From a bacterium (GTDB lineage: Bacteria > Patescibacteriota > Saccharimonadia > Saccharimonadales > SZUA-47): 64,000 bases of DNA. Both the position numbers and the translations under genes were made by a program. Under the pieces are notes generated by a model. The model was not told where the DNA came from. It saw only the letters and a list, made by a program, of their open reading frames with translations, and searched no databases. Numbering within the stretch: position 1 is the first letter of the stretch; each line of letters starts with the position of its first letter. Shown here in pieces: positions 1 through 64,000 of the stretch. The DNA is taken from NCBI GenBank assembly GCA_030428125.1, contig JAUIBF010000001.1, positions 298,383 through 362,382 of the forward strand, written 5' to 3'.

Positions 1-1
1 T

Positions 2-478
2 CTGATGATTCACTTTAGGTCTATTATTTTGCCAGGTTTAATATTAGGTGTATTGCCACTATCAATACCACTGTTGTTCCCAGGCTTGAAGAGTGTCAAC
101 GCAGAACTCAGCTTCTTCGTAATGCTTGGTCTAGCCGCCCTAATTGGAATTGCCGTTAACAATTCAATTATGCTGATTGACTACGCAGAGAGAGCAGTAA
201 AAGAAGAAGGCAAGAGCGCAAGGCAGTCTATAATTGATGCGCTGTCAGTCAGATTCAGGCCGCTAATCGTAACGGTATTGACTACAGTAGTAGGCATATT
301 CCCTCTAACTTCAGATCCACAATTCTCAGGACTTGCTTGGACTGTGATTTTCGGGATGACCTCGTCAACCTTAATGGTGATTACGGTGTTTCCAGCGTAT
401 TACGAGATCGTACAAGGTCCACGGCTAATGGTTCTAAGATTCTTTAAGCGATTAAGAAAAAAGATATTTCACAGATAA
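2..478 (+). CDS. RND (AcrB/MMPL-like) transporter, C-terminal fragment; 5' end lies outside the window
   Basis: The frame is open from the window edge to the stop at 476-478. The last TM bundle (AVNNSIMLIDYAE...RFRPLIVTVLTTVVGIFPL...FGMTSSTLMVITVFPAYY) parallels the C-terminus of the 906-aa RND-like ORF at 39807-42527. Confidence 0.75.
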   Translation: MMIHFRSIILPGLILGVLPLSIPLLFPGLKSVNAELSFFVMLGLAALIGIAVNNSIMLIDYAERAVKEEGKSARQSIIDALSVRFRPLIVTVLTTVVGIFPLTSDPQFSGLAWTVIFGMTSSTLMVITVFPAYYEIVQGPRLMVLRFFKRLRKKIFHR

Positions 479-485
479 GATAAAT

Positions 486-1022
486 TTATTCTCCAGCGAG
501 AGTAAAAGTAACTGCTACCAAAATTACAACCAATAAAATAGTCAATATATCGAAGTACTTATCTAGTTTGTCCCATTTTATGACATCGTCCTTAACTCGG
601 TTTATTGCTTCTTGACGTACATGGTGAGACCAACGAATTTCACTAAATCCCTTTAGAATACGGTATCGGTCAAGCCATCTAGATAAGAACCATCCGTATT
701 TTTCATCTTTTAGAACTTTTCTACGCTCCTGTAGTAAAGGGTAGGCAATAATTATTGCGATGTACCCAGCGGCAAATTTAACAAAAAGAGCGACCCCGAG
801 CCCTACTAGAGGAGATAGTAATTTAGCTGCAACAGATTCAATATTTGTGAAATCTAATTCATTATTGCCCAGGTCTTCATTTAGTAAGTAGCCAATAACA
901 CCTAGTAAAATCAGCGGCCAGAATAAACGCCTAAAAAACCAAAGTATTAATAGGTAACGTGCATCTTTTGAACCTTCTTGGAGCACCTTTATTTCTGATA
1001 TTTTAGAATAGTTATTCGTCAT
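486..1022 (-). CDS. hypothetical membrane protein (3 predicted TM helices)
   Basis: 178-aa ORF with three long hydrophobic stretches and no recognisable catalytic motif. Confidence 0.55.
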   Translation of the reverse strand: MTNNYSKISEIKVLQEGSKDARYLLILWFFRRLFWPLILLGVIGYLLNEDLGNNELDFTNIESVAAKLLSPLVGLGVALFVKFAAGYIAIIIAYPLLQERRKVLKDEKYGWFLSRWLDRYRILKGFSEIRWSHHVRQEAINRVKDDVIKWDKLDKYFDILTILLVVILVAVTFTLAGE

Positions 1023-1048
1023 CTTAACCCGAAACTAGATAAGTCTTT

Positions 1049-1879
1049 TTACTTTTGTGTTTTTTCGTAATCTGGATCAAACTTTTTATTCCCGGTGACG
1101 ATTAATCCGCCAATAGCTGATGCGTATAGTGTGAATTGTGCAACTATAGCTATCAAAGCTTGCATAGGGTTATCCTCCTGGTACTGTTCCATAACTGAAT
1201 TGTCATTTATTGATCCTGATGCAAGTAGCGACATATCCCAAAGCATATGCAGAACAATTGGCAGCCAAAGTGAGCCACCAACGCGTAAAGCTATATACAT
1301 ATATATTGCAAAAGGCATAGTTGAAACTACTTGAGATATTGTAGTTCCTGCTTCTTGACCAAGAAGGCCATTCATTCCGTGCAGTAAACCAAACACTACA
1401 ACAACAATTAATAAAGCTTTCTTTTCCGATACCGTTGACCTTGCGGCTTTAAGCAATAGTCCACGTGTCAGCAGTTCCTCAGTGAATCCAACAAGCAAGG
1501 TACACAATGCAATTAAAGGTAAGCTGAGGTTAGAGTCTGGATTTATATCAAATGCTCTAATAAAGTTTAGAACAACAAGCACTAGAATTGCCGCAGGAAC
1601 AACCCAAAACCACTTTTGTCGTAGTTTGTGCTTTTCAGAAAACACATCCGTCCAACCTAGATATTTAGTTAGGCCGTACAACAGTATCGAGCCCAAGCCA
1701 ACTGGAATCAAGATGCCTTTAATAAGGTTTTCGTTTGAGTCGGCAACTTGATCGTATGGAACGCCGATAATCTTCGCCATCGCAAAAAGGTATGCCGCGT
1801 AAGCCAACACAATTAGTAGACCTGTTTTTAGAGTTGGATTTTTATATTTAGACTCAATTTTAGATTTAGACTCACTCAT
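1049..1879 (-). CDS. CPBP-family intramembrane metalloprotease (CAAX protease/Abi family)
   Basis: Polytopic protein carrying EELLTRG, FGLLHG and HMLWD, the three CPBP signature motifs. Confidence 0.85.
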   Translation of the reverse strand: MSESKSKIESKYKNPTLKTGLLIVLAYAAYLFAMAKIIGVPYDQVADSNENLIKGILIPVGLGSILLYGLTKYLGWTDVFSEKHKLRQKWFWVVPAAILVLVVLNFIRAFDINPDSNLSLPLIALCTLLVGFTEELLTRGLLLKAARSTVSEKKALLIVVVVFGLLHGMNGLLGQEAGTTISQVVSTMPFAIYMYIALRVGGSLWLPIVLHMLWDMSLLASGSINDNSVMEQYQEDNPMQALIAIVAQFTLYASAIGGLIVTGNKKFDPDYEKTQK

Positions 1880-1947
1880 GTAATCCCCCTATTAACTCAA
1901 TAATAACATTAAAATAAATCTTGAGGCTATTAGAGCAATCTATATAC

Positions 1948-2298
1948 CTAGTTTAGTATCTTTTCGATTGGTTTGCCTTTGGCTAGTTCGTCTATCAGCT
2001 TATCTAAGTATCGTATTTCTTGCATCAATGGCTCTTTGATTTCTTCAACTCTGACTCCACAAATTACACCAGTAATTAACTTACGTTTGGGATTTAATTT
2101 AGCTACTGCGAAAAATTCTTCAAAAGTTACTTCATCTGCAATCAGTTTTTCTAATTCTGATTGGCTGAAACCTGTAAGTCGCCTGATAATTTCGTCAACT
2201 TCATCCTTTGTTCTGTCTTTTCTGTCAGCTTTTGCAACGTATAGTGGATAAACCCGCGCAAAGCTCATCGAATATATTTTGTGATTTTTATCATTCAT
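1948..2298 (-). CDS. DUF2200 domain protein
   Basis: 116 aa. [13 protein letters not shown] and [33 protein letters not shown] match my recollection of the DUF2200 family over its full length. Confidence 0.8.
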
Positions 2299-2363
2299 AT
2301 TGCTTATTTTAACAAGTTTCTGTTGCTATACTATAAACACAAGTAATAAAGGGGACATACGAA

Positions 2364-2570
2364 ATGGGAATGTTATGGGAAGCGCACCAACAAAGTTCAG
2401 GACGACGAACCGATAGACGACAGAATATGCGAACTATGGGACTAGAGCAACAAGTACAAGAGCTCAATTCTCTAGTAGAGGATTTAGAAAAAGAACTAGG
2501 TGACGTTGTAAAGTACTTAGAGCAAAAATTTGGAGAAGACGTTAATAATGACGGACAAGTATCGGTCTAG
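2364..2570 (+). CDS. small hypothetical protein, predicted coiled coil
   Basis: 68-aa ORF preceded by aaagggga. The heptad-like LEQQVQELNSLVEDLEKELGDVVKYLEQ segment suggests a coiled coil. It may not be expressed. Confidence 0.3.
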   Translation: MGMLWEAHQQSSGRRTDRRQNMRTMGLEQQVQELNSLVEDLEKELGDVVKYLEQKFGEDVNNDGQVSV

Positions 2571-2576
2571 ATAATT

Positions 2577-3650
2577 CTATTCTTCAGTTGTAATGATTTT
2601 TGTATTGCGGTCAGCAAACAGAGCACCTGCGAGAAATACAAAAATACTTATAACCACATTAAAGTTCGTGGTGTATATAGTTGCAATTGACACTACTGCA
2701 CTCGCAACGAAAATAAGGGGGAAAATCAGACCACCCCTGTAACCCAGTGAATGTGACCAGGCAATTGCTACAACCTTCACCAGACTAACCCATAGTAGTG
2801 TAAGTAGTCCTAAGTCTTTTGCTTGTTCAAAAACAGGTACTATGCTTTCGTTGCCGGTGAACTGCACGAGCTCTCCACCTAGCAAGAAGAGCAGGCATAG
2901 GATACCACCTGCAACTAAGGCATGCCTCAGCCAGATTCTAGACAGTTTTTTGTTGATAACGCTGAATATCGCTACTGAAAATTTTAGGATCTTCTGATAT
3001 AAAAGGCCCGATAAGAAGAAAATGATTGTAAGTAAAACCATAGTCAAGGTAAACGTACTATTTGCTTCCGGGAATTCGAAAGAACCTGAATGAGATAAAA
3101 CTCCTAAAGTGATATATGCAACCACCGACGAGACAGCAACTAATATATAGTTATAATAATTTAGTTTTTGAGACTTTTGTTTCTGGGCAAAGTATAGTCC
3201 CAATAAACCACCAGCGATTGAGTTAAAGAAAGCTACAAATAAAGCAACTATGCCCACTAGGCTTAGAATGCTCGCCTGCTTTTTTATCTTAAATATATTC
3301 GAAACTAACAGACCGGATACTATAGAGGCCGGAATTAGTACTGCTTCAGGACCCAAGGAAGCACCGGCAAATAGTGAGAAAAATCCAACTACAAGTATGC
3401 TTGCCAATTTTACGATCGCAGGCTTAGATCTAAGGTTTTTTGCATTACCCAGGTATCTTTGAGCCGCAAAAAATATAAACCCTAGCCCAATGGTCAATGG
3501 TATGACCATGATTCTATTGTCTGAGGTGTCAAGAAAATCTAGCCACACTAGGTCTATAGCTTCAACCACCGCGAATTCGAATACTAAATAGATAATCGAT
3601 ACAAGTATGCTGACTATCGCCGACGATATGAGCAATTTTAAAGTAGACAT
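2577..3650 (-). CDS. polytopic membrane protein with weak ClC anion-channel-like motifs
   Basis: 357 aa with about 10 hydrophobic helices. GASLGPEAV and GGLIFPLIF resemble, but do not match exactly, the ClC GxEGP and GxFxP motifs. The functional call is tentative. Confidence 0.55.
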   Translation of the reverse strand: MSTLKLLISSAIVSILVSIIYLVFEFAVVEAIDLVWLDFLDTSDNRIMVIPLTIGLGFIFFAAQRYLGNAKNLRSKPAIVKLASILVVGFFSLFAGASLGPEAVLIPASIVSGLLVSNIFKIKKQASILSLVGIVALFVAFFNSIAGGLLGLYFAQKQKSQKLNYYNYILVAVSSVVAYITLGVLSHSGSFEFPEANSTFTLTMVLLTIIFFLSGLLYQKILKFSVAIFSVINKKLSRIWLRHALVAGGILCLLFLLGGELVQFTGNESIVPVFEQAKDLGLLTLLWVSLVKVVAIAWSHSLGYRGGLIFPLIFVASAVVSIATIYTTNFNVVISIFVFLAGALFADRNTKIITTEE

Positions 3651-3654
3651 AGAA

Positions 3655-4350
3655 ATGATTATAGCAACACTCCGATTAATCTGTAATTTCTGGTATATTG
3701 TACCTGTGGGCAGAAAAAAACAAAAAAGACTAATTCCACTTATACATCCTACAGTTCATGTTTTTTTAGCATTGATATTATTTCTAATAGCTTTACTGCT
3801 CTCAAGAGGTGCTGAAATAGCAAGTTGGGAAGAACCAATATTTACCTGGGTTTATGATTGGCCTGATTTTCTAACACCTTTATTTATTGTGATAACGTGG
3901 TTTGGAAGCGTCTACGCACTGGGGGTGTTTTCAATAATATTGTTTATTAAGCAAAAGTATAATGAACTAATCCGATTTTTGATGGCTTCGATCCTAGCTT
4001 ATGAGCTGTCGGGATTTGCCAAAGACCTCTGGGGCAGAATGAGACCCGATGAAGTGCTAGGGATAGTAACTAGAGACTTTTCTTACGGACCTGCATTTCC
4101 ATCAGGGCATACTGCACTAGCTACTTCGATGGCATTTGTCGCCGGGCATTACCTGCCTAAAAAGTTTCACTGGGTAGTGCCTGTTTGGATTGTGAGCGTT
4201 GGGATTTCCAGGCTGTATCTAGGGTTACATGTGCCTCTTGATATAATTGGCGGGTTTGCAATCGGCTGGTTCTCATATATGTTATTCAGGCACGTTCGTT
4301 TGTTTGCGGTGGGCTATGGTAGAAAGAAAACCAAAAAGAAGCGCTCCTAA
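3655..4350 (+). CDS. PAP2-family lipid phosphatase (stand-alone)
   Basis: Complete PAP2 motifs are present: KDLWGRMRP, PSGH, SRLYLGLHVPLD. I chose the ATG at 3655 rather than 3607 to avoid a 5' overlap with the divergent neighbour. Confidence 0.85.
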   Translation: MIIATLRLICNFWYIVPVGRKKQKRLIPLIHPTVHVFLALILFLIALLLSRGAEIASWEEPIFTWVYDWPDFLTPLFIVITWFGSVYALGVFSIILFIKQKYNELIRFLMASILAYELSGFAKDLWGRMRPDEVLGIVTRDFSYGPAFPSGHTALATSMAFVAGHYLPKKFHWVVPVWIVSVGISRLYLGLHVPLDIIGGFAIGWFSYMLFRHVRLFAVGYGRKKTKKKRS

Positions 4351-4370
4351 GGTATAATTAATGCAAATAT

Positions 4371-5084
4371 ATGAAATCTCTTAAAAATACTGTTTCTAAA
4401 AAAATACTCTTTTGGCTAGTGGTTAGTATAGCGATTTTTACCACTATTCACTTAACACTGCAGTATATTAATACCGAATACTTTAACCTTTCTTACGGTA
4501 ATTTCTACGAAGTTACAAACAGATTTGATTTTGATGACGAGGCAAGTATACCTACTTGGTTTGCGCAGGCACTATTTCTATTGTTGGCGATGCTTGCAGG
4601 CCTTACGTCCTACTTGGAAAAAAATAAAAGAAGCAGATGGGTGTGGACGACACTATCAGTGCTCGCAGTTTTAGGATCTGTAGATGAAGTATCTACAGTT
4701 CATGAGTCAGGTCTGCAAAGTATACACCTGCTTTTCTTCAACGAGAACGCACCAACTCTACTTGCTAATGCCTGGGTTGTCATAGTGCCACTTGTGTTGA
4801 TAATCGCCACGTTATTTCTATACTTTTCGTATAAAGTCTTACCAAAACCCACCGTAAAGCTCTTTGTAATAGGCGCTGTCGTCTATATATCTGGCGCGGT
4901 CGGAGTAGACATCATTACATCTACATTGTTAGAGTCTACTGCGTTCATTGAACAGGGAGTGTTTGTTGCGATTGAAGAAGTGTCGGAGCTAATCGGACTT
5001 ACGATTATGGTATTCGCGACATCTAGCTATTTGGAGTCAAACTACGGCAAAAGAATATCCAGATCTATTAGTGCCCTAAAATAA
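4371..5084 (+). CDS. hypothetical polytopic membrane protein
   Basis: 237-aa ORF with about 6 hydrophobic helices and no recognised motif. Confidence 0.6.
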   Translation: MKSLKNTVSKKILFWLVVSIAIFTTIHLTLQYINTEYFNLSYGNFYEVTNRFDFDDEASIPTWFAQALFLLLAMLAGLTSYLEKNKRSRWVWTTLSVLAVLGSVDEVSTVHESGLQSIHLLFFNENAPTLLANAWVVIVPLVLIIATLFLYFSYKVLPKPTVKLFVIGAVVYISGAVGVDIITSTLLESTAFIEQGVFVAIEEVSELIGLTIMVFATSSYLESNYGKRISRSISALK

Positions 5085-5086
5085 TT

Positions 5087-7453
5087 CTAAATATACTCTT
5101 TCTTTGTTGCCTGCCTGAAGGCTAAGAATCCAGGTAGAATTGGCAGCCAAAACGTCAGCAGTCTGTAAAGTAAAGTTATCGTAAGTGCTGTAGGAGTATC
5201 TACGCCCACGGTGGTTAGACCAGCAACAAATGCTGCTTCGGCACCTCCGATTCCACCAGGAGTCGGGGTAACAGTGGCTACAATTGCGCCAAATGTAAAT
5301 ACATATATTGCGTCTAGAATGTCGAGGTGTATTCCTAAAGCAAGGGCACTAAAGTATAGAGTTGCGGTGTAGGTAAGGGTTATTGCTACTGATGCCAGGT
5401 ATCCAAGTATTATTTTGGAAGGATTGTCCCAATAGAATGCAAATTGTTCAAACACTTTTCTTCTGCCTTTAGTAAATAGTTTGCGCATTGCCGGAAAGGC
5501 GAAAGCAGAAATTATAATAGAAAGTACTGCAAGGGCAGAGAATATCACAATCGTGAGAGATACGTGTATGTCCGGGAGCAAATCAACTACTGAGCCAGGG
5601 GTAAATAATGAAATAAAAACGACCACAGAAATATGACCGAGCAGCCCTAGGATAGTATTTAGTGTTGCCACAGCTCCTGCCTGTGTAATGTCATGATTGT
5701 TTTTGTAAAGATACCGTCCGTTTAGCGCGATCCCCCCCGTTCCAGCTGGGGCAACTTTAGATGCAAAACTGCTAGCGACTTGAATAAGTACGGTTGGCCA
5801 AAGCTTCACCGGGTATATGGTCATGAACTTGTAGGCTAGCCCGGACAAGAAGTAAGTAAAGGCTGAAAGTACTACACCAACTCCTATATATCGCCAATCA
5901 GCACCTTTTGCTGCGTCCAACGAATCTCCTAGGTTTACAAATTGTGGCGCAAGGACGTATATAGCGACACCCAAAGAAACAAGTATCAGAAACGTTTTGA
6001 AATTAAGCCTTTTCATTTCTACAGACTTAACTTTTTTGACTCCAGTTGCTTTAATAAGCTTACTTTTTAGTTTTTTGAATTCCTTTCGCTGCTTTTTGTA
6101 GGCTGAGGTAGTTGCTCCAGACAAAGATGAGAATGACAAGTAAGGCAAGCTATGACGAAGCTCGTCCTTGCCAATTACTTTAATCGCAGAATCAACAGTT
6201 CTGTCTATGCCCACTAGTAAACTTAGTGATGCCACAAGTTCTACTGTGTCGCGGTAGAAACTCTCAGGTTTTATAGACGCTTCTGAGAATCCAAAATCAA
6301 TAATCCAAGGCTCGTTTTTATCATCAAGAAATATATTTGCTGCCCGAAGGTCGCGATGAATAATATGGTTGTCGTGCAGAGTTTTTACTTCTTTCCAAAT
6401 AGACTCCAAAACTTTATTACTGATTCGTTTTGGGTCAATAGAATCTAAGGATTTTCCAGGAATCATAACCTGCGCCATAGCCCACCTATCTGTTTCTGCC
6501 TCGAATATTGCAACAATATCTGGAGTGTTGACCCCGGCCTTTTTAGCTAGCATGGCAACGTATGCCTCGTGTTCTAACTGACGTTTTGCTGACAAATATG
6601 GCTGCTCATCTTCAAGACGTCTGTAGATTATTCGCCGGAATGACTTAAATAATAGATCAGCTACGTTATTGTCTATGCCGACAATTTTTATAAATAGTGA
6701 AGGCTTACCTTTCGCAATGTATGGCACTGAACCACGTGCATCAACGCTAGCAATTTTGACTTCAGATATTCTCAAGTTTAGTTTAGTTAATTTTTCTTTG
6801 ACAACTTCGGGGCTCACGGGATTGTAGCGTCTGCTCCCAAAAATAAAATTCATTAACCCACCGACCGCGAGACCAACTCCCCAGCCGCCGATTAAATCGA
6901 TAGGCAAATGAATGCCTAAATATAGTTGCGATACACCAACAAGCAATACTAATCCAGTGATAATTTTATGAAACCTTTTAGGTATGTAGGTGTACGATGT
7001 TAATGCTAAAACCGCAGCAATAGCCATAAATGAGGAAGGGAAACCTACTAGAAGCTCGAAACTACCTTCTCCATGATCGATTACATTATTTCTGATACTT
7101 TCTGGAATGTTACTAATGTTACGATTGTTTAAAAACGTACAGACACTAGACGCTACTCCTCCTGCCAATAATATTCTTATGGCATTTGCATAATGTCTTC
7201 TGAGCAAAGCGATGAAGGCAACTATCGGTACCATCAGGGCTGTACCAAATACTAAAAATAAAATCGCCCAATAGTAGAATGATCCCGATAGGCGATTAAA
7301 AGTGTAAAATATTGATTCTTCAACGCCGCCCACGCCACTCTCAGCGATAATGCCGGCAAATAGAGTTATTAATATCCCGCCAAAAACATAGAGCAAATAC
7401 ACCGGGTTTCTGTAGGCATTGATACGGTTTTTGACGCCTATAATCATACCCAT
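5087..7453 (-). CDS. three-domain membrane protein: degenerate PAP2 + eukaryotic-like kinase + LPG_synthase_TM/UPF0104 flippase-like domain
   Basis: 788 aa. The N-terminal 6-TM PAP2-like region has NNRNISNIP / PSSF / SQLYLGIHLPID in place of the canonical motifs. The central domain has FIKIVG, LEHEA, HRDLRAANIFL and IIDFGF. The C-terminal polytopic domain ends in TPTPGGIGGAEAAF...LLYRLLTFWLPILPG. Confidence 0.9.
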   Translation of the reverse strand: MGMIIGVKNRINAYRNPVYLLYVFGGILITLFAGIIAESGVGGVEESIFYTFNRLSGSFYYWAILFLVFGTALMVPIVAFIALLRRHYANAIRILLAGGVASSVCTFLNNRNISNIPESIRNNVIDHGEGSFELLVGFPSSFMAIAAVLALTSYTYIPKRFHKIITGLVLLVGVSQLYLGIHLPIDLIGGWGVGLAVGGLMNFIFGSRRYNPVSPEVVKEKLTKLNLRISEVKIASVDARGSVPYIAKGKPSLFIKIVGIDNNVADLLFKSFRRIIYRRLEDEQPYLSAKRQLEHEAYVAMLAKKAGVNTPDIVAIFEAETDRWAMAQVMIPGKSLDSIDPKRISNKVLESIWKEVKTLHDNHIIHRDLRAANIFLDDKNEPWIIDFGFSEASIKPESFYRDTVELVASLSLLVGIDRTVDSAIKVIGKDELRHSLPYLSFSSLSGATTSAYKKQRKEFKKLKSKLIKATGVKKVKSVEMKRLNFKTFLILVSLGVAIYVLAPQFVNLGDSLDAAKGADWRYIGVGVVLSAFTYFLSGLAYKFMTIYPVKLWPTVLIQVASSFASKVAPAGTGGIALNGRYLYKNNHDITQAGAVATLNTILGLLGHISVVVFISLFTPGSVVDLLPDIHVSLTIVIFSALAVLSIIISAFAFPAMRKLFTKGRRKVFEQFAFYWDNPSKIILGYLASVAITLTYTATLYFSALALGIHLDILDAIYVFTFGAIVATVTPTPGGIGGAEAAFVAGLTTVGVDTPTALTITLLYRLLTFWLPILPGFLAFRQATKKEYI

Positions 7454-9823
7454 TTAAATATATTCCTTCTTAGCTGCATACTGGAAGGCGATAAATCCTG
7501 GCAAGATTGGTAGCCAGTACGTGAGCAATCTATAGAGTAGAGTAATAGATAATGCGTCTGCCGCTGGTAGGCCGGTAGCTGTGAGGGCGGCTGTTAATCC
7601 TGCTTCTGCACCACCTATGCCCCCGGGAGTCGGAGTAACTGAGGCCGTTGTTATTCCCACGGTAAACACTAACAATATTTGCAAAGGCGACAGGTCTGCG
7701 CCTAGTGCAAGACTACTAACGTACAGGGCCCCCACATAACTTAGAGTAATGAAAACTGAAGAAATGTAACTGCCAAAAAGCCTAGATGGATGTTCACGAT
7801 ATTCTGCGAACGTTTTAACCATCTCATGCGCAATTTTAATAATCTTTTTTCTTATTGCTGGCACTAAATAGACAATACAGATGGCAGCGAACAAACCTCC
7901 TGCAGCAACATACCAAACTACCTGAGGCACGTTCACATCTACGCTCAGGACGTCCTTGAAACTGGTAGAAGAGAACATAACGGCAACGATTAAAAGCGAC
8001 ATATGTCCAACAAAGCCCATTATATTGTTAATCCCGGCAATAGATCCTGCCTGCAATAGATTATGACCATTCTTTGTCAAAAATCTGGTGTTTACAGCAA
8101 GCCCTCCGGCCCCAGCAGGTGCCAGTTTGCTAGCAAAACTGCTAGCTATTTCTATTAGAAGCATTTTCATGAAGCTTATCGGATAAAAGGCAAGTGCTTT
8201 GTATGCAAATGATGCTCCGACATAAGTAAGGAAAGAGAATATAGCACCCAGAATCACATATAAGTAGTTTGCATCACGCAGTGCAGACAGTGAGTCTCCA
8301 AAGGCATCTATTCTCGGAATCATGAAGGCGAAACCAAGCAGCACAGCAGAAACCATTAGAATACCTTTTAGACTAACCCTTTGGATTTTTAATGGCTTAA
8401 CTTTTTTAAGCTTCGTAACTTTTACGACCTCTTTATGTAGTTTGTCCAACAGGCCTTTTTGCTTTTTTAGTTCTTTGGTTGTCGCCGATGACACAATTGC
8501 ATATGAGAGATACTGGGAAGTTTCTTTTAGGTCATCAATGCTGAGTACACCCAGAGCACTTTTAACAGCTCGCTCAACCCCAATCAGTGTACTTAAAGAG
8601 CATAGTAGTTCTGCGCGATCACGATTCTTAGATTCATGGGGCATAGAAGCTTCGGCGAATCCGAAGTCTATAATCCAAGGTCTATTTTTACTGTCTAGAA
8701 AAATATTTGCACATCTTAAGTCGCGGTGAATAATATTGGCATTATGCATTTTATCAATCTCTACCCAGATTTGTTTTATCACTGAATCATTTATGCTTTT
8801 TGGGTTCACACTATCCAGGGATTTTCCTTCAAGTGCAGTTTGAGCAAACGCCCAGCGATCTTTATCAGTTTCAAAAATTGCTACAGGTCTCGGGCTCCTT
8901 ATCCCTGCCAATACTGCTTGACCCGAAACGTAAGCTTCATGTTCTAGTTGTCGCTTAGGATTAAGGAATGGAGTTTCGTCTTCCAGACGACGGTAGATTA
9001 TTTTTCGCCATGTTTTGAATAACCAATCTGCAATATTATTGTCCTTCCCGACTATCTTTATAAACAAGTCATCACCTTTTTCAATTTTTGCATAATATGG
9101 CGTGGAGCCACGTGCATCTACGTTTAATACAGTAACCGATTTAACGGCGTAGCCAATTTCTTTCAGCTTTTGTTTTACCACTTTCGGTGCTACCGGGTTA
9201 TATTTTCTAGAGCCTATTGTAAAATTGACAAGTCCACCCCAGAAAATACCAATAGCAAAACCACCTACCAAATCAAGTGGTAGATGAACTCCTAGATATA
9301 GACGTGAGATCATTACTAAGACAGCTAAAATTGTAATCGGTCTATGCCAACGTTTTGGTAGGTACTGATAAAGAATTATTGCGAGTACAGTAGCGATTGC
9401 TGCATGTCCAGAAGGGAAACCCAAAGTCCCATCAGATGCTTCGCGTACGGCTGTATCTTCAAGCAGATTTCCAGGACGCGCTCTAAAATCAAACTGCTTT
9501 AGGCCGTACGCTGTAATATATGCACCAATGCTACCTATGAAAACTTTTAATGCTCCTGCATAATGGCGCTTAGCCATAAAAACTAAGCCTACAAAAAGCG
9601 CGAATCCGATTGATCCTAAAATCGATATTGCAACGAATGCAGCCTCAAAACGATGTCCAAAATAGTTAAAGAATCTAAATAGCGCCTCTTCGGTTTTCCC
9701 TGTGCCGGCCTTAACAATCAGCATTGAGAGCACAAATAGCAACACTCCAAAAATCGAGTAAGTGATGTAAACTGGATTACGATAAGCAGCTTTACGGTTT
9801 TTTATACCGGTCAAAATTCCCAA
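7454..9823 (-). CDS. three-domain membrane protein: intact PAP2 + eukaryotic-like kinase + LPG_synthase_TM/UPF0104 flippase-like domain
   Basis: 789 aa with a TTG start preceded by gggagaag. PAP2 motifs are intact (KQFDFRARP, PSGH, SRLYLGVHLPLD). Kinase motifs are FIKIVG, HRDLRCANIFL and IIDFGF. The C-terminus carries TPTPGGIGGAEAGL...LLYRLLTYWLPILPG. The stop TAA abuts the ATG of the downstream paralog. Confidence 0.9.
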   Translation of the reverse strand: MGILTGIKNRKAAYRNPVYITYSIFGVLLFVLSMLIVKAGTGKTEEALFRFFNYFGHRFEAAFVAISILGSIGFALFVGLVFMAKRHYAGALKVFIGSIGAYITAYGLKQFDFRARPGNLLEDTAVREASDGTLGFPSGHAAIATVLAIILYQYLPKRWHRPITILAVLVMISRLYLGVHLPLDLVGGFAIGIFWGGLVNFTIGSRKYNPVAPKVVKQKLKEIGYAVKSVTVLNVDARGSTPYYAKIEKGDDLFIKIVGKDNNIADWLFKTWRKIIYRRLEDETPFLNPKRQLEHEAYVSGQAVLAGIRSPRPVAIFETDKDRWAFAQTALEGKSLDSVNPKSINDSVIKQIWVEIDKMHNANIIHRDLRCANIFLDSKNRPWIIDFGFAEASMPHESKNRDRAELLCSLSTLIGVERAVKSALGVLSIDDLKETSQYLSYAIVSSATTKELKKQKGLLDKLHKEVVKVTKLKKVKPLKIQRVSLKGILMVSAVLLGFAFMIPRIDAFGDSLSALRDANYLYVILGAIFSFLTYVGASFAYKALAFYPISFMKMLLIEIASSFASKLAPAGAGGLAVNTRFLTKNGHNLLQAGSIAGINNIMGFVGHMSLLIVAVMFSSTSFKDVLSVDVNVPQVVWYVAAGGLFAAICIVYLVPAIRKKIIKIAHEMVKTFAEYREHPSRLFGSYISSVFITLSYVGALYVSSLALGADLSPLQILLVFTVGITTASVTPTPGGIGGAEAGLTAALTATGLPAADALSITLLYRLLTYWLPILPGFIAFQYAAKKEYI

Positions 9824-9890
9824 TTACTTCTCCCAAACTTTCAGTAATTGTAGCATGCAAATTACCCTAACACTAGTGAGGATAATTGTG

Positions 9891-9928
9891 AAAACAAAAA
9901 ATCCCCAGCATCGATTTGCCAGGGATTT
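9891..9928 (-). terminator. putative intrinsic terminator after the LysM-CHAP gene
   Basis: On the minus strand, a 7-bp stem aaatccc/gggattt (9899-9905 with 9922-9928) is followed by ttttttgtttt. Confidence 0.5.
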
Positions 9929-9946
9929 GTATGTTTATTTTACTCC

Positions 9947-10753
9947 TTAATATATATAGCGAAAATAATTCGCCGGTAAAGTCCTTACTGTTTTTACGTA
10001 CAGACCTTTGTGGTTCATCTCTGAAATTGTTACGGTTCCATCGGAATTCACGCTTTGTACGTATACAACGTGGTTACCCCGTTGGCCAACAGCACCCGCT
10101 CGTGGTTTAGTACCTACGGCCATCCCTTGAGCTGCAGCACGAGAGTACCAGCTGTATGCGTTACCCAGATTATTAGGTAAGTCGGGGCGCATATTTTTTA
10201 CGTACCATGTGCAGTAACCTGCAACATATCTATTGCCAGCAGAACTACCCCTGCTTACAGTAGTGGTTGATTTAACATTAGCTATTGGAGAGGATTGTCT
10301 GGTAGAGCCAGAACTTGCTGATCTAGTGGTTGCAGTTGCTTCAGGTTGTGGCACATTCCGCTCCTCAACATCCTCACTTGCTTCAGGAATAATTAGTTCA
10401 TCCCCAGGGTTTATGACATCTGGGTTTTCAATGGTAGTATTTTTGTCGAAAATCCTTTTCCAGGTGGTTTCATATTTTTTAGCAATACTTGATAAGCTCT
10501 CAGACTCTCTAACCTTGTGCTTAATCACATCAGCATTCTCTTGAGCAGAATCTTCAGCTGTTTCTTCAGAATTTTCACTTATCTTTTCGACATTGATTAT
10601 GTCATCGGCTGTTATATTTTGGGTAAGCAGAGCAAGCTCTACTCCAGACTCTTTAATTTTTAAAGTACTGTTAGTGCTAGCATCGGCTTTAGAGCCGCTT
10701 GCAGCAATAATTAGGGTACACGCCAAAACACCCGTAATAACGGATATACGCAT
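9947..10753 (-). CDS. secreted peptidoglycan hydrolase, LysM + CHAP domains
   Basis: Signal peptide MRISVITGVLACTLIIAASGSKA. LysM-like segment SLSSIAKKYETTWKRIFDKNTTIENPDVINPGDELIIP. C-terminal CHAP-like region with CTWYV ... GNHVVYVQSV ... ISEMN. Confidence 0.88.
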   Translation of the reverse strand: MRISVITGVLACTLIIAASGSKADASTNSTLKIKESGVELALLTQNITADDIINVEKISENSEETAEDSAQENADVIKHKVRESESLSSIAKKYETTWKRIFDKNTTIENPDVINPGDELIIPEASEDVEERNVPQPEATATTRSASSGSTRQSSPIANVKSTTTVSRGSSAGNRYVAGYCTWYVKNMRPDLPNNLGNAYSWYSRAAAQGMAVGTKPRAGAVGQRGNHVVYVQSVNSDGTVTISEMNHKGLYVKTVRTLPANYFRYIY

Positions 10754-10990
10754 TCTTAGATTGTCTCCTTTTTCTTGACTACTTATCTGTGAGTGTCATT
10801 AGTAATATTTGGTTCTCGCAGATTTTTGCACAATTTTTGCCTCACACACAAAAGTGCAGGCTTATTATGCTACACACCAGACCCTCTACACGTCAATAGA
10901 GCCTGTGGATAAGTTTGCATGTAACAGATATCACAGACAGCAAAAATTGGGCATTATAGACTGATTTTAGAACTAAAAGAAGGGATTTTT

Positions 10991-11320
10991 ATGGCTAAGT
11001 TTATTATGATTTACAAAGGGCAGGCGACGGACATGCCACAAATGAGCTCAGAGCAGCAGCAAGAAGTTATGGAGGGCTGGAAGGCGTGGATGGGTAATGT
11101 TGGTTCAGCATTGGCAGACGTTGGCTCGCCGTTCGGTGGTGGAATATCGGTTATTGACGATGGGTCAACTGGGGATGTCTCTCCCCTGACAGGCTACTCC
11201 ATAGTAGAAGCAGGTAATTTGGATGAGGCAAAAGGATTATGCGAAGGCCATCCATTCCTAAGTGAAGGAAAAGGTAATTTTTCAATAGAATTGTACGAAT
11301 TGATGGCTGTACCTTTTTAA
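10991..11320 (+). CDS. YciI/DGPF-like small protein
   Basis: 109 aa. The pattern MAKFIMIYKG...W..WM...G..L.D.G.P...GYSIVEAGNLDEA....EGHPFL is typical of YCII-related proteins. Confidence 0.6.
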   Translation: MAKFIMIYKGQATDMPQMSSEQQQEVMEGWKAWMGNVGSALADVGSPFGGGISVIDDGSTGDVSPLTGYSIVEAGNLDEAKGLCEGHPFLSEGKGNFSIELYELMAVPF

Positions 11321-11375
11321 TAAAAATTGACAAGGGTGGTATTATTAACGTATTAAGTGATTTAGGAGGAAAGGT

Positions 11376-12029
11376 ATGTTTTTATTAGCTACTGGGCTCA
11401 TCTTGCTCGGTGGATTCACTGCTCTATTAGGGCAGAGATTATTTAGGATACTACTACCAATTGCTGGTTTAGTGGTCGGAGTTATGGTGGGATTTGGTGG
11501 TGTGCAAGGAGTATTCGGCAAAGGAGCAATCAGCTTATCTATCGCAATATTGATGGCCATCATTGTTGGCGTGATTATGGCAGTCTTGTCTTTTGCATTT
11601 TATGACCTAGCAGTTGTAGTGCTGATGGCTATGTTGGGTGCGTCTGCACTTACATACTTAGGGATTGCAATCGGTCTAGAGAATAACGGATTAATTCTGT
11701 TCCTGCTTGGCCTAACTGGTGCTGTACTTGGAATAATTTTGTCAGCAGGTTCGGCACTGTCAGTGAGTTTGGTATTTGCTGCAACAGCTTTTTTAGGAAC
11801 TGCATTAGTAATGGCTGGCGTACTACTTATTGTCGGTGAGGTCTCAGTTGACCAGCTGCACGATGAAGGTATTATCGCCTCGGTTATAGAAACAGTCGAT
11901 CAGTCATTTATATGGTTCTTTGTTTGGCTAGCTGGCTCCATTGCGGCCCTGTACGGCCAAATGGCGATTGCAACGAATGAGTTTATGACAGACGCTTATG
12001 AATTTAGTGAAAAGAAAGGAAAGAAATAA
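11376..12029 (+). CDS. hypothetical polytopic membrane protein (Gly/Ala/Leu-rich helices)
   Basis: 217-aa ORF preceded by aggagga, with about 6 TM helices. The family is not confidently recognised. Confidence 0.6.
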   Translation: MFLLATGLILLGGFTALLGQRLFRILLPIAGLVVGVMVGFGGVQGVFGKGAISLSIAILMAIIVGVIMAVLSFAFYDLAVVVLMAMLGASALTYLGIAIGLENNGLILFLLGLTGAVLGIILSAGSALSVSLVFAATAFLGTALVMAGVLLIVGEVSVDQLHDEGIIASVIETVDQSFIWFFVWLAGSIAALYGQMAIATNEFMTDAYEFSEKKGKK

Positions 12030-12349
12030 TGGCTAAGAAAACTAATAAAAAAGTAGTTGGAATCAAATCATCCACGCTAGCACTTTTTGAAGGTACGTTC
12101 GCAGGTATTGTCGGATTAGGTGTTGCGATTCTACACAGTCTTAACACTACTGTTGATGTGGCGAACGAAACACAGAGTGTATTGAGTGGTATGGCATTTG
12201 GTTTGGCAACCGGAATTGTTGCTGTTTTAGTTTTACCGCTAATCTACTTTGGTATCGGTTGGGTTTTTGGATACATCCATGGATTCATCTTCAACGTTGT
12301 TGCTGAAACATCCGGTGGGTTACTAATTCGCTTAGAAGACGATAAGTAA
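12029..12349 (+). CDS. small membrane protein
   Basis: 106 aa. The start overlaps the upstream stop (TAATG), and there are two hydrophobic helices. Confidence 0.5.
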   Translation: MAKKTNKKVVGIKSSTLALFEGTFAGIVGLGVAILHSLNTTVDVANETQSVLSGMAFGLATGIVAVLVLPLIYFGIGWVFGYIHGFIFNVVAETSGGLLIRLEDDK

Positions 12350-12361
12350 GACTACTAACTT

Positions 12362-12398
12362 AAAAAACGAGCAGACTTTACTTTTCTGCTCGTTTTTT
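12362..12398. terminator. bidirectional intrinsic terminator between convergent genes
   Basis: aaaaaacgagcag (12362-12374) pairs with ctgctcgtttttt (12386-12398). The A-run and T-run flanks allow it to work on both strands. It overlaps the last codons of the K+ channel gene. Confidence 0.6.
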
Positions 12399-12680
12399 AA
12401 TGCGACGCTTTACTAGATTGCCCCCGTAGTAGCTAATTATTCCGGCCCCAATTGCTACACCTATAATGATAAACAAGGCTGTAATTAGCCTGGTGGTGTC
12501 AGTAGTCGGGGTTAGGTCTCCATATCCGACAGTCGTAATGGTCACGATAGTAAAATAGAAGCTTTGAACCCAGGTCCAATCTTCTAAATAGTGAAAAATG
12601 ACTGTCCCGAGCGAAATCAAGGACAGAAGTAAGCTAAAAGTGGTTATAATTACTGTATTACGTGCGATTTTCTTCTGCAT
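12378..12680 (-). CDS. minimal two-TM potassium channel (pore-only)
   Basis: 100 aa arranged as TM1, a pore helix with the canonical TVGYGD filter (TITTVGYGDLTP), then TM2. There is no cytoplasmic regulatory domain. Confidence 0.9.
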   Translation of the reverse strand: MQKKIARNTVIITTFSLLLSLISLGTVIFHYLEDWTWVQSFYFTIVTITTVGYGDLTPTTDTTRLITALFIIIGVAIGAGIISYYGGNLVKRRIKKRAEK

Positions 12681-12715
12681 GAGGTATAGTTTAGCACAAG
12701 GAGAGCGAGGACGTT

Positions 12716-13813
12716 TTGACTAACAAGAAAAACCACAAACGAACATCCCCATTAGTCTGGGGCCTAACAATTAGTGCAAGCCTAATTTTAGGGTTAATAT
12801 TTCTGAAACCATACTTGGCGGTGACAATTCTGGGGCTATTATTAGCTTTCGTATTTTTCCCGATATATGAATATTTAAGAAAGAAGCTTAACTCCCAGTC
12901 TAAAGCAGCTTGGCTTACGACGATAATCTCGTTCCTTATTGTTGGAATTCCAGTAGCTGTAATATTAACTATTACTGCCGCACAAGCAATAAATTTAATA
13001 GATGACTTGGCAGGAAACAGTATAGAGGTAATCGAGGGGAAAGGTTTCGATCAAGCCGTTGAAGACTTAGCTGAGTCGACTAATCAAAAAATTGAAGCTT
13101 GGTTTGGTTTTAAAGAGGCGATTGAAACCGAAAATGTAAAAAGCTTCGTTGAATCAACAATACCAGAAGTTCTTCGGACGATTTCTAACTCGATTATCGG
13201 AATCGTTAGCGGGATACCAACATTCTTCACATTATTAATAATTTATTTATTTGTTTTTGTATCCGGGCTAGTTAATGGCAAAAAACTGAAAAAAACTATT
13301 CAGCAAATAAGCCCATTCGATAAGGAAACTAACAAATTGTATCTCGATCGTCTGGGTGCGATGGCTAAAGCCATGATAAAAGGACAATTTTTAATCGCAA
13401 TCGCACAAGGGTTGGAGAGCGCAGCAGTACTATCGTTGTTTGGTTTTGCTGATTACTTCTTATTTTTCGCTGTTGGATTTACGTTCCTGTCATTCATACC
13501 TTTAGGTGCTGGAATAATTACAATCCCTCTAGGAATACTAATGATATTGCTTGGTAATATATGGGGTGGAATTGTCGTACTCCTAAACCACTTCTTAATT
13601 GTTACAAACATTGACAATTACATACGACCTAAGGTGGTTCCAGATAATGCTCGCTTACCGGCGGCACTAACTATTTTAGGTGCTTTTGCTGGCGTGTCAT
13701 ATTTCGGATTTCTTGGGGTGATTTACGGACCTATGATTATGATATTCATCATGACAACTATTGAGTCTTACATAAAATACAAAGAAAGGCTGGAGAAGAG
13801 CAGTGCCCAGTAA
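12716..13813 (+). CDS. AI-2E family transporter (PerM/UPF0118)
   Basis: 365 aa with a TTG start. The topology is typical, and the C-terminal segment PLGAGIITIPLG...NHFLIVTNIDNYIRPKVV matches the family. Confidence 0.8.
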   Translation: MTNKKNHKRTSPLVWGLTISASLILGLIFLKPYLAVTILGLLLAFVFFPIYEYLRKKLNSQSKAAWLTTIISFLIVGIPVAVILTITAAQAINLIDDLAGNSIEVIEGKGFDQAVEDLAESTNQKIEAWFGFKEAIETENVKSFVESTIPEVLRTISNSIIGIVSGIPTFFTLLIIYLFVFVSGLVNGKKLKKTIQQISPFDKETNKLYLDRLGAMAKAMIKGQFLIAIAQGLESAAVLSLFGFADYFLFFAVGFTFLSFIPLGAGIITIPLGILMILLGNIWGGIVVLLNHFLIVTNIDNYIRPKVVPDNARLPAALTILGAFAGVSYFGFLGVIYGPMIMIFIMTTIESYIKYKERLEKSSAQ

Positions 13814-14306
13814 ATCACACCAACAAAACTTCACAATTACTCGCAGTATGAAACCTATTAAGTACGAAGTATTGTCGGTTGTACTGATAAGTGATGCTTT
13901 ATTTGTATTTCTGGTTCTATTGTTAATAGGTCTTCGAAATGCACTAGGTCTTGATGCGACACTAGCGGCTCTGCTAATAACTATCTTTGTATTTAAGTCA
14001 TTACTTACAGTTTACGGTGTATATAAAATGCTACAAGGCTGGCTAGGTGTTACATACTATGTAATGAATGGGCAGTTGTTTATACAAAGTAACATCAGGA
14101 GCAGGGAAAGCAGTGGGAGATATCTGAGTGAGCTTAGAAACGCATTTGTAGATCAATCATATCGAGGCTTCAAAAGTCAGGACTATGGTGCTGTTAAGTT
14201 AGAATTCGCAAGTGGCGCATCAGTCGAGAAAGTCACGCTAGTAGGTGTAGATAGTCCAAACATAGTCGCGAAAAAACTTCTCAGCATGTCTAAAAATGAT
14301 AAGTAA
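13803..14306 (+). CDS. membrane protein with possible bacterial PH-like C-terminal domain
   Basis: 167 aa with two TM helices followed by a beta-rich soluble domain. It overlaps both neighbours, which suggests an operon. Confidence 0.45.
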   Translation: MPSKSHQQNFTITRSMKPIKYEVLSVVLISDALFVFLVLLLIGLRNALGLDATLAALLITIFVFKSLLTVYGVYKMLQGWLGVTYYVMNGQLFIQSNIRSRESSGRYLSELRNAFVDQSYRGFKSQDYGAVKLEFASGASVEKVTLVGVDSPNIVAKKLLSMSKNDK

Positions 14307-15108
14307 AAATCCAGTAAAATTCGGAGTTCAAGTCTTTACGATACTTATTAGGGTAGGCGTAGTACTACTGTTGATTTATATAGGATATTCGGTCTATAAA
14401 ATTTTATTAGAAGGTATTTTTGGAAGTGATTACATACTCCCGGCAATTGCAATTTGGGTGTTTACAGCCTACATAGTTTTACCTAGAATTCACAGACTGC
14501 TGACAAAACTCTACATACCAGACTATTACATTGGTAGAACGAGGACTGGAGATGGTCTGTATGGAGATCCTGTTAATATTGCATTCTACGGTTCTAAAAA
14601 AGAAATAATTAACTCCATGAAACAGGCAGACTGGCATCAAGCAGCAGAGTTAAGCTTCGCCTCTAGTGTGAAGATGACTGTATCGACTTTAATTAAAAAA
14701 AGCTACCCTGATGCACCGGTAAGTTCACTGTATCTATTTGGTCGCAAACAGGATATGGCTTTTCAGCAAGAATTAAACAATAACCCTCACTCTAGGCATC
14801 ATGTTAGGTTCTGGAAAGTGCCCGACGGATGGAGGTTACCCGGTGGGCACGACGCGGACTGGTTAGCAGCTGCCAGCTTTGATACAAATGTAGGTTTGTC
14901 ATGGTTTACATTCCAAATTACTCATAAAATCGATGAAAATATTGATGAGGAAAGGGATCATATAATAGACACCCTGAAAGTTGCCGAACAGGTTGCATCT
15001 GTAGAGTTGGTTGAGAATTTCACCACAGCGTACCACTCGAGGAATGGAGGAGGTGATATGGTTAAAACAGATGGCACAATGCCGTTTATAAAGTTAAATT
15101 CTAACTAA
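14296..15108 (+). CDS. LssY C-terminal-like domain membrane protein
   Basis: 270 aa with two N-terminal TM helices. GDPVNIAFYGSKKEI and SRHHVRFWK resemble LssY_C family conservation as I recall it. Confidence 0.5.
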   Translation: MISKNPVKFGVQVFTILIRVGVVLLLIYIGYSVYKILLEGIFGSDYILPAIAIWVFTAYIVLPRIHRLLTKLYIPDYYIGRTRTGDGLYGDPVNIAFYGSKKEIINSMKQADWHQAAELSFASSVKMTVSTLIKKSYPDAPVSSLYLFGRKQDMAFQQELNNNPHSRHHVRFWKVPDGWRLPGGHDADWLAAASFDTNVGLSWFTFQITHKIDENIDEERDHIIDTLKVAEQVASVELVENFTTAYHSRNGGGDMVKTDGTMPFIKLNSN

Positions 15109-15475
15109 TACTTCTAGTAATTTTATGAATCCTATCGTGGTTTAATCCGTAAAAATGAGCAACTTCGTGCCAGACCGTTTCGTAGATTTGTCTTTTTAGT
15201 GACTCTTCATCCTTATAAATTTCTACCATTGGATATCTAAATATTGTGATTACATCAGGCACTTTAGAATACACGGCTCCATTTCTGGAAGGCAAAGGCA
15301 CGCCCTCATATAGTCCAAATAGCGCATCGCATTTCCTTAACCCTAGTTTATCTCTTTGTTGTTTAGAGGGTTCATCCTCAACAACGAAATTAATCTCGGT
15401 TATTTTGGAGTTGTACGGCTCGGGTACGTTATTAATTGCTTCGGAAACAATATTTTCGAATTCTTCGTAGTCCAT
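15101..15475 (-). CDS. Zincin_1-type metallopeptidase-family protein
   Basis: HEVAHFYG (HExxH) in a small acidic protein. The ORF-track start at 15481 is TTG; the ATG two codons in (15475) is more likely. Confidence 0.7.
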   Translation of the reverse strand: MDYEEFENIVSEAINNVPEPYNSKITEINFVVEDEPSKQQRDKLGLRKCDALFGLYEGVPLPSRNGAVYSKVPDVITIFRYPMVEIYKDEESLKRQIYETVWHEVAHFYGLNHDRIHKITRSIS

Positions 15476-15507
15476 TACCAATATTATGGCATACTGCCAT
15501 AGGTAAA

Positions 15508-17502
15508 CTATGCTTGATTTACCTGCGTATTGTTATAATAAATCCTCCCCAGTACAAGTAGAGAGGCTACAGCAATTAGTACCTGCCAAAGCTGAATGCT
15601 GAATCCACTGTCTGGTTCATCTATGGTGTATGAAGGAGGATTTGTGTTAGGGGATGTAGATGCAAGAACTTGATCGTTCTGTTCTTGAACTACTTCTTGC
15701 GAAGTGTCCTGCAGTGGAATTGCTGTGAAACTTCCTTCGCCATCATTGCTTAAAGCCAGCACGACAACTTGGTCTGAATTCGTAGCATTGCTCACGATGC
15801 TAGCAAGCGAGTTGCTGGATTGGCTAATGTCTTCCGTCGCTGGATTGCCACCTATACCACCACCATTTGTCGAGAATCCACCATAAGCCGTGTCGGTGCC
15901 GAAACTGCCATACCAATTACCAAGTATATTTAGCTGGACGACCCCGAATATATTCGAGAAATTTAAACTGGAATTTACAAAATTTAGCAGGTTTAGTGCT
16001 GCATAGGCATCACCGGTTGTTGCATCACCGGCATTCGTGTTGCTAGAAACGGTGGCGTTTCCTGAACTTGCTGATATGTTTATATTGTTTTCAATAACAT
16101 AGCTCCTCTCAATATCAGCATCTAAAGCCGTTACTCCAGCAATTGGAGTAGACTGAGCAGCCCCACCACCCAAAAATGCGCTGTTGCTGCCTTCTGGAGC
16201 TCCTGTTATAAATCCTATCCACTCACCAAATACGTTTACAAACACTAACAACCCACTGGAACTGTTTAACTGTTCGCCTATCAAATTGAATACGGTTATA
16301 TCAGTTTGTGCATTACCAGACTTTGCATCACCGGCATTGGTATTATTTGATACTTCAGCATTTCCAGAAGATGAAGCTAGCTGAAGATTGTTGTCTATAA
16401 CAATGTCAGTTTTATTATCGAGTTCTAGATCTCCGGTTAGAGATACATTTGCAGTAGGGACTTTAGCGGCTAGTAATTGTTCTGTTAGTGATTCTGGTAG
16501 CAGTACATCGCCTTCTAAATCGCCGTAGACGTTAATGGTGCCAATAAAAGATTGACCTGCCACTATGGAAGAGTTTATTAAGTTCATGACTTGGGCAACT
16601 GCTAAAGCATCACCTGTTGTTGCATCACCGGCATTCGTGTTTTTAGATACCAGTGCATTACCACTGTTTGCTTGGATGTCCAAATTGTTCTGGATGCCGG
16701 CAGTTTCAACGTGCTCTACGTTTAATTTGCCCAAACTAGAACTATCACTAACAGATAGATTTTCTGGATCAATCACTAAGTCTCCAACATGTCCTCCTTG
16801 TATAGTCGTATTTAATATAGCCGGTGCTTGACCATTTGCTGACCAAGATGACTGAAGCATATTTATAATACTTGCTACAACTTCAGCGTCGCCAGTAGAT
16901 GCACTGCCCGCATTGGTGTTGTATAGAACGCTCGCATCTCCTGAACTGGCAGTTGAATTCAGACTATTGCTTATCGAAGCGTTAAAATATGTGTCGAAAA
17001 ACTTAGAATTTTTATCGTCTTCTTCTATAGTATTCTCAGATTCTGGCCCAGTATTACTTATTGTTCCTGTGTTAGCATGCTGTTTCGAGTTTGGCCCTGT
17101 GTTTGAAATCTGCGTGTCAGAGACCGGGTTGCTAATTTGGTTAGTAGAGTTAGTGCCTGTATTTTCAATCGTAGCTTTTACATTCTGCGGGACGTAAGAC
17201 TTTGCGGTACTATCATATACCCAAACATCAGTATCCCATTGTTCAGTTTCTGGGTTGTAACTGTAATTAACTTCTTTGAGAGGTGTCGTTTTATTGTTTG
17301 CGGGGTTCCAGGCGTAAATACCATTTTCCCAAAGTCCGGTTTCAGGATTGAATTTATATTTTGGAGGTGCGTCTTCTGACGTAGCAGGTTCTGTATTAGT
17401 TTCTTGAGCAACTAGAACGGGGCTTAAATGAGCAAAAATCAGAATTGTACAGCATAATAATATAGCCGTAATCCTGACAGTTAGTAGCTGATTTATGCGC
17501 AT
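15508..17502 (-). CDS. secreted, C-terminally membrane-anchored repeat protein (four SGNA..NTNAGDA.TGDA modules)
   Basis: 664 aa. It has an N-terminal signal-like helix and two NPET..W motifs. Four modules of about 95 aa have SG[DN]A cores at residues 187, 280, 379 and 480. A C-terminal TM helix reads WQVLIAVASLLVLGRIYY. Confidence 0.85.
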   Translation of the reverse strand: MRINQLLTVRITAILLCCTILIFAHLSPVLVAQETNTEPATSEDAPPKYKFNPETGLWENGIYAWNPANNKTTPLKEVNYSYNPETEQWDTDVWVYDSTAKSYVPQNVKATIENTGTNSTNQISNPVSDTQISNTGPNSKQHANTGTISNTGPESENTIEEDDKNSKFFDTYFNASISNSLNSTASSGDASVLYNTNAGSASTGDAEVVASIINMLQSSWSANGQAPAILNTTIQGGHVGDLVIDPENLSVSDSSSLGKLNVEHVETAGIQNNLDIQANSGNALVSKNTNAGDATTGDALAVAQVMNLINSSIVAGQSFIGTINVYGDLEGDVLLPESLTEQLLAAKVPTANVSLTGDLELDNKTDIVIDNNLQLASSSGNAEVSNNTNAGDAKSGNAQTDITVFNLIGEQLNSSSGLLVFVNVFGEWIGFITGAPEGSNSAFLGGGAAQSTPIAGVTALDADIERSYVIENNINISASSGNATVSSNTNAGDATTGDAYAALNLLNFVNSSLNFSNIFGVVQLNILGNWYGSFGTDTAYGGFSTNGGGIGGNPATEDISQSSNSLASIVSNATNSDQVVVLALSNDGEGSFTAIPLQDTSQEVVQEQNDQVLASTSPNTNPPSYTIDEPDSGFSIQLWQVLIAVASLLVLGRIYYNNTQVNQA
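15883..16995 (-). repeat. four tandem coding repeats of about 280-300 bp inside the 664-aa gene
   Basis: The protein core SSGNAxVSxNTNAGDAxxGDA recurs four times. A DNA echo is visible, e.g. gttgcatcaccggcattcgtgtt at about 16016 and about 16616. Confidence 0.8.
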
Positions 17503-17534
17503 TTAATTTCCTTTCTAGTTAGTGGCAGGTGAGC

Positions 17535-17600
17535 CTACCTCGCAGAGCTTCAGACTAGGTGTGTCCAATGCCCGTCCTTGGAAAGCCTTGTGCGAGGTAG
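17535..17600. other. 10-bp inverted repeat enclosing a GC-rich 46-nt segment, between two secreted-protein genes
   Basis: ctacctcgca (17535-17544) is the exact reverse complement of tgcgaggtag (17591-17600). Confidence 0.5.
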
Positions 17601-17639
17601 TATTACACTTGCGTTATACACTAACTTATTTCTATAAGT

Positions 17640-18224
17640 TTAGTTAGTAACTGATAGGTTGAAAATCACACTGCTGGAATTACTTGCTCCACCAGTTGAT
17701 GCACTTCCACCTGTAGTGTTGCCCCAAACAACAGCATTACCACTGTCGGCATCTTGGTCAACGTCAGCGTCAAAGTCTACGTCAGTATCGTTCTTGATCT
17801 CAACTCTAGTTTCGTTCTCGAACTTTACTTCGTTCTTCGAATCCGGTCCGGTGTTCTCTATAGATGCTTCACCGTCACCCATTGCGTTACCGTCACAAGC
17901 ACAAGCACTGCTAGAACTATTGTCTATGTCTAAGGTTGCTTCGATCCCACTGTCATTTTCTGCGTCTCCAGATTCAGCATCTCCACCAGAAGTGTTGTGC
18001 TTGACCCATGCATCGCCACTGTCGGCGTCTTGATCCACATCTACGTCGGCGTCAACATCAGTTTCGTTGTCGACTTCATATTTGTACTCGTTCTCGTATC
18101 TGATCTCGTTGTCAGAGTCAGGGCCGGTGGTATCAATCATTCCGGATTGAGCTCCAACTAAGACCCCTGTGGCTAAGAACACGCTTGAAAAAGCGGCCGC
18201 TAGGGCTTTTAGAATCTTTTTCAT
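17640..18224 (-). CDS. small secreted acidic repeat protein (two modules related to the 664-aa protein)
   Basis: The ATG at 18224 is preceded by ggaaagagg. Signal peptide MKKILKALAAAFSSVFLATGVLVGAQS. Two modules read TGPDSxNE...DVDQDADSG[DN]AxV..NTxGG.A.xG.A. Confidence 0.8.
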   Translation of the reverse strand: MKKILKALAAAFSSVFLATGVLVGAQSGMIDTTGPDSDNEIRYENEYKYEVDNETDVDADVDVDQDADSGDAWVKHNTSGGDAESGDAENDSGIEATLDIDNSSSSACACDGNAMGDGEASIENTGPDSKNEVKFENETRVEIKNDTDVDFDADVDQDADSGNAVVWGNTTGGSASTGGASNSSSVIFNLSVTN

Positions 18225-18272
18225 AAAAGACCTCTTTCCTTGCAATTTTTAAATTAGTAAAAGTGGACACCC

Positions 18273-18317
18273 CGCCCAGCTTGCTGGGATTTTTGACAAA
18301 CACCAACAAGCTGGGCG
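18273..18317. other. 11-bp inverted repeat with a competing internal complement, in the intergenic spacer
   Basis: cgcccagcttg (18273-18283) is the reverse complement of caagctgggcg (18307-18317). gctggg at 18283-18288 can also pair with cccagc at 18275-18280. Confidence 0.5.
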
Positions 18318-18347
18318 ATGTGATTTTTTCTAATCAGCTACCTCCTC

Positions 18348-18893
18348 TCATTGGTTTTCGCCATCCACAGATATATTTAACGAACTAGAGCCACGAGAGT
18401 TAGAATCCTCACGTATTCTTACTCTCACTTTTGAATCTTCGTCTCGTATAGTCTCGTTAGCACGGCCACGATCGTCCAGCTCTATACTTTCACCGTTTAC
18501 TTCGATCTTTGGTTTTTCTGCAGTAGGTTGACCATTAGTTTCTTCGTTTAGTTCTTCGGTTTTAGGTTGGCTAGATGACTTAGTTTCTGTAGAAATTGAA
18601 ATACTAATATTAGAGCTGGATTTTTCTTCATCTTTTACGGTATTTGTTGATTCCGAATTTTCATCACTATCGTTTTCGGTCGATGAACTACTGACCATTA
18701 CTACCTCTGACTGTGATGACTCTATTCCTTTAGCTGTAGCTGCTGCTACAGCTTCAGTCGCTTGTAACGAGTTGCTTCTGCCCGCAGAAGGCGCGACAGC
18801 TGTAATTATCACAAGCACAGAGACTGCAAACAAAATTACAGTTAGTTGCAAAATTCGTTTTTTCGTTATAAATCCATTCATAAATCCCCTCAC
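18348..18893 (-). CDS. membrane-anchored Ser/Glu-rich low-complexity protein
   Basis: 181 aa. An N-terminal TM helix (LQLTVILFAVSVLVIITAVA) is followed by a long S/E/N-rich, disordered-looking region. Confidence 0.65.
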   Translation of the reverse strand: MRGFMNGFITKKRILQLTVILFAVSVLVIITAVAPSAGRSNSLQATEAVAAATAKGIESSQSEVVMVSSSSTENDSDENSESTNTVKDEEKSSSNISISISTETKSSSQPKTEELNEETNGQPTAEKPKIEVNGESIELDDRGRANETIRDEDSKVRVRIREDSNSRGSSSLNISVDGENQ

Positions 18894-18973
18894 TCCGGGT
18901 GGATTTAATCATGACTTGCTAACTATCACATTGACAGCAGACAAGGTTTATAAGTGCTCTATGTCAATCTAAA

Positions 18974-19624
18974 TTAGATGTGGTTGCCAAGTTCGTTTTT
19001 AAGTAACATGTAATTCTTTACTGTGATAAATTTTCTACTTACGCTAACAAATCCCTTTTGCTTCATTTTTTTGAGTACACGATTAGTAGTTTCACGGCTT
19101 AATCCTGTTTGCTCAGCGAGCTCGTATTCGTGAATTTTCAAGTTGTACTGCTTAGTGTCATTCGATTTCTTTGTGTGTAGGCATTCATTTACCAATTCAT
19201 ACAAAAGCCTGTTGTATGCACTGCTGCTCATTGCATATGACATTCGTCTTAAAATCGATTCTATGGACTCATGAGCAAGTAGCAACAAGTCATAGACTAT
19301 ATCTGGATTGTTATTAAAAAAACTTCTTAAATCTTCGATGGGTGCAATCCTGACTTTAATGTCGTCAGAAGCTTCAAAGAAATAATTATTATCAGCTTTA
19401 GTTAAGATCGAAGATATAGGGAATAAGGTCGTTTCTCTAAATACATTTACTACTACGTCGTTACCATCATCAGATATTTGATATTGTCTTACTCTCCCTG
19501 ATTGCATGTAGATAATTTTATCTACTGAATCTTCTGGGTGTAATAATATTTGTCCTCTATGATAATTTCTGGTTGGATAGTTGGCAAAAAAACTACTCAA
19601 CCTAATTCTGGTCATCATTTGCAT
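18974..19624 (-). CDS. Crp/Fnr-family transcriptional regulator
   Basis: A cNMP-binding-like beta-barrel region is followed by a C-terminal HTH (ELAEQTGLSRETTNRVLKKMKQKGFV). The start at 19624 is chosen because gaggggga lies 8 nt upstream; the ORF track extends to 19654. Confidence 0.85.
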   Translation of the reverse strand: MQMMTRIRLSSFFANYPTRNYHRGQILLHPEDSVDKIIYMQSGRVRQYQISDDGNDVVVNVFRETTLFPISSILTKADNNYFFEASDDIKVRIAPIEDLRSFFNNNPDIVYDLLLLAHESIESILRRMSYAMSSSAYNRLLYELVNECLHTKKSNDTKQYNLKIHEYELAEQTGLSRETTNRVLKKMKQKGFVSVSRKFITVKNYMLLKNELGNHI

Positions 19625-19717
19625 CCCGGCATCCCCCTCGTGAAGCATAGGCATATTACGTCAATAGTCACCTGCGTGCATTGATTTATTTCACACAATT
19701 ATAAGTAAATCTGTCAT

Positions 19718-19745
19718 TTGAATTCTGTGTTTATTTTTATATACT
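19718..19745 (+). promoter_or_regulatory. putative sigma70-type promoter for the Hsp20 gene
   Basis: TTGAAT (19718-19723), a 16-nt spacer, then TATACT (19740-19745), 25 nt upstream of the ATG. Confidence 0.35.
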
Positions 19746-19770
19746 TCGGCAAGCATCAGAGGTTTTAATC

Positions 19771-20190
19771 ATGTCAAGTAGGCGAAAGAAAAAATTTGAA
19801 AAATTGATTCAGCTCCATGATGAGTTGCAAGAAATTAGCAAGGATATGCCTAATGGTATTATGTCTTCTACCAATGAAATGCCTTTGATAGATATGTTTG
19901 AGATCGATGAAAAGCTGGAAATCAAAATCTATATACCAGAGTTCGATAAAGAAGAAATTGAGTTAGGCGTAAGTGATCATATCCTGGAAGTGCACGCACA
20001 AAAAAAAGAAACCTCAGATACTTACAGCAGGAGGTATTTAATAAAAGAATCAAGGAGTATATATTCACGAAAAATTAGCTTGCCAGAGGGAACAGCACCC
20101 AGAGAACTGAAGGCTAAATATGAAGACAATATCCTAGAGATTTTTATCCCGTATAAAAAGTCTGATACGTTCAAATTTAAAGTCAGTTAG
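19771..20190 (+). CDS. Hsp20/alpha-crystallin small heat-shock protein
   Basis: An alpha-crystallin-domain pattern is present: DMFEIDEKLEIKIYIPEFDKEEIELGV...SRKISLPEG...AKYEDNILEIFIP. Confidence 0.88.
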   Translation: MSSRRKKKFEKLIQLHDELQEISKDMPNGIMSSTNEMPLIDMFEIDEKLEIKIYIPEFDKEEIELGVSDHILEVHAQKKETSDTYSRRYLIKESRSIYSRKISLPEGTAPRELKAKYEDNILEIFIPYKKSDTFKFKVS

Positions 20191-20247
20191 TCACTACACA
20201 ATACCAACAGCTTTGATATTGCTTGAATCTGCAATACAATATTGCTT

Positions 20248-21171
20248 ATGCAAACAGTCTACTTTCGCAATATTCGTAGTCAAGTCTTGGAGAAAATTAA
20301 TTCCCCTAAGCGCGGTGCCTGGGTCAGGGTAGTTGACCCTAGTAGCGAAGAACTGAAAAAACTGGAAAAAGATTTTAATCTCGATGCAGATCTTCTAGCT
20401 GACGGAGTCGACCTTTATGAGGTACCTCGTATCGAACGCGAAGGCAACAATCTTTATATATATGTTCGGTATTGCCGGCCAGTCGGCGAGTACACGAGTA
20501 CGCATCCACTTCTGATAGTTGTCATGCCAGATATGTTGCTGACAGTTTCGAGAATTGAATCCGAACCAATTTCTAAGCTTATTGATTCCCAGCAAGTAGT
20601 AACTACTCAGAAACTCAAGCTAGTACTGCAAATCCTAGGTGAACTGAACAGGGGATATAGACAGCACCTAAACAACGTTACTAAAAAGATATTAAGTACC
20701 AGAAAGCGTTTGCAGAGAACTATTGTTAATAATGACGACATATTAACGTTTATTGATGTCGAGGAGGATTTAAACGAGTTCCTGGCAGCACTTCAGCCTT
20801 ACGGGATTGTTCTACACGCATTGCTTGACGGCAAGTACATGAAACTTCACGAGGAAGACGAAGAATTGATAGAGGATTTGCAATTATCCGCCGGGGAGCT
20901 AGTAGAGCTGACGAAAAGCAGATTAAAGACCATTCAAAATATCCGTGAAGCGTACAACACAATCGCAACCAATAACCTTAACAAAGTCTTTAAGCGCCTA
21001 ACGTCAATCGCCATATTTATGTCTATCCCAACCGTAGTCGGTGGACTTTATGGAATGAACGTTTTGCTCCCTTTCAGCGATAGTGATGATGCATTCTGGT
21101 ATATTTTAGGTGCTACTGGTTTAATAATGACCGGATTTGTTATTTATTTTAAGCGACATCGCTGGCTATAA
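20248..21171 (+). CDS. corA: CorA-family magnesium/cobalt transporter
   Basis: The YGMN motif (GGLYGMNV) sits before the last TM helix, and there are two C-terminal TM helices. The ATG at 20248 is preferred to the TTG at 20242. Confidence 0.88.
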   Translation: MQTVYFRNIRSQVLEKINSPKRGAWVRVVDPSSEELKKLEKDFNLDADLLADGVDLYEVPRIEREGNNLYIYVRYCRPVGEYTSTHPLLIVVMPDMLLTVSRIESEPISKLIDSQQVVTTQKLKLVLQILGELNRGYRQHLNNVTKKILSTRKRLQRTIVNNDDILTFIDVEEDLNEFLAALQPYGIVLHALLDGKYMKLHEEDEELIEDLQLSAGELVELTKSRLKTIQNIREAYNTIATNNLNKVFKRLTSIAIFMSIPTVVGGLYGMNVLLPFSDSDDAFWYILGATGLIMTGFVIYFKRHRWL

Positions 21172-21175
21172 AGAG

Positions 21176-21592
21176 TTAACGGCTGCAAGAGATACATCGA
21201 CCGTGTAGTTCAATTACATGTTCATCGATTATGAACCTGTATGCTTCTTCTAGGCGTTCAAGCTCTGCCAGCAATTTATACGATTCTTCAAATGAAGTGA
21301 CTTTACCACAGACTATACAGCTCATGTGATGATGGTGATGTGTAAAGTTATCACTAAGCTCGAATTTTTGTTTCCAGCCGATACTCACATGCTTTATAAG
21401 GCCTGTTTTTTCAAATGTATCGAGGGTTCTATAAACTGTCGTCTTATCCATTGTGCCCGACGCCCTATCAATAATCTCAGTAGCCGATAATGGTTTCTTC
21501 GAACTAGCAATAATATGGAATAATACTCGACGGCTTTTAGTGTTACTTAACGAGTACTTGTCTAAAATTTCTAAGTAGATTTTGTCCTGCAT
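21176..21592 (-). CDS. Fur-family metalloregulator, probably Zur
   Basis: Winged-helix N-terminus, an HHHHH cluster, and CxxC pairs (CIVCGK, CISCS). It is divergent from a ZIP zinc transporter gene. Confidence 0.85.
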   Translation of the reverse strand: MQDKIYLEILDKYSLSNTKSRRVLFHIIASSKKPLSATEIIDRASGTMDKTTVYRTLDTFEKTGLIKHVSIGWKQKFELSDNFTHHHHHMSCIVCGKVTSFEESYKLLAELERLEEAYRFIIDEHVIELHGRCISCSR

Positions 21593-21612
21593 ATTGCAAT
21601 ATTATCAATTAA

Positions 21613-21627
21613 TGCAACTATGTTGCA
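21613..21627. promoter_or_regulatory. candidate Fur/Zur operator (15-bp dyad)
   Basis: TGCAACTATGTTGCA is a perfect 6-3-6 palindrome of Fur-box length, centred in the 65-bp divergent intergenic region. ATTGCAAT-like half sites occur nearby. Confidence 0.45.
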
Positions 21628-21657
21628 ATTTAAATTTTCAAGAGTTAATCTAAACTT

Positions 21658-22557
21658 ATGTTAAATGTAATTATATTTTCCTTAGTAGGTGGAGTATTTT
21701 CTCTTGTTGGCGGGATTTTACTACTACAAAACAAAAAAACTGCCAACGGCTTAGCAAAGTATGCAACACCTTTTGCAGCAGGAGTTTTGCTAGCAGCAGC
21801 ATTCACTGATCTGTTGCCAGAAGCAATGCATGAAGGCGAGCCAAGAGATGTTCTAGTAGCGACTCTATGTGGATTGCTTGGATTCTTTTTCCTTGAGAGG
21901 TATTTAAGGTTTTTTCATCACCACCATGAACATGGCAAAAATAATAGAACTTCTAGCCCACTGATAATTATTGGCGATACACTTCATAACGCTCTGGACG
22001 GTATAGCAATCGGGGCCGCATTTTTAGTGAGCCCAGGAACTGGGATTGTAGCAGCCGTAGCTGTCGCGGCGCACGAGATACCTCAAGAAATTGGTGATTT
22101 TGGCTTGCTTCTTAAAAATGGCATGGATAAGAGTAAAGTAATATGGGTGAATGTATTAAGCGCTCTAGCTACAACAGTTACTGCAGTCATAACTTACGCT
22201 ATCGGAGACAGCGATAGTTCGTTTATCCCATATCTACTCGCAATAACTGCAGGATTCTTTATCTATATTGCAGCTAGCGATATTATCCCGGAGATCCATG
22301 AGAGTCTAGATCATAGGAAAAAGGATATACGACCATGGTTACTTCTAGCGGGTGCGTTGTTGATAATGATCGTGTCTCCGATCGCGCATGACTATATTGA
22401 CGCCAATCACAATCACGACCATTCAGAGTTAACTCACGACGAAGAAGAACACAATGAACAAGACCATAATCATGAACACGAAGAGGAAGATGAACACGAC
22501 GAGCACGAGCATGATGATCACAATGAAGAAGAAAATCACCACGATCACGACCACTAA
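21658..22557 (+). CDS. ZIP-family zinc transporter with His/Asp/Glu-rich C-terminal tail
   Basis: ZupT-like motifs are present (HNALDGIAIG, HEIPQEIGDF). The last 50 or so residues are HNHDHSELTHDEEEHNEQDHNHEHEEEDEHDEHEHDDHNEEENHHDHDH. Confidence 0.88.
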   Translation: MLNVIIFSLVGGVFSLVGGILLLQNKKTANGLAKYATPFAAGVLLAAAFTDLLPEAMHEGEPRDVLVATLCGLLGFFFLERYLRFFHHHHEHGKNNRTSSPLIIIGDTLHNALDGIAIGAAFLVSPGTGIVAAVAVAAHEIPQEIGDFGLLLKNGMDKSKVIWVNVLSALATTVTAVITYAIGDSDSSFIPYLLAITAGFFIYIAASDIIPEIHESLDHRKKDIRPWLLLAGALLIMIVSPIAHDYIDANHNHDHSELTHDEEEHNEQDHNHEHEEEDEHDEHEHDDHNEEENHHDHDH

Positions 22558-22574
22558 TCAGTTATACTATTAGC

Positions 22575-23633
22575 ATGAACGTAATAATTGTGGGTCTACT
22601 AGTAGCCAACATTGCTTTAATTGGGTTTTTGATATTTAAGTCAAAAAGTAAAAATAATAGTGGTGAATCTGCACTATTACAGCAAAACCTCAATCACTTA
22701 TCAGATAATGTAAACAAGCTTCAAGATCAGCTCAAAAATCAAATAGACACTAAGCTAGATAAGAGCCAAGAAAGCATGACACGTCAGCTAGCACAAAGTG
22801 CAAAGTTGGTAAAAGACGTAACGGAACGACTAACCAAACTTGATGATACAAACAAAAGAGTCGTTGATGTAGCAGAAGAATTAAAACAGCTTCAAAACGT
22901 ACTCCAGAACCCAAAGCAAAGAGGAGTTCTAGGAGAATTTTACCTAGAACAAATTTTGCAGAATCTTCTTCCTCCAAGCGCATATTCATTGCAGCATAAG
23001 ATAAGCGAAGGCAATGTTGTCGATGCTGCAATTCATTTGGACGGTAAAGTGTTGCCGATCGACAGTAAGTTTAGTTTAGAAAACTATAATAGGCTACTTG
23101 AAGCATCTGAATCAGAAAGGCCAACATATGAGAAGGCTTTCAAGGAAGACCTAAAAAAGCGTATAGATGAAACGGCGAAGTATATCCAGCCAAAGAAGGG
23201 AACACTGGACCAAGCATTGATGTTCATACCTTCCGAAGCAATTTACTACGACCTGCTAGCAAATAAAGTAGGAGCTTCCGGTGTATCAGGCAGAGACTTA
23301 ATGCAGTATGCTGCCGTTGAGAAACGCGTCGTGATTGTAGGTCCAAGTACTCTATCAGCAATGCTTCAAGTAATCGTACAAGGACTAAAGAGCCTGGAGA
23401 TTCAAAAAGATACAGAAATCATCAGAAAGAACATTGAGCAACTGCAAAAACATCTGATTGCTTATGATGGCTATTATAAAAAGATCGGAAATTCCCTTGG
23501 AGCGACAGTAGGTCACTACAACAAAGCCTCGAAGGAGCTAGGCAAAATAGATAAAGACATCGTAAAAATTGGTGGAGGTGATACGGTTTTAGAAGTTGAC
23601 TCTGTAGCCAAACCACTAGAGGACGAAGAATAA
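22575..23633 (+). CDS. rmuC: DNA recombination protein RmuC
   Basis: An N-terminal TM helix and coiled coil are followed by an RmuC nuclease-like core (QRGVLGEFYLEQIL..., MFIPSEAIYYDLL). Confidence 0.8.
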   Translation: MNVIIVGLLVANIALIGFLIFKSKSKNNSGESALLQQNLNHLSDNVNKLQDQLKNQIDTKLDKSQESMTRQLAQSAKLVKDVTERLTKLDDTNKRVVDVAEELKQLQNVLQNPKQRGVLGEFYLEQILQNLLPPSAYSLQHKISEGNVVDAAIHLDGKVLPIDSKFSLENYNRLLEASESERPTYEKAFKEDLKKRIDETAKYIQPKKGTLDQALMFIPSEAIYYDLLANKVGASGVSGRDLMQYAAVEKRVVIVGPSTLSAMLQVIVQGLKSLEIQKDTEIIRKNIEQLQKHLIAYDGYYKKIGNSLGATVGHYNKASKELGKIDKDIVKIGGGDTVLEVDSVAKPLEDEE

Positions 23634-23636
23634 AAA

Positions 23637-24797
23637 ATGCACGTAGTAATCTGTGGTGGGGGCTTTGCTGGAGTAAAGGCTGCGTTAGAACTTGCCAACA
23701 AACCAAACATTAAAGTTACTCTAATCTCAAAGAGCTCTAATTTCGAATATCATGGTGCGTTATATAGAACCGCAACAGGTAGCTCTCCTCTAGAAGTAAC
23801 CATTCCGCTTCGCGAAATCTTTATGACCGCTCATAATGTATCGATAATTTTAGACGAAATTACATTGCTAGATCCAAAAAAGAAATACATTTACAGTTCC
23901 ACTTCCAACGCTTACCACTACGATGCTTTGATTATGGCACTAGGCAACCAGGTGAACTACTTTGGGTTAGATGGCATGGACGACCATTCAGAGTCAATGA
24001 TTACGGTTGCGGAAGTCATCTCTCTTCGACATAGAATAGTGCAGCTAATCAAGAGCAAAATCGAACACCCTCATATAGTTGTGGTTGGGGCGGGGGCGAC
24101 TGGCGTAGAGCTATCTGGTGATCTACAGACATTCGCAGACGAAATTTCTGAAAAGTACGGGGTGAAACGCAAGAACATCAGGGTATCTGTAATAGAAGGT
24201 TCGGACAGGGTTTTACCATTACTCAAACCAAAACTATCCGAAAAAGCATTAATTCGAATGTCGAAACTTGGTATTACGGTCAGACTCAATACGCGAGTAA
24301 ATTCATGCGAGCCCGGTAAGCTTTGTTTGGCTGATGGTGAAATTGACGCTGACCTGATTGTTTGGACGGCAGGTAGCAGGCTGGTTGATTTTTACTCTGA
24401 AAACGCAAAGCATTTTGAAATATATAGAGGCAAAATTGCCGTCGATGAATATATGAGAGCTAAAGGCCACAAAGATATATACATAATCGGTGATAATGCC
24501 GCCACCCAATATAGTGGAATGGCTCAAACTGCACTGCATGATGCCAAGTATATTTCTAGAATCCTAATAGGCATGAGCAAAGGTGTACCACCTGTTAAAT
24601 ATCGAGACAGAAAGCCTATATACGTAGTACCTATAGGTCCAAGGTGGGCTGTACTGCAAACACCTAAACAAACAATATATGGCTATAAAGCCTGGCTCGT
24701 TCGAAGACGGGCAGACCTATGGATTTTCAAAAACTTCCAGCCCTATAAGGATGCCGTTAAACAATGGCGCAAAGGTAATAAAAAAGCCAACTTCTAG
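23637..24797 (+). CDS. type II NADH dehydrogenase-like FAD/NAD(P) oxidoreductase
   Basis: Two Rossmann motifs are present: VVICGGGFAGV and VVVGAGATGVELSG. Confidence 0.8.
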   Translation: MHVVICGGGFAGVKAALELANKPNIKVTLISKSSNFEYHGALYRTATGSSPLEVTIPLREIFMTAHNVSIILDEITLLDPKKKYIYSSTSNAYHYDALIMALGNQVNYFGLDGMDDHSESMITVAEVISLRHRIVQLIKSKIEHPHIVVVGAGATGVELSGDLQTFADEISEKYGVKRKNIRVSVIEGSDRVLPLLKPKLSEKALIRMSKLGITVRLNTRVNSCEPGKLCLADGEIDADLIVWTAGSRLVDFYSENAKHFEIYRGKIAVDEYMRAKGHKDIYIIGDNAATQYSGMAQTALHDAKYISRILIGMSKGVPPVKYRDRKPIYVVPIGPRWAVLQTPKQTIYGYKAWLVRRRADLWIFKNFQPYKDAVKQWRKGNKKANF

Positions 24798-25309
24798 GAT
24801 GCTCTAGCTTGCTTAGCTAGGAATGCCTCAACTTCGTTTACGCCTGCTTCGAGTGATCCTCGACCTAGTTCTTCGTACAGAACATCATCAGTAAAGTAGC
24901 CCATTCTAAGTATTTGGTTAGTAGGTAAAAATGCGCCTTCTCTATTGATAAAAACTGGATCAGTGTCTGGAGAATCTGCGGGGGCAGCTTCCTGACCTTC
25001 GAATGTTATCTGATAACCTTCCTTGCTACCAAAGTAAACGCAATCAACCAAAGTTACTTTGGCTAAAGCCGTAAAAAAATCTCCGGATTCTCTGTTGACA
25101 GAATCTATAGGGGATCTTTCTAGTCCACCTACAAAGTATAATTTAGCAGCTCTGTCACCATCGAATATTGAATCAATTTTTGCTTCAATTTCAGGTACTG
25201 ATAATCTGTAGTCCAAATGATCATTAAACTCGGAGTGGGGTATTCTATGAAACCCGAACGTAGGCTGTCCCATAGTATCAAATATAACATGAAAATGCCA
25301 AATAGTCAA
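24794..25309 (-). CDS. hypothetical soluble protein
   Basis: 171-aa ORF, last in a co-directional run after the glycoside hydrolase gene. No motif recognised. Confidence 0.55.
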   Translation of the reverse strand: MTIWHFHVIFDTMGQPTFGFHRIPHSEFNDHLDYRLSVPEIEAKIDSIFDGDRAAKLYFVGGLERSPIDSVNRESGDFFTALAKVTLVDCVYFGSKEGYQITFEGQEAAPADSPDTDPVFINREGAFLPTNQILRMGYFTDDVLYEELGRGSLEAGVNEVEAFLAKQARAS

Positions 25310-25312
25310 TAG

Positions 25313-25693
25313 CTATACTAATTCAGGAATCGGATTGGCGGGGAACTCTACTTCTATAAGTCTGTCTAGCGACATAACATCTACAGGGCGTGTGCTTGAG
25401 AAAAATCCATATGGCCGTTTTTTCCCATCAATAGTGAAGCCGTCCGGGGCGATTGGTATCCAAAAGCCAAATTCTTTCTCATCAATATTTAATGTTAAAT
25501 CAATCTTAGGTAATTCTTTGCCTATTCTTATCCCGTCAATTCTAGCTTCACCAAAAACGTATTCATTTTTGTCAATATCTGTGTAGTAAAATCCAGTGAT
25601 CAACCCTCCGGTAATCTCTGCGACCCGAAGACGTTTATCCATAGATCCTATGTACACCGCAGGATCGATGTACTCAATACTTCGCAAACTCAT
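25313..25693 (-). CDS. hypothetical soluble protein
   Basis: 126-aa ORF, 13 nt downstream of the glycoside hydrolase gene. No motif recognised. Confidence 0.55.
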   Translation of the reverse strand: MSLRSIEYIDPAVYIGSMDKRLRVAEITGGLITGFYYTDIDKNEYVFGEARIDGIRIGKELPKIDLTLNIDEKEFGFWIPIAPDGFTIDGKKRPYGFFSSTRPVDVMSLDRLIEVEFPANPIPELV

Positions 25694-25706
25694 TTACTAT
25701 ATAAAA

Positions 25707-27035
25707 TCACATTCTATTAATAAAATCAACTATCAAGGATGCTGTCCAGGAAAAGTTGCGCGCGCCTGCCGGAGCACCATTTTTCGCAGAAAAGTACTCG
25801 TATGGACCGCTGGCTTCTACGAGTTTTATCGATGACTCAATAATTCTATTCGCTTCATCGTGGTATCCGTAACGCTTAAGCCCATCTGCAATCAGCCAGT
25901 TAGTGTTTATCCAGGTTGGTCCTCGCCAGTAACCAAGCTCTTTATAGCTTTCGCTACTCAAAGGAACGCTCGCAATAGGGTATTTGGTGTCGAATAATTT
26001 TTTATCTTCGAGTTTTTTAACCAATTCTGCAGCACGCTCTTTGGTGACTGCCCCGCTATAAAGTGGTAGCAAAGTAGAAATACTCGGCTCTTTTATTAGT
26101 TTGTGAGTTACAAAATTGCGAGGAAAATATTGGTTATAGTATGCATCCCAAAGTTTGTCTAGTGCATCTTCGCTTTTTTTCATATTCTCAGAGAGTTCAT
26201 CGGGTATTTTATGTCCGATAGTCTTAGCTATTTCACGAAGAAGCGTGTTTGCCCTGATTAGTATGGAATTAAAAGCCAGGTCTTCTACTGCAAAATGTGA
26301 GCGATTTAAAATTGCATCTATATCCCAATTTTTGCGCTTCAATCTTTGCAACACAGAGTAGTAGAGAAGAGCATCGATATTGTTTAGCCTCTGACCAGGT
26401 GGAACATGCTGAGTGTCACGTCTAAAAAGTAAGACTGCCTTATCAAGACGAGTTTTTTCAACCAGTGATACCCACCAGGGCTTACTGTGCATGTGTAGTT
26501 GATTTACCCAAGGTGGGGAATTGTCTAACCCACTTTCCCAAGGATGGATAAGTAGGATTAAACCCTCATCATGTGGGTCTCGCTCAGCATACATCCATTC
26601 GTGATACGCGACCAACGCAGGGAACATATCTTGATACCAACTGCGTCGTTCTTGAACTTTAAGCTTTTCACCAATGCTTACGACTGCTTGGGCCATCATA
26701 GGAGGTTGAGTGAAACCAGACGTGCTGACATCGTCAGGAGAATGAGCATTACGCCAGGATTGCCAAATGTTTCTATCGCGTTTGTGAAGCCCGTGATCGG
26801 AAAAAATCATATGAGGCAACATACCATTAGCCCATTGACCACGTAGCAAGTTCTTAATCTCTAGCTGTGCTTCCTTTGTGTTGTAGTTGCTTTTACCAAT
26901 TGCGACGAAGCAGCTATCCCAAAGCCATTGATGTGGGTAAAGTCCTTCTGCAGGTATAGTAAAGTTCTCTCGCCAATTTTCCTGTAGAACTGTCTTGCAG
27001 CTATCTTCGATGGTTTTTTTGATTTCGGTGTCCAT
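25707..27035 (-). CDS. GH63/MGH1-like (alpha/alpha)6 glycoside hydrolase (glucosyl- or mannosyl-glycerate hydrolase-like)
   Basis: YPHQWLWDSCF, HPWESGLDNSPPW and GPTWINTNWL resemble GH63-like/amylo-alpha-1,6-glucosidase family motifs. Confidence 0.7.
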   Translation of the reverse strand: MDTEIKKTIEDSCKTVLQENWRENFTIPAEGLYPHQWLWDSCFVAIGKSNYNTKEAQLEIKNLLRGQWANGMLPHMIFSDHGLHKRDRNIWQSWRNAHSPDDVSTSGFTQPPMMAQAVVSIGEKLKVQERRSWYQDMFPALVAYHEWMYAERDPHDEGLILLIHPWESGLDNSPPWVNQLHMHSKPWWVSLVEKTRLDKAVLLFRRDTQHVPPGQRLNNIDALLYYSVLQRLKRKNWDIDAILNRSHFAVEDLAFNSILIRANTLLREIAKTIGHKIPDELSENMKKSEDALDKLWDAYYNQYFPRNFVTHKLIKEPSISTLLPLYSGAVTKERAAELVKKLEDKKLFDTKYPIASVPLSSESYKELGYWRGPTWINTNWLIADGLKRYGYHDEANRIIESSIKLVEASGPYEYFSAKNGAPAGARNFSWTASLIVDFINRM

Positions 27036-27058
27036 AAGCTTATCGCTAAGTATAACCG

Positions 27059-27553
27059 TTATCTTAAATTAGTGAAAACTACAGGGAAATTGAAATCAGC
27101 TGCTTTGACTATTTGCATAGCAGCTTGAAGCTCGTCTTTTTTTGGGCTCATAACTCTTATTCCATCACCTTGAATTTGTGCTTTAACTTTCGGCAGTCTG
27201 TCTTTCAGCAGCTTTGTAATTTTCTTTGCGTCATCTTGGCTTAGGCCGTTTTTAAAAGGTACCTGCCAAATCATGCGCAAATTAGTAGTTTCCGGTTCTT
27301 TAGTTACATCAAATGTCTTTTGACTCACACCACGGCTGGCTGCTTTTTTACGAAGCAGGTCAATTACGGCGTCAAGATGAAACTGGATATCTCCACATAT
27401 TTTTACGCCTTTTTTATCCTCTAACCACTCCAGAGATGTTTGGGTTCCTTTTAAGTCATATCTCTGCGATAGCTCACGCTGAGCCTGATCAAAAACATTA
27501 TTCATTTCCCCTGAGTCGTATGTAGATTCTATGTCAAAACTGAATTGTGCCAT
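27059..27553 (-). CDS. yajQ: YajQ-family nucleotide (c-di-GMP)-binding protein
   Basis: SFDIESTYDSGEMNNVFDQAQRELSQRYDLKG matches the UPF0234/YajQ N-terminus; the length is 164 aa. Confidence 0.88.
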   Translation of the reverse strand: MAQFSFDIESTYDSGEMNNVFDQAQRELSQRYDLKGTQTSLEWLEDKKGVKICGDIQFHLDAVIDLLRKKAASRGVSQKTFDVTKEPETTNLRMIWQVPFKNGLSQDDAKKITKLLKDRLPKVKAQIQGDGIRVMSPKKDELQAAMQIVKAADFNFPVVFTNLR

Positions 27554-27586
27554 AAATCCAGTATAACAACATGGTAGGATAGGTTT

Positions 27587-28174
27587 ATGAATATATGTGT
27601 TATTAGTGCAAGTATGCGTGGCAACTCACAAAGTTTAAAAGTAGCAAATTACCTAAATGAAAGATTAAAAAAACTAGATGTTAACTCGTGGGTTTTGGAT
27701 TTACACGAATTAAAATTACCACCTTACGATGATGATGAAACTGAAGCACCTGCGAAAGACGAAGTTCTAAAGCAGTTGTCTGAAGCTGACGGCTATGTTT
27801 TTGTAAGCCCTGAATGGGATGGAATGATGAGCCATGGGCTGATCAGTATGCTTCATTATGTCGATACAGAGATGGCTCATAAGCCAGTTATGTTGGTAGG
27901 TGTTAGCAGTGGAATCGGTGGCGCGTATCCAATAGAACAGATGAAGCAAATGGGCCCCAAGAACAAGCATTATGTGATTTCACCAGAATCTTTACGGTTG
28001 ATGAAGGTTAAAGAGATGCTGAATGATCAAGACTTTAGTGAAACAGCTACGGACTTGTATGTGAAACAGCGTGCAGATTACGCACTAAAAGTTCTAGTAG
28101 AATACGCAAAAGCACTACAGAACGTACGTGCTAGTGGGGTGTTTAATCCTGATGAGTTCGGCAGTGGGGTTTAA
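27587..28174 (+). CDS. NADPH-dependent FMN reductase family protein
   Basis: Flavodoxin-like fold pattern: ICVISASMRGNSQS...DGYVFVSPEWDGMMSHGLISMLHYV. Confidence 0.8.
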   Translation: MNICVISASMRGNSQSLKVANYLNERLKKLDVNSWVLDLHELKLPPYDDDETEAPAKDEVLKQLSEADGYVFVSPEWDGMMSHGLISMLHYVDTEMAHKPVMLVGVSSGIGGAYPIEQMKQMGPKNKHYVISPESLRLMKVKEMLNDQDFSETATDLYVKQRADYALKVLVEYAKALQNVRASGVFNPDEFGSGV

Positions 28175-28213
28175 AGAAGTAGCTTAGAAGTAAATTCATG
28201 CTATGATTAAAGC

Positions 28214-29167
28214 ATGACCATCTTTGCGGTAGGAGGTGTGGACAGTCGCACTGAAGACTGGGTTTTTGTTGGTATAGTTTTAGCTATTGCCTATTTATTA
28301 GTTTACCCATTGTACGTAGTTTTTAAGCGTTCACAACATGCTAGACGAATTAAGAGTCAGCTAGTTACTTCCGAATACAAGCTACCTATTAAAATGACTC
28401 CTACGGAACTGTCGTATGTGTTCTCTTCAAATATATCTAAACAACACCTATACGCAACGTTGCTTGATCTGGCAAATAAAAGTGTCCTAGTAATTAAACA
28501 GAAAGAAGGAAGATATTTTGTGGAGCCAGGTCCTAGGATCGAAGGTGATTTGTCGTCTTCAGAATCGCTGCTAGCAGACCTCGTATTGGATGCTGGTCGA
28601 CCATTGCCCGTTAGTCAGGTCATTAGTGGATATACTGTGCATAGGTCAACAAAAGGTAACATTACGGGTAGTAGGCATTATGTATTTTGGTGGATTTTAC
28701 GTAACCAACTTCGAAAGCGTAAGGTAATAGAAAATCATATGACAGGCCGTTATACAAAGATGTTGTTTATGTTTGGTGTAGTTTCTAGTCTCGTGATAAG
28801 TATGATCTCAGCTGGATCCTGGAGGTTTATGCAGATGCTCGATACTGGAGAAGTAGACTTTGATGATTTATGTGGTCACTGGGCAAACGCATTTTGGATT
28901 TGGCTTATTCTTTTAATCCCGGTTCTCATAGTTAGCTTTTTTGATTTAAGGTTCAGAGGTAGAATGCTGGGAAGAACTTGGTTGCTTACAAAAGCTAACA
29001 AACGCTATATAAACCAGTTTGTTGCGTTTAAAGAATATGTCAGATTAGCGACCAGGAAACGACTTAGATTTGAGAGTAAAGAATTAGAAAAAGAATCCAA
29101 GGTTAGAGTTAGGCCGTATGCTTTAGCATTGCGCTTCACAAAAGATAAGTCTGCCACTGGAAAATAA
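28214..29167 (+). CDS. membrane protein resembling the C-terminal half of DUF2207 proteins
   Basis: By eye, MTPTELSYVFSSNISKQHLYATLLDLANKSVLVI and FKEYVRLATRKRL...RPYALALRF parallel segments of the DUF2207 protein at 33433-35178 (VSVMQASYVASNSLTSKHISAAIIDLAIRGYIKI; LKLYLGFSEKERL...LPFAIAMG). Confidence 0.55.
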   Translation: MTIFAVGGVDSRTEDWVFVGIVLAIAYLLVYPLYVVFKRSQHARRIKSQLVTSEYKLPIKMTPTELSYVFSSNISKQHLYATLLDLANKSVLVIKQKEGRYFVEPGPRIEGDLSSSESLLADLVLDAGRPLPVSQVISGYTVHRSTKGNITGSRHYVFWWILRNQLRKRKVIENHMTGRYTKMLFMFGVVSSLVISMISAGSWRFMQMLDTGEVDFDDLCGHWANAFWIWLILLIPVLIVSFFDLRFRGRMLGRTWLLTKANKRYINQFVAFKEYVRLATRKRLRFESKELEKESKVRVRPYALALRFTKDKSATGK

Positions 29168-29195
29168 CCTGTTAGGTAGCTACAATGGTATTAAG

Positions 29196-30212
29196 ATGAA
29201 AGAAATTGAAAAAGCGCGTAAGTCGCTGAAATCAAAGTTTGAAAAGCTGGATGACAAACGGGCGATTTTGAAAGAGCCGGAGCTCAAAGCACTGTTTGAT
29301 GGAATTAGGGAAGTCGAGACTGAAAAGCGTAGTGAGTACGGTAGGGCAGTTAATGAATTAAAGCTCGAAGTCAGTTCTTGGCTAGAGGAATCGTCAGAAA
29401 AAGAAGACACAGCTGAGTCTATAGACGTAACGGCACCGTGGGATGTAAATGTGAGTACTCAGAATAGACCTGAATTTTTGCCGGCAACTCAAGGTGGAGT
29501 CCATCCTTTGGTAAATGAAATTAACTATATTTGTGACGTCTATGAGCGGATGGGGTTTGTTGTTAAGGAATCGCGTGAAATAGATGATGACTATCATATG
29601 TTCGAGAGCTTGAATTTCCCAGAAGGTCATCCGGCCCGTGATGATTATGACACTTTCATGACAGACGAGGGGCTTATTGCGCCAGCTCACACTTCTACAA
29701 TGCAAAACAGAATTCTTCAGAAGTATAAAGCCAACCTAGACAAAGGATTACCAATCGCGGCAGTAGTTCCTGATCGGGTGTTTAGAAATGAAGATCTAGA
29801 TGCTACACATGAGCATACTTTTTATCAAATCGAAGGCGTGTACGTAGGTGAGGACATTACGGTCGGGAACCTAATAGCAACTTTGTCAGCTTTTATGAAC
29901 GAGTATTTCGGCCAAGAACTGAAAACTAAACTTCAGCCATTTTATTTCCCGTTTACAGAACCTAGTTTCGAGTTTGCAATTGAGCGTCCAGATGCGTTGA
30001 AAAAAGATGACTCAGAAGAACAAAAGTGGCTAGAGCTACTTGGTTGCGGAATGATCCATCCGAATGTCCTGAGTGCTGCTGGAATTGATCCAAAAAAATA
30101 CTCCGGATTTGCGTGGGGTAACGGCATAGAGAGAATGGTGATGATGAAGCATGGGATAGAAGATGTTCGTCATTTCGAGTCAGCAAACCTTAAATTCTTG
30201 AGGCAGTTTTAA
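29196..30212 (+). CDS. pheS: phenylalanine--tRNA ligase alpha subunit
   Basis: Class II aaRS motifs are present: FPEGHPARD, VFRNEDLDATHEHTFYQIEG, GFAWGNGIERMVMM. Confidence 0.95.
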   Translation: MKEIEKARKSLKSKFEKLDDKRAILKEPELKALFDGIREVETEKRSEYGRAVNELKLEVSSWLEESSEKEDTAESIDVTAPWDVNVSTQNRPEFLPATQGGVHPLVNEINYICDVYERMGFVVKESREIDDDYHMFESLNFPEGHPARDDYDTFMTDEGLIAPAHTSTMQNRILQKYKANLDKGLPIAAVVPDRVFRNEDLDATHEHTFYQIEGVYVGEDITVGNLIATLSAFMNEYFGQELKTKLQPFYFPFTEPSFEFAIERPDALKKDDSEEQKWLELLGCGMIHPNVLSAAGIDPKKYSGFAWGNGIERMVMMKHGIEDVRHFESANLKFLRQF

Positions 30213-30213
30213 G

Positions 30214-30921
30214 ATGGTGGAGCCACAAGAAATTTCAATTCCTTGTATCGGATATGAAATTAAGGCCGATTGGTACGAAGGGACAAACGACCAAGTATGG
30301 TTAGTTTTGCCAGGTTATACATCTTATAAAGGCAAGTACACACAGTTAATCCAAAATAGTACTACGTGCACAGGCGCAAGTGCTTTAGTAATTGATTATT
30401 CAGGACATGGAGAAAGTCCGTTCGATATTAATGATTTAACAAGAGCTCAAAATTTCTCAGAAGTCGTGAAAGCTTTTGACTGGCTAGTAAAAAATAAACC
30501 AAACCTTAAGATTTCTGTTCATGGTACAAGTTATGGTGGTTTTCATGCAGCATACCTTACTAAATACCGACAATTTGAAAACGTTATATTTAGAGTTCCG
30601 GCTAGTTATCCTGAAGAGACGTTATTTAGCGTAATAGGCGAGATGGATAATGCGCATAGTCGAGATTATCGAGTGAACCCAGATAATTATAAAGATCACT
30701 GGTTGTTTGACCATACCGATTCCGTGAAAGGTAGGCGCTTAGTCGTTACTCACGAATTCGATGATATTTGTCCTTCCGTGGCTACAACACCCTTTATCGA
30801 AGCGTTCAGTGCCGATCATATTGAAGCTAAGGGTTTTAAGCATGGATTCGGTGAAAGTAATGTGAGCAATGAGCAGAAACAGGAATACTATAAAAAATTG
30901 GCAGACTGGATTATTGGATGA
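30214..30921 (+). CDS. alpha/beta-fold hydrolase (Ser-Asp-His) inserted between pheS and pheT
   Basis: Nucleophile elbow HGTSYGG, later DDICP and KHGF. It starts 2 nt after the pheS stop and overlaps the pheT start (ATGA). Confidence 0.8.
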   Translation: MVEPQEISIPCIGYEIKADWYEGTNDQVWLVLPGYTSYKGKYTQLIQNSTTCTGASALVIDYSGHGESPFDINDLTRAQNFSEVVKAFDWLVKNKPNLKISVHGTSYGGFHAAYLTKYRQFENVIFRVPASYPEETLFSVIGEMDNAHSRDYRVNPDNYKDHWLFDHTDSVKGRRLVVTHEFDDICPSVATTPFIEAFSADHIEAKGFKHGFGESNVSNEQKQEYYKKLADWIIG

Positions 30922-33461
30922 AGTTTAGTTTAAAAAGCGCATCGATTGTCTCTGGTAAATACGGTACTGGTGTAGATCCAGCTACATATGATGTCTCTGA
31001 GCTGGTGAGTCGGATGGGATTGCAGCTGGGCGCTATAGAAGATGTGAAAAATATTGGTGAAAAATACGAAGGGCTACTAGTCGTTAAGGTTGTCGAGTGT
31101 GACAAGCATCCGAATGCCGATAAGCTGAGTGTATGTCTAGTTGATGATGGAGGAGTGACGCAGCATGTCGAGCGCAATAATGACGGGCTTATTCAGGTTG
31201 TATGTGGTGCTCCAAATGTTCGTGCAGGAATGCTTGCAGCGTGGATACCACCTGAAGCAACTGTACCAAGCACATTAGATACAGATCCATTCGTCTTAGA
31301 GGCGAGAGAGCTAAGGGGAAAGGTAAGTAATGGAATGCTCGCCAGCTCGAAAGAACTAGGGATTAGCGATGATCACGAGGGCATTTTGGAAATAAATCCG
31401 GCAGATGTGGGCGACAAGTTTGCCAAGCCTGGAACAGCTTTCAAACAACTTTACGGATTAGATGATGTAGTTATAGATTGCGAAAACAAGATGTTTACGC
31501 ATCGTCCAGATTGCTTTGGCACTCTCGGCATCGCCAGAGAGGTGGCTGGTATTTTTGGGGATTCTTATTCCTCGCCTGAATGGTATAAAAATGCAATTAT
31601 GCATGAAAAAGAATCAGAGCTGAAGTTAAATGCACAAAATAACGCTCCAGATTTGGTACCAAGATTTACAGTCCAAGCAATGAGCGAAGTGGAAGTTAAA
31701 GATTCGCCACTCTGGCTAAAAAGTTTCTTAAGTCGAGTGGAGTCAAACTCTATTAACAATATCGTTGATTATACGAATTTCTTCATGCTAGAAACTGCAC
31801 AGCCATTGCATGCTTTCGACTACGACAAGGTAGCAAAACTGAGTGCCGAAGTCCCGACAATTCAGGCAAGAAAAGCAAATAAGGGTGAGAAAATAGAGCT
31901 TTTAAACGGTAAGACTATTGAGCTCCATGAAGATGACATTGTTATCGCGACCGACAAGAAGCCAATCGCGCTTGCCGGAGTTATGGGTGGTTCTGAAACT
32001 GAGGTCGACGACACAACTAAAAACATCATTATAGAATGTGCAAATTTTGATATGTACGCTGTTCGTAGAACAAGTATGAGACACGGCTTGTTTACGGATG
32101 CAGTTACAAGATTTAATAAAGGTCAAAGTCCACTTCAAAATGATAAAGTCTTAGCAAAAATATTGGATGAAATTAAGAAGCAAGCTGGCGGGAAAGTAGC
32201 CACCGATGTTTTTGATATTTGCAGCTTTGACCTAAGTGCTGACAATTTGAATCACGTTGAAGTTAGCGCTGATTTTATTAATTCTAGGCTGGGAACTGAA
32301 CTTAAACCAGAAGAAATCAAGCGACTTTTAGAAAACGTAGAGTTTACTATAACTTTGCAGGGTCCGACCTTGCAAATAACGGCTCCGTTCTGGCGAATGG
32401 ATATTTCAATTGCTGAAGACATAGTCGAAGAAGTTGGTAGGTTATATGGATATGAAAAAATTCCTGTAATACTACCTCCTAGTATATCTGCACCTACACC
32501 TAGGAATGAGCTAAAAGATTATAAGAATAAATTACGGTCTACCTTAAGCAAGCTTGGTGCAAGCGAAGTGCTGACATACAGTTTTGTGCACGGAGATCTA
32601 CTGGCTAAATCTAACATTGATGCTGATAAGTGGGCATATCATTTACGTAACGCTCTGAGTCCGGATTTGCAGTACTATCGACCAGCTTTAATTCCGAGTT
32701 TATTATCAAAAGTACATCAGAATATAAAATCTCTTGCAGGCGATGCAGATAACATCTTTGCCCTATTTGAAATAGGTAAAGTGCATGTTAAAGGAGAGAT
32801 GGAAAAAGATGAGAAAGAATTGCCAAAACAGATGCGCAGGCTTACTTTAGTGGTTGCAGCAGACGATAAGTCGGCTAAAGATTTGAAGGGTTCACCATAC
32901 TATCACGCCAAGAAATACCTCGATGCTATTACCGACAATCAAGCGTCCTATACCTTACTTGAAGATTTCTCATTTCCGATTACTGCTAGCTACAAAAAAA
33001 ACCGTTCTGCAACTGTGAGTGTCGGAGGGCAAGCACTAGGGGTAATTGGAGAAATCAATTCCAAAACAGCCAAGTTACTAAAGCTACCTAAATATTGCGC
33101 AGCTTTTGAGGTCGACATCGATTTACTTAGTAGTTCATTGGTTGGAACGAGCTATAAGCAGATGTCAGGCTTCCCTTCCAGCAAGCAAGACATAACATTT
33201 GAAGTCGCAAGTGACGTAAACTGGTCTACCTTGAGTTCATTTATCGATGCAGAACTAGCAGTTGCTGCAGCAGAAGACAGTCTGGATGTTAGCTTAAGTC
33301 CACTGGATATTTATAGTGAAGAAAAATCTGATAAAAAGCGAATCAGTTTCAGGGTTGAGTTAGTTAGCAAGCAGAAAACCCTGAAAACTACCGAGGTAAA
33401 TAACCTACTAGATCACGTATCAAAGGCTGCACATGAAAAGCTTAAAGCTGTTCGTATTTAG
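30918..33461 (+). CDS. pheT: phenylalanine--tRNA ligase beta subunit
   Basis: MKFSL start, a tRNA-binding OB segment (CDKHPNADKLSVC), B3/4, B5 and FDX-ACB-like regions; 847 aa. Confidence 0.95.
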   Translation: MKFSLKSASIVSGKYGTGVDPATYDVSELVSRMGLQLGAIEDVKNIGEKYEGLLVVKVVECDKHPNADKLSVCLVDDGGVTQHVERNNDGLIQVVCGAPNVRAGMLAAWIPPEATVPSTLDTDPFVLEARELRGKVSNGMLASSKELGISDDHEGILEINPADVGDKFAKPGTAFKQLYGLDDVVIDCENKMFTHRPDCFGTLGIAREVAGIFGDSYSSPEWYKNAIMHEKESELKLNAQNNAPDLVPRFTVQAMSEVEVKDSPLWLKSFLSRVESNSINNIVDYTNFFMLETAQPLHAFDYDKVAKLSAEVPTIQARKANKGEKIELLNGKTIELHEDDIVIATDKKPIALAGVMGGSETEVDDTTKNIIIECANFDMYAVRRTSMRHGLFTDAVTRFNKGQSPLQNDKVLAKILDEIKKQAGGKVATDVFDICSFDLSADNLNHVEVSADFINSRLGTELKPEEIKRLLENVEFTITLQGPTLQITAPFWRMDISIAEDIVEEVGRLYGYEKIPVILPPSISAPTPRNELKDYKNKLRSTLSKLGASEVLTYSFVHGDLLAKSNIDADKWAYHLRNALSPDLQYYRPALIPSLLSKVHQNIKSLAGDADNIFALFEIGKVHVKGEMEKDEKELPKQMRRLTLVVAADDKSAKDLKGSPYYHAKKYLDAITDNQASYTLLEDFSFPITASYKKNRSATVSVGGQALGVIGEINSKTAKLLKLPKYCAAFEVDIDLLSSSLVGTSYKQMSGFPSSKQDITFEVASDVNWSTLSSFIDAELAVAAAEDSLDVSLSPLDIYSEEKSDKKRISFRVELVSKQKTLKTTEVNNLLDHVSKAAHEKLKAVRI

Positions 33462-35178
33462 TGTAATTTCGCTCGTTTTAGGATTGATATTTGGTGTTTC
33501 GAGCGTATCTGCACAAGGGGTAAATGATTTTGTCATTACTGACATGCAGGTTAACTACAATCTGACTAATATTGACCCTCAAGGCCTGCTGGTGATAAGT
33601 GAAAAAATTAGCCTAGATTTTTCAGGCCAAAATAGAGGAATACTGAGAGCCATTCCAAATACATACAAGGATCAAGATTTGGAGCTCAAAAATATCACTA
33701 CTATTAGAGACGACCAACCAGAACCCTTCAGTACGTATGAAGATAACGGCAATACCGTTATTCGTATCGGAGACCCGGACGTTTACATAACAGGACCCCA
33801 TGTTTACGAAATTTCTTATTCTGTTGCGAATGTAATTAGTTTTTATGAAGAATACGATGAACTTTATTGGGATGTAAATGGGGACGGATGGTTCCAAACT
33901 TTCGAAAATGTTTCAGCTACTCTAGTTTCAGATGCAGCGCCTGGTCCAGAAGATCCTGTTTGTTATACCGGATCATTTGGAAGCACGTCACAAGACTGCA
34001 CAATCGTAGACGACGAGTCTAGTCTAGAAATATCTACCACCAGGGCTCTTAATGGTGGAGAAACATTAACTTTCATAGCTTCATATGAAAAGGGTTATTT
34101 TACACCTCCGACGTGGCTGGAACAAAGTTGGAAGCTGCTAGCCACAATTCCGTTAATCTTACTGCAGTTATGGATATTGCGTGACACGCATAAAAAATGG
34201 GTCATGTATGGCAAGGATTATAAAAAAAGAGCAACAGCCCCGTTTTTTGGCCGGCCAAAAAATGTAAGTGTTATGCAGGCATCATATGTAGCTTCGAATT
34301 CTTTAACATCTAAGCATATCAGCGCAGCGATTATCGATTTAGCTATCAGAGGATATATAAAGATAGTGGAAACAGGATCAGGCAGAAAGGTTAAGCATGA
34401 GCTAATCGTTCAGAAAGAACTTGATGAAAGTTTGAGCACAGATGAGAAGACTCTATTAAACGCATTGTTTGATTCAGTATCTGTTGGGGAGTCCATCAAG
34501 CTAGAGGATAAGAAAAATAAGCTTTATAAAACTCTGACCAAGCTTCAAAAAGACATAGATAGCACATCTAAGGAAAAGGGTTTTTACGAGCTGTCACCTG
34601 TGAAAGCTGCAGGTAAAATTGGTGCCCAAATTGGTTTGTCGGTGTTGTTTTTGGTGTTTGGTATCGGGTTTTCTGTATGGTTAGGTAATCCAATCGCAGC
34701 AATGTCTGGAGGAATAATTTTTGTAGTAGTGTTGATATATTCTGCTCTAATGACAAAGCGCAGTCAGGCAGGAGTCGAGCTGGCAGAACATATGGATGGG
34801 TTGAAGCTTTATCTAGGATTTTCAGAGAAAGAACGGCTTAAGGCTCAAGACGCTGTCGAAGCACCTCTAGCTCCACATGCTGGACAGCCTGTTAGAGACG
34901 TAAAATTCTTTGAAAAATTATTACCGTTTGCAATAGCAATGGGAGTTGAAAAGACATGGGCAAATGCTTTTGCTGACATATATGAACAACCTCCTGAATG
35001 GTATGGAGGAAACTGGCATACATTTAATACATTGGCACTAGCTAATTCACTAAACTCTGTTAGTACTTCTACGGCACAAAGCTTTAGTGCGCCGTCTAGC
35101 TCTGGTAGCTCTGGCTTTTCTGGGGGTGGCGGGTTCTCTGGTGGAGGTGGCGGTGGTGGGGGCGGCGGCGGCTGGTAG
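33433..35178 (+). CDS. DUF2207 domain membrane protein with poly-Gly C-terminus
   Basis: Signal peptide, extracytoplasmic N-domain, TM helices, and a tail SSSGSSGFSGGGGFSGGGGGGGGGGGW typical of DUF2207 proteins. Confidence 0.8.
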   Translation: MKSLKLFVFSVISLVLGLIFGVSSVSAQGVNDFVITDMQVNYNLTNIDPQGLLVISEKISLDFSGQNRGILRAIPNTYKDQDLELKNITTIRDDQPEPFSTYEDNGNTVIRIGDPDVYITGPHVYEISYSVANVISFYEEYDELYWDVNGDGWFQTFENVSATLVSDAAPGPEDPVCYTGSFGSTSQDCTIVDDESSLEISTTRALNGGETLTFIASYEKGYFTPPTWLEQSWKLLATIPLILLQLWILRDTHKKWVMYGKDYKKRATAPFFGRPKNVSVMQASYVASNSLTSKHISAAIIDLAIRGYIKIVETGSGRKVKHELIVQKELDESLSTDEKTLLNALFDSVSVGESIKLEDKKNKLYKTLTKLQKDIDSTSKEKGFYELSPVKAAGKIGAQIGLSVLFLVFGIGFSVWLGNPIAAMSGGIIFVVVLIYSALMTKRSQAGVELAEHMDGLKLYLGFSEKERLKAQDAVEAPLAPHAGQPVRDVKFFEKLLPFAIAMGVEKTWANAFADIYEQPPEWYGGNWHTFNTLALANSLNSVSTSTAQSFSAPSSSGSSGFSGGGGFSGGGGGGGGGGGW

Positions 35179-35238
35179 GCCTTAAATTTTGATTAAAGAG
35201 AGTAGTACAGTTAAAGCAAAAAATATAAGGAATCAATA

Positions 35239-36126
35239 ATGCGAATACCTACAAAAAAGTTAAAAAATGGGTTTGAACTTCCAGTCTATGGATTAGGTTT
35301 ATGGCAGATGGGTGGTAGGTTTGAAGAAGATAGAACTAACGACGAGGCTGATATAAAGGCGATAAAGTATGCCATAGAGCAAGGAGTGACATATATCGAC
35401 ACTGCTGAAGCGTATGGAGACGGACATGCCGAAGAATTGCTTGGTGAAGTTCTAAAAAATGTAGATAGGAGCAAATTAGTTATCTCTACTAAAGTGTCTG
35501 GTAACAACCAGGGTTACGACGGGGTATTAGATGCTTGCGAGAAGTCTCTGAAGAGGATGGGTACCGACTATATAGATTTATTTATGCTACATAGATTCCC
35601 GGACCCAGAATTTAGCATCAAGGAAACAATGAGGGCAATGGATGAGCTTGTAGAGAGTGGAAAGGTTAGGCATATAGGAGTTAGCAATTGTGCGCCAAAA
35701 AGATTCGAGTCGGCACAGAAGCACAGTAAAAATAAACTAGTTTATAACCAACTACACTATAACGTAGAATATCGCGAAGTTGAGAAGTACGGCTTAGAAA
35801 AGCATGCTGTAGATAACGATTACTTTTTATGTGCATGGCGTCCTCTGCAGAAAGATTTGCTAGACACTTCAGCTCCAATTTTAGATGAAATGGCTAACAA
35901 ATACGGTAAGACAAAATATCAAATTGCTATAAATTGGCTAATTAGCCAGCCGAACGTAATTACTTTGTCAAAGACATCAACCCCTGTACATTTGGACGAA
36001 AATTTGGGTGCACTAGATTGGGATATGAGCGAAGAAGACATCGAGCGAATTCGACAAGAATTCCCAAATCAGAAATACGCATCAGATGCAGTACCTCTAG
36101 ACTATGAAGCTGCAAGTTTGCTATAA
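35239..36126 (+). CDS. aldo/keto reductase
   Basis: IDTAEAYGDGHAEELLGE, YIDLFMLHRF and HIGVSN are AKR family motifs. Confidence 0.9.
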   Translation: MRIPTKKLKNGFELPVYGLGLWQMGGRFEEDRTNDEADIKAIKYAIEQGVTYIDTAEAYGDGHAEELLGEVLKNVDRSKLVISTKVSGNNQGYDGVLDACEKSLKRMGTDYIDLFMLHRFPDPEFSIKETMRAMDELVESGKVRHIGVSNCAPKRFESAQKHSKNKLVYNQLHYNVEYREVEKYGLEKHAVDNDYFLCAWRPLQKDLLDTSAPILDEMANKYGKTKYQIAINWLISQPNVITLSKTSTPVHLDENLGALDWDMSEEDIERIRQEFPNQKYASDAVPLDYEAASLL

Positions 36127-36147
36127 TTAACAGCGTTAACAATTTAA

Positions 36148-36255
36148 ACAATATAAAGAGAACAGGGAGAGATCTAGCTCATTTGTACCTGTCAGCAACC
36201 TTCGTAATAGTTGGTGCTAAGTCTAGCTTGCCGGAGTAGGTAGGAACGATATTGT
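36148..36255 (+). promoter_or_regulatory. SAM-I (S-box) riboswitch aptamer upstream of metK
   Basis: P1 is acaatat (36148-36154) paired with atattgt (36249-36255). AAAGAGA, the acagg/cctgt helix, CAGCAACC and GGTGCTAAGTCTAGC match the SAM-I core (AGAG, GCAACC, GGUGCUAAAUCCAGC). Confidence 0.75.
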
Positions 36256-36268
36256 AATCTATTGCATG

Positions 36269-36307
36269 TATCCTTTTGGCCTATATCCAGGCGGAAGGAT
36301 ATTTTTA
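36269..36307 (+). terminator. riboswitch expression-platform terminator
   Basis: tatcctt (36269-36275) pairs with aaggata (36295-36301) and is followed by ttttta. Confidence 0.55.
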
Positions 36308-36472
36308 TATGTCATGTATAGCTCAATTTAAAAACTGTTTCCTACTGCAAAGCGTGCCTGCTGCACTCTTTGGCTGTTTCGATTCGCACCATATCTTCGG
36401 ATATGCTTTGTCACGAGAACAACCAAATAGTACTAACAGAACACGATTTTCGATAACAGAAAGGATTTCAAA

Positions 36473-37579
36473 ATGAGCTACCAACTATTTACTAGCGAGT
36501 CAGTTGCCGCGGGTCACCCGGATAAAATTGCCGATGCTATTTCAGATGCAATTTTGGATGCTGTGCTGCAGCAAGACCCAAACGCAAAGACGGGGTTAGA
36601 GACCATTGTTGGAGCTAACAAAATTGGATTGTTTGGTGAAATCAAAACTGCAGCAGATGTAGATTTTGAAGCTGTTGCCAGAGAAACAGTCAAAAAGTTG
36701 GGCTACACCAATCCTGACTGGAATTTTTCGGACAAATCACCAATAGACAATAATATTCATCAACAATCGCCAGAGATTGCCCAGGGAGTAGTGGATGACA
36801 GTGGTGCCGGTGATCAGGGGATGATGTTTGGCTATGCTTGCGATGAAGCCCCCGAGCTAATGCCTTTGCCAATTTCGATTGCGCATAAGTTGACCAGAAG
36901 TCTAGACGAAAAACGTGAATCCGGAGACTTAAGCTTCCTGAGGCCTGATGGGAAAAGTCAGGTAACAGTAGAGTATAAGAATGGAAAGCCCGTGTCAGTA
37001 GAGAAAGTAGTGCTAGCAGTAGCCCACGATGAAGAAACTGATGACGACACCGTCAGGAAAATCGTAAAAGTTGAGATCATCGATAAAGTTTTAGCCGAAT
37101 ACGGGTACAAAGTATCTGATAGCCAAGTCGTCATAAACGGTACTGGTACTTGGCATATTCCTGGGCCTGATACAGATGCTGGACTAACAGGTAGGAAGAT
37201 AGTTGTGGACGGATATGGTGGATTTGCTCGTGTTGGTGGTGGTGCTTTCTCGGGCAAAGATCCATCTAAAGTTGACAGGTCTGGTGCTTATGCAGCGCGG
37301 TACTTGGCTAAAAATGTCGTTGCTAAGGGGCTTGCTAAAAAATGTGAAGTATCACTGGCCTACGTAATAGGTAGACCTCAGCCTCAAATGGTTAGCTTCG
37401 ATACTTTTGACACAGAGACTGTCGCTAAGAAGGAAATCGAAAAATTTATAGACGGCTTGTTAGACACTTCTGTAAAAGGAATTATCGAAGGGCTAGATTT
37501 GCGAAGACCAATATATTCGCAAACAGTTGCTTATGGTCACTTTGGCAAAGAAGACTTGCCGTGGGAGCAAATTGTCTAG
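36473..37579 (+). CDS. metK: S-adenosylmethionine synthetase
   Basis: ESVAAGHPDKIADAISDAILDA, GAGDQGMMFGYA and GGGAFSGKDPSKVDRSGAY are canonical MetK motifs. Confidence 0.95.
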   Translation: MSYQLFTSESVAAGHPDKIADAISDAILDAVLQQDPNAKTGLETIVGANKIGLFGEIKTAADVDFEAVARETVKKLGYTNPDWNFSDKSPIDNNIHQQSPEIAQGVVDDSGAGDQGMMFGYACDEAPELMPLPISIAHKLTRSLDEKRESGDLSFLRPDGKSQVTVEYKNGKPVSVEKVVLAVAHDEETDDDTVRKIVKVEIIDKVLAEYGYKVSDSQVVINGTGTWHIPGPDTDAGLTGRKIVVDGYGGFARVGGGAFSGKDPSKVDRSGAYAARYLAKNVVAKGLAKKCEVSLAYVIGRPQPQMVSFDTFDTETVAKKEIEKFIDGLLDTSVKGIIEGLDLRRPIYSQTVAYGHFGKEDLPWEQIV

Positions 37580-37731
37580 CTTGATTGCACGCTCGAGAGC
37601 TAAAGCATCTCGCTCAGCCGAGCAAGGAAAACTCAGAAGTCCGCTGGACTTCCTCGGGTCGGGGACCTTGTATGGAGTGGCCTAGCTTTGGTATGGGACT
37701 GGTTAAATTGAAATAACAGATGCAAAATAGC

Positions 37732-37768
37732 TTAAATCGGAGTTAAATCCGAGTTAACTCCGATTTAA
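37732..37768. other. perfect 15-bp hairpin in an ORF-free region
   Basis: ttaaatcggagttaa (37732-37746), a 7-nt loop atccgag, then ttaactccgatttaa (37754-37768). Confidence 0.6.
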
Positions 37769-37902
37769 AATACAAACGAATCTTGTCAAGATAAAGTGCT
37801 CACACAACTAGCGTGCCGAAAATCACAGACAAATACTAGCCAGTATAGTAATTTATATGCACGGTAACGTTTGAGGTGGAGACACACTCACGACCAGCAA
37901 AG

Positions 37903-37924
37903 AAGGGCCAAGGAGCCCTTTTTT
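37903..37924 (+). terminator. intrinsic terminator with no CDS immediately upstream (possible sRNA or long 3'UTR end)
   Basis: aagggc (37903-37908) pairs with gccctt (37915-37920) around the loop caagga. The T-run tttttt spans 37919-37924. Confidence 0.55.
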
Positions 37925-38004
37925 GATTGAAAAAAATGTCGCGTTACCTACTAAAGCTACTTAGCAAAGTGTATAGTATAGAGCAGTAGAACCACGAGAG
38001 TTAA

Positions 38005-39774
38005 ATGAAAGACATTTTTAAGATATTACAAACTGGGCGAGAGCTATGGCGTAGTTATGTCTTGGTCAGTATTTTTACAGTGCTGTTGAGTTTGATAACG
38101 ATTTTTCAGCCATTGCTTGCCGGTTGGGCAATTGATGAAATACAGAAAGGTACTCAAGCTAACGTTACATACGCATTTATCTTAGCTTTGGGTATGTTTT
38201 TGCTGGATTTAGCTCAGACCGGATTCAGCAACCTATCTGGTTATATCGGTGACATCATCCAGATAAAACTAAATAAGATACTAAGCGAAAACTATTATAA
38301 GCACCTTATGAGTCTGCCTCAGCATTATTTTGATAATGAGCAAACGGGCAAGATTATTAACAGGCTGAACCGGTCGATTGTGCAGATTACTAACTTTATA
38401 CACATGATGACCAATAACTTTTTGCAATTTATCTTCTCGACGATTTTAAGTTTATTCATCGTTTTTTACATTTCTTGGCCTGTGGGGTTGATGCTGGCGA
38501 GTTTGTATCCTATTTTTGTCTGGATGACGGTTCGGACTAGTAACAAGTGGATGAAATATCAGTCAAAAAAGAACGTGCATTTTGATGTTGCAAATGGTCG
38601 ATTCAATGAAGCGATATCTCAGGTCAAAGTTGTAAAAAGCTACATGCAGCAGAAACGTGAGCTTAATTTCTTTTCTAGGCATTTTACTGGTGCTTATAAA
38701 CAAACTGTTCCACAGTCAAGGTTTTGGCATAAACAGGACGTAAAAAGAAGGTTAATACTAAATGTGATATTTTTTGGTGTTTATGGGTTCATCTTTGTCC
38801 GTGGTGCTCAAGGAGCATTCACCCCTGGTCAAGCAGTGACGTTGATTCTATACGCCATAAACATACGCATCCCTATATTCAGCATCAGTTATTTGGTAGA
38901 AAACACCCAGCGTGCAGTTGCTGATAGTCGTGATTATTTCGAGGCTATGAATGAAGTGCCTGAAATCGACAAAAGCGTCGTGGATCTGGAGGTAACTAAA
39001 GGTGAGATCGAATTCAAAAACGTTGCCTTTGGTTACGTAAAAAACAAAATAATAATGGACAATATCAGTTTTTCTATAAAAGCAGGGCAAAAAGTGGCAT
39101 TGGTTGGTGAGAGTGGAGAAGGCAAAACCACATTAACTAACTTAATGCTTAGGCTTTATGAACCAAGTTCAGGCAAAATTACAATCGATAGTGAAGACAT
39201 AACCGAAGTTACAAAGGCGTCGTTGAGGGCGCAGATTGGAGTCGTGTTTCAGGAGCCAAATCTATTTAGTGGGACAATTAAAGAGAATATATCTTATGCA
39301 AATCCTAAAGCTTCGCAAGCGCAGATCGAGTCAGCTGCTAAAGCTGCAAACGCTCATGAATTCATAAAAGATTTTGACGAAGGCTATGACACAGAAATCG
39401 GCGAACGTGGACTCAAATTATCTGGTGGACAGAAGCAGCGTATAGCTATCGCCAGAGCTATACTTAAGGACGCTCCGATTTTGATTTTAGATGAAGCAAC
39501 ATCAAGTTTGGATAGTAAAAGTGAGCTACTGGTCCAGGAAGCATTCGAGCACCTCATGAAAGGCCGGACTACGATAATTATTGCTCATCGCTTGAGTACT
39601 ATTCAGAACGTAGACTCAATAGTTGCTCTGAAAAACGGTACAGTGGCTGAAACCGGAAGTCCCGAGGAACTGGCAACTAGTGGAGGTATTTATTCGAGGC
39701 TGCTGGAAGTCCAAACTGCCAGAAGCGCAGAAGAACGACAAGAAGCATTAGCGAAGTTCGGCATCGTCGGGTAA
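38005..39774 (+). CDS. ABC exporter, fused permease/ATPase half-transporter (MsbA-like)
   Basis: Six-TM N-domain, Walker A GESGEGKTT, signature LSGGQKQRIAIARA, Walker B ILILDEATS. Confidence 0.9.
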   Translation: MKDIFKILQTGRELWRSYVLVSIFTVLLSLITIFQPLLAGWAIDEIQKGTQANVTYAFILALGMFLLDLAQTGFSNLSGYIGDIIQIKLNKILSENYYKHLMSLPQHYFDNEQTGKIINRLNRSIVQITNFIHMMTNNFLQFIFSTILSLFIVFYISWPVGLMLASLYPIFVWMTVRTSNKWMKYQSKKNVHFDVANGRFNEAISQVKVVKSYMQQKRELNFFSRHFTGAYKQTVPQSRFWHKQDVKRRLILNVIFFGVYGFIFVRGAQGAFTPGQAVTLILYAINIRIPIFSISYLVENTQRAVADSRDYFEAMNEVPEIDKSVVDLEVTKGEIEFKNVAFGYVKNKIIMDNISFSIKAGQKVALVGESGEGKTTLTNLMLRLYEPSSGKITIDSEDITEVTKASLRAQIGVVFQEPNLFSGTIKENISYANPKASQAQIESAAKAANAHEFIKDFDEGYDTEIGERGLKLSGGQKQRIAIARAILKDAPILILDEATSSLDSKSELLVQEAFEHLMKGRTTIIIAHRLSTIQNVDSIVALKNGTVAETGSPEELATSGGIYSRLLEVQTARSAEERQEALAKFGIVG

Positions 39775-39806
39775 AATAAAACTAACAGTTAAAGAGGGAT
39801 TTTTTA

Positions 39807-42527
39807 GTGGTTAAAAAGAAAAAAGAAGATAAGGGAAATATTTTATATCGGCTGGCAATGGTCTGCTTTAGTAAAACTAGAATCACAGCAGTTGTTTTGG
39901 CTATGTTGATTTTCTCTGGCGCGCTGGTCTACAACAACATAATAAAGCGCGAGGGTTTTCCGGCTATTCAGTTCCCTATATCTTTCATAAGTGGAACCTA
40001 TCTGGTAAATGATGTCGAAAAGGTCGACCAAGATATAACTTTGCCGATTAGTGAATTGCTCGGAGAAAATGAGGATGTTGATAAAATTCAAACAACGGCA
40101 CAATCAAATTTCTATACCGTAATAGTTCAGTTTAACGAAGGTATAGATGCGAACAGTGCAACTTCAGCTATCCAAGAAAGTATTAAAGCCGGGGGTGTTC
40201 TGCCTGCCGAATCAGACACTAGCTTTACAGTGATTGATCCGGCATCGTATTTGAATGAATTTGATCTACTGCTTTCTGTGTACAGCACAGATAACGCGGG
40301 GGTTATGGAGCTGCAGGAAGCAGGAGAATATGTAGCTGATAAGTTCAGTAATAGCGATAATATTGAGAGTGCTGAACTAGTTAGTCAAATCTCCACAGGC
40401 ATTAATCCTTTAACTGGCGAAGAGGCGACCGTACAATCTAATTTCAATAGAATCGGTATTCGAACAGATGGTGGAGAGCTTAACTTTTATCCAAGTGTTA
40501 CCGTCGGTGTAGTGAAAACTGACGAGATAGATATTATTGGCTTGTCAGACAGAACCACAGAAATTATTGAGTCCCTAGATTTTAATGTTTTAGGGGAAGA
40601 TATTGTGGTTGTAGCCGGCGCTGATCAGGCGGACTCTATTAATACTCAGGTGACATCGTTGCAGTCGAATTTACTCACCGGCCTATTAGCAGTTGCCCTA
40701 GTCAGCTTTCTGCTGATTACATGGAGAGCATCTATAATCACAGCTATTTTTATGGTCAGTGTTGTACTTGTTTCCGTGCTGCTACTTTACTTGTTCGGGT
40801 ATACATTAAATACAATTACGTTATTTGCGTTGGTCTTGTCTCTTGGTCTTTTCGTTGACGATGCAACAATTGTTGTGGAAGCAATAGATGCTAACAGAAA
40901 GAAGAAAAGATCTAAAAACGAGATAGTAGGTAATGCGCTGCGTAAAGTTGCTGCTGCTAGTTTCGCCGGAACTATGACTACTGTTTTGGTGTTTGCGCCA
41001 CTAGTGTTCATCAGTGGCATCTTAGGTGAATTTATTCGACTGCTGCCGATAACTGTCATAATTTCACTTGTAACATCACTCCTATTGTCGCTAACCTTAA
41101 TTCCATTATTGTCTCGGTTTATATTGCTCAGAAGCGATAATATTTCTTGGATTACTAAAGTAAACCCTGTAGCTAAGTTTGAAAAACACCTAGCCTCTAT
41201 CTTGTCGAGATCCCTAAAGTCCATGAAGGGTAGCAAATCACGGAAGTTTTTGATGCCGTTAGGAGCATTTTTAATAAGTTTAGTATTTTTGATGGGCACT
41301 GGTTTTTACGCGAGTAAAATTTCTACCAATATATTCCCACCCACAAAAGATAGTGACAATCTAGGATTTACCCTTAGTTTCGTGCCAGGTACAGACATCG
41401 AAAAAGCCCAAGAAATAACAGACAGAGCTAACGATATAGCTAAAGATGTGTTGGGTGAAAATGTCGTTAGGATTACTTTTGGAAGCGCAGGCTTTAGTGG
41501 TGGTGAACCTAGTAATAGAAGCGCGTCGGCTTTGGTAGAGTTGAAGTCATTTAACGAAAGAGAGATAAAATCCCCAGAACTAATCGAGAAATTAGAGATG
41601 GGTTTTGAAGAGGGACTTTCAAGGAATGAAGTATCAGCTACAGTAAACCAGTTCGACGCAGGGCCACCACTTGAGAAGTTTCCGTTTAAGCTACAAATTT
41701 ACGGGGATGATATAGAAGCATCGACCAGATTAGCATCTGACATGCAGCAATTTTTAGAGCAAGTTACTGTTGAGGTTCCCGGTAAAGGTGAGGCAAGCGT
41801 TACGGATACCAAGATAGAATATGTCGATATCATAGTTAGGAACGACGGTCGTAGATTTATTGAGCTGTCGGCTTCTTATGATTCAGACGAAGTCACTACT
41901 CTACTGGAAGACACACAGTCTCAATTAGAAGCAGAGTTTACGGAAGAAAAACTAGAAACCTACGGATTCAGTGCTGATGATGTCGAGTATGATTTCGGCC
42001 AAGAGAGCGAAAACCAGGATTCGTTTAGTTCACTTGGGTTAATTTTCCCAGTTGCTCTGGTGCTAATGTTTGTATTGCTTGCTCTACAATTTAGATCACT
42101 CCTACAGCCTCTGCTAATCTTCATGGCGATTCCTTTCAGTTTGTTTGGGGTAATGGCGGGTCTCTACTTTACGGATAATGGCTTTAGCTTCTTTGTTATG
42201 GTTGGGTTGATCGGATTGATAGGTATCGCCGTCAACAACACGATATTGCTCACAGACTACATAAATCAAGAACGACGGGATGGATTGCGCCCAATCGATG
42301 CCGTCGCATCAGCGAGCGAAAAAAGATTCAGGCCACTACTTACGACTTCGCTTACTACAGTGGTTGCCTTGCTGCCACTAGCCTTAAGCGATCCTTTCTG
42401 GGAGGCTTTAGCATATACAATTATGTTTGGCCTGTTATCTAGCACGTTCCTAGTAATTATTGCTTTCCCTTACTACTATTTAGCAGCAGAATGGCTCAGA
42501 GGAAAAGTTAGCAGAAAAAAACTGTAG
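39807..42527 (+). CDS. RND-superfamily transporter (short, 906 aa)
   Basis: 12-TM layout with two extracytoplasmic loops. AVNNTILLTDY...RFRPLLTTSLTTVVALLPL is typical of AcrB-type permeases. No adaptor or outer-membrane partner is nearby. Confidence 0.8.
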   Translation: MVKKKKEDKGNILYRLAMVCFSKTRITAVVLAMLIFSGALVYNNIIKREGFPAIQFPISFISGTYLVNDVEKVDQDITLPISELLGENEDVDKIQTTAQSNFYTVIVQFNEGIDANSATSAIQESIKAGGVLPAESDTSFTVIDPASYLNEFDLLLSVYSTDNAGVMELQEAGEYVADKFSNSDNIESAELVSQISTGINPLTGEEATVQSNFNRIGIRTDGGELNFYPSVTVGVVKTDEIDIIGLSDRTTEIIESLDFNVLGEDIVVVAGADQADSINTQVTSLQSNLLTGLLAVALVSFLLITWRASIITAIFMVSVVLVSVLLLYLFGYTLNTITLFALVLSLGLFVDDATIVVEAIDANRKKKRSKNEIVGNALRKVAAASFAGTMTTVLVFAPLVFISGILGEFIRLLPITVIISLVTSLLLSLTLIPLLSRFILLRSDNISWITKVNPVAKFEKHLASILSRSLKSMKGSKSRKFLMPLGAFLISLVFLMGTGFYASKISTNIFPPTKDSDNLGFTLSFVPGTDIEKAQEITDRANDIAKDVLGENVVRITFGSAGFSGGEPSNRSASALVELKSFNEREIKSPELIEKLEMGFEEGLSRNEVSATVNQFDAGPPLEKFPFKLQIYGDDIEASTRLASDMQQFLEQVTVEVPGKGEASVTDTKIEYVDIIVRNDGRRFIELSASYDSDEVTTLLEDTQSQLEAEFTEEKLETYGFSADDVEYDFGQESENQDSFSSLGLIFPVALVLMFVLLALQFRSLLQPLLIFMAIPFSLFGVMAGLYFTDNGFSFFVMVGLIGLIGIAVNNTILLTDYINQERRDGLRPIDAVASASEKRFRPLLTTSLTTVVALLPLALSDPFWEALAYTIMFGLLSSTFLVIIAFPYYYLAAEWLRGKVSRKKL

Positions 42528-42570
42528 ACTTGCATTTACTTAATTAATCAAGTATTTTATAATAAGTAAA

Positions 42571-42610
42571 TATTATGTGGTTAAGAAGGGTATTATGTGG
42601 TTAAGAAGGG
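42571..42610 (+). repeat. perfect 20-bp tandem duplication just upstream of a start codon
   Basis: tattatgtggttaagaaggg occurs at 42571-42590 and again, identical, at 42591-42610. Each copy contains an ATG and an SD-like aagaaggg. Confidence 0.95.
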
Positions 42611-42616
42611 ATAAAT

Positions 42617-43501
42617 ATGAGTAATGGTTCAGAATTTGATTTAATACAGCAGGTAGATTCTGGGAATACAGATCGTCGTTTCATTGCTAGAGTTGGTGCG
42701 GCAAGCGCAGTAGCGTTAGGCGTGCTCGGCGTTGCTGCACTTAGCGGAGGTGGAAGCTCAGCTGATAGCGAACTAGCTAGAGGCGATGTGATTGTACACA
42801 CAGAAACGAGAACAATGTCGTCAGGATGGGTGATACCCGCAAGTGTAGGACAAGTTATTGCGACTGCAGATTTCCCGCCTGAATTTGCTGGTGCTAGTTG
42901 TGAAGTTGAAGGTACAGCACTAAACACCGATGCTGACGGAGGTGGATCAATCAGGGCCGAGACTAGTGGTGAAATATCATCACCGGGAGGATCTGGTAGT
43001 GTTGACATGGGTGCATTTGAGGCAGCGCTAGCTAATACCCCTTACAGCGGCTCAATTACACTGGGTAACACCACTGAGGTTCAGACTGTGCTTACTGGTG
43101 TGGGTTCTGACAAGAAAGTGTCTGCAAGCACCGAAACATCTGTAACGTGTAGTTATGAGGAAGAAGTTCCAGGGACTACTACAACAACTGAAGCAGCTAC
43201 CACCACAACCATGGAACCAACGACTACGACAACAGAAGCTGTTACCACAACTACCGAAGCAGCTACCACCACAACCATGGAACCAACGACTACGACAACA
43301 GAAGCTGTTACCACAACTACTGAAGCTGTTACCACAACTACTGAAGCTGTTACCACGACTACCGAACCAACTACCACAACTACTGAAGCTGCGACTACGA
43401 CTACTGAAGCGACCACTACAACCACAGCTGCCCCGACAACTACGGTGGCTCCTACTACAACTGCAACTCCAAACACAGTTACACCACCACAAACGCCGTA
43501 G
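42617..43501 (+). CDS. N-terminally anchored surface protein with a Thr-rich (mucin-like) C-terminal tail
   Basis: A TM helix (FIARVGAASAVALGVLGVAAL) is followed by a domain of about 130 aa. The tail is then TTTTEAATTTTMEPTTTTTEAVTTTT repeats ending TPNTVTPPQTP. Confidence 0.75.
   Translation: MSNGSEFDLIQQVDSGNTDRRFIARVGAASAVALGVLGVAALSGGGSSADSELARGDVIVHTETRTMSSGWVIPASVGQVIATADFPPEFAGASCEVEGTALNTDADGGGSIRAETSGEISSPGGSGSVDMGAFEAALANTPYSGSITLGNTTEVQTVLTGVGSDKKVSASTETSVTCSYEEEVPGTTTTTEAATTTTMEPTTTTTEAVTTTTEAATTTTMEPTTTTTEAVTTTTEAVTTTTEAVTTTTEPTTTTTEAATTTTEATTTTTAAPTTTVAPTTTATPNTVTPPQTP
43175..43476 (+). repeat. nested in-frame tandem repeats (66-bp unit x2, then 21-bp units) encoding a Thr-rich tail
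   Basis: The 66-bp unit at 43190-43255 is repeated at 43256-43321 with 65/66 identity. It is followed by five 21-bp gaa-gct/cca-...-act units. Confidence 0.9.
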
Positions 43502-43613
43502 GTTAATAGTCAATAAAACAACACTAACAGTCTTGGCTCCCGAATGAGAGTCTGGTTATACTATTAGTAATCGCGGGCGAAAAAATAAACACGCGTGGAG
43601 GGAATAACAATTT

Positions 43614-44153
43614 ATGGCTAATAACCACAGCCAAAGGGTGGCTGCATTTTTGCTGGCCTTTCTGTTCTTGCTGAGCACCATAGGTACGGCAGTATATGTG
43701 ATAATTCAGTTGAATACCGAATCTGGAATAGTTGAGGACGATATAACAATTAATGATGAAGTAGAACCACAAGAGGAAGTCGACATGGGTACAATAGATC
43801 CTTATGAAGGACCATATGAAATAGCTGAACTTAGATTTGAAGATGAAGTCGTTGGAGACGGCGCAGAAGTTCAGCCGGGTGATACAGTGACTATTCACTA
43901 CACCGGAGCCCTAAACTCTGACGGCAGTATATTCGATTCGTCAGTATCTCGTGGTGAGCCGGCTACATTTCCATTGGACAACCTAATTGCTGGCTGGCAA
44001 GAAGGAATTCCAGGCATGAAAGTGGGTGGTAAAAGAAGATTATTTATACCAGCAGAACTTGGCTACGGAGAGGCAGGTTCAGGCAGTAATATTCCACCTA
44101 ACTCCGATCTTATTTTTGACATTGAGCTCTTTGATACTCAAAGTGCCCAGTGA
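43614..44153 (+). CDS. membrane-anchored FKBP-type peptidyl-prolyl isomerase
   Basis: An N-terminal TM helix is followed by VTIHYTGALNSDGSIFDSS...GWQEGIPGMKVGGKRRLFIPAELGYG...LIFDIELF. Confidence 0.9.
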   Translation: MANNHSQRVAAFLLAFLFLLSTIGTAVYVIIQLNTESGIVEDDITINDEVEPQEEVDMGTIDPYEGPYEIAELRFEDEVVGDGAEVQPGDTVTIHYTGALNSDGSIFDSSVSRGEPATFPLDNLIAGWQEGIPGMKVGGKRRLFIPAELGYGEAGSGSNIPPNSDLIFDIELFDTQSAQ

Positions 44154-44307
44154 GGTGAATAAAAACTAAAGGGGGTGAACAAAATACAGACAAAAACGAT
44201 AAAAAACACAACATATGGGGTACTTGCTTTTAGCATAAGCACCATATACAATGAAATCACGATGTAATATTAAACCAAAAACGAGTCAAAAAAGGAGTCT
44301 CGCAACC

Positions 44308-44553
44308 ATGTCAAAAAAAATAACAGTCTTTACTACTAACACATGCGCATACTGTGCCATGGTCAAAAAGTGGTTAGACAGCAAGGGTGTAAAGTACAAC
44401 GTAGTTAATCTGGACGAAAACCCAGAGAAGCAAAAAGAAATCTACGAAAAAAGTGGAGCGTTGACTGTACCAGTAACTTTGATTGAAAAAGAAGATAGCA
44501 CAGAAGAAGTTGTGATTGGATACAACTTGGCGCGACTTGCGAGTGTCGTGTAA
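44308..44553 (+). CDS. NrdH/glutaredoxin-like small redox protein
   Basis: The ATG at 44308 is preceded by aaaaggag. MSKKITVFTTNTCAYCAMVKKWL carries a CxxC motif; the protein is 81 aa. Confidence 0.8.
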   Translation: MSKKITVFTTNTCAYCAMVKKWLDSKGVKYNVVNLDENPEKQKEIYEKSGALTVPVTLIEKEDSTEEVVIGYNLARLASVV

Positions 44554-44584
44554 GATATATTTCAGTAGGAATATGTAACTTATA

Positions 44585-44620
44585 AAGCCTGCTCGGTAAA
44601 AATAACCCAGCAGGCTTTTA
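44585..44620 (+). terminator. intrinsic terminator after the NrdH-like gene
   Basis: aagcctgct (44585-44593) pairs with agcaggctt (44609-44617). The T-run tttt overlaps the 3' end of the stem (44616-44619). Confidence 0.6.
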
Positions 44621-44644
44621 AAATCTAACTAGGGGAGATGAGTA

Positions 44645-45607
44645 ATGGCAGACAAAGTACATGACGTGATAATGATAGGCGCGGGACCGACTAGTCTGGC
44701 AGCTGCTGTTTATACGTCACGTGAAGACATAGAAACATTGATATTCGAAAAAGGTATCATTGGGGGTCTTGCTGCTATTACTGATCAAATTGATAACTAC
44801 CCAGGTTTCGAAGAAGGAATTGAAGGTTTGCAGCTAGCTGAAAAATTGCAAAAACAAGCAGAACGATTTGGCGCTACAATTGAACTAGGTGAAGTGCAGT
44901 CAGTCAAGAAAGACGGCGACGTCTTTTCTTTGAGTACCACAAGTGGAGAGTTGCAAGCTAAGACTTTACTGATTGGCACCGGTTCGGAATGGAAAAAGTT
45001 AAAGATACCGGGCGAAGATGACTTTTACGGCCGAGGTGTACATAACTGTGCGACGTGTGACGGAGCATTCTACAGAGACAAGAAACTAGTGGTTGTAGGT
45101 GGTGGTAACTCTAGTGCGCAAGAAGCATTATTCTTAACCAAATTTGCTAGCCACATAGATATCTTAATCCGAGGTGATAAGTGGAAAGCAAGTGATGTGT
45201 TAGTGGATGAGGCAGAAAAAAACGACAAAATTACAGTTCATTTCAACACTACAACAGATGAAATTGTTGGTGGTGATGAAAACAAAGTCACAGCGGTAAA
45301 AGGTACCAAGGATGGTCAAGAAACGACATTTGAAGTAGACGGGGTGTTTGTCTTTATCGGGTTGAAGCCAGTGACCTACTTCTTAGAAGGAAGCGGTGTC
45401 GAACTTGACGAATATGGATTCGTAAAAACAAACCACAAGCTAATGACTAATGTTCCGGGTATATTTTGTGCAGGTGATGTTCGCTCAGGTGCGACAATGC
45501 AGATCGCGGCTGCAGTCGGAGAAGGTGCTGCTGCTGCATTGTCTATTCGTGAATATCTAGAAAACTATCAGAGAGAAATGATCCCAAACGGCAACGGACA
45601 AGACTAG
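44645..45607 (+). CDS. trxB: thioredoxin-disulfide reductase
   Basis: GAGPTSLAAAVY, the redox-active CATCDG, and GGGNSSAQEALFL. Confidence 0.93.
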   Translation: MADKVHDVIMIGAGPTSLAAAVYTSREDIETLIFEKGIIGGLAAITDQIDNYPGFEEGIEGLQLAEKLQKQAERFGATIELGEVQSVKKDGDVFSLSTTSGELQAKTLLIGTGSEWKKLKIPGEDDFYGRGVHNCATCDGAFYRDKKLVVVGGGNSSAQEALFLTKFASHIDILIRGDKWKASDVLVDEAEKNDKITVHFNTTTDEIVGGDENKVTAVKGTKDGQETTFEVDGVFVFIGLKPVTYFLEGSGVELDEYGFVKTNHKLMTNVPGIFCAGDVRSGATMQIAAAVGEGAAAALSIREYLENYQREMIPNGNGQD

Positions 45608-45641
45608 ACATTAGCATAAAAAAATGATATAATATTATATT

Positions 45642-46310
45642 ATGTCAGAAACAGTTTTGCCTTTTGATGTTAGGTATGCGATGTCCTATAGGGAAGCGCA
45701 TCTAACAACTGATGAAGTAAGTAGCTTGTACAGAAATTTCGGTGAATTAGGTTTATACCTAACACTTAAATCTATGCATGGTAATACAGATGGTCAATCA
45801 GAGTTATTAGAACAAGTTGTTTCTAGAAATTTTGATTTAACTGGCATTACTCACCCAGGTTCTGAACACCCAACTGTAGACGGGAAGAAAATTGCCGCTT
45901 TTTCTAGGTATGGAGAAAATACGACTCGCGAGGCTTTTATCAGTGATGCAAATAAAAGGAGAGAGTTGATAAGGCAGCCAGGAAATAGCTTAGTGTTAAT
46001 GGCATACGGCATGTATGCCGGTCTGCGTCCGTACGTCGAAGTTTTATCAGAATCTGAAGGATCTTTCGTTGTAGTAAGTGATGAATCTGTTTTGGACGGG
46101 GATGATTTGGTGGGGGTAAAGTTTCAAAACGGTAGGGGTAGAGTAGAAATAGAGCCTTTCTCGATTTCAGAAGAGTGGCCGAATGAAGTAACCGTAGTCG
46201 ACGATACAATTAACAGCGGAGATACATTTAAAGCTTTCAGAACAGGATTTATTAACCGCGTTGGAAATGTGAACTTAGATCTACAAGCTGTTTTTGCTAA
46301 TGCGAACTAA
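45642..46310 (+). CDS. hypothetical protein with a C-terminal PRPP-binding (phosphoribosyltransferase-like) motif
   Basis: VTVVDDTINSGDT near residue 185 of 222 resembles the type I PRTase PRPP loop. The rest of the protein is unrecognised. Confidence 0.55.
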   Translation: MSETVLPFDVRYAMSYREAHLTTDEVSSLYRNFGELGLYLTLKSMHGNTDGQSELLEQVVSRNFDLTGITHPGSEHPTVDGKKIAAFSRYGENTTREAFISDANKRRELIRQPGNSLVLMAYGMYAGLRPYVEVLSESEGSFVVVSDESVLDGDDLVGVKFQNGRGRVEIEPFSISEEWPNEVTVVDDTINSGDTFKAFRTGFINRVGNVNLDLQAVFANAN

Positions 46311-46317
46311 TAAAGTG

Positions 46318-46767
46318 CTAGTTTAGTAGTTCGCCTATTTTTAGACTTTCAAGCTGTCTAGCTGCATTTGAACTATGAGGGGTTCCTGAGCCAACTTGCT
46401 CACCGGAATCAGTCTTGCGTTGATTAAATAGACTACTGCCGTCTACACCACATGCTCTGAGGATCTCGTCACCTCCCTGGTGTCTAGGTATATATGTGGT
46501 TAGGTCATAGACGTTACCATCGATGATTGTCCAGCAGTCATCTTCAGTGCTGTGTGAAGCGACTTCTTCTGCGCTGAATCCGTCTGAAGCTACTGGCTGC
46601 TGATTATCCAAGTCGGATTCGTTAGTCTGTGCTTGTGGCGCACTCGATTCAGCAGATTGCTGACCACTCACAGTATCGTCATTGCTATCATCACTTGCTA
46701 TATATAAAAAACCACCAATCGCAACTATTATGGCTACAACTATTACTGCTAAAATTCCTGGCTTCAT
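46318..46767 (-). CDS. membrane-anchored cytochrome b5-like heme-binding domain protein
   Basis: The start at MKPGILAVIVVAIIVAIGGFLYIA avoids overlap with the upstream gene. An acidic linker is followed by DCWTIIDGNVYDLTTYIPRHQGGDEIL...GTPHSS, which supplies two candidate axial His. Confidence 0.7.
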   Translation of the reverse strand: MKPGILAVIVVAIIVAIGGFLYIASDDSNDDTVSGQQSAESSAPQAQTNESDLDNQQPVASDGFSAEEVASHSTEDDCWTIIDGNVYDLTTYIPRHQGGDEILRACGVDGSSLFNQRKTDSGEQVGSGTPHSSNAARQLESLKIGELLN

Positions 46768-46780
46768 GACACACCCTTCC

Positions 46781-47380
46781 TTACTTAAATTTATTAGGGT
46801 AGTCGGTGAAAATACCGTCAACACCCCACGATTCTAGTTCCTCGGCACGATCTACACTATTAACAGTGTATGCAAACACAGTATAACCTTTATGCTTCAA
46901 TGATTTGACAAATCCTGACCATAACCAGTTGTGATTAAAGTGAAGTTCGGTGGTGTTTAGCAAGCTAGCTTCTGCCACTGCTCGAACCCCTGACCACTTT
47001 TCTGTTACGGCTAACTTTGCTTCCGGGAGAGTCTTTTTGACGGTATCTAATACGCTATAAAGCTTACTTGAGATTGTGTAGTCTCCATTGTAACTAGCTA
47101 GTACTTTTTTAAGTTTCTTGATTACTCTCTCTTCCTTTACTTCTAATACAAGTGGCACTTTACCGTTGACGGTTTTCAGGGCATCATCAAGCGAGCAATA
47201 ACTTCCTGTGTGAAGTGTCGGGTCATGCGACAGTACTAGCTGACCACCGTGAAGTCGAATGTCCACCTCTATCATGTCTACGTTATTTTTCAGAGCTTTC
47301 ATTAGAGAGTCTACAGTATTCTCTGCTGCTAATCCTCTTGCACCGCGGTGACCGATTATTATCATGGGTATAGTGTACAA
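46781..47380 (-). CDS. glycerophosphodiester phosphodiesterase
   Basis: IIGHRGARGLAAENT, EVDIRLHGGQLVLSHD and a C-terminal GVDGIFTDYP are GDPD motifs. Confidence 0.85.
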   Translation of the reverse strand: MYTIPMIIIGHRGARGLAAENTVDSLMKALKNNVDMIEVDIRLHGGQLVLSHDPTLHTGSYCSLDDALKTVNGKVPLVLEVKEERVIKKLKKVLASYNGDYTISSKLYSVLDTVKKTLPEAKLAVTEKWSGVRAVAEASLLNTTELHFNHNWLWSGFVKSLKHKGYTVFAYTVNSVDRAEELESWGVDGIFTDYPNKFK

Positions 47381-47412
47381 TATGAGTAAAGATAATCAGG
47401 AGAGAAAAACAG

Positions 47413-47937
47413 ATGGATTACAACGCTATTTTAAAGCCTTATTCCGAAGATAAAACAATAAATGTTGTTATTGAAATACCAATGGGTTCAAATCATAAAA
47501 TAGAATTTGATAGAAAACGAAAGATTATGGTTCTAGATCGAGTAGAGCCAGGAATCTTTGCAAAACCAGTTAACTATGGATTTATTCCAGGTACGCTAGA
47601 TGATGACGGTGATGAGCTGGATGTACTTTTTGTAACAGATCAACCGATGACAACCGGTGTAGTTTCTGAGGCTACTGTCCTCGGAGTTCTAGAGTTCGAA
47701 GACGACGGTGAAATGGACCACAAAGTTATATGTGTGCCAGCCGACGACAGACACACCGGAAACAGGATTAAGAGCCTTGACGACTTAGGTGAACAGTGGA
47801 AAAAGCAAATCGACCACCACTTCAGCCGATATAAAGATTTGAAAAAGCCAGGTTCAACGAAAGTTTTAGGTTTTGGTGATGTAGATAAGGCACATGAAGT
47901 GATTGCTGAATGTATCGAACGATGGGACAGCCAGTAA
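47413..47937 (+). CDS. ppa: family I inorganic pyrophosphatase
   Basis: VVIEIP, HKIEFD, LDR, NYGFIP, DDGDELDV, DDGEMDHKV and RYKDL match family I catalytic positions. Confidence 0.9.
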   Translation: MDYNAILKPYSEDKTINVVIEIPMGSNHKIEFDRKRKIMVLDRVEPGIFAKPVNYGFIPGTLDDDGDELDVLFVTDQPMTTGVVSEATVLGVLEFEDDGEMDHKVICVPADDRHTGNRIKSLDDLGEQWKKQIDHHFSRYKDLKKPGSTKVLGFGDVDKAHEVIAECIERWDSQ

Positions 47938-48411
47938 ATGTCTCTTTGGGCAACCATTGAGATCCCGCAAGGGCTAAAGAACAAGTACGAGCTAGACTCG
48001 AACGGAAAACTGTTATTGGATTGGGTAGCAAACCGGCCGTTTCCTGCCAACTACGGCTCGATTGAAGGTGCGCTTGCAGAGGATGGCGATGAGTTAGATG
48101 TATTGGTAGTTACTGACGAGCCTTTGCTCGCTTTGTCTAGGGTTGAAATCCGACCGCTGGGATACTTAAAGATGATAGATAATGGCGAAGTCGACAATAA
48201 GCTACTGGCAGTCGCACTAAACGACTCTACTAAGGCAAGCTTGCAATCGATTGCGGATTTCGAAGAGAAATTTCTTGTGGAAATACAAGAGTTTTTCCAG
48301 GCAATTAAAGATTTCACAAACACACCAGTGCAGTTTAGTGGTTGGGGTACAAAAGGCGAAGTAGATTCGTTAATTGCACATTGTCAACAGAAGTACCAAG
48401 GTAGAAAATGA
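47938..48411 (+). CDS. divergent second family I pyrophosphatase paralog
   Basis: It starts immediately after the ppa stop (TAAATG). EIPQG, NKYELD, NYGSI, EDGDELDV and DNGEVDNK are retained. LDW replaces LDR, and AIKDF replaces the YKDL of the first copy. Confidence 0.8.
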   Translation: MSLWATIEIPQGLKNKYELDSNGKLLLDWVANRPFPANYGSIEGALAEDGDELDVLVVTDEPLLALSRVEIRPLGYLKMIDNGEVDNKLLAVALNDSTKASLQSIADFEEKFLVEIQEFFQAIKDFTNTPVQFSGWGTKGEVDSLIAHCQQKYQGRK

Positions 48412-49169
48412 GTTCTCACTCAGATTTTGTAGTTCCATTAGTTAGGTCACTTCGAGGTGAAATTATGGCCGCTTATGGACAGATAGATCACGACGTTAAA
48501 GGTGATAATTCTGTAGTTACAGAAATCGATAAGCAAGTCGAAGCAAAGTTAATTGATGCTCTGAAGAAAGAGTTCCCAGACATAGGATTCGTCGGAGAAG
48601 AACATGGTCAGCAAGGCCCTACGGACAGGTATTGGCTGATCGACCCGATTGATGGCACCGAGAGCTATGTACGTGGGTTGCCTGGAGTTACTTCAATGAT
48701 TGGGCTTGTAGAAGACGCTGAAGTAACTCAGGCCTACATTTACGACCCTGTAGACGACATAATGTACACCGCGTTCAAGGGTATGGGTGTTTACGCGGAT
48801 GATAAAAAAATCGGTGTTGCTAATCGTCAACTAGAGCGAAGCATAATATCAGTTTCTAGCGCGATGCCTTATAAAAACCCAGAGTTGATGAAAGAAATTA
48901 AGTCAATTGGTGCTTACTACATAGGTACTTATTATGGGGCCGGTTGCAAGGCAGTATATTGCGCTACCGGCAAAGTAGATGGAGTGGTTGTTCACAATAA
49001 CAGTGGTGGCATTTGGGATTATGCACCAACTGCGTTCATGATGAGGGAAGCCGGAGCAATTTATACGGAATTCGATGGAAAAGGCTTAGAGTCTCGTTCG
49101 TATGCGTGCTTGAGTCCAGCAGTTAACGACCTGCTGCTCCCGGCAATAAAGAAAGAGCTCGCAGGATGA
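48408..49169 (+). CDS. inositol monophosphatase/FBPase-family phosphatase
   Basis: EEHG...WLIDPIDGTESYV is the IMPase signature. The junction with the upstream gene is an ATGA overlap. Confidence 0.85.
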   Translation: MSSHSDFVVPLVRSLRGEIMAAYGQIDHDVKGDNSVVTEIDKQVEAKLIDALKKEFPDIGFVGEEHGQQGPTDRYWLIDPIDGTESYVRGLPGVTSMIGLVEDAEVTQAYIYDPVDDIMYTAFKGMGVYADDKKIGVANRQLERSIISVSSAMPYKNPELMKEIKSIGAYYIGTYYGAGCKAVYCATGKVDGVVVHNNSGGIWDYAPTAFMMREAGAIYTEFDGKGLESRSYACLSPAVNDLLLPAIKKELAG

Positions 49170-49600
49170 GCGATATGTTCTATTCCGCTGGTGGAGTAGT
49201 TATCGGTCCTGGTAATAAAGTTCTAGTTGTAAACCAAAACAACGATTCTTGGAGTTTGCCTAAAGGTCATTTGGACCCAGGTGAAGATGAAGAATCGGCA
49301 GCAACGAGAGAGATTTTTGAAGAAAGTGGCATCCAGGACGTACATATCATTGAGAGGCTTGGTGAGTATGAAAGGGGTCGTATCGGTGAAGGTGGTGTAG
49401 GCGAAAACCTCAATCAGATGAAACACATAACTATGTTTTTGTGTTTAACGAATCAGGCCGAACTTAAGCCTATCGATCCAGAAAACCCTCAGGCAGAGTG
49501 GCTTAGCATAGAAGATGTGGTGGATAAATTGACACATCCAAAAGACAAAGAATTCTTCCAATCAGTTATTCCAAAATTGCTTAAATTTATCTCCTCTTGA
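49166..49600 (+). CDS. NUDIX hydrolase
   Basis: Nudix box GHLDPGEDEESAATREIFEESGI. The junction with the upstream gene is an ATGA overlap. Confidence 0.9.
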   Translation: MSDMFYSAGGVVIGPGNKVLVVNQNNDSWSLPKGHLDPGEDEESAATREIFEESGIQDVHIIERLGEYERGRIGEGGVGENLNQMKHITMFLCLTNQAELKPIDPENPQAEWLSIEDVVDKLTHPKDKEFFQSVIPKLLKFISS

Positions 49601-49626
49601 TAGCATAAGCTTAATCACGCTACAAT
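49597..49626 (+). promoter_or_regulatory. putative promoter upstream of gap
   Basis: TTGATA (49597-49602), an 18-nt spacer, then TACAAT (49621-49626). The SD ggag lies before the ATG at 49655. Confidence 0.35.
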
Positions 49627-49654
49627 ATAGTGAAAGTAATAATCGGAGAACTAC

Positions 49655-50668
49655 ATGAAAACCAAAGTGGCAATTAACGGATTCGGAAGAATTGGCCGTA
49701 ATGCTTTTAAAGTAGCATTTGAGCGAAAAGACCTAGAAATCGTTGCTATAAACGATTTAACAGATACAAAAATGCTTGCCCATCTTTTGAAATACGACTC
49801 AAATTATGGAAATTACCCACATGACGTTAGCTTTGACGAGAAACACATCATCATAAATGACCAAAAAATTCCAGTTTTCGCAGAACGTGAACCAGCAAAC
49901 TTACCGTGGGGTGAGCATAAGGTTGACGTCGTAATCGAGTCAACGGGCTTTTTTGTTAAGTCTGAACTTGCCAAATCTCATGTTGACGCAGGAGCAAAAC
50001 GAGTGGTGATTAGTGCCCCTGCTAAAGATGACGGTGCCGAAACAATAGTACTTGGAGTGAACGAAGACAAGCTGGAAGATACAGAGGCAGTCGTGATGAG
50101 CAATGCAAGTTGCACGACGAACAGTCTAGCAGCTGTTATGGACATCATAGACAGAGAGTTTGGTGTAGAAAAATCTTTGATGACAACAGTTCACAGTTAT
50201 ACAGCAGACCAGCGTTTGCAAGACGCACCTCACAAAGATTACCGTCGAGCACGGGCGGCAGCACAGAATATCATCCCTACTACATCTGGAGCGGCAATTG
50301 CTGTGACTAAGACTTTGCCAAACCTCAAAGGTAAATTTGATGGAAGTGCTATCCGTGTTCCGACCAGTGTTGTGAGCATTTCTGACATCACTATATTGCT
50401 CAAGAAAGATACAACTGAAGAAGAAATTAACGATGTGTTCAAGAAGGTCTGCAGCGAACCTTACTATCAGGGCATACTGACCTATACAGAGGATGAACTA
50501 GTCAGTAGTGACTTTATTGGAAATAGTCATAGTGGAATAGTAGATCTGCCGTCAACAAAAGTCGTTGATGGAAATCTGGCTAAAGTCGCCGTTTGGTATG
50601 ACAACGAATGGGGCTACTCTAACCGACTGGTTGAGCTAGTTGCTGATATCGGGAAAAGTTTGAGCTAG
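49655..50668 (+). CDS. gap: glyceraldehyde-3-phosphate dehydrogenase, type I
   Basis: INGFGRIGRN, the catalytic SNASCTTNSLA, and WYDNEWGYSNR. Confidence 0.95.
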   Translation: MKTKVAINGFGRIGRNAFKVAFERKDLEIVAINDLTDTKMLAHLLKYDSNYGNYPHDVSFDEKHIIINDQKIPVFAEREPANLPWGEHKVDVVIESTGFFVKSELAKSHVDAGAKRVVISAPAKDDGAETIVLGVNEDKLEDTEAVVMSNASCTTNSLAAVMDIIDREFGVEKSLMTTVHSYTADQRLQDAPHKDYRRARAAAQNIIPTTSGAAIAVTKTLPNLKGKFDGSAIRVPTSVVSISDITILLKKDTTEEEINDVFKKVCSEPYYQGILTYTEDELVSSDFIGNSHSGIVDLPSTKVVDGNLAKVAVWYDNEWGYSNRLVELVADIGKSLS

Positions 50669-50674
50669 ATTCAA

Positions 50675-51118
50675 ATGAAAATATTTCTCGGCGCTGACCA
50701 TAATGGCTATGACCTAAAGGAGAAGATTGAAAAATATCTAACTGGTCTAGGACATGAGGTTGTAGACGAGGGTGATGAGAAGTTAGATCCTGAGGATGAT
50801 TTCACAGTTTTCGCGTCCCGTGTAGTAAATTCCATGAAATCTGTGGGTGGTGATGCAAAAGGTATATTAGTCTGTGGTAGTGGCCAAGGAATGATGATTG
50901 CTGCCAACAGGCACAAAGGTATCCGAGCAGGTTTAGGCTGGAGCGAAGATGCTGCTAAATCAACTCGAAATGACGAAGATAGCAATGTATTGGCGTTGCC
51001 GGCAGAGATACTCACCGATAAGGATCAATGGCAAAAAATAATCAGTACTTGGCTCAATACACCTTTTGCCGGCGCAGAAAGATATAAGCGTCGAAACAGA
51101 CAGTTAGACGAACTATAA
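50675..51118 (+). CDS. rpiB: ribose-5-phosphate isomerase B (RpiB/LacAB family)
   Basis: MKIFLGADHNGYDLKE...GILVCGSGQGMMIAANR. Confidence 0.88.
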   Translation: MKIFLGADHNGYDLKEKIEKYLTGLGHEVVDEGDEKLDPEDDFTVFASRVVNSMKSVGGDAKGILVCGSGQGMMIAANRHKGIRAGLGWSEDAAKSTRNDEDSNVLALPAEILTDKDQWQKIISTWLNTPFAGAERYKRRNRQLDEL

Positions 51119-51160
51119 AAATTCACTTGTAAATGCACGATAATTTGCGAATATAAGTGT

Positions 51161-51793
51161 ATGGCAGTTATTACACCTACAATAACGACTGAGGATCCGC
51201 ATGTATATCGGGACCAAATGAAACTAATTGCTACCTATGCTGACGGTGTGCATCTGGATTTTGCAGACGGAGTTTTTGCGCCAACAGATTTGTTGTCGGT
51301 GGAGAAAGCATGGCGGAGTGATGACTTAATAACGCATGTTCATGTAATGTATCAGAATCCGCTAGAAGTAATTGACGACCTTGTTCAGCTAGAAGCAGAT
51401 TTAGTAATACTGCACGTTGAGTCAGACAATATTAGACAGTGTTTAGAGACCCTGCAGGATAATGGCACTAGAACAGGCTTAGCGATTTTGCCCGAAAGTT
51501 CAGTCGCTGATCTAAAAGAATTAGAAGTAGATGAACTATTTGACCACGTATTAGTATTCGGGGGTCATCTAGGTTATCAAGGTGGTAAGGCAGATTTAGA
51601 CCAGCTAGAAAAAGTTAAACAGCTTAAAGAAGATTATCCTGACGTTGAAATCGGTTGGGATGGTGGGGTAAACGAAGATAACGCTAAGCAAATTGCTGAT
51701 GCTGGCGTTGATGTGTTGAATGTTGGTGGTGCGCTAAGTAAATCAGAAAATCCTAAAAAGACTTACGCATCGCTATCCTCTCTGGTATCATAA
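51161..51793 (+). CDS. divergent ribulose-phosphate 3-epimerase-like TIM-barrel protein
   Basis: HLDFADGVFAP, HVHVM, HVE, GWDGGV and a position next to rpiB/tkt fit Rpe. However, the N-terminal SILSAD and MSVNPGFGGQ motifs are not canonical. Confidence 0.6.
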   Translation: MAVITPTITTEDPHVYRDQMKLIATYADGVHLDFADGVFAPTDLLSVEKAWRSDDLITHVHVMYQNPLEVIDDLVQLEADLVILHVESDNIRQCLETLQDNGTRTGLAILPESSVADLKELEVDELFDHVLVFGGHLGYQGGKADLDQLEKVKQLKEDYPDVEIGWDGGVNEDNAKQIADAGVDVLNVGGALSKSENPKKTYASLSSLVS

Positions 51794-51798
51794 GCGTA

Positions 51799-52701
51799 AT
51801 GGGTAAATCATTCACAGCGAAAAAACTGTCTATTGAGAAGTTGGAATTAGTCGCAAATGACATTCGGCAGGATTTGATCAAATCTCTAGAAGAAGCTGGC
51901 AGTGGCCATTCAGCTGGTCCACTTGGTTTAGCAGATATTTTTGCGGCTTTATATTTCGACATAATGAAGCATGACCCCGAAGATCCTGATTGGGATGAAC
52001 GTGACATGCTGCTACTTTCCAATGGGCATTGTGTACCTGTTCAGTATGCCACTATGGCGAACGCCGGATACTTTCCCAAAAAAGAGCTAATGACTCTTCG
52101 TAAATTCAAGAGTCGTTTACAAGGCCATCCTGAGCGCGAAAAACTCCCCGGATTAGAAAATACTAGTGGACCACTTGGTTGTGGGTTGAGTCAAGCTTGT
52201 GGAATAGGGCTAGCCATGCAAATGAATCAAGATTCTCATCGCTGGGTTTACACAATTATGGGTGATGGTGAACTGAATGAGGGTAATATCTGGGAAGCTG
52301 CCATGTTTGCTGCCAAGTACAAGATTAATAATGTAATAGGTATCGTCGATAGGAATAATATTCAGATTGATGGTACGACCGAACACGTTATGCCTCTAGA
52401 AGATTTGCGATCAAAATGGGAAAGTTTTGGTTGGCATGTTATTGAAATAGACGGCAATGATATTGAAGCCGTAATTGATGCTTGCGCAATGGCTAGGGCT
52501 ATTGTCGAAAAGCCGGTCGTTATAATTGCACATACAATTCCAGGTAAAGACGTAGATTATATGGAATATGATTATCACTGGCACGGGATACCTGTGGGCT
52601 TAAGCGATGTTGCTGGTGCTCCACCAAAGAATGAGCAGGCCAAAGAAGCTCTAAAAGAGCTAAGAACACTGCGTGGAAAGATAAAGAACGAGCACGAATA
52701 A
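51799..52701 (+). CDS. transketolase, N-terminal (TPP-binding) subunit
   Basis: SGHSAGPLGLADIF, GHCVP, GDGELNEGNIWEA. The gene is split. Confidence 0.9.
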   Translation: MGKSFTAKKLSIEKLELVANDIRQDLIKSLEEAGSGHSAGPLGLADIFAALYFDIMKHDPEDPDWDERDMLLLSNGHCVPVQYATMANAGYFPKKELMTLRKFKSRLQGHPEREKLPGLENTSGPLGCGLSQACGIGLAMQMNQDSHRWVYTIMGDGELNEGNIWEAAMFAAKYKINNVIGIVDRNNIQIDGTTEHVMPLEDLRSKWESFGWHVIEIDGNDIEAVIDACAMARAIVEKPVVIIAHTIPGKDVDYMEYDYHWHGIPVGLSDVAGAPPKNEQAKEALKELRTLRGKIKNEHE

Positions 52702-52702
52702 A

Positions 52703-53671
52703 ATGAAGAATCTACATTTACTCGATCACAAAGACTGGGGCTTAGAGCCAACTAGGAAAGGATTCGGTAAAGGTTTAGTTAAAGCCGGAGAGCTGAGCGA
52801 TCAAGTAGTTGCGCTCTGTGCTGACCTAACAGGTTCTACACAAATTGAACCTTTTGCCAAGGCTTACCCGGACAGGTTCATCGAAGTGGGGATTGCCGAA
52901 CAGAACCTAGTAACAGTTGCCAGTGGTATGGCAAAAATGGGTAAAGTGCCCTTCACAGCTAGCTATGCAGCATTTAGTCCTGGACGTAATTGGGAGCAGA
53001 TAAAAACTACTATTGCTCTAAACAATCAAAATGTAAAAATTGTCGGAGCTCACGCAGGTTTGTATACCGGTCCAGATGGTGCAACCCATCAAATGCTTGA
53101 GGATATTGCTCTGATGCGCGTAATGCCAAACATGGTTGTCGTTGTGCCGGGAGATAGCGTAGAAGCAGAAAAGGCTACAATTGCACTTTCACAAGACAAG
53201 CGTCCGGGGTACATAAGATTAGCAAGAGATAAATCGCCAGTTGTAACTACTGAAGATACGCCTTTTGAGATTGGTAAGGCTTATGTATTCTCTCCTGGTC
53301 AAGACGTAACGATTGTATCGACCGGGGTACTTACACCAATCGCACTAGAAGCAGCAGACAAACTTTTCCATGATGGAATAGATGTGGAAGTTGTGCACTG
53401 TCCAACTATAAAGCCTTTGGATGCTGCGACTATTTTAACGAGTGCAAAGAAAACAAAACGCGTAGTTACATTAGAAGAGGCACAAGCTATTGGTGGGTTG
53501 GGTGGAGCAGTCAGCGAACTTTTATCCGAGCATTTACCGGTTCCGATAATCAGAATGGGTGTCAAAGATACTTATGGTCAGTCGGGAACACCTGAAGAAC
53601 TGTTAAATCACTACGGACTAAGCTTGAAGCACGTAATGATGAACGTGCACGACATATTTGAGAGCAAGTAA
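52703..53671 (+). CDS. transketolase, C-terminal (pyrimidine-binding) subunit
   Basis: FIEVGIAEQNLVTVASGMA and GPDGATHQMLEDIALMR. It starts 1 nt after the upstream stop. Confidence 0.9.
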   Translation: MKNLHLLDHKDWGLEPTRKGFGKGLVKAGELSDQVVALCADLTGSTQIEPFAKAYPDRFIEVGIAEQNLVTVASGMAKMGKVPFTASYAAFSPGRNWEQIKTTIALNNQNVKIVGAHAGLYTGPDGATHQMLEDIALMRVMPNMVVVVPGDSVEAEKATIALSQDKRPGYIRLARDKSPVVTTEDTPFEIGKAYVFSPGQDVTIVSTGVLTPIALEAADKLFHDGIDVEVVHCPTIKPLDAATILTSAKKTKRVVTLEEAQAIGGLGGAVSELLSEHLPVPIIRMGVKDTYGQSGTPEELLNHYGLSLKHVMMNVHDIFESK

Positions 53672-54549
53672 TGCCCTGGCAACTCTCTATTATTTTAAGC
53701 AACTTGTTTGCTTCATTTCGAGCAATTGATGCTAGGCGAGTCGGTAATAGTAAAAATGACCTATCGCTATTCACTTTAGTAGTTTCGTTTACTTGCGTTA
53801 CTTTAAGTGGAATTTTTTATGCCATGTTTTTTGGTGATAGCCTGAATCATACCGAAGTATGGAACTCCAGATATTTTATTACTCTAATGGCGTTTGGTAT
53901 TGGATTAGGCAATCTATTATCGATCAAGCTATTTCGTTTATTGCCGGCTTCTCTCGTGGCCATTTTAATACTGCTAAATCCTTTATCGGCAGTAATGTTT
54001 TCTTTTATATTTCTTGGCGAACAATTAACTCATATTCAGTGGATGGGTGCCGTATTGGTTTTTGCCGGTGTCCTGAGTGTTCAGTTAATTAGCAAAGTAA
54101 CTAAGAAAAAGAAGAAGAAAACCGCGATACACGTCGGATTGGCATTAGCTTTAGTCCTGGCTTTTTTATACGGCGTGGGAATCACCACCGAAAAGTATTT
54201 GCTGGACAGGATGGGTATGAGTACCTACGTAGTTTACGGATGGGGCTCACAGCTATTAATGTCGATTATAATAGCGTTACTGCTTCGGAAACAATTTAGT
54301 TTACCTAAATCTAATAAATACTATGTCTACAGCATTAGGTATGGAATGTTGCTGGGGGCTGCAGGACTACTTTATGTATTTACGCAGATTCAGAACAATA
54401 GCGCATCTCTAACTGTTATTGGCTCAAGTTCTAAGGTGGCATTGACAGTTATCCTTGCTTATTTTCTGTTGAATGAAAAAGAGCATGTTCTGTTAAAATC
54501 ACTGGGAATTATCCTGAGTGGCACCGGAATGTGGCTATTGTTTCAATAA
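53671..54549 (+). CDS. EamA/DMT-family transporter
   Basis: 10-TM layout with two EamA-like halves separated by KKKKKK. It is embedded in the sugar-phosphate operon. Confidence 0.75.
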   Translation: MPWQLSIILSNLFASFRAIDARRVGNSKNDLSLFTLVVSFTCVTLSGIFYAMFFGDSLNHTEVWNSRYFITLMAFGIGLGNLLSIKLFRLLPASLVAILILLNPLSAVMFSFIFLGEQLTHIQWMGAVLVFAGVLSVQLISKVTKKKKKKTAIHVGLALALVLAFLYGVGITTEKYLLDRMGMSTYVVYGWGSQLLMSIIIALLLRKQFSLPKSNKYYVYSIRYGMLLGAAGLLYVFTQIQNNSASLTVIGSSSKVALTVILAYFLLNEKEHVLLKSLGIILSGTGMWLLFQ

Positions 54550-54607
54550 GTCTTGCATATGGGAAGCATAACCAGTTACAATGGTGGAAAATAAAGGTGG
54601 GATTTGT

Positions 54608-55519
54608 ATGGGTTTATCCTTAAATCAAATCCGTGAGAATTGTGCGAATGCACGAGAACTCATGGAAAGAGCAAAGAAAGAGAAATTTGCAGTAGGGGCG
54701 TTCAACCTCGACAACCAAGAAACGTTAATCGCAGTGGCTAGGGCCGCTAAGAAAACAAACTCTCCAGTTTTAGTTGAAGTGAGCGCAGGAGAAGTAAAGG
54801 CTATTGGCATCGAGAATGTTCGCGATATGGTTGACAACTATAAAGCGGAATACGGCATAGAAATGTACGTCAATCTCGACCATAGCCCAAGTGTCGAAGA
54901 TGCGATAGCAGGAATAGAGGCTGGATTTGAATTCATTCACATAGATGTTTCTCAAGCCAATCACGATGCATCGGACGATGAAATAGTTGATGCGACAAAA
55001 GAAGTTGTAGAGTACGCTAAGTTCACTGGAGCTCTTGTTGAAAGTGAGCCACATTATTTTGGTGGCAGTAGTAATGTGCACACCGAAGCGTTTGACTTTA
55101 ACGAAATCAAAAAGACATTTTCAACACCAGATGGTGCCAAAAACTTTGTTGACGTAACGGGTATCGACACATTTGCTGCAGCAATCGGTAACCTTCATGG
55201 CAGCTATCCAGTGCCTAAAGTGCTTGATATAGATTTACTGAAGAAAATCAGAGGTGCAATAGACTGCAATATCAGTTTGCACGGTGGAAGTGGCACCCCA
55301 GGTCATTACTTTGAGGAAGCTGTCAAAGTTGGAGTGCAAAAAATTAATATCAATAGTGATATGCGCAAGGCTTACCGAACGACTCTGGAGAAAGTACTAA
55401 AAGAGAACAAGACTGAATATGCAGTAGTTAAGTTAATGGACGAGGTTATTACCGAAGTCCAGGCAGTAGTAGAATCAAAGATTGCTTTATTTAATAGCTC
55501 AGGAAAGGCAAAGGTGTAG
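54608..55519 (+). CDS. fba: class II fructose-bisphosphate aldolase
   Basis: The ATG at 54608 lies 7 nt after aaaggtgg. FAVGAFNLDN, NLDHS, IGNLHG and LHGGSG are class II aldolase motifs. Confidence 0.9.
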   Translation: MGLSLNQIRENCANARELMERAKKEKFAVGAFNLDNQETLIAVARAAKKTNSPVLVEVSAGEVKAIGIENVRDMVDNYKAEYGIEMYVNLDHSPSVEDAIAGIEAGFEFIHIDVSQANHDASDDEIVDATKEVVEYAKFTGALVESEPHYFGGSSNVHTEAFDFNEIKKTFSTPDGAKNFVDVTGIDTFAAAIGNLHGSYPVPKVLDIDLLKKIRGAIDCNISLHGGSGTPGHYFEEAVKVGVQKININSDMRKAYRTTLEKVLKENKTEYAVVKLMDEVITEVQAVVESKIALFNSSGKAKV

Positions 55520-55527
55520 GAGCAAAT

Positions 55528-56541
55528 ATGAAAAACGATGATAAAAAACTAGATGTACTGAGTGTTGGTGACGTAGTTACCGATGCGTTCATAAACTTGA
55601 TAGAAAAGTACGAATACTTAGAAGATACAGACAAAGGTAAGGTTATTAACATTCCATTTGGTACAAAAATACCGTATGATCACGCTGAAGTTATTGAAGG
55701 TGTTGGTAATGCTCCAAATGCCAGTGTTTCGTTCGCGCGACTTGGATTAAACAGTGGACTTGTATCAAATGTTGGTGGTGACGACTGGGGTAAGGACATT
55801 ATCCGAGCCTTAAAGAAAAACGGAGTGGATACTCGATTTGTTCATGAAAATCCAGGAAAGGTCAGTAACTATCACTACGTTCTGTGGTATGCCGAAGAGC
55901 GAACAATTTTGATTAAGCACGAAGAATATGACTACAAGTGGCCAAAATTTCGCCCAAATGATATTCCAAGGTGGATTTACTTTAGTTCGATTTCTGAAAA
56001 TGCGATGCCTTATCACGATGAGATTTCTGATTGGCTTGATGAAAACCCTGATGTAAAACTTGCTTTCCAGCCTGGTACTTTCCAGATGAGCGAGAAGCTT
56101 AGCGACAGGATGAAGCGTCTATATAAGAGGGCTGAGGTTGTAGCTCTCAACCGAGAAGAAGCAACTGATGTTTTCGGTGCAAATCACGAAGATATTAATG
56201 ACCAGTTAAATAAGATGCACGAAGTCGGGATAAAGATTGCTTTAGTAACGGATGGGCCTAATGGAGCATATGCATCTGATGGTAATAAGCGCTGGAGTAT
56301 GCCGTTATATCCTGATCCTGCCCCTCCTTTTGAGCGAACTGGTGCCGGGGATGCGTTTGCCTCGACCTTTACTGCTGCATTGATGCACGGAGCAGACGTT
56401 CCAAGCGCATTGTTATGGGCGCCTATCAACTCTATGAATGTTGTTCAGCATGTTGGCGCACAAGAAGGTTTGCTTACTCACGACCAGATTGACTACTATT
56501 TGCGGAACGCACCTAAAGATTACCACCCAAGCGAGATGTAA
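55528..56541 (+). CDS. PfkB-family carbohydrate kinase
   Basis: An N-terminal GD-containing beta-strand segment (VLSVGDVVTD) and the C-terminal TGAGDAFASTF anion-hole motif. Confidence 0.85.
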   Translation: MKNDDKKLDVLSVGDVVTDAFINLIEKYEYLEDTDKGKVINIPFGTKIPYDHAEVIEGVGNAPNASVSFARLGLNSGLVSNVGGDDWGKDIIRALKKNGVDTRFVHENPGKVSNYHYVLWYAEERTILIKHEEYDYKWPKFRPNDIPRWIYFSSISENAMPYHDEISDWLDENPDVKLAFQPGTFQMSEKLSDRMKRLYKRAEVVALNREEATDVFGANHEDINDQLNKMHEVGIKIALVTDGPNGAYASDGNKRWSMPLYPDPAPPFERTGAGDAFASTFTAALMHGADVPSALLWAPINSMNVVQHVGAQEGLLTHDQIDYYLRNAPKDYHPSEM

Positions 56542-57750
56542 ATGTCAAAGTTGATTGCGGAGCTATTGGGAACCGATAGGCGGCAGTTTGATAAGATTAT
56601 TAGTAGGTTGGAGCATATTACTCTACAGCCCGGTGTTGATACTAGACTGAGTGCAGAAATAATAACCAAGACTAGGGCAAAAACCCGAGCTTTTGGATAT
56701 GAGCCGTCAGAAGCAACGGCCAAAGAATTGTATTATGGGTTGCTTTCTGTAGCAGAAAATCACGACGAGTTACTTCGGAAAAGAATAAATATTAGAAAAT
56801 CTACAAAATTAATAGAAGTGTCCGAAATCATCGCTGCCGAGGCAGAAAAATTGTTAAGCAAAGAGAAATTAGTAGCAATGCAACCGGTCGCTGTCAAGAA
56901 AGTTTTAAAAGCAGTACCTCCCAAGAAAACAATGAAGCTTTTGAAGTACCGTTCACTAGATTCTGTTCTTAAACGCGAAAATCCACTAGTTTTATATGCT
57001 TTGGCTAGGACCATCGAAGATAAATCTTGGCAGACCCAAATCAATGCCAGGCTAAAACGACTTCAAGCAAGAGATGCTAGCGAACAGTCAGTTAATATTC
57101 TATATTTACCTTCTTCGTGGAAAGAAAAACTAAAGAAAAACCCTTTTGACAACGTCGTTCAACCAGTTCCAGAAATAGGCTCAGTCTTGCTATTACCCAC
57201 AATACCCGTTATGCAAAAAGGTGCAGTCCTACTTACTCTGTCTCTAGTGTTGCAAGCCGGTCAGCGTTTGTCGGTTGAGTCTTTGCCATACAGAACAAAA
57301 GCCTTGAGTATCGGGGTTGAAAAGTTAATCCCGGATATTGCAGCTGGCTATGTGGAAGAATTTGAACCAGTCCACGGCTTGCAGCCTAGCTGGCAGGCCG
57401 TCTATCAGCTGTTAGTTGATAACGGCAACAGAAGCTTACCAGATTTTGACCTTATACTCGGCGACTTACAGTGGGAGAGTACAGAAACAAAATTAGCGAG
57501 TTTAGTACCTGAAATGGACATATGGGTTGGAAGCCATTATTTAGGATACGCATCAAATCCTTTCCCTCTGTCGATGCATGTAATTGATGTAACTGCGAGC
57601 TTGGTTTTAGACAGAAAGTTTACAGAGCAAATTGTTTCACATATGCGTGCTAGTTTGTGGAATGAACTGCAGTTACGTTATTTGAAGCAAGACTCACTCG
57701 AGAGAGCTGTGATTAGCCAGCTCAGTTTCGCGCAAGGAGTTGTGCTATAA
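56542..57750 (+). CDS. hypothetical soluble 402-aa protein, translationally coupled to the PfkB kinase gene
   Basis: The stop of the upstream gene abuts its ATG (ATGTAAATG). There are no TM helices and no motif I can assign. Confidence 0.7.
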   Translation: MSKLIAELLGTDRRQFDKIISRLEHITLQPGVDTRLSAEIITKTRAKTRAFGYEPSEATAKELYYGLLSVAENHDELLRKRINIRKSTKLIEVSEIIAAEAEKLLSKEKLVAMQPVAVKKVLKAVPPKKTMKLLKYRSLDSVLKRENPLVLYALARTIEDKSWQTQINARLKRLQARDASEQSVNILYLPSSWKEKLKKNPFDNVVQPVPEIGSVLLLPTIPVMQKGAVLLTLSLVLQAGQRLSVESLPYRTKALSIGVEKLIPDIAAGYVEEFEPVHGLQPSWQAVYQLLVDNGNRSLPDFDLILGDLQWESTETKLASLVPEMDIWVGSHYLGYASNPFPLSMHVIDVTASLVLDRKFTEQIVSHMRASLWNELQLRYLKQDSLERAVISQLSFAQGVVL

Positions 57751-57778
57751 TGCTTATGACAATGACGAAAGACAAACA

Positions 57779-58450
57779 ATGAGCAAAAATGGGATGAGAT
57801 TCTCAATTTGCGTTTCTGGTGCAGCAGCCGGTAAATCTGTCGACGAATCATGTGGCCTCGCGTATGAGTTGGGGGTAGCTGTAGCAAAAGAGGGTCACGT
57901 ACTAACAACAGGAGCAACTGTTGGTCTGCCGTTGTATTCTGCAAAAGGTGCCAGAGATGCTGGCGGGATGAGCATCGGCTTTAGTCCCGCAACCAATTTA
58001 CGGGAGCACGCACGCAAGTATAGATTACCTGTAGGTTTTTACGACTACGTTAACTTTACGGGTATGAACTATATTGGCAGGGATATTCATCTAGTGCTTA
58101 GCAGCGATGCTTTAATCACGGTAGGTGGACGCATGGGCTCACTCCATGAATTCACAACTGCCCTTGAAGCCCACATGCCGTGTGGAGTTTTACTAGGCTC
58201 GGAAGGATTAGCTGATTTCGTGCCTGAGTTAATTGATGCGCTTGAAGAGCCCGTAGGAAGTAAGATTGTGTACGATACAGATCCAGATAGGTTAGTAGCG
58301 AAGATTGTAAAAATTCTTGATGATGAAAATAAAGACCTTAACCCTTCTAAGCTCAAAGAAGAATGGATGGTCAAAGCAAGTATTTGTGAGCCCCTTGCAG
58401 GTAAACACGGATTTTCTGCGGGCAACGTTCGGTCCAACAGAGCTGGATAA
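57779..58450 (+). CDS. TIGR00725/LOG-like (SLOG) Rossmann-fold protein
   Basis: ICVSGAAAG...AYELGVAVAKEGHVLTTGATVGLP...GGMSIGFSP...ITVGGRMGSLHEFTTAL follows the TIGR00725 pattern. The ATG at 57779 is preferred to 57740. Confidence 0.65.
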   Translation: MSKNGMRFSICVSGAAAGKSVDESCGLAYELGVAVAKEGHVLTTGATVGLPLYSAKGARDAGGMSIGFSPATNLREHARKYRLPVGFYDYVNFTGMNYIGRDIHLVLSSDALITVGGRMGSLHEFTTALEAHMPCGVLLGSEGLADFVPELIDALEEPVGSKIVYDTDPDRLVAKIVKILDDENKDLNPSKLKEEWMVKASICEPLAGKHGFSAGNVRSNRAG

Positions 58451-58479
58451 TTGCCTCTACTCTTTAGTACAATTAGAGT

Positions 58480-60438
58480 GTGAAGTTTAAGTTAAAATCC
58501 GACTATCAGCCAACAGGCGATCAACCTGCAGCGATTAGGCAGCTGGTTAATGGTGTCGAAAAAGGTGAAAAAGAGCAAACGCTACTGGGTGTTACAGGTT
58601 CTGGAAAGACCTTCACCATGGCAAATATTATCCAGAGTACTCAGCGACCCACGCTAGTTTTATGCCATAACAAAACCCTGGCTGCACAGTTGTACGAGGA
58701 ATTTAAAAACTTCTTTCCCGATAACGCAGTTCACTACTTTGTAAGCTATTTTGATTATTATCAGCCAGAAGCGTATGTTCCACGTTCAGATACTTATATC
58801 GAAAAGGATAGCGACATCAACGAGGAAATTGATCGAATGCGACATGCTGCAACTGATGCGTTATTGTCTCGCAAAGATGTGATCATTGTTGCTAGCGTAT
58901 CTTGCATCTACGGCATAGGTAGTCCTTCTGATTATTCAGATTTGTCGGTAAAGGTGAAAGTAGGTGAGCGACGTGTTCGCGATAAATTCATTCGTCAGCT
59001 TACAGATATCCAGTATGAAAGAAACGATATTGATTTTCATCGAGGCACCTTTAGAGTTCGTGGTGATGTAGTTGACGTTTTCCCTGCTTCTGAGGAAGTT
59101 GCTTACAGAATAGAATTTTTTGGAGATGTAGTTGATGCGATCACAAAAATGGATGCCCTAACCGGCGAAGTTATCGGTAAGCCGGAGAGAATTACTATTT
59201 TCCCAAGCTCTCACTATGTTACTCCACAGGATAAGTTGAAAGTTGCTTTAGGAAAGATAGAGAAAGAACTCGAGGAAAGAGTTAAAGAATTTGAGTCTCA
59301 GGGTAAGTTACTCGAGGCGCAACGACTAAAGCAGCGAACACAATTCGATATTGAAATGCTAGAGCAAACAGGATTTGTTAAGGGAATCGAAAATTATAGT
59401 CGGTATTTAACAGACAGAGAAGAGGGCGAACAGCCAGCGACATTGCTAGATTACTATCCAGACAATTATTTATTGCTTATAGATGAGTCACATATGACCA
59501 TGCCTCAGGTCAGAGGTATGTATAACGGAGATCGTGCCCGCAAAGAGGTGTTAGTTGACTATGGCTTTAGGTTGCCTAGCGCGTTAGATAATAGACCATT
59601 GAAATTTACAGAATTCGAAAGACATGTGAATCAAGCTATTTATGTAAGCGCGACACCTGCCGAGTATGAGCTGAGCCGGACGCCTAAGCCGGCTCAGCAA
59701 GTAATTAGACCAACTGGACTACTGGATCCTGAGTTGGAAGTTAGGCCAATAGAGCATCAGGTCGATGACCTGATAGCAGAAATAAGAGATACCGTTAAAA
59801 AACATCAGCGTGTACTTGTCACTACTCTCACAAAACGAATGAGCGAAGACCTAACCGAGTATTTACAAGAGCTTGGCATTAAGGTGGCTTATCTGCACAG
59901 CGAAGTAGATACGTTAGATAGGACTGATATTCTGCGAGATTTGAGAATGGGAGTATACGACGTGCTGGTTGGTATTAACCTATTACGTGAAGGTTTGGAC
60001 CTACCTGAAGTTAGCCTCGTTGCAATTTTAGACGCTGACAAAGAAGGGTTCTTGCGTAGCGAACAAGCACTCGTTCAAACCATAGGTCGTGCAGCGAGAC
60101 ATCAAGATGGGCGCGTAATTTTGTATGCAGATGTAATGACTAAAAGTTTGACAGCTGCAATCGACGAGACAAATAGGCGTCGCAAGATTCAGGAAGCCTA
60201 CAACAAAAAACATGGTATTACTCCTGCTAGCATCGCCAAGGCGATGAGCAAAGGCCTAGAGCGAATGAATCCAAAGGAAGAAAAACCTAAGCTTGATCTT
60301 AAGAAAATTCCAAAGGAAGAATACGACGGAATAATTATCGATTTAGAGCGTCAAATGAAACTAGCTAGTGCTAATTTAGAGTTCGAAAAAGCGGCAGAGC
60401 TTAGAGATCTAATCCAAGAAGTAAAAGACAAGAAATAA
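58480..60438 (+). CDS. uvrB: excinuclease ABC subunit B
   Basis: GTG start, [14 protein letters not shown], helicase motifs, and a C-terminal UVR domain ([11 protein letters not shown]). Confidence 0.95.
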
Positions 60439-60457
60439 CTTGGTGTGTTAAGTATCA

Positions 60458-60486
60458 TTGACATCTTAACCAAACAAGTATACGAT
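60458..60486 (+). promoter_or_regulatory. putative sigma70-type promoter of the giant surface-protein gene
   Basis: A perfect TTGACA (60458-60463), a 17-nt spacer, then TACGAT (60481-60486). The SD aaagggag (60498-60505) lies before the ATG at 60511. Confidence 0.4.
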
Positions 60487-60510
60487 GCCACCTAGATAAA
60501 GGGAGTTCCT

Positions 60511-63500
60511 ATGAGATATGTTGGTTTAATTTCACAGAGGTGGACCAAAAAAGTTAGAAATATTAGCCTGTCATTAATGTTGATGATAGCTCAAATATCA
60601 CCATTTTTTATTGGTGCAAAGGTTGCATATGCAGATACATCGTCGGTTAAAGTTCCTACGTCTACACACTTACCGAATAACTGGGATGTAAATTCTGTAG
60701 CGAACGTTCAGGTGTCTAGTGACGCCTTGTATGCAACAGAAAATGATGGCAGCGAACAAGGTTATAGTGGTTTTGATTTTTCAGAAATACCGGCAGGTAG
60801 CACGGTAAATGGTATTGAAGTTCATACCAGCGCAGGCCGGGACGGAGGCTTGACAAACGCTTGTCAGCTTGGTGTAGCTGTGTCAGGAGACGGTGGAGCA
60901 ACGTATAGTACTTATAAGACTCGAGCTCTTACTAACACAATAACAAGCCAGACCCTAGGATCAAGCTCTGATCTTTGGGGCGAAACATGGGCTTTAAATA
61001 ACTTAAACGAGACAGATTTTGTAGTTAAAATAGATGATGTAGATCCAGGCGGTGATTGTATAAACGATACAATGATTTTTGTAGATTTTATAGGAGTACA
61101 GGTCCACTACACAGCGCCAGAACCAAGTACGTTTACACTTACTGTGAAAAAAACTGTGATAAATGATGATAGTGGCAACAAAAGTGCCAATGATTTTGGT
61201 ATAGGACTTGAAGGATTTAGCAATTTCTCATTTTCTGTACCAAATGATATTTCAGGCACCAATGTTTATCAATCTAGTGGAGTCTATAGCGTAAGAGCGC
61301 AAGCATATTTACTAAGCGAAGATGATACAGAAGGGTATGCTGAGGGCGACTGGGAGTGTAGTGGTACAGATAATAAGTCAGTGAATGGTCTGTCTGTTAG
61401 CTTGCAACCTTCTGCAAATGAAGAAGTAGTATGCGAGATAACAAACAACGATAGTGTTGACAACACTACGAATACGGCCATAACTCCACCTGAATCTCCC
61501 GTGTGTACTGAAAACGGGGTACTTTGGAAAGTTGTCCCAGACCTTTCCATGCTTGCAAGTAACAATAGTTTACGCGTAGCTAATGCACTGATTAATAGTA
61601 GTCGTTTTAGCATTGATACGGGTTTAACTTTCGGGCCGGGCACTGTAGATATTACTAAATATGTTTCCTGGGATGGCTATTCTGAACGCGTCAATGCAGT
61701 TCAACCCGAGGAACAATGGGTAGTCCAATTCTGGAACGGGGGCTCAGTAGTAGCTACAACAGGATTTACCGAAGATCTGACAGATGGAGTTGTTTCGGAC
61801 ACTAAGATGGGTTCACTTGGCCAGGTTATTTTAGAGAATGGTGCCGATAAGGTGCTGGTGGTCCATAAAGCTGCTTTACAAGACGTTGTCGGAGGTGCAA
61901 ATTCAGTTGTTCCGGCGGCCTTATGTCTTAGCCACACCCCACCCGAAGAAAAGATTAAAATCCGTGTAGAAAAGTTTGAAGACACAAACGCAGATGGTGA
62001 AGCTCCAAACTATAATGATGAAAATAAAGAACCTCGTGCAACACTACCATTCGAATTTACCCTGTATAAGGATGACGTCAAAGTTGAATCAAACAGCACA
62101 AACACAAATGGTAGCTTGGCGTTCGCAGATCAGCAAGGCGCAGGACTGTACACGGTTTGCGAGACTGAAAATGCAGGCTGGTTCAACACCTATTCATATC
62201 CAGGAAGCCCTGTAGACGATCCTGAAGATCTAGGCAGAGTGTGTGTAGAAAAAGAACTTAAACCCGGGGACCAATGGACATTCGTCTTTGCCAACACCAG
62301 ATACTTCGATATATGGGTAGAAAAATATGAGGATACTGACAAGGACGGAGAGGCTCCAAACCTAGAAGGAGAACCTAGGGCTACAGAACAATTTGACTTC
62401 ACTCTATACGATGAAAACTCCAACATGGTTTCATCTGGGCAAACAAACGAGTCCAACAATGGAAAAATACAAATAGGAGATGATTTAACACCAGGTAAAT
62501 ACACAGTTTGCGAAGAAAATAATCCAAAATGGCTGAATACATTCGCAGGACCAGGTGACATAGTTAGTGATCCCGATAATAAAAACAGGGTTTGTGTATC
62601 TAGAGAGTTTGTGTCAGGTGAAAACTGGACGTTCGTTTTTGGTAACTGGAAAAAACCACCGGCAAAAGTAATCGCCACTAAGGTCGTGTGTAATAACGAA
62701 AGCTTACTGCCAAATTGGAGCAATGGTGGTCCGAGTATTACAGCATTGACTGCAATAGATTGGGTCACACAAAACGAAGGCTGCAAACTATCAGAAGGTT
62801 GGAATTTCCAGTATGCATTTAATAATCAGTCGAACCCAGGGGATAACATAGAAGATGGTGGAGCTGGTTGGGATACGTTTGGGCCTACTGACGCAAATGG
62901 TCAGACATCTGTTGAATTTGATAAACTGAGCGACATAAATCGAATATGGATAAGAGAGATGCTACCGAATGGGTATCTGGGCTATACATACAACGAAGAA
63001 AATCAACAGAATACAAATAATGTATCTGCAGAAATGTATTGTCATACTGATGTTCTAAATTATGACAACTACGACTATATTACTGATTTAGCCTATGATG
63101 AAAACTATTATTGCGTAGCTTGGAATGTCGAACTAGCACAGATCAGAGCAATTAAATACAATGACTTGAATCGCAATGGTATTAGAGATGGTGGTGAGCC
63201 TAGGTTAGACGGCTGGGAGATGACTCTGTATGACAACGCAGGCAATGTGATTACTAGTGGTCTAACAGGTGAAGATGGCGACGGAAAAGTAGTGTTCAAT
63301 GGATTACTTCCTGGTAAATATAAAGTTTGTGAAACGTTGCAGGATGGTTGGGCATTTAGTGAACCGACTGATAAAACGGGGTGTAGGTACGTGACTTTAA
63401 GTCCGGGTGAAAATGCAGTTGCTCGGTTCGGTAATGCGGAATCAGTACCAATCGTCTGCGTAACCAAAAACACAATTGGTGGTGACGGACTGTTCAAATT

Positions 63501-64000
63501 CCAGCTGTTCAATAACCAACAACTATATGCCGGTTTTGGGTTATCCGATGTCTCGCAAAATGACAAGTACTGTAATGTAGATTTCAGCGACGGGTATAAC
63601 AGTGGTTACGGGTTGGAGGAAGGCCAAGTAAAAGTCGTCGAGGAATATATCGAGGGCTGGGATAATACACAAGCTAACTGTGAATACTACGATGAGAAAG
63701 AAGGATGGATAGGAGTCGGCACAGAGTTTATGGCCTATGGAGGCGTTGAGTATTTATGTGAATTTGTAAACGTGAAAAGAGGTGAAGTAGTTGTAACTAA
63801 ATTCCACGACCTTAACAAAAACGGTTATTGGGATGAAGATGAAGATAGTTTGCCGGGTTGGGAAATTTTACTCAATGAAGAATCTGTGATTACAGATGAA
63901 AATGGACAAGCAATATTTAACAATGTTCAGGATGGCTGGTTTACCTTTGACGAAGTAATGCAACCCGACTGGGAACAAACTGGAGCTTACTGTGATGAAG
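60511..64000 (+). CDS. giant secreted adhesin-like protein, 5' part (>1163 aa; continues beyond the window)
   Basis: My manual translation of frame 1 from the ATG at 60511 found no stop up to position 64000. Signal peptide MRYVGLISQRWTKKVRNISLSLMLMIAQISPFFIGAKVAYA. There are at least 4 SdrD-B/Cna-B-like modules (e.g. IKYNDLNRNGIRDGGEPRLDGWEMTLYDNAGNV...LLPGKYKVCE). The ORF track omits it because it has no stop codon. Confidence 0.85.
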   Translation, partial: MRYVGLISQRWTKKVRNISLSLMLMIAQISPFFIGAKVAYADTSSVKVPTSTHLPNNWDVNSVANVQVSSDALYATENDGSEQGYSGFDFSEIPAGSTVNGIEVHTSAGRDGGLTNACQLGVAVSGDGGATYSTYKTRALTNTITSQTLGSSSDLWGETWALNNLNETDFVVKIDDVDPGGDCINDTMIFVDFIGVQVHYTAPEPSTFTLTVKKTVINDDSGNKSANDFGIGLEGFSNFSFSVPNDISGTNVYQSSGVYSVRAQAYLLSEDDTEGYAEGDWECSGTDNKSVNGLSVSLQPSANEEVVCEITNNDSVDNTTNTAITPPESPVCTENGVLWKVVPDLSMLASNNSLRVANALINSSRFSIDTGLTFGPGTVDITKYVSWDGYSERVNAVQPEEQWVVQFWNGGSVVATTGFTEDLTDGVVSDTKMGSLGQVILENGADKVLVVHKAALQDVVGGANSVVPAALCLSHTPPEEKIKIRVEKFEDTNADGEAPNYNDENKEPRATLPFEFTLYKDDVKVESNSTNTNGSLAFADQQGAGLYTVCETENAGWFNTYSYPGSPVDDPEDLGRVCVEKELKPGDQWTFVFANTRYFDIWVEKYEDTDKDGEAPNLEGEPRATEQFDFTLYDENSNMVSSGQTNESNNGKIQIGDDLTPGKYTVCEENNPKWLNTFAGPGDIVSDPDNKNRVCVSREFVSGENWTFVFGNWKKPPAKVIATKVVCNNESLLPNWSNGGPSITALTAIDWVTQNEGCKLSEGWNFQYAFNNQSNPGDNIEDGGAGWDTFGPTDANGQTSVEFDKLSDINRIWIREMLPNGYLGYTYNEENQQNTNNVSAEMYCHTDVLNYDNYDYITDLAYDENYYCVAWNVELAQIRAIKYNDLNRNGIRDGGEPRLDGWEMTLYDNAGNVITSGLTGEDGDGKVVFNGLLPGKYKVCETLQDGWAFSEPTDKTGCRYVTLSPGENAVARFGNAESVPIVCVTKNTIGGDGLFKFQLFNNQQLYAGFGLSDVSQNDKYCNVDFSDGYNSGYGLEEGQVKVVEEYIEGWDNTQANCEYYDEKEGWIGVGTEFMAYGGVEYLCEFVNVKRGEVVVTKFHDLNKNGYWDEDEDSLPGWEILLNEESVITDENGQAIFNNVQDGWFTFDEVMQPDWEQTGAYCDE

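What the first reader, a model, noticed from the sequence alone, without database searches (positions are those of the whole stretch)
15508..18893. Crp-adjacent cluster of three secreted/anchored proteins built on an unassigned SGNA..NTNAGDA.TGDA repeat
Three co-directional minus-strand genes lie directly downstream of a Crp/Fnr regulator gene. The first is a 181-aa anchored Ser/Glu-rich protein. The second is a very acidic secreted protein of about 194 aa. The third is a 664-aa protein with a signal peptide and a C-terminal TM anchor. The 664-aa protein contains four modules of about 95 aa, with cores at residues 187, 280, 379 and 480. Each reads [NN-h-x-h]-SSG[ND]AxVSxNTNAGDAx[TS]G[DN]A-...-NhhNSS-...-N[VI][YF]G[DEN][LW]xG. 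The small protein carries two related modules (DQDADSG[DN]AxV..NTxGGxAx[ST]GxA). Both proteins share TGP[DNE]SxN motifs. The spacing and the Asn/Gly/Ala ladders suggest a beta-solenoid or fibre-like fold, loosely reminiscent of GNxA-type functional-amyloid repeats. I cannot assign the repeat to any named domain. The products could be a surface layer or fibre relevant to attachment.
Basis: partly seen in the sequence, partly recalled or inferred. Interest (0 to 1): 0.6.

Follow-up and report, generated by a model that had tools for sequence, protein, structure and literature searches.

The report
Conserved Patescibacteria cell-surface protein cassette
Three neighbouring genes of a Saccharibacteria genome encode a membrane-anchored protein, a secreted partner built from the same previously undescribed beta-strand module, and a small anchored helper; this trio is conserved across these tiny parasitic bacteria, usually behind a Crp-type switch, and probably builds a surface structure.

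Summary
The window carries crp, then C (177-181 aa), B (194 aa) and A (664 aa), all on the minus strand. C has an N-terminal membrane anchor and is Ser/Glu-rich. B is secreted and very acidic. A has a signal peptide, four modules and a C-terminal membrane helix. A and B share a ~75-aa all-beta module (hhalign 99.1%); C lacks it. The module matches nothing significant in Pfam, NCBIfam, PDB sequences or Foldseek searches of PDB and BFVD.

New findings:
- B sits directly upstream of A in 73 of 73 related loci.
- A C-like gene precedes B in 58 of 67 loci.
- At least 215 Saccharibacteria species encode an A homologue. The B-A pair recurs in Daviesbacteria, in an unclassified contig (L083) and next to a Staskawiczbacteria-type homologue.
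- About 22 loci add a one-module LPxTG paralogue next to a sortase.
- A TGTGA-N6-TCACA box lies upstream of C in 42 of 65 loci. It is degenerate (6/10) in the window.
- Both intercistronic spacers carry unusually stable hairpins.

Best reading: a Crp-controlled surface assembly. A would be the membrane-anchored base and B the free subunit held by module-module contacts. Whether it forms fibre, lattice or amyloid is unresolved. This is an uncharacterised family of a known general kind.

The parts
18974..19654 (-). crp: CRP/FNR-family regulator. It keeps the R-E-x-x-x-R recognition-helix motif (LSRETTNRVL). It is the likely regulator of the cassette.
   Evidence: PF00027 5e-11 and PF13545 7e-11. 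Translation. Co-directional adjacency to C is also seen in L002 and L004.
18953..18968 (-). Degenerate positional homologue of the CRP box, ATTGACATAGAGCACT. It matches 6 of 10 positions of TGTGA-N6-TCACA.
   Evidence: It aligns with the perfect box of L002 and the 8/10 box of L004. It was scored. Whether it functions in the window is uncertain.
18348..18881 (-). Gene C. It has a short basic N-terminus, one transmembrane helix (signal anchor), a Ser/Glu-rich spacer and a short conserved C-terminal beta element (..IEVNGESIELDDRGR..VRVRI..SLNISV). It has no module.
   Evidence: An ORF in the same position has an N-terminal hydrophobic helix in most loci. An iterated HMM finds 58 of 67 upstream ORFs; composition bias is a caveat.
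18273..18317 (-). Stable hairpin in the C-B spacer, with an 11-16 bp stem followed by a moderately T-rich stretch.
   Evidence: The spacer has MFE -42.4 kcal/mol and z -4.3. The equivalent spacers in relatives have median z -2.95, with 40 of 50 below -2, against -0.21 in controls.
17640..18224 (-). Gene B. It is a secreted 194-aa protein: a signal peptide (..LVGA|QSG), then two modules joined by a linker with a CxC motif, and no anchor.
   Evidence: A25 and the TGPxS, SG.A and NT..G.A..G positions are invariant across 32 homologues.
17916..18137 (-). B module 1 (residues 30-103).
   Evidence: Module HMM i-E 1.5e-35.
17643..17864 (-). B module 2 (residues 121-194).
   Evidence: Module HMM i-E 1.5e-32.
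17535..17600 (-). Stable hairpin in the B-A spacer. A perfect 10-bp outer stem (CTACCTCGCA/TGCGAGGTAG) encloses further pairing. No U-tract follows.
   Evidence: The spacer has MFE -43.5 kcal/mol and z -3.8. The B-A spacers of relatives have median z -2.71, with 51 of 63 below -2, against control median -0.21 and 6 of 56. The primary sequence is not conserved.
15508..17502 (-). Gene A, 664 aa. In order: signal peptide, Trp-rich hairpin domain, low-complexity TGPxSxN linker, four extended modules, Ser/Thr-rich stalk, and a C-terminal transmembrane helix with a short tail.
   Evidence: More than 345 homologues of 650-750 aa share the same architecture.
17182..17367 (-). N-terminal Trp/Tyr-rich domain of A (residues ~46-107). 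It holds two copies of YxYNxxTGxW(E/D)xxxYxWxP and eight short strands. It is the distal tip and a candidate ligand-binding part.
   Evidence: W65, P67, N83, W89 and Y103 are invariant. AlphaFold2 places strands at 50-105 with pLDDT 57-85. Only insignificant hits were found: DUF3836 at E 0.76, 4r03 and jacalin.
16753..17064 (-). A module 1 (residues ~147-250), including the TGPES start motif and the SSGDA..NTNAGSASTGDA core.
   Evidence: Module HMM i-E 4e-16. pLDDT 91-94 over residues 180-210.
16468..16728 (-). A module 2 (residues ~259-345), with the extension SFIGTINVYGDLEGDVLLP.
   Evidence: Module HMM i-E 1e-9. pLDDT 92-96.
16207..16431 (-). A module 3 (residues ~358-432), with the extension LLVFVNVFGEWIGFI.
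   Evidence: Module HMM i-E 4e-12. pLDDT 89-95. VFVNV.G.W is invariant.
15883..16116 (-). A module 4 (residues ~463-540), with the extension IFGVVQLNILGNWYGSFG.
   Evidence: Module HMM i-E 4e-10. pLDDT 92-97.
15532..15597 (-). C-terminal transmembrane anchor of A (residues ~636-657).
   Evidence: AlphaFold2 predicts a helix at 636-663. A hydrophobic segment followed by basic residues is conserved in the family.

Best explanation
C-B-A is a conserved Patescibacteria cell-envelope cassette that builds a multi-component, beta-rich surface assembly.

Proposed roles:
- A is exported by Sec and stays tethered by its C-terminal membrane helix. A Ser/Thr-rich stalk carries four self-folding modules and a Trp-rich tip domain beyond the wall.
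- B is exported and has no anchor. It consists only of the bare version of the same module. It would stay on the cell by pairing its modules with those of A, of other B copies, or of the sortase-anchored one-module paralogue B' where present. This is inferred, not shown.
- C is a small membrane-anchored accessory of unknown role.

Regulation and stoichiometry:
- Transcription starts at a promoter that, in most Saccharibacteria, carries a TGTGA-N6-TCACA box centred near -41.5. That is class II CRP-type geometry, so a Crp-family regulator would switch the cassette on.
- Stable hairpins after C and after B probably set unequal amounts of the three products, with B in excess (inferred).

The product is most likely an extended coat, fibre or lattice that forms the outer face of the cell and could mediate contact with hosts.

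Shown here: gene anatomy, module homology, export and anchor signals, synteny, box enrichment, hairpin conservation. Inferred: co-assembly, stoichiometry, Crp binding, adhesive or coat function.
For: - Module homology: A and B share the module (hhalign 99.1%; HMM hits).
- Self-folding: A's modules have a hydrophobic extension that B lacks. AlphaFold2 folds A's cores confidently (pLDDT above 90). With the same alignment depth, B alone gives pLDDT 44 and very long exposed strands.
- Synteny: B lies immediately upstream of A in 73 of 73 loci. A C-like anchored ORF precedes B in 58 of 67.
- Paralogues: forms with 1, 2, 3, 4, 5 and 6 modules exist, so modules need not pair within one chain.
- Wall anchoring: about 22 loci add a one-module LPxTG protein next to a sortase.
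- Spread: the B-like/A-like pair recurs beyond Saccharibacteria. In Daviesbacteria a sortase and an LPISG-tailed module protein sit alongside. It also occurs on the unclassified contig L083 and next to an A-like protein whose only named record is Staskawiczbacteria, where the A-like protein ends in dockerin repeats.
- CRP box: at least 8/10 matches in 42 of 65 loci. Perfect sites occur at 0.431 per kb against 0.007 per kb in control intergenic DNA. A TAnnnT hexamer lies 21-22 nt downstream in 20 of 32. The window's Crp keeps the RE...R recognition motif.
- Hairpins: median z is -2.7 and -2.95 for the two spacers, against -0.2 in control spacers.
Against: - No experiment or multimer prediction shows that A and B bind each other.
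- B's poor model may simply reflect a shallow 32-sequence alignment.
- No coordinates could be inspected, so the module's topology (sandwich, solenoid or single-layer sheet) is unknown.
- In the window the CRP box is degenerate (6/10), and the usual -10 spacing is not seen. Crp control of this particular copy rests on gene adjacency and positional homology.
- No sortase or B' lies within the 64-kb window.
- The C family is low-complexity, so its HMM statistics are inflated by composition. C was not detected outside Saccharibacteria.
- The hairpin controls used mononucleotide shuffles.
Confidence: 0.5

Rival explanations
1. A is a stand-alone fibrillar adhesin, with the four modules as stalk, the Trp-rich domain as binding tip and the membrane helix as anchor. 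B is an independent secreted protein that merely shares ancestry with the stalk repeat. It might be a soluble decoy, a matrix component or a cation binder. It does not assemble on A.
For: A has the architecture of a fibrillar adhesin: signal peptide, tip domain, repeats, low-complexity stalk and anchor. Its modules appear self-sufficient, with pLDDT above 90. B in this lineage is extremely acidic on one strand face.
Against: Typical adhesins are patchy and fast-evolving. Here the four modules keep their individual signatures and order from Saccharibacteria to Daviesbacteria. B-A adjacency is 73 of 73. An anchorless B with exposed amphipathic strands and a one-module sortase-anchored paralogue are hard to explain without intermolecular module contacts. 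No known adhesive domain was detected.
Confidence: 0.2
2. The cassette encodes the surface layer (S-layer) of these bacteria. B, or multi-module B-like proteins, would form a two-dimensional lattice. A would be the membrane-anchored stalk that holds it, as SlaB holds SlaA in Sulfolobales.
For: The cassette has core-like conservation across Patescibacteria classes. It pairs an anchorless subunit gene with a C-terminally anchored partner gene. Hairpins are consistent with excess B. From background knowledge: cryo-EM of groundwater ultra-small bacteria showed a periodic surface layer whose genes are not identified. I found no paper in the library that assigns it.
Against: No SLH or other S-layer family was matched. 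Mature Saccharibacterial B is only about 17 kDa. Inducible Crp control is unusual for a constitutive S-layer. Abundance and lattice formation were not testable here.
Confidence: 0.15
3. This is the first reader's lead: the modules are functional-amyloid repeats. B would be the fibre subunit and A an anchored nucleator, analogous to CsgA/CsgB, FapC/FapB or short and long chaplins.
For: The pairing of anchored multi-module and secreted few-module proteins, plus a sortase-anchored paralogue, mirrors long and short chaplins. Asn/Gly/Ala-rich strand-turn motifs and Asn ladders are present. B is not confidently folded as a monomer. The top, non-significant PDB hit is FapC.
Against: No sequence match to the curli, chaplin, Fap or TasA families. 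The FapC match is noise (E 0.79, TM 0.06-0.14, rmsd 28 A). A's modules are predicted as ordinary folded beta domains with hydrophobic cores. In this lineage B has one strand face that is almost entirely Asp, which disfavours stacking without counter-ions.
Confidence: 0.1
4. The proteins are wall-associated polyanions. They would bind or buffer divalent cations or shape surface charge, rather than forming a defined structure.
For: B has D+E 42 against K+R 12, with alternating D-x-D strands. C is Ser/Glu-rich. Metal-homeostasis genes (Zip, Fur, CorA) lie just beyond crp.
Against: The acidity is lineage-specific; most B homologues have Asn, Lys or Thr at these positions. The flanking genes are not conserved with the cassette. 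No Ca-binding family was matched.
Confidence: 0.05

Closest known systems
Chaplins of Streptomyces (long ChpA-C, sortase-anchored; short ChpD-H, secreted)
   Same: One small beta module occurs in anchored multi-copy proteins and in anchorless secreted proteins. In relatives of this cassette a sortase-anchored paralogue exists. Co-assembly on a monoderm surface is the working model.
   Different: There is no sequence similarity: the Pfam chaplin family is not hit. The module here is about 75-100 aa, not about 40. The main anchor is a C-terminal membrane helix. Amyloid formation is not shown. The genes are strictly adjacent and ordered.
Curli CsgB/CsgA and Fap FapB/FapC nucleator and subunit pairs
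   Same: Adjacent genes encode homologous repeat proteins, one surface-bound and one free. The repeats are Asn/Gly/Ala-rich strand-turn units.
   Different: Those are diderm systems with dedicated outer-membrane secretion. No family match was found, and the FapC fold match is not significant. A's modules look like stable folded domains.
Sulfolobales S-layer pair SlaA/SlaB
   Same: A two-gene unit in which an anchorless outer component is held by a partner with a C-terminal membrane helix and a Ser/Thr-rich stalk.
   Different: That system is archaeal and unrelated in sequence. Its two proteins do not share a module. Lattice formation here is hypothetical.
Fibrillar adhesins of Gram-positive bacteria (stalk repeats, tip domain and anchor, e.g. 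SasG/Aap)
   Same: A's layout is signal peptide, distal tip domain, tandem beta repeats, low-complexity stalk and anchor.
   Different: The repeat and the tip domain belong to no known stalk or adhesive family. The anchor is a membrane helix rather than LPXTG. Conservation is core-like rather than patchy. An obligatory secreted partner gene is present.
FecR domain (Pfam PF04773)
   Same: The strand pattern around TGPxSxN...V.L.N resembles the first half of the FecR profile. Six of 32 B homologues give weak hits, and one (P0138) reaches 28.9 bits against a cut-off of 24.
   Different: The window's B scores 16.2 bits, below the cut-off. Only profile positions 5-52 of 97 align. No solved FecR/PupR chain is found by sequence or profile. 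The context is entirely different: no sigma or anti-sigma genes and no TonB system.
Class II CRP-dependent promoters (E. coli CRP, Corynebacterium GlxR, Mycobacterium CRP)
   Same: A TGTGA-N6-TCACA palindrome lies about 21-22 nt upstream of a TAnnnT hexamer, so its centre is near -41.5. The regulator has the RE...R recognition helix.
   Different: Binding is untested and the effector is unknown. Many sites read TGTAA/TTACA or TGTTA/TAACA. The window's own site is degenerate.

Membership tests
Curli (Curlin_rpt, CsgA/CsgB) | Match to the curlin repeat profile (Sx5QxGxGNxAx3Q units). | tested here: not met
   No Curlin_rpt hit for A, B, C or 64 homologues at E up to 1.
Curli (Curlin_rpt, CsgA/CsgB) | Dedicated csgEFG-type outer-membrane secretion genes nearby. 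| tested here: not met
   The neighbours are crp, hsp20, corA, fur, zip, zincin, LssY_C and an AI-2E transporter. None is CsgG-like.
Fap functional amyloid (FapC) | Structural similarity to the FapC beta-solenoid. | tested here: not met
   Foldseek hit to 9nqd has E 0.79, probability 0.02, TM 0.06/0.14 and rmsd 27.9 A.
Chaplins | Match to the chaplin domain profile. | tested here: not met
   No Pfam or NCBIfam hit.
Chaplins | Anchored multi-domain forms coexist with secreted short forms, and a sortase anchor is used. | tested here: met
   The analogy is in architecture only. A has four modules and a membrane helix; B has two modules and no anchor. B' has one module plus LPxTG and sits next to a sortase in about 22 related loci, but not in the window.
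Functional amyloid in general | Cross-beta fibres, ThT/Congo-red binding and detergent resistance. | not testable with these tools
   This needs recombinant protein.
FecR domain (PF04773) | Score at or above Pfam's gathering threshold (24 bits) over the domain. | tested here: not met
   The window's B scores 16.2 bits on profile positions 4-39 of 97. Only 1 of 32 homologues passes, at 28.9 bits and as a partial match.
Sortase substrates (LPXTG surface proteins) | C-terminal LPXTG motif, then a hydrophobic segment, then a basic tail. | tested here: not met
   A, B and C of the window have no LPXTG. A has a hydrophobic segment and short tail but only a (Q)VL(A/G)S motif about 20 residues upstream. 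Paralogue B' in related loci does have LPxTG.
S-layer proteins | A known S-layer or anchoring domain (SLH, CWB2 and similar). | tested here: not met
   No such Pfam or NCBIfam hit.
S-layer proteins | Forms a 2-D crystalline lattice and is among the most abundant proteins. | not testable with these tools
   This needs cryo-ET or proteomics.
Fibrillar adhesins | Tandem stalk repeats plus a cell anchor. | tested here: met
   A has four modules, an S/T-rich stalk and a C-terminal membrane helix.
Fibrillar adhesins | A recognised adhesive tip domain. | tested here: not met
   The N-terminal Trp-rich domain has only insignificant hits: DUF3836 at E 0.76 and jacalin at E 0.36.
RTX / beta-roll Ca-binding repeats | GGxGxDxUx nonapeptide profile match. 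| tested here: not met
   No HemolysinCabind hit.
CRP regulon, class II promoter | A TGTGA-N6-TCACA palindrome centred near -41.5 upstream of the operon. | tested here: inconclusive
   Relatives meet it: 42 of 65 loci have at least 8/10 matches, perfect sites are about 60-fold enriched, and a -10-like hexamer lies 21-22 nt downstream in 20 of 32. The window's own site scores only 6/10 and lacks the usual -10 spacing.
CRP regulon, class II promoter | The regulator has CRP-type DNA-recognition residues. | tested here: met
   LSRETTNRVL corresponds to the R180-E181-R185 pattern of E. coli CRP. The comparison is from memory of the E. coli sequence; the window sequence is.

The most novel reading that the evidence does not exclude
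The cassette encodes the main outer surface structure of Patescibacteria (CPR), as a lattice or sheath. It would be built from a previously unknown beta module, with a membrane-anchored base (A), a wall-anchored member (B') and a free subunit (B). A Crp-family regulator would switch it on. It would form the interface through which these ultra-small episymbionts touch their hosts.
Probability: 0.2. Interest if true: 0.85.

Novelty: new variant of a known kind. Interest (0 to 1): 0.62.

Why it matters
Patescibacteria are a large share of bacterial diversity. They live attached to other microbes, yet apart from type IV pili almost nothing is known about what their surface is made of. This cassette has several properties that make it a prime candidate for a core envelope structure:
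- It is conserved in gene order from Saccharibacteria to Daviesbacteria.
- It has no known fold or family.
- It combines membrane-anchored, sortase-anchored and free versions of one module.
- It sits behind a recognisable Crp-type promoter in most Saccharibacteria.

It also offers a first predicted regulon member for the Saccharibacterial Crp. The cassette yields directly testable reagents: a module HMM, a promoter box and an antigen. These could be used in the genetically tractable Saccharibacteria strains.

Tried and rejected
- Pfam and NCBIfam scans of A, B, C and 64 homologues gave only sub-threshold noise: FecR, YdcK solenoid, DUF3836 and MSCRAMM low-complexity hits.
- PDB sequence and profile searches found nothing.
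- Foldseek of the A model against PDB and BFVD found nothing significant.
- AlphaFold2 of B gave pLDDT 44, too poor for fold search.
- Cluster look-ups of multi-module relatives returned no names.
- Seven literature searches found no description of this family, of a Saccharibacterial Crp regulon or of CPR sortase substrates.
- The sigma-70 promoter and terminator scan of the region was no better than shuffles.
- The B-A spacer is not conserved in primary sequence, only in stability.
- The C HMM does not detect the small anchored proteins of the Daviesbacteria locus.
- No CRP box lies upstream of the distant pair on L083.
- Codon-adaptation analysis of expression was considered and dropped, because the window offers no reference set of highly expressed genes.

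Full report
**1. Observation.**
The region holds four co-directional minus-strand ORFs.
- crp lies at 18974-19654. It matches cNMP_binding (5e-11) and HTH_Crp_2 (7e-11).
- C lies at 18348-18893. It is 181 aa from a GTG start. Gene callers use the ATG at 18881, giving 177 aa.
- B lies at 17640-18224 and is 194 aa.
- A lies at 15508-17502 and is 664 aa.

SG[ND]A sits at A residues 187, 280, 379 and 480, and TGP[DNE]S occurs twice in each of A and B. B has 42 Asp+Glu against 12 Lys+Arg. C is 17% Ser and 12% Glu.

A 75-aa module HMM built only from B-family sequences hits A four times: residues 147-210, 259-302, 358-401 and 470-500, with i-E from 4e-16 to 1e-9. It hits B twice and C not at all. 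hhalign of the B-family profile against the A-family profile gives 99.1% probability, E 3.9e-19. The repeat is therefore real and is shared by A and B. C is a different kind of protein. No other module protein lies in the window.

**2. Anatomy of the three proteins.**

*Protein A.* An alignment of 32 homologues and an AlphaFold2 model (mean pLDDT 61, pTM 0.51) give this layout:
- a signal peptide ending in a near-invariant Ala;
- a Trp/Tyr-rich domain of eight short strands, with W65, P67, N83, W89 and Y103 invariant;
- a disordered linker carrying TGPxSxN motifs;
- four all-beta modules whose cores reach pLDDT 89-97;
- a disordered Ser/Thr-rich stretch;
- a C-terminal helix at residues 636-663.

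Each A module has a hydrophobic extension that B lacks. Examples are SFxGxLNIxGNLxGDILLP, LLVFVNVxGxWVGxI and WFGVLFINVFGxWxGSFG. The four modules keep individual signatures and their order across the whole family.

*Protein B.* It has a signal peptide (..VGA|QSG), two bare modules and a linker that often carries CxC. Its strands alternate hydrophobic and polar residues. In this lineage the polar face is almost all Asp, but most homologues have Asn, Lys or Thr there. AlphaFold2 gives only pLDDT 44 for B, with 30-residue strands.

*Protein C.* It has a basic N-terminus, one membrane helix, a Ser-rich spacer and a short conserved C-terminal element (..VNGxxVxLPxNGR...TRIR...NIS..).

**3. Is the module known?**
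No. Pfam and NCBIfam give nothing above threshold for the three proteins or for 64 homologues. PDB sequence and profile searches are empty. Foldseek of the A model finds nothing significant in PDB; the best hit is FapC at E 0.79, TM 0.06-0.14. Foldseek against BFVD also finds nothing significant.

**4. Distribution and synteny.**
- A has more than 345 homologues of 650-750 aa, all unnamed.
- B has at least 133 homologues of about 194 aa, labelled Saccharibacteria or Saccharimonadales where named.
- In GTDB species genomes, 215 stretches encode an A relative. The 80 loci that were returned are nearly all Saccharibacteria MAGs.
- A profile search of 1.84 billion representatives finds 2245 clusters with the module, 1310 of them at E 1e-10 or better. 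Versions include roughly 195-, 285-, 385- and 545-590-aa proteins with two to six modules.
- B lies directly upstream of A in 73 of 73 loci with enough flank.
- An anchored ORF of about 150-200 aa precedes B in most loci. An iterated HMM unites 58 of 67 of them, with a composition-bias caveat.
- Direct crp adjacency is limited to the window's closest relatives: L002 and L004 co-directional, L006 divergent. Elsewhere crp lies some kilobases away or outside the fetched flank.
- About 22 loci carry, within a few kilobases, a one-module paralogue ending in LPxTG, a hydrophobic segment and a basic tail, next to a sortase. In L022 a GT2-like gene sits there as well. None is present in the window.
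- The pair extends beyond Saccharibacteria. On L083 a six-module B-like gene is followed by a 794-aa A-like gene with a C-terminal membrane anchor.
- Homologues of that A-like protein are labelled Parcubacteria, Staskawiczbacteria, Daviesbacteria and Saccharibacteria. Some end in dockerin repeats instead of a membrane helix.
- In a Daviesbacteria genome the order is: small membrane proteins, six-module B-like, A-like, three-module LPISG protein, sortase.
- Next to a dockerin-ended A-like protein whose only named record is Staskawiczbacteria, a six-module B-like gene again lies directly upstream.

**5. Regulation.**
Aligning the crp-C spacers of the window, L002 and L004 exposed a palindrome. 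It is a perfect TGTGATGCAGATCACA in L002.

I scanned 360 nt around the C start in 65 loci.
- A TGTGA-N6-TCACA match of at least 8/10 occurs in 42 loci.
- Perfect sites occur at 0.431 per kb against 0.007 per kb in control intergenic DNA of the same loci.
- Matches of at least 9/10 occur at 0.862 against 0.062 per kb.
- In 20 of 32 curated sites a TAnnnT hexamer starts 21-22 nt after the box. This puts the box centre near -41.5, the class II activation geometry.

The window's Crp retains the R-E-x-x-x-R recognition motif. The cassette is therefore a predicted Crp target across Saccharibacteria, even where crp is not adjacent.

In the window itself the positional homologue (ATTGACATAGAGCACT, 18953-18968) matches only 6/10, and the -10 spacing differs. 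Direct control of this copy is uncertain. Read-through from crp is an alternative.

**6. Intercistronic hairpins.**
The C-B and B-A spacers of the window fold to -42.4 and -43.5 kcal/mol, with z -4.3 and -3.8.

| Spacer in related loci | Median z | Spacers with z below -2 |
|---|---|---|
| B-A | -2.71 | 51 of 63 |
| C-B | -2.95 | 40 of 50 |
| Other co-directional spacers (control) | -0.21 | 6 of 56 |

The sequences themselves are not conserved. Structure-only conservation of this kind fits elements that end or stabilise transcripts. It suggests unequal output of C, B and A. This is an inference.

**7. Mechanism.**
*Shown:* all three proteins are exported or anchored. A and B share a module. 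A's version is self-sufficient and B's is bare. The genes are inseparable. Relatives add a wall-anchored single module and a sortase. A CRP-type promoter and conserved hairpins frame the unit.

*Inferred:* B, having no anchor, is retained by module-module contacts with A, with B', and with itself. The result would be an extended surface structure whose base is A. The Trp-rich tip of A is a candidate ligand-binding part. I put this at about 0.5.

*Rivals:*
- A is a stand-alone fibrillar adhesin with an unrelated role for B (0.2).
- The cassette is an S-layer with A as the stalk (0.15).
- It is a functional amyloid of the curli or chaplin type (0.1).
- It is a polyanionic cation binder (0.05).

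**8. Comparison with known systems.**
In working principle the closest analogues are long and short chaplins, curli and Fap nucleator-subunit pairs, and the SlaA/SlaB S-layer pair. In layout, A resembles Gram-positive fibrillar adhesins. Membership in any of these families fails on every sequence or fold criterion that could be tested (see the membership table). The promoter resembles class II CRP promoters.

**9. Novelty and score.**
The family exists in databases only as hypothetical proteins. I found no paper that describes it. It is an uncharacterised module and cassette of a known general kind: surface repeat proteins with anchored and free members. It would matter if it turns out to be a core envelope structure of Patescibacteria.

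Interest is 0.62. The most novel reading not excluded is that this is the CPR surface layer or host interface (probability about 0.2).

Noticed in passing
window 19680-19695: An 8/10 CRP-type box (ATTGATTTATTTCACA) lies in the divergent spacer between crp (minus strand) and the hsp20 gene (19771-20190, plus strand). It suggests Crp autoregulation and/or control of hsp20.
   Followed up: partly
window 10920-10935: A 9/10 CRP-type box (TGTAACAGATATCACA) lies in the spacer between the LysM/CHAP gene (9947-10753, minus) and the 217-aa gene at 11376-12029 (plus). It is one of only two TGTNA-N6-TNACA sites in the 64-kb window.
   Followed up: no
window 15598-15700 (A residues ~600-635); alignment A1 columns ~850-870: A motif, (Q/A)VL(G/A)(S/T), is conserved about 20 residues before the C-terminal membrane helix of A. 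It is also visible in A-like proteins of other Patescibacteria (e.g. MVLASN, NEVLSFG). The helix often ends G-x-E-R. This could be a processing or sorting signal.
   Followed up: partly
window B linker, residues ~106-112 (about 17889-17909); A-family module borders in homologues: A CxC motif (ACACD) recurs in the inter-module linker of many B homologues. It also appears at module borders of some A homologues (e.g. DCNCGD, ACACGDG). It might form intermolecular disulfides or a metal site.
   Followed up: no
L022 8660-10988; about 22 other loci: A sortase gene and a one-module LPxTG paralogue (B') lie next to the B-A pair in many Saccharibacteria. In L022 a GT2-like membrane glycosyltransferase sits there too. 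The window has none within 64 kb.
   Followed up: yes
L087 6001-8943; P0463, P0479, P0452, P0454: A-like proteins of about 1000 aa (P0463 and P0479 are labelled Staskawiczbacteria) end in dockerin-type repeats instead of a membrane helix. This implies attachment through a cohesin-like partner.
   Followed up: partly
L083 2367-2936: This ORF ends in a PEP-CTERM-like tail (VPEPGG..LLAKRNRFF). It lies on the same short contig as the CPR-like B/A pair and a pilin-like gene. The contig may be chimeric or come from an unexpected lineage.
   Followed up: no
window 15101-15481: A Zincin_1 metallopeptidase gene starts 26 nt downstream of A on the same strand. A homologue lies next to A in L024, on the opposite strand. 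In L004, L008 and L061 it is a few kilobases away, so it is probably not part of the cassette.
   Followed up: partly
window 20242-22557: A metal-homeostasis cluster lies beside crp and hsp20: CorA (20242-21171), Fur (21176-21592) and a ZIP transporter (21658-22557). The ZIP transporter has a long His/Asp/Glu-rich C-terminal tail.
   Followed up: no
window 18974-19654 (Crp protein): The Crp keeps the DNA-recognition motif. It shows no obvious G-E...R-[ST]-A cAMP-contact motif in its nucleotide-binding domain. Its best NCBIfam similarity is to NtcA (E 2e-15, far below the cut-off). The effector may not be cAMP.
   Followed up: no
window 15704-18033, plus strand: Several 60-124-aa ORFs lie antisense to A and B (e.g. 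17659-18033). They are mechanical by-products of the repeat-rich coding strand. None has independent support.
   Followed up: no
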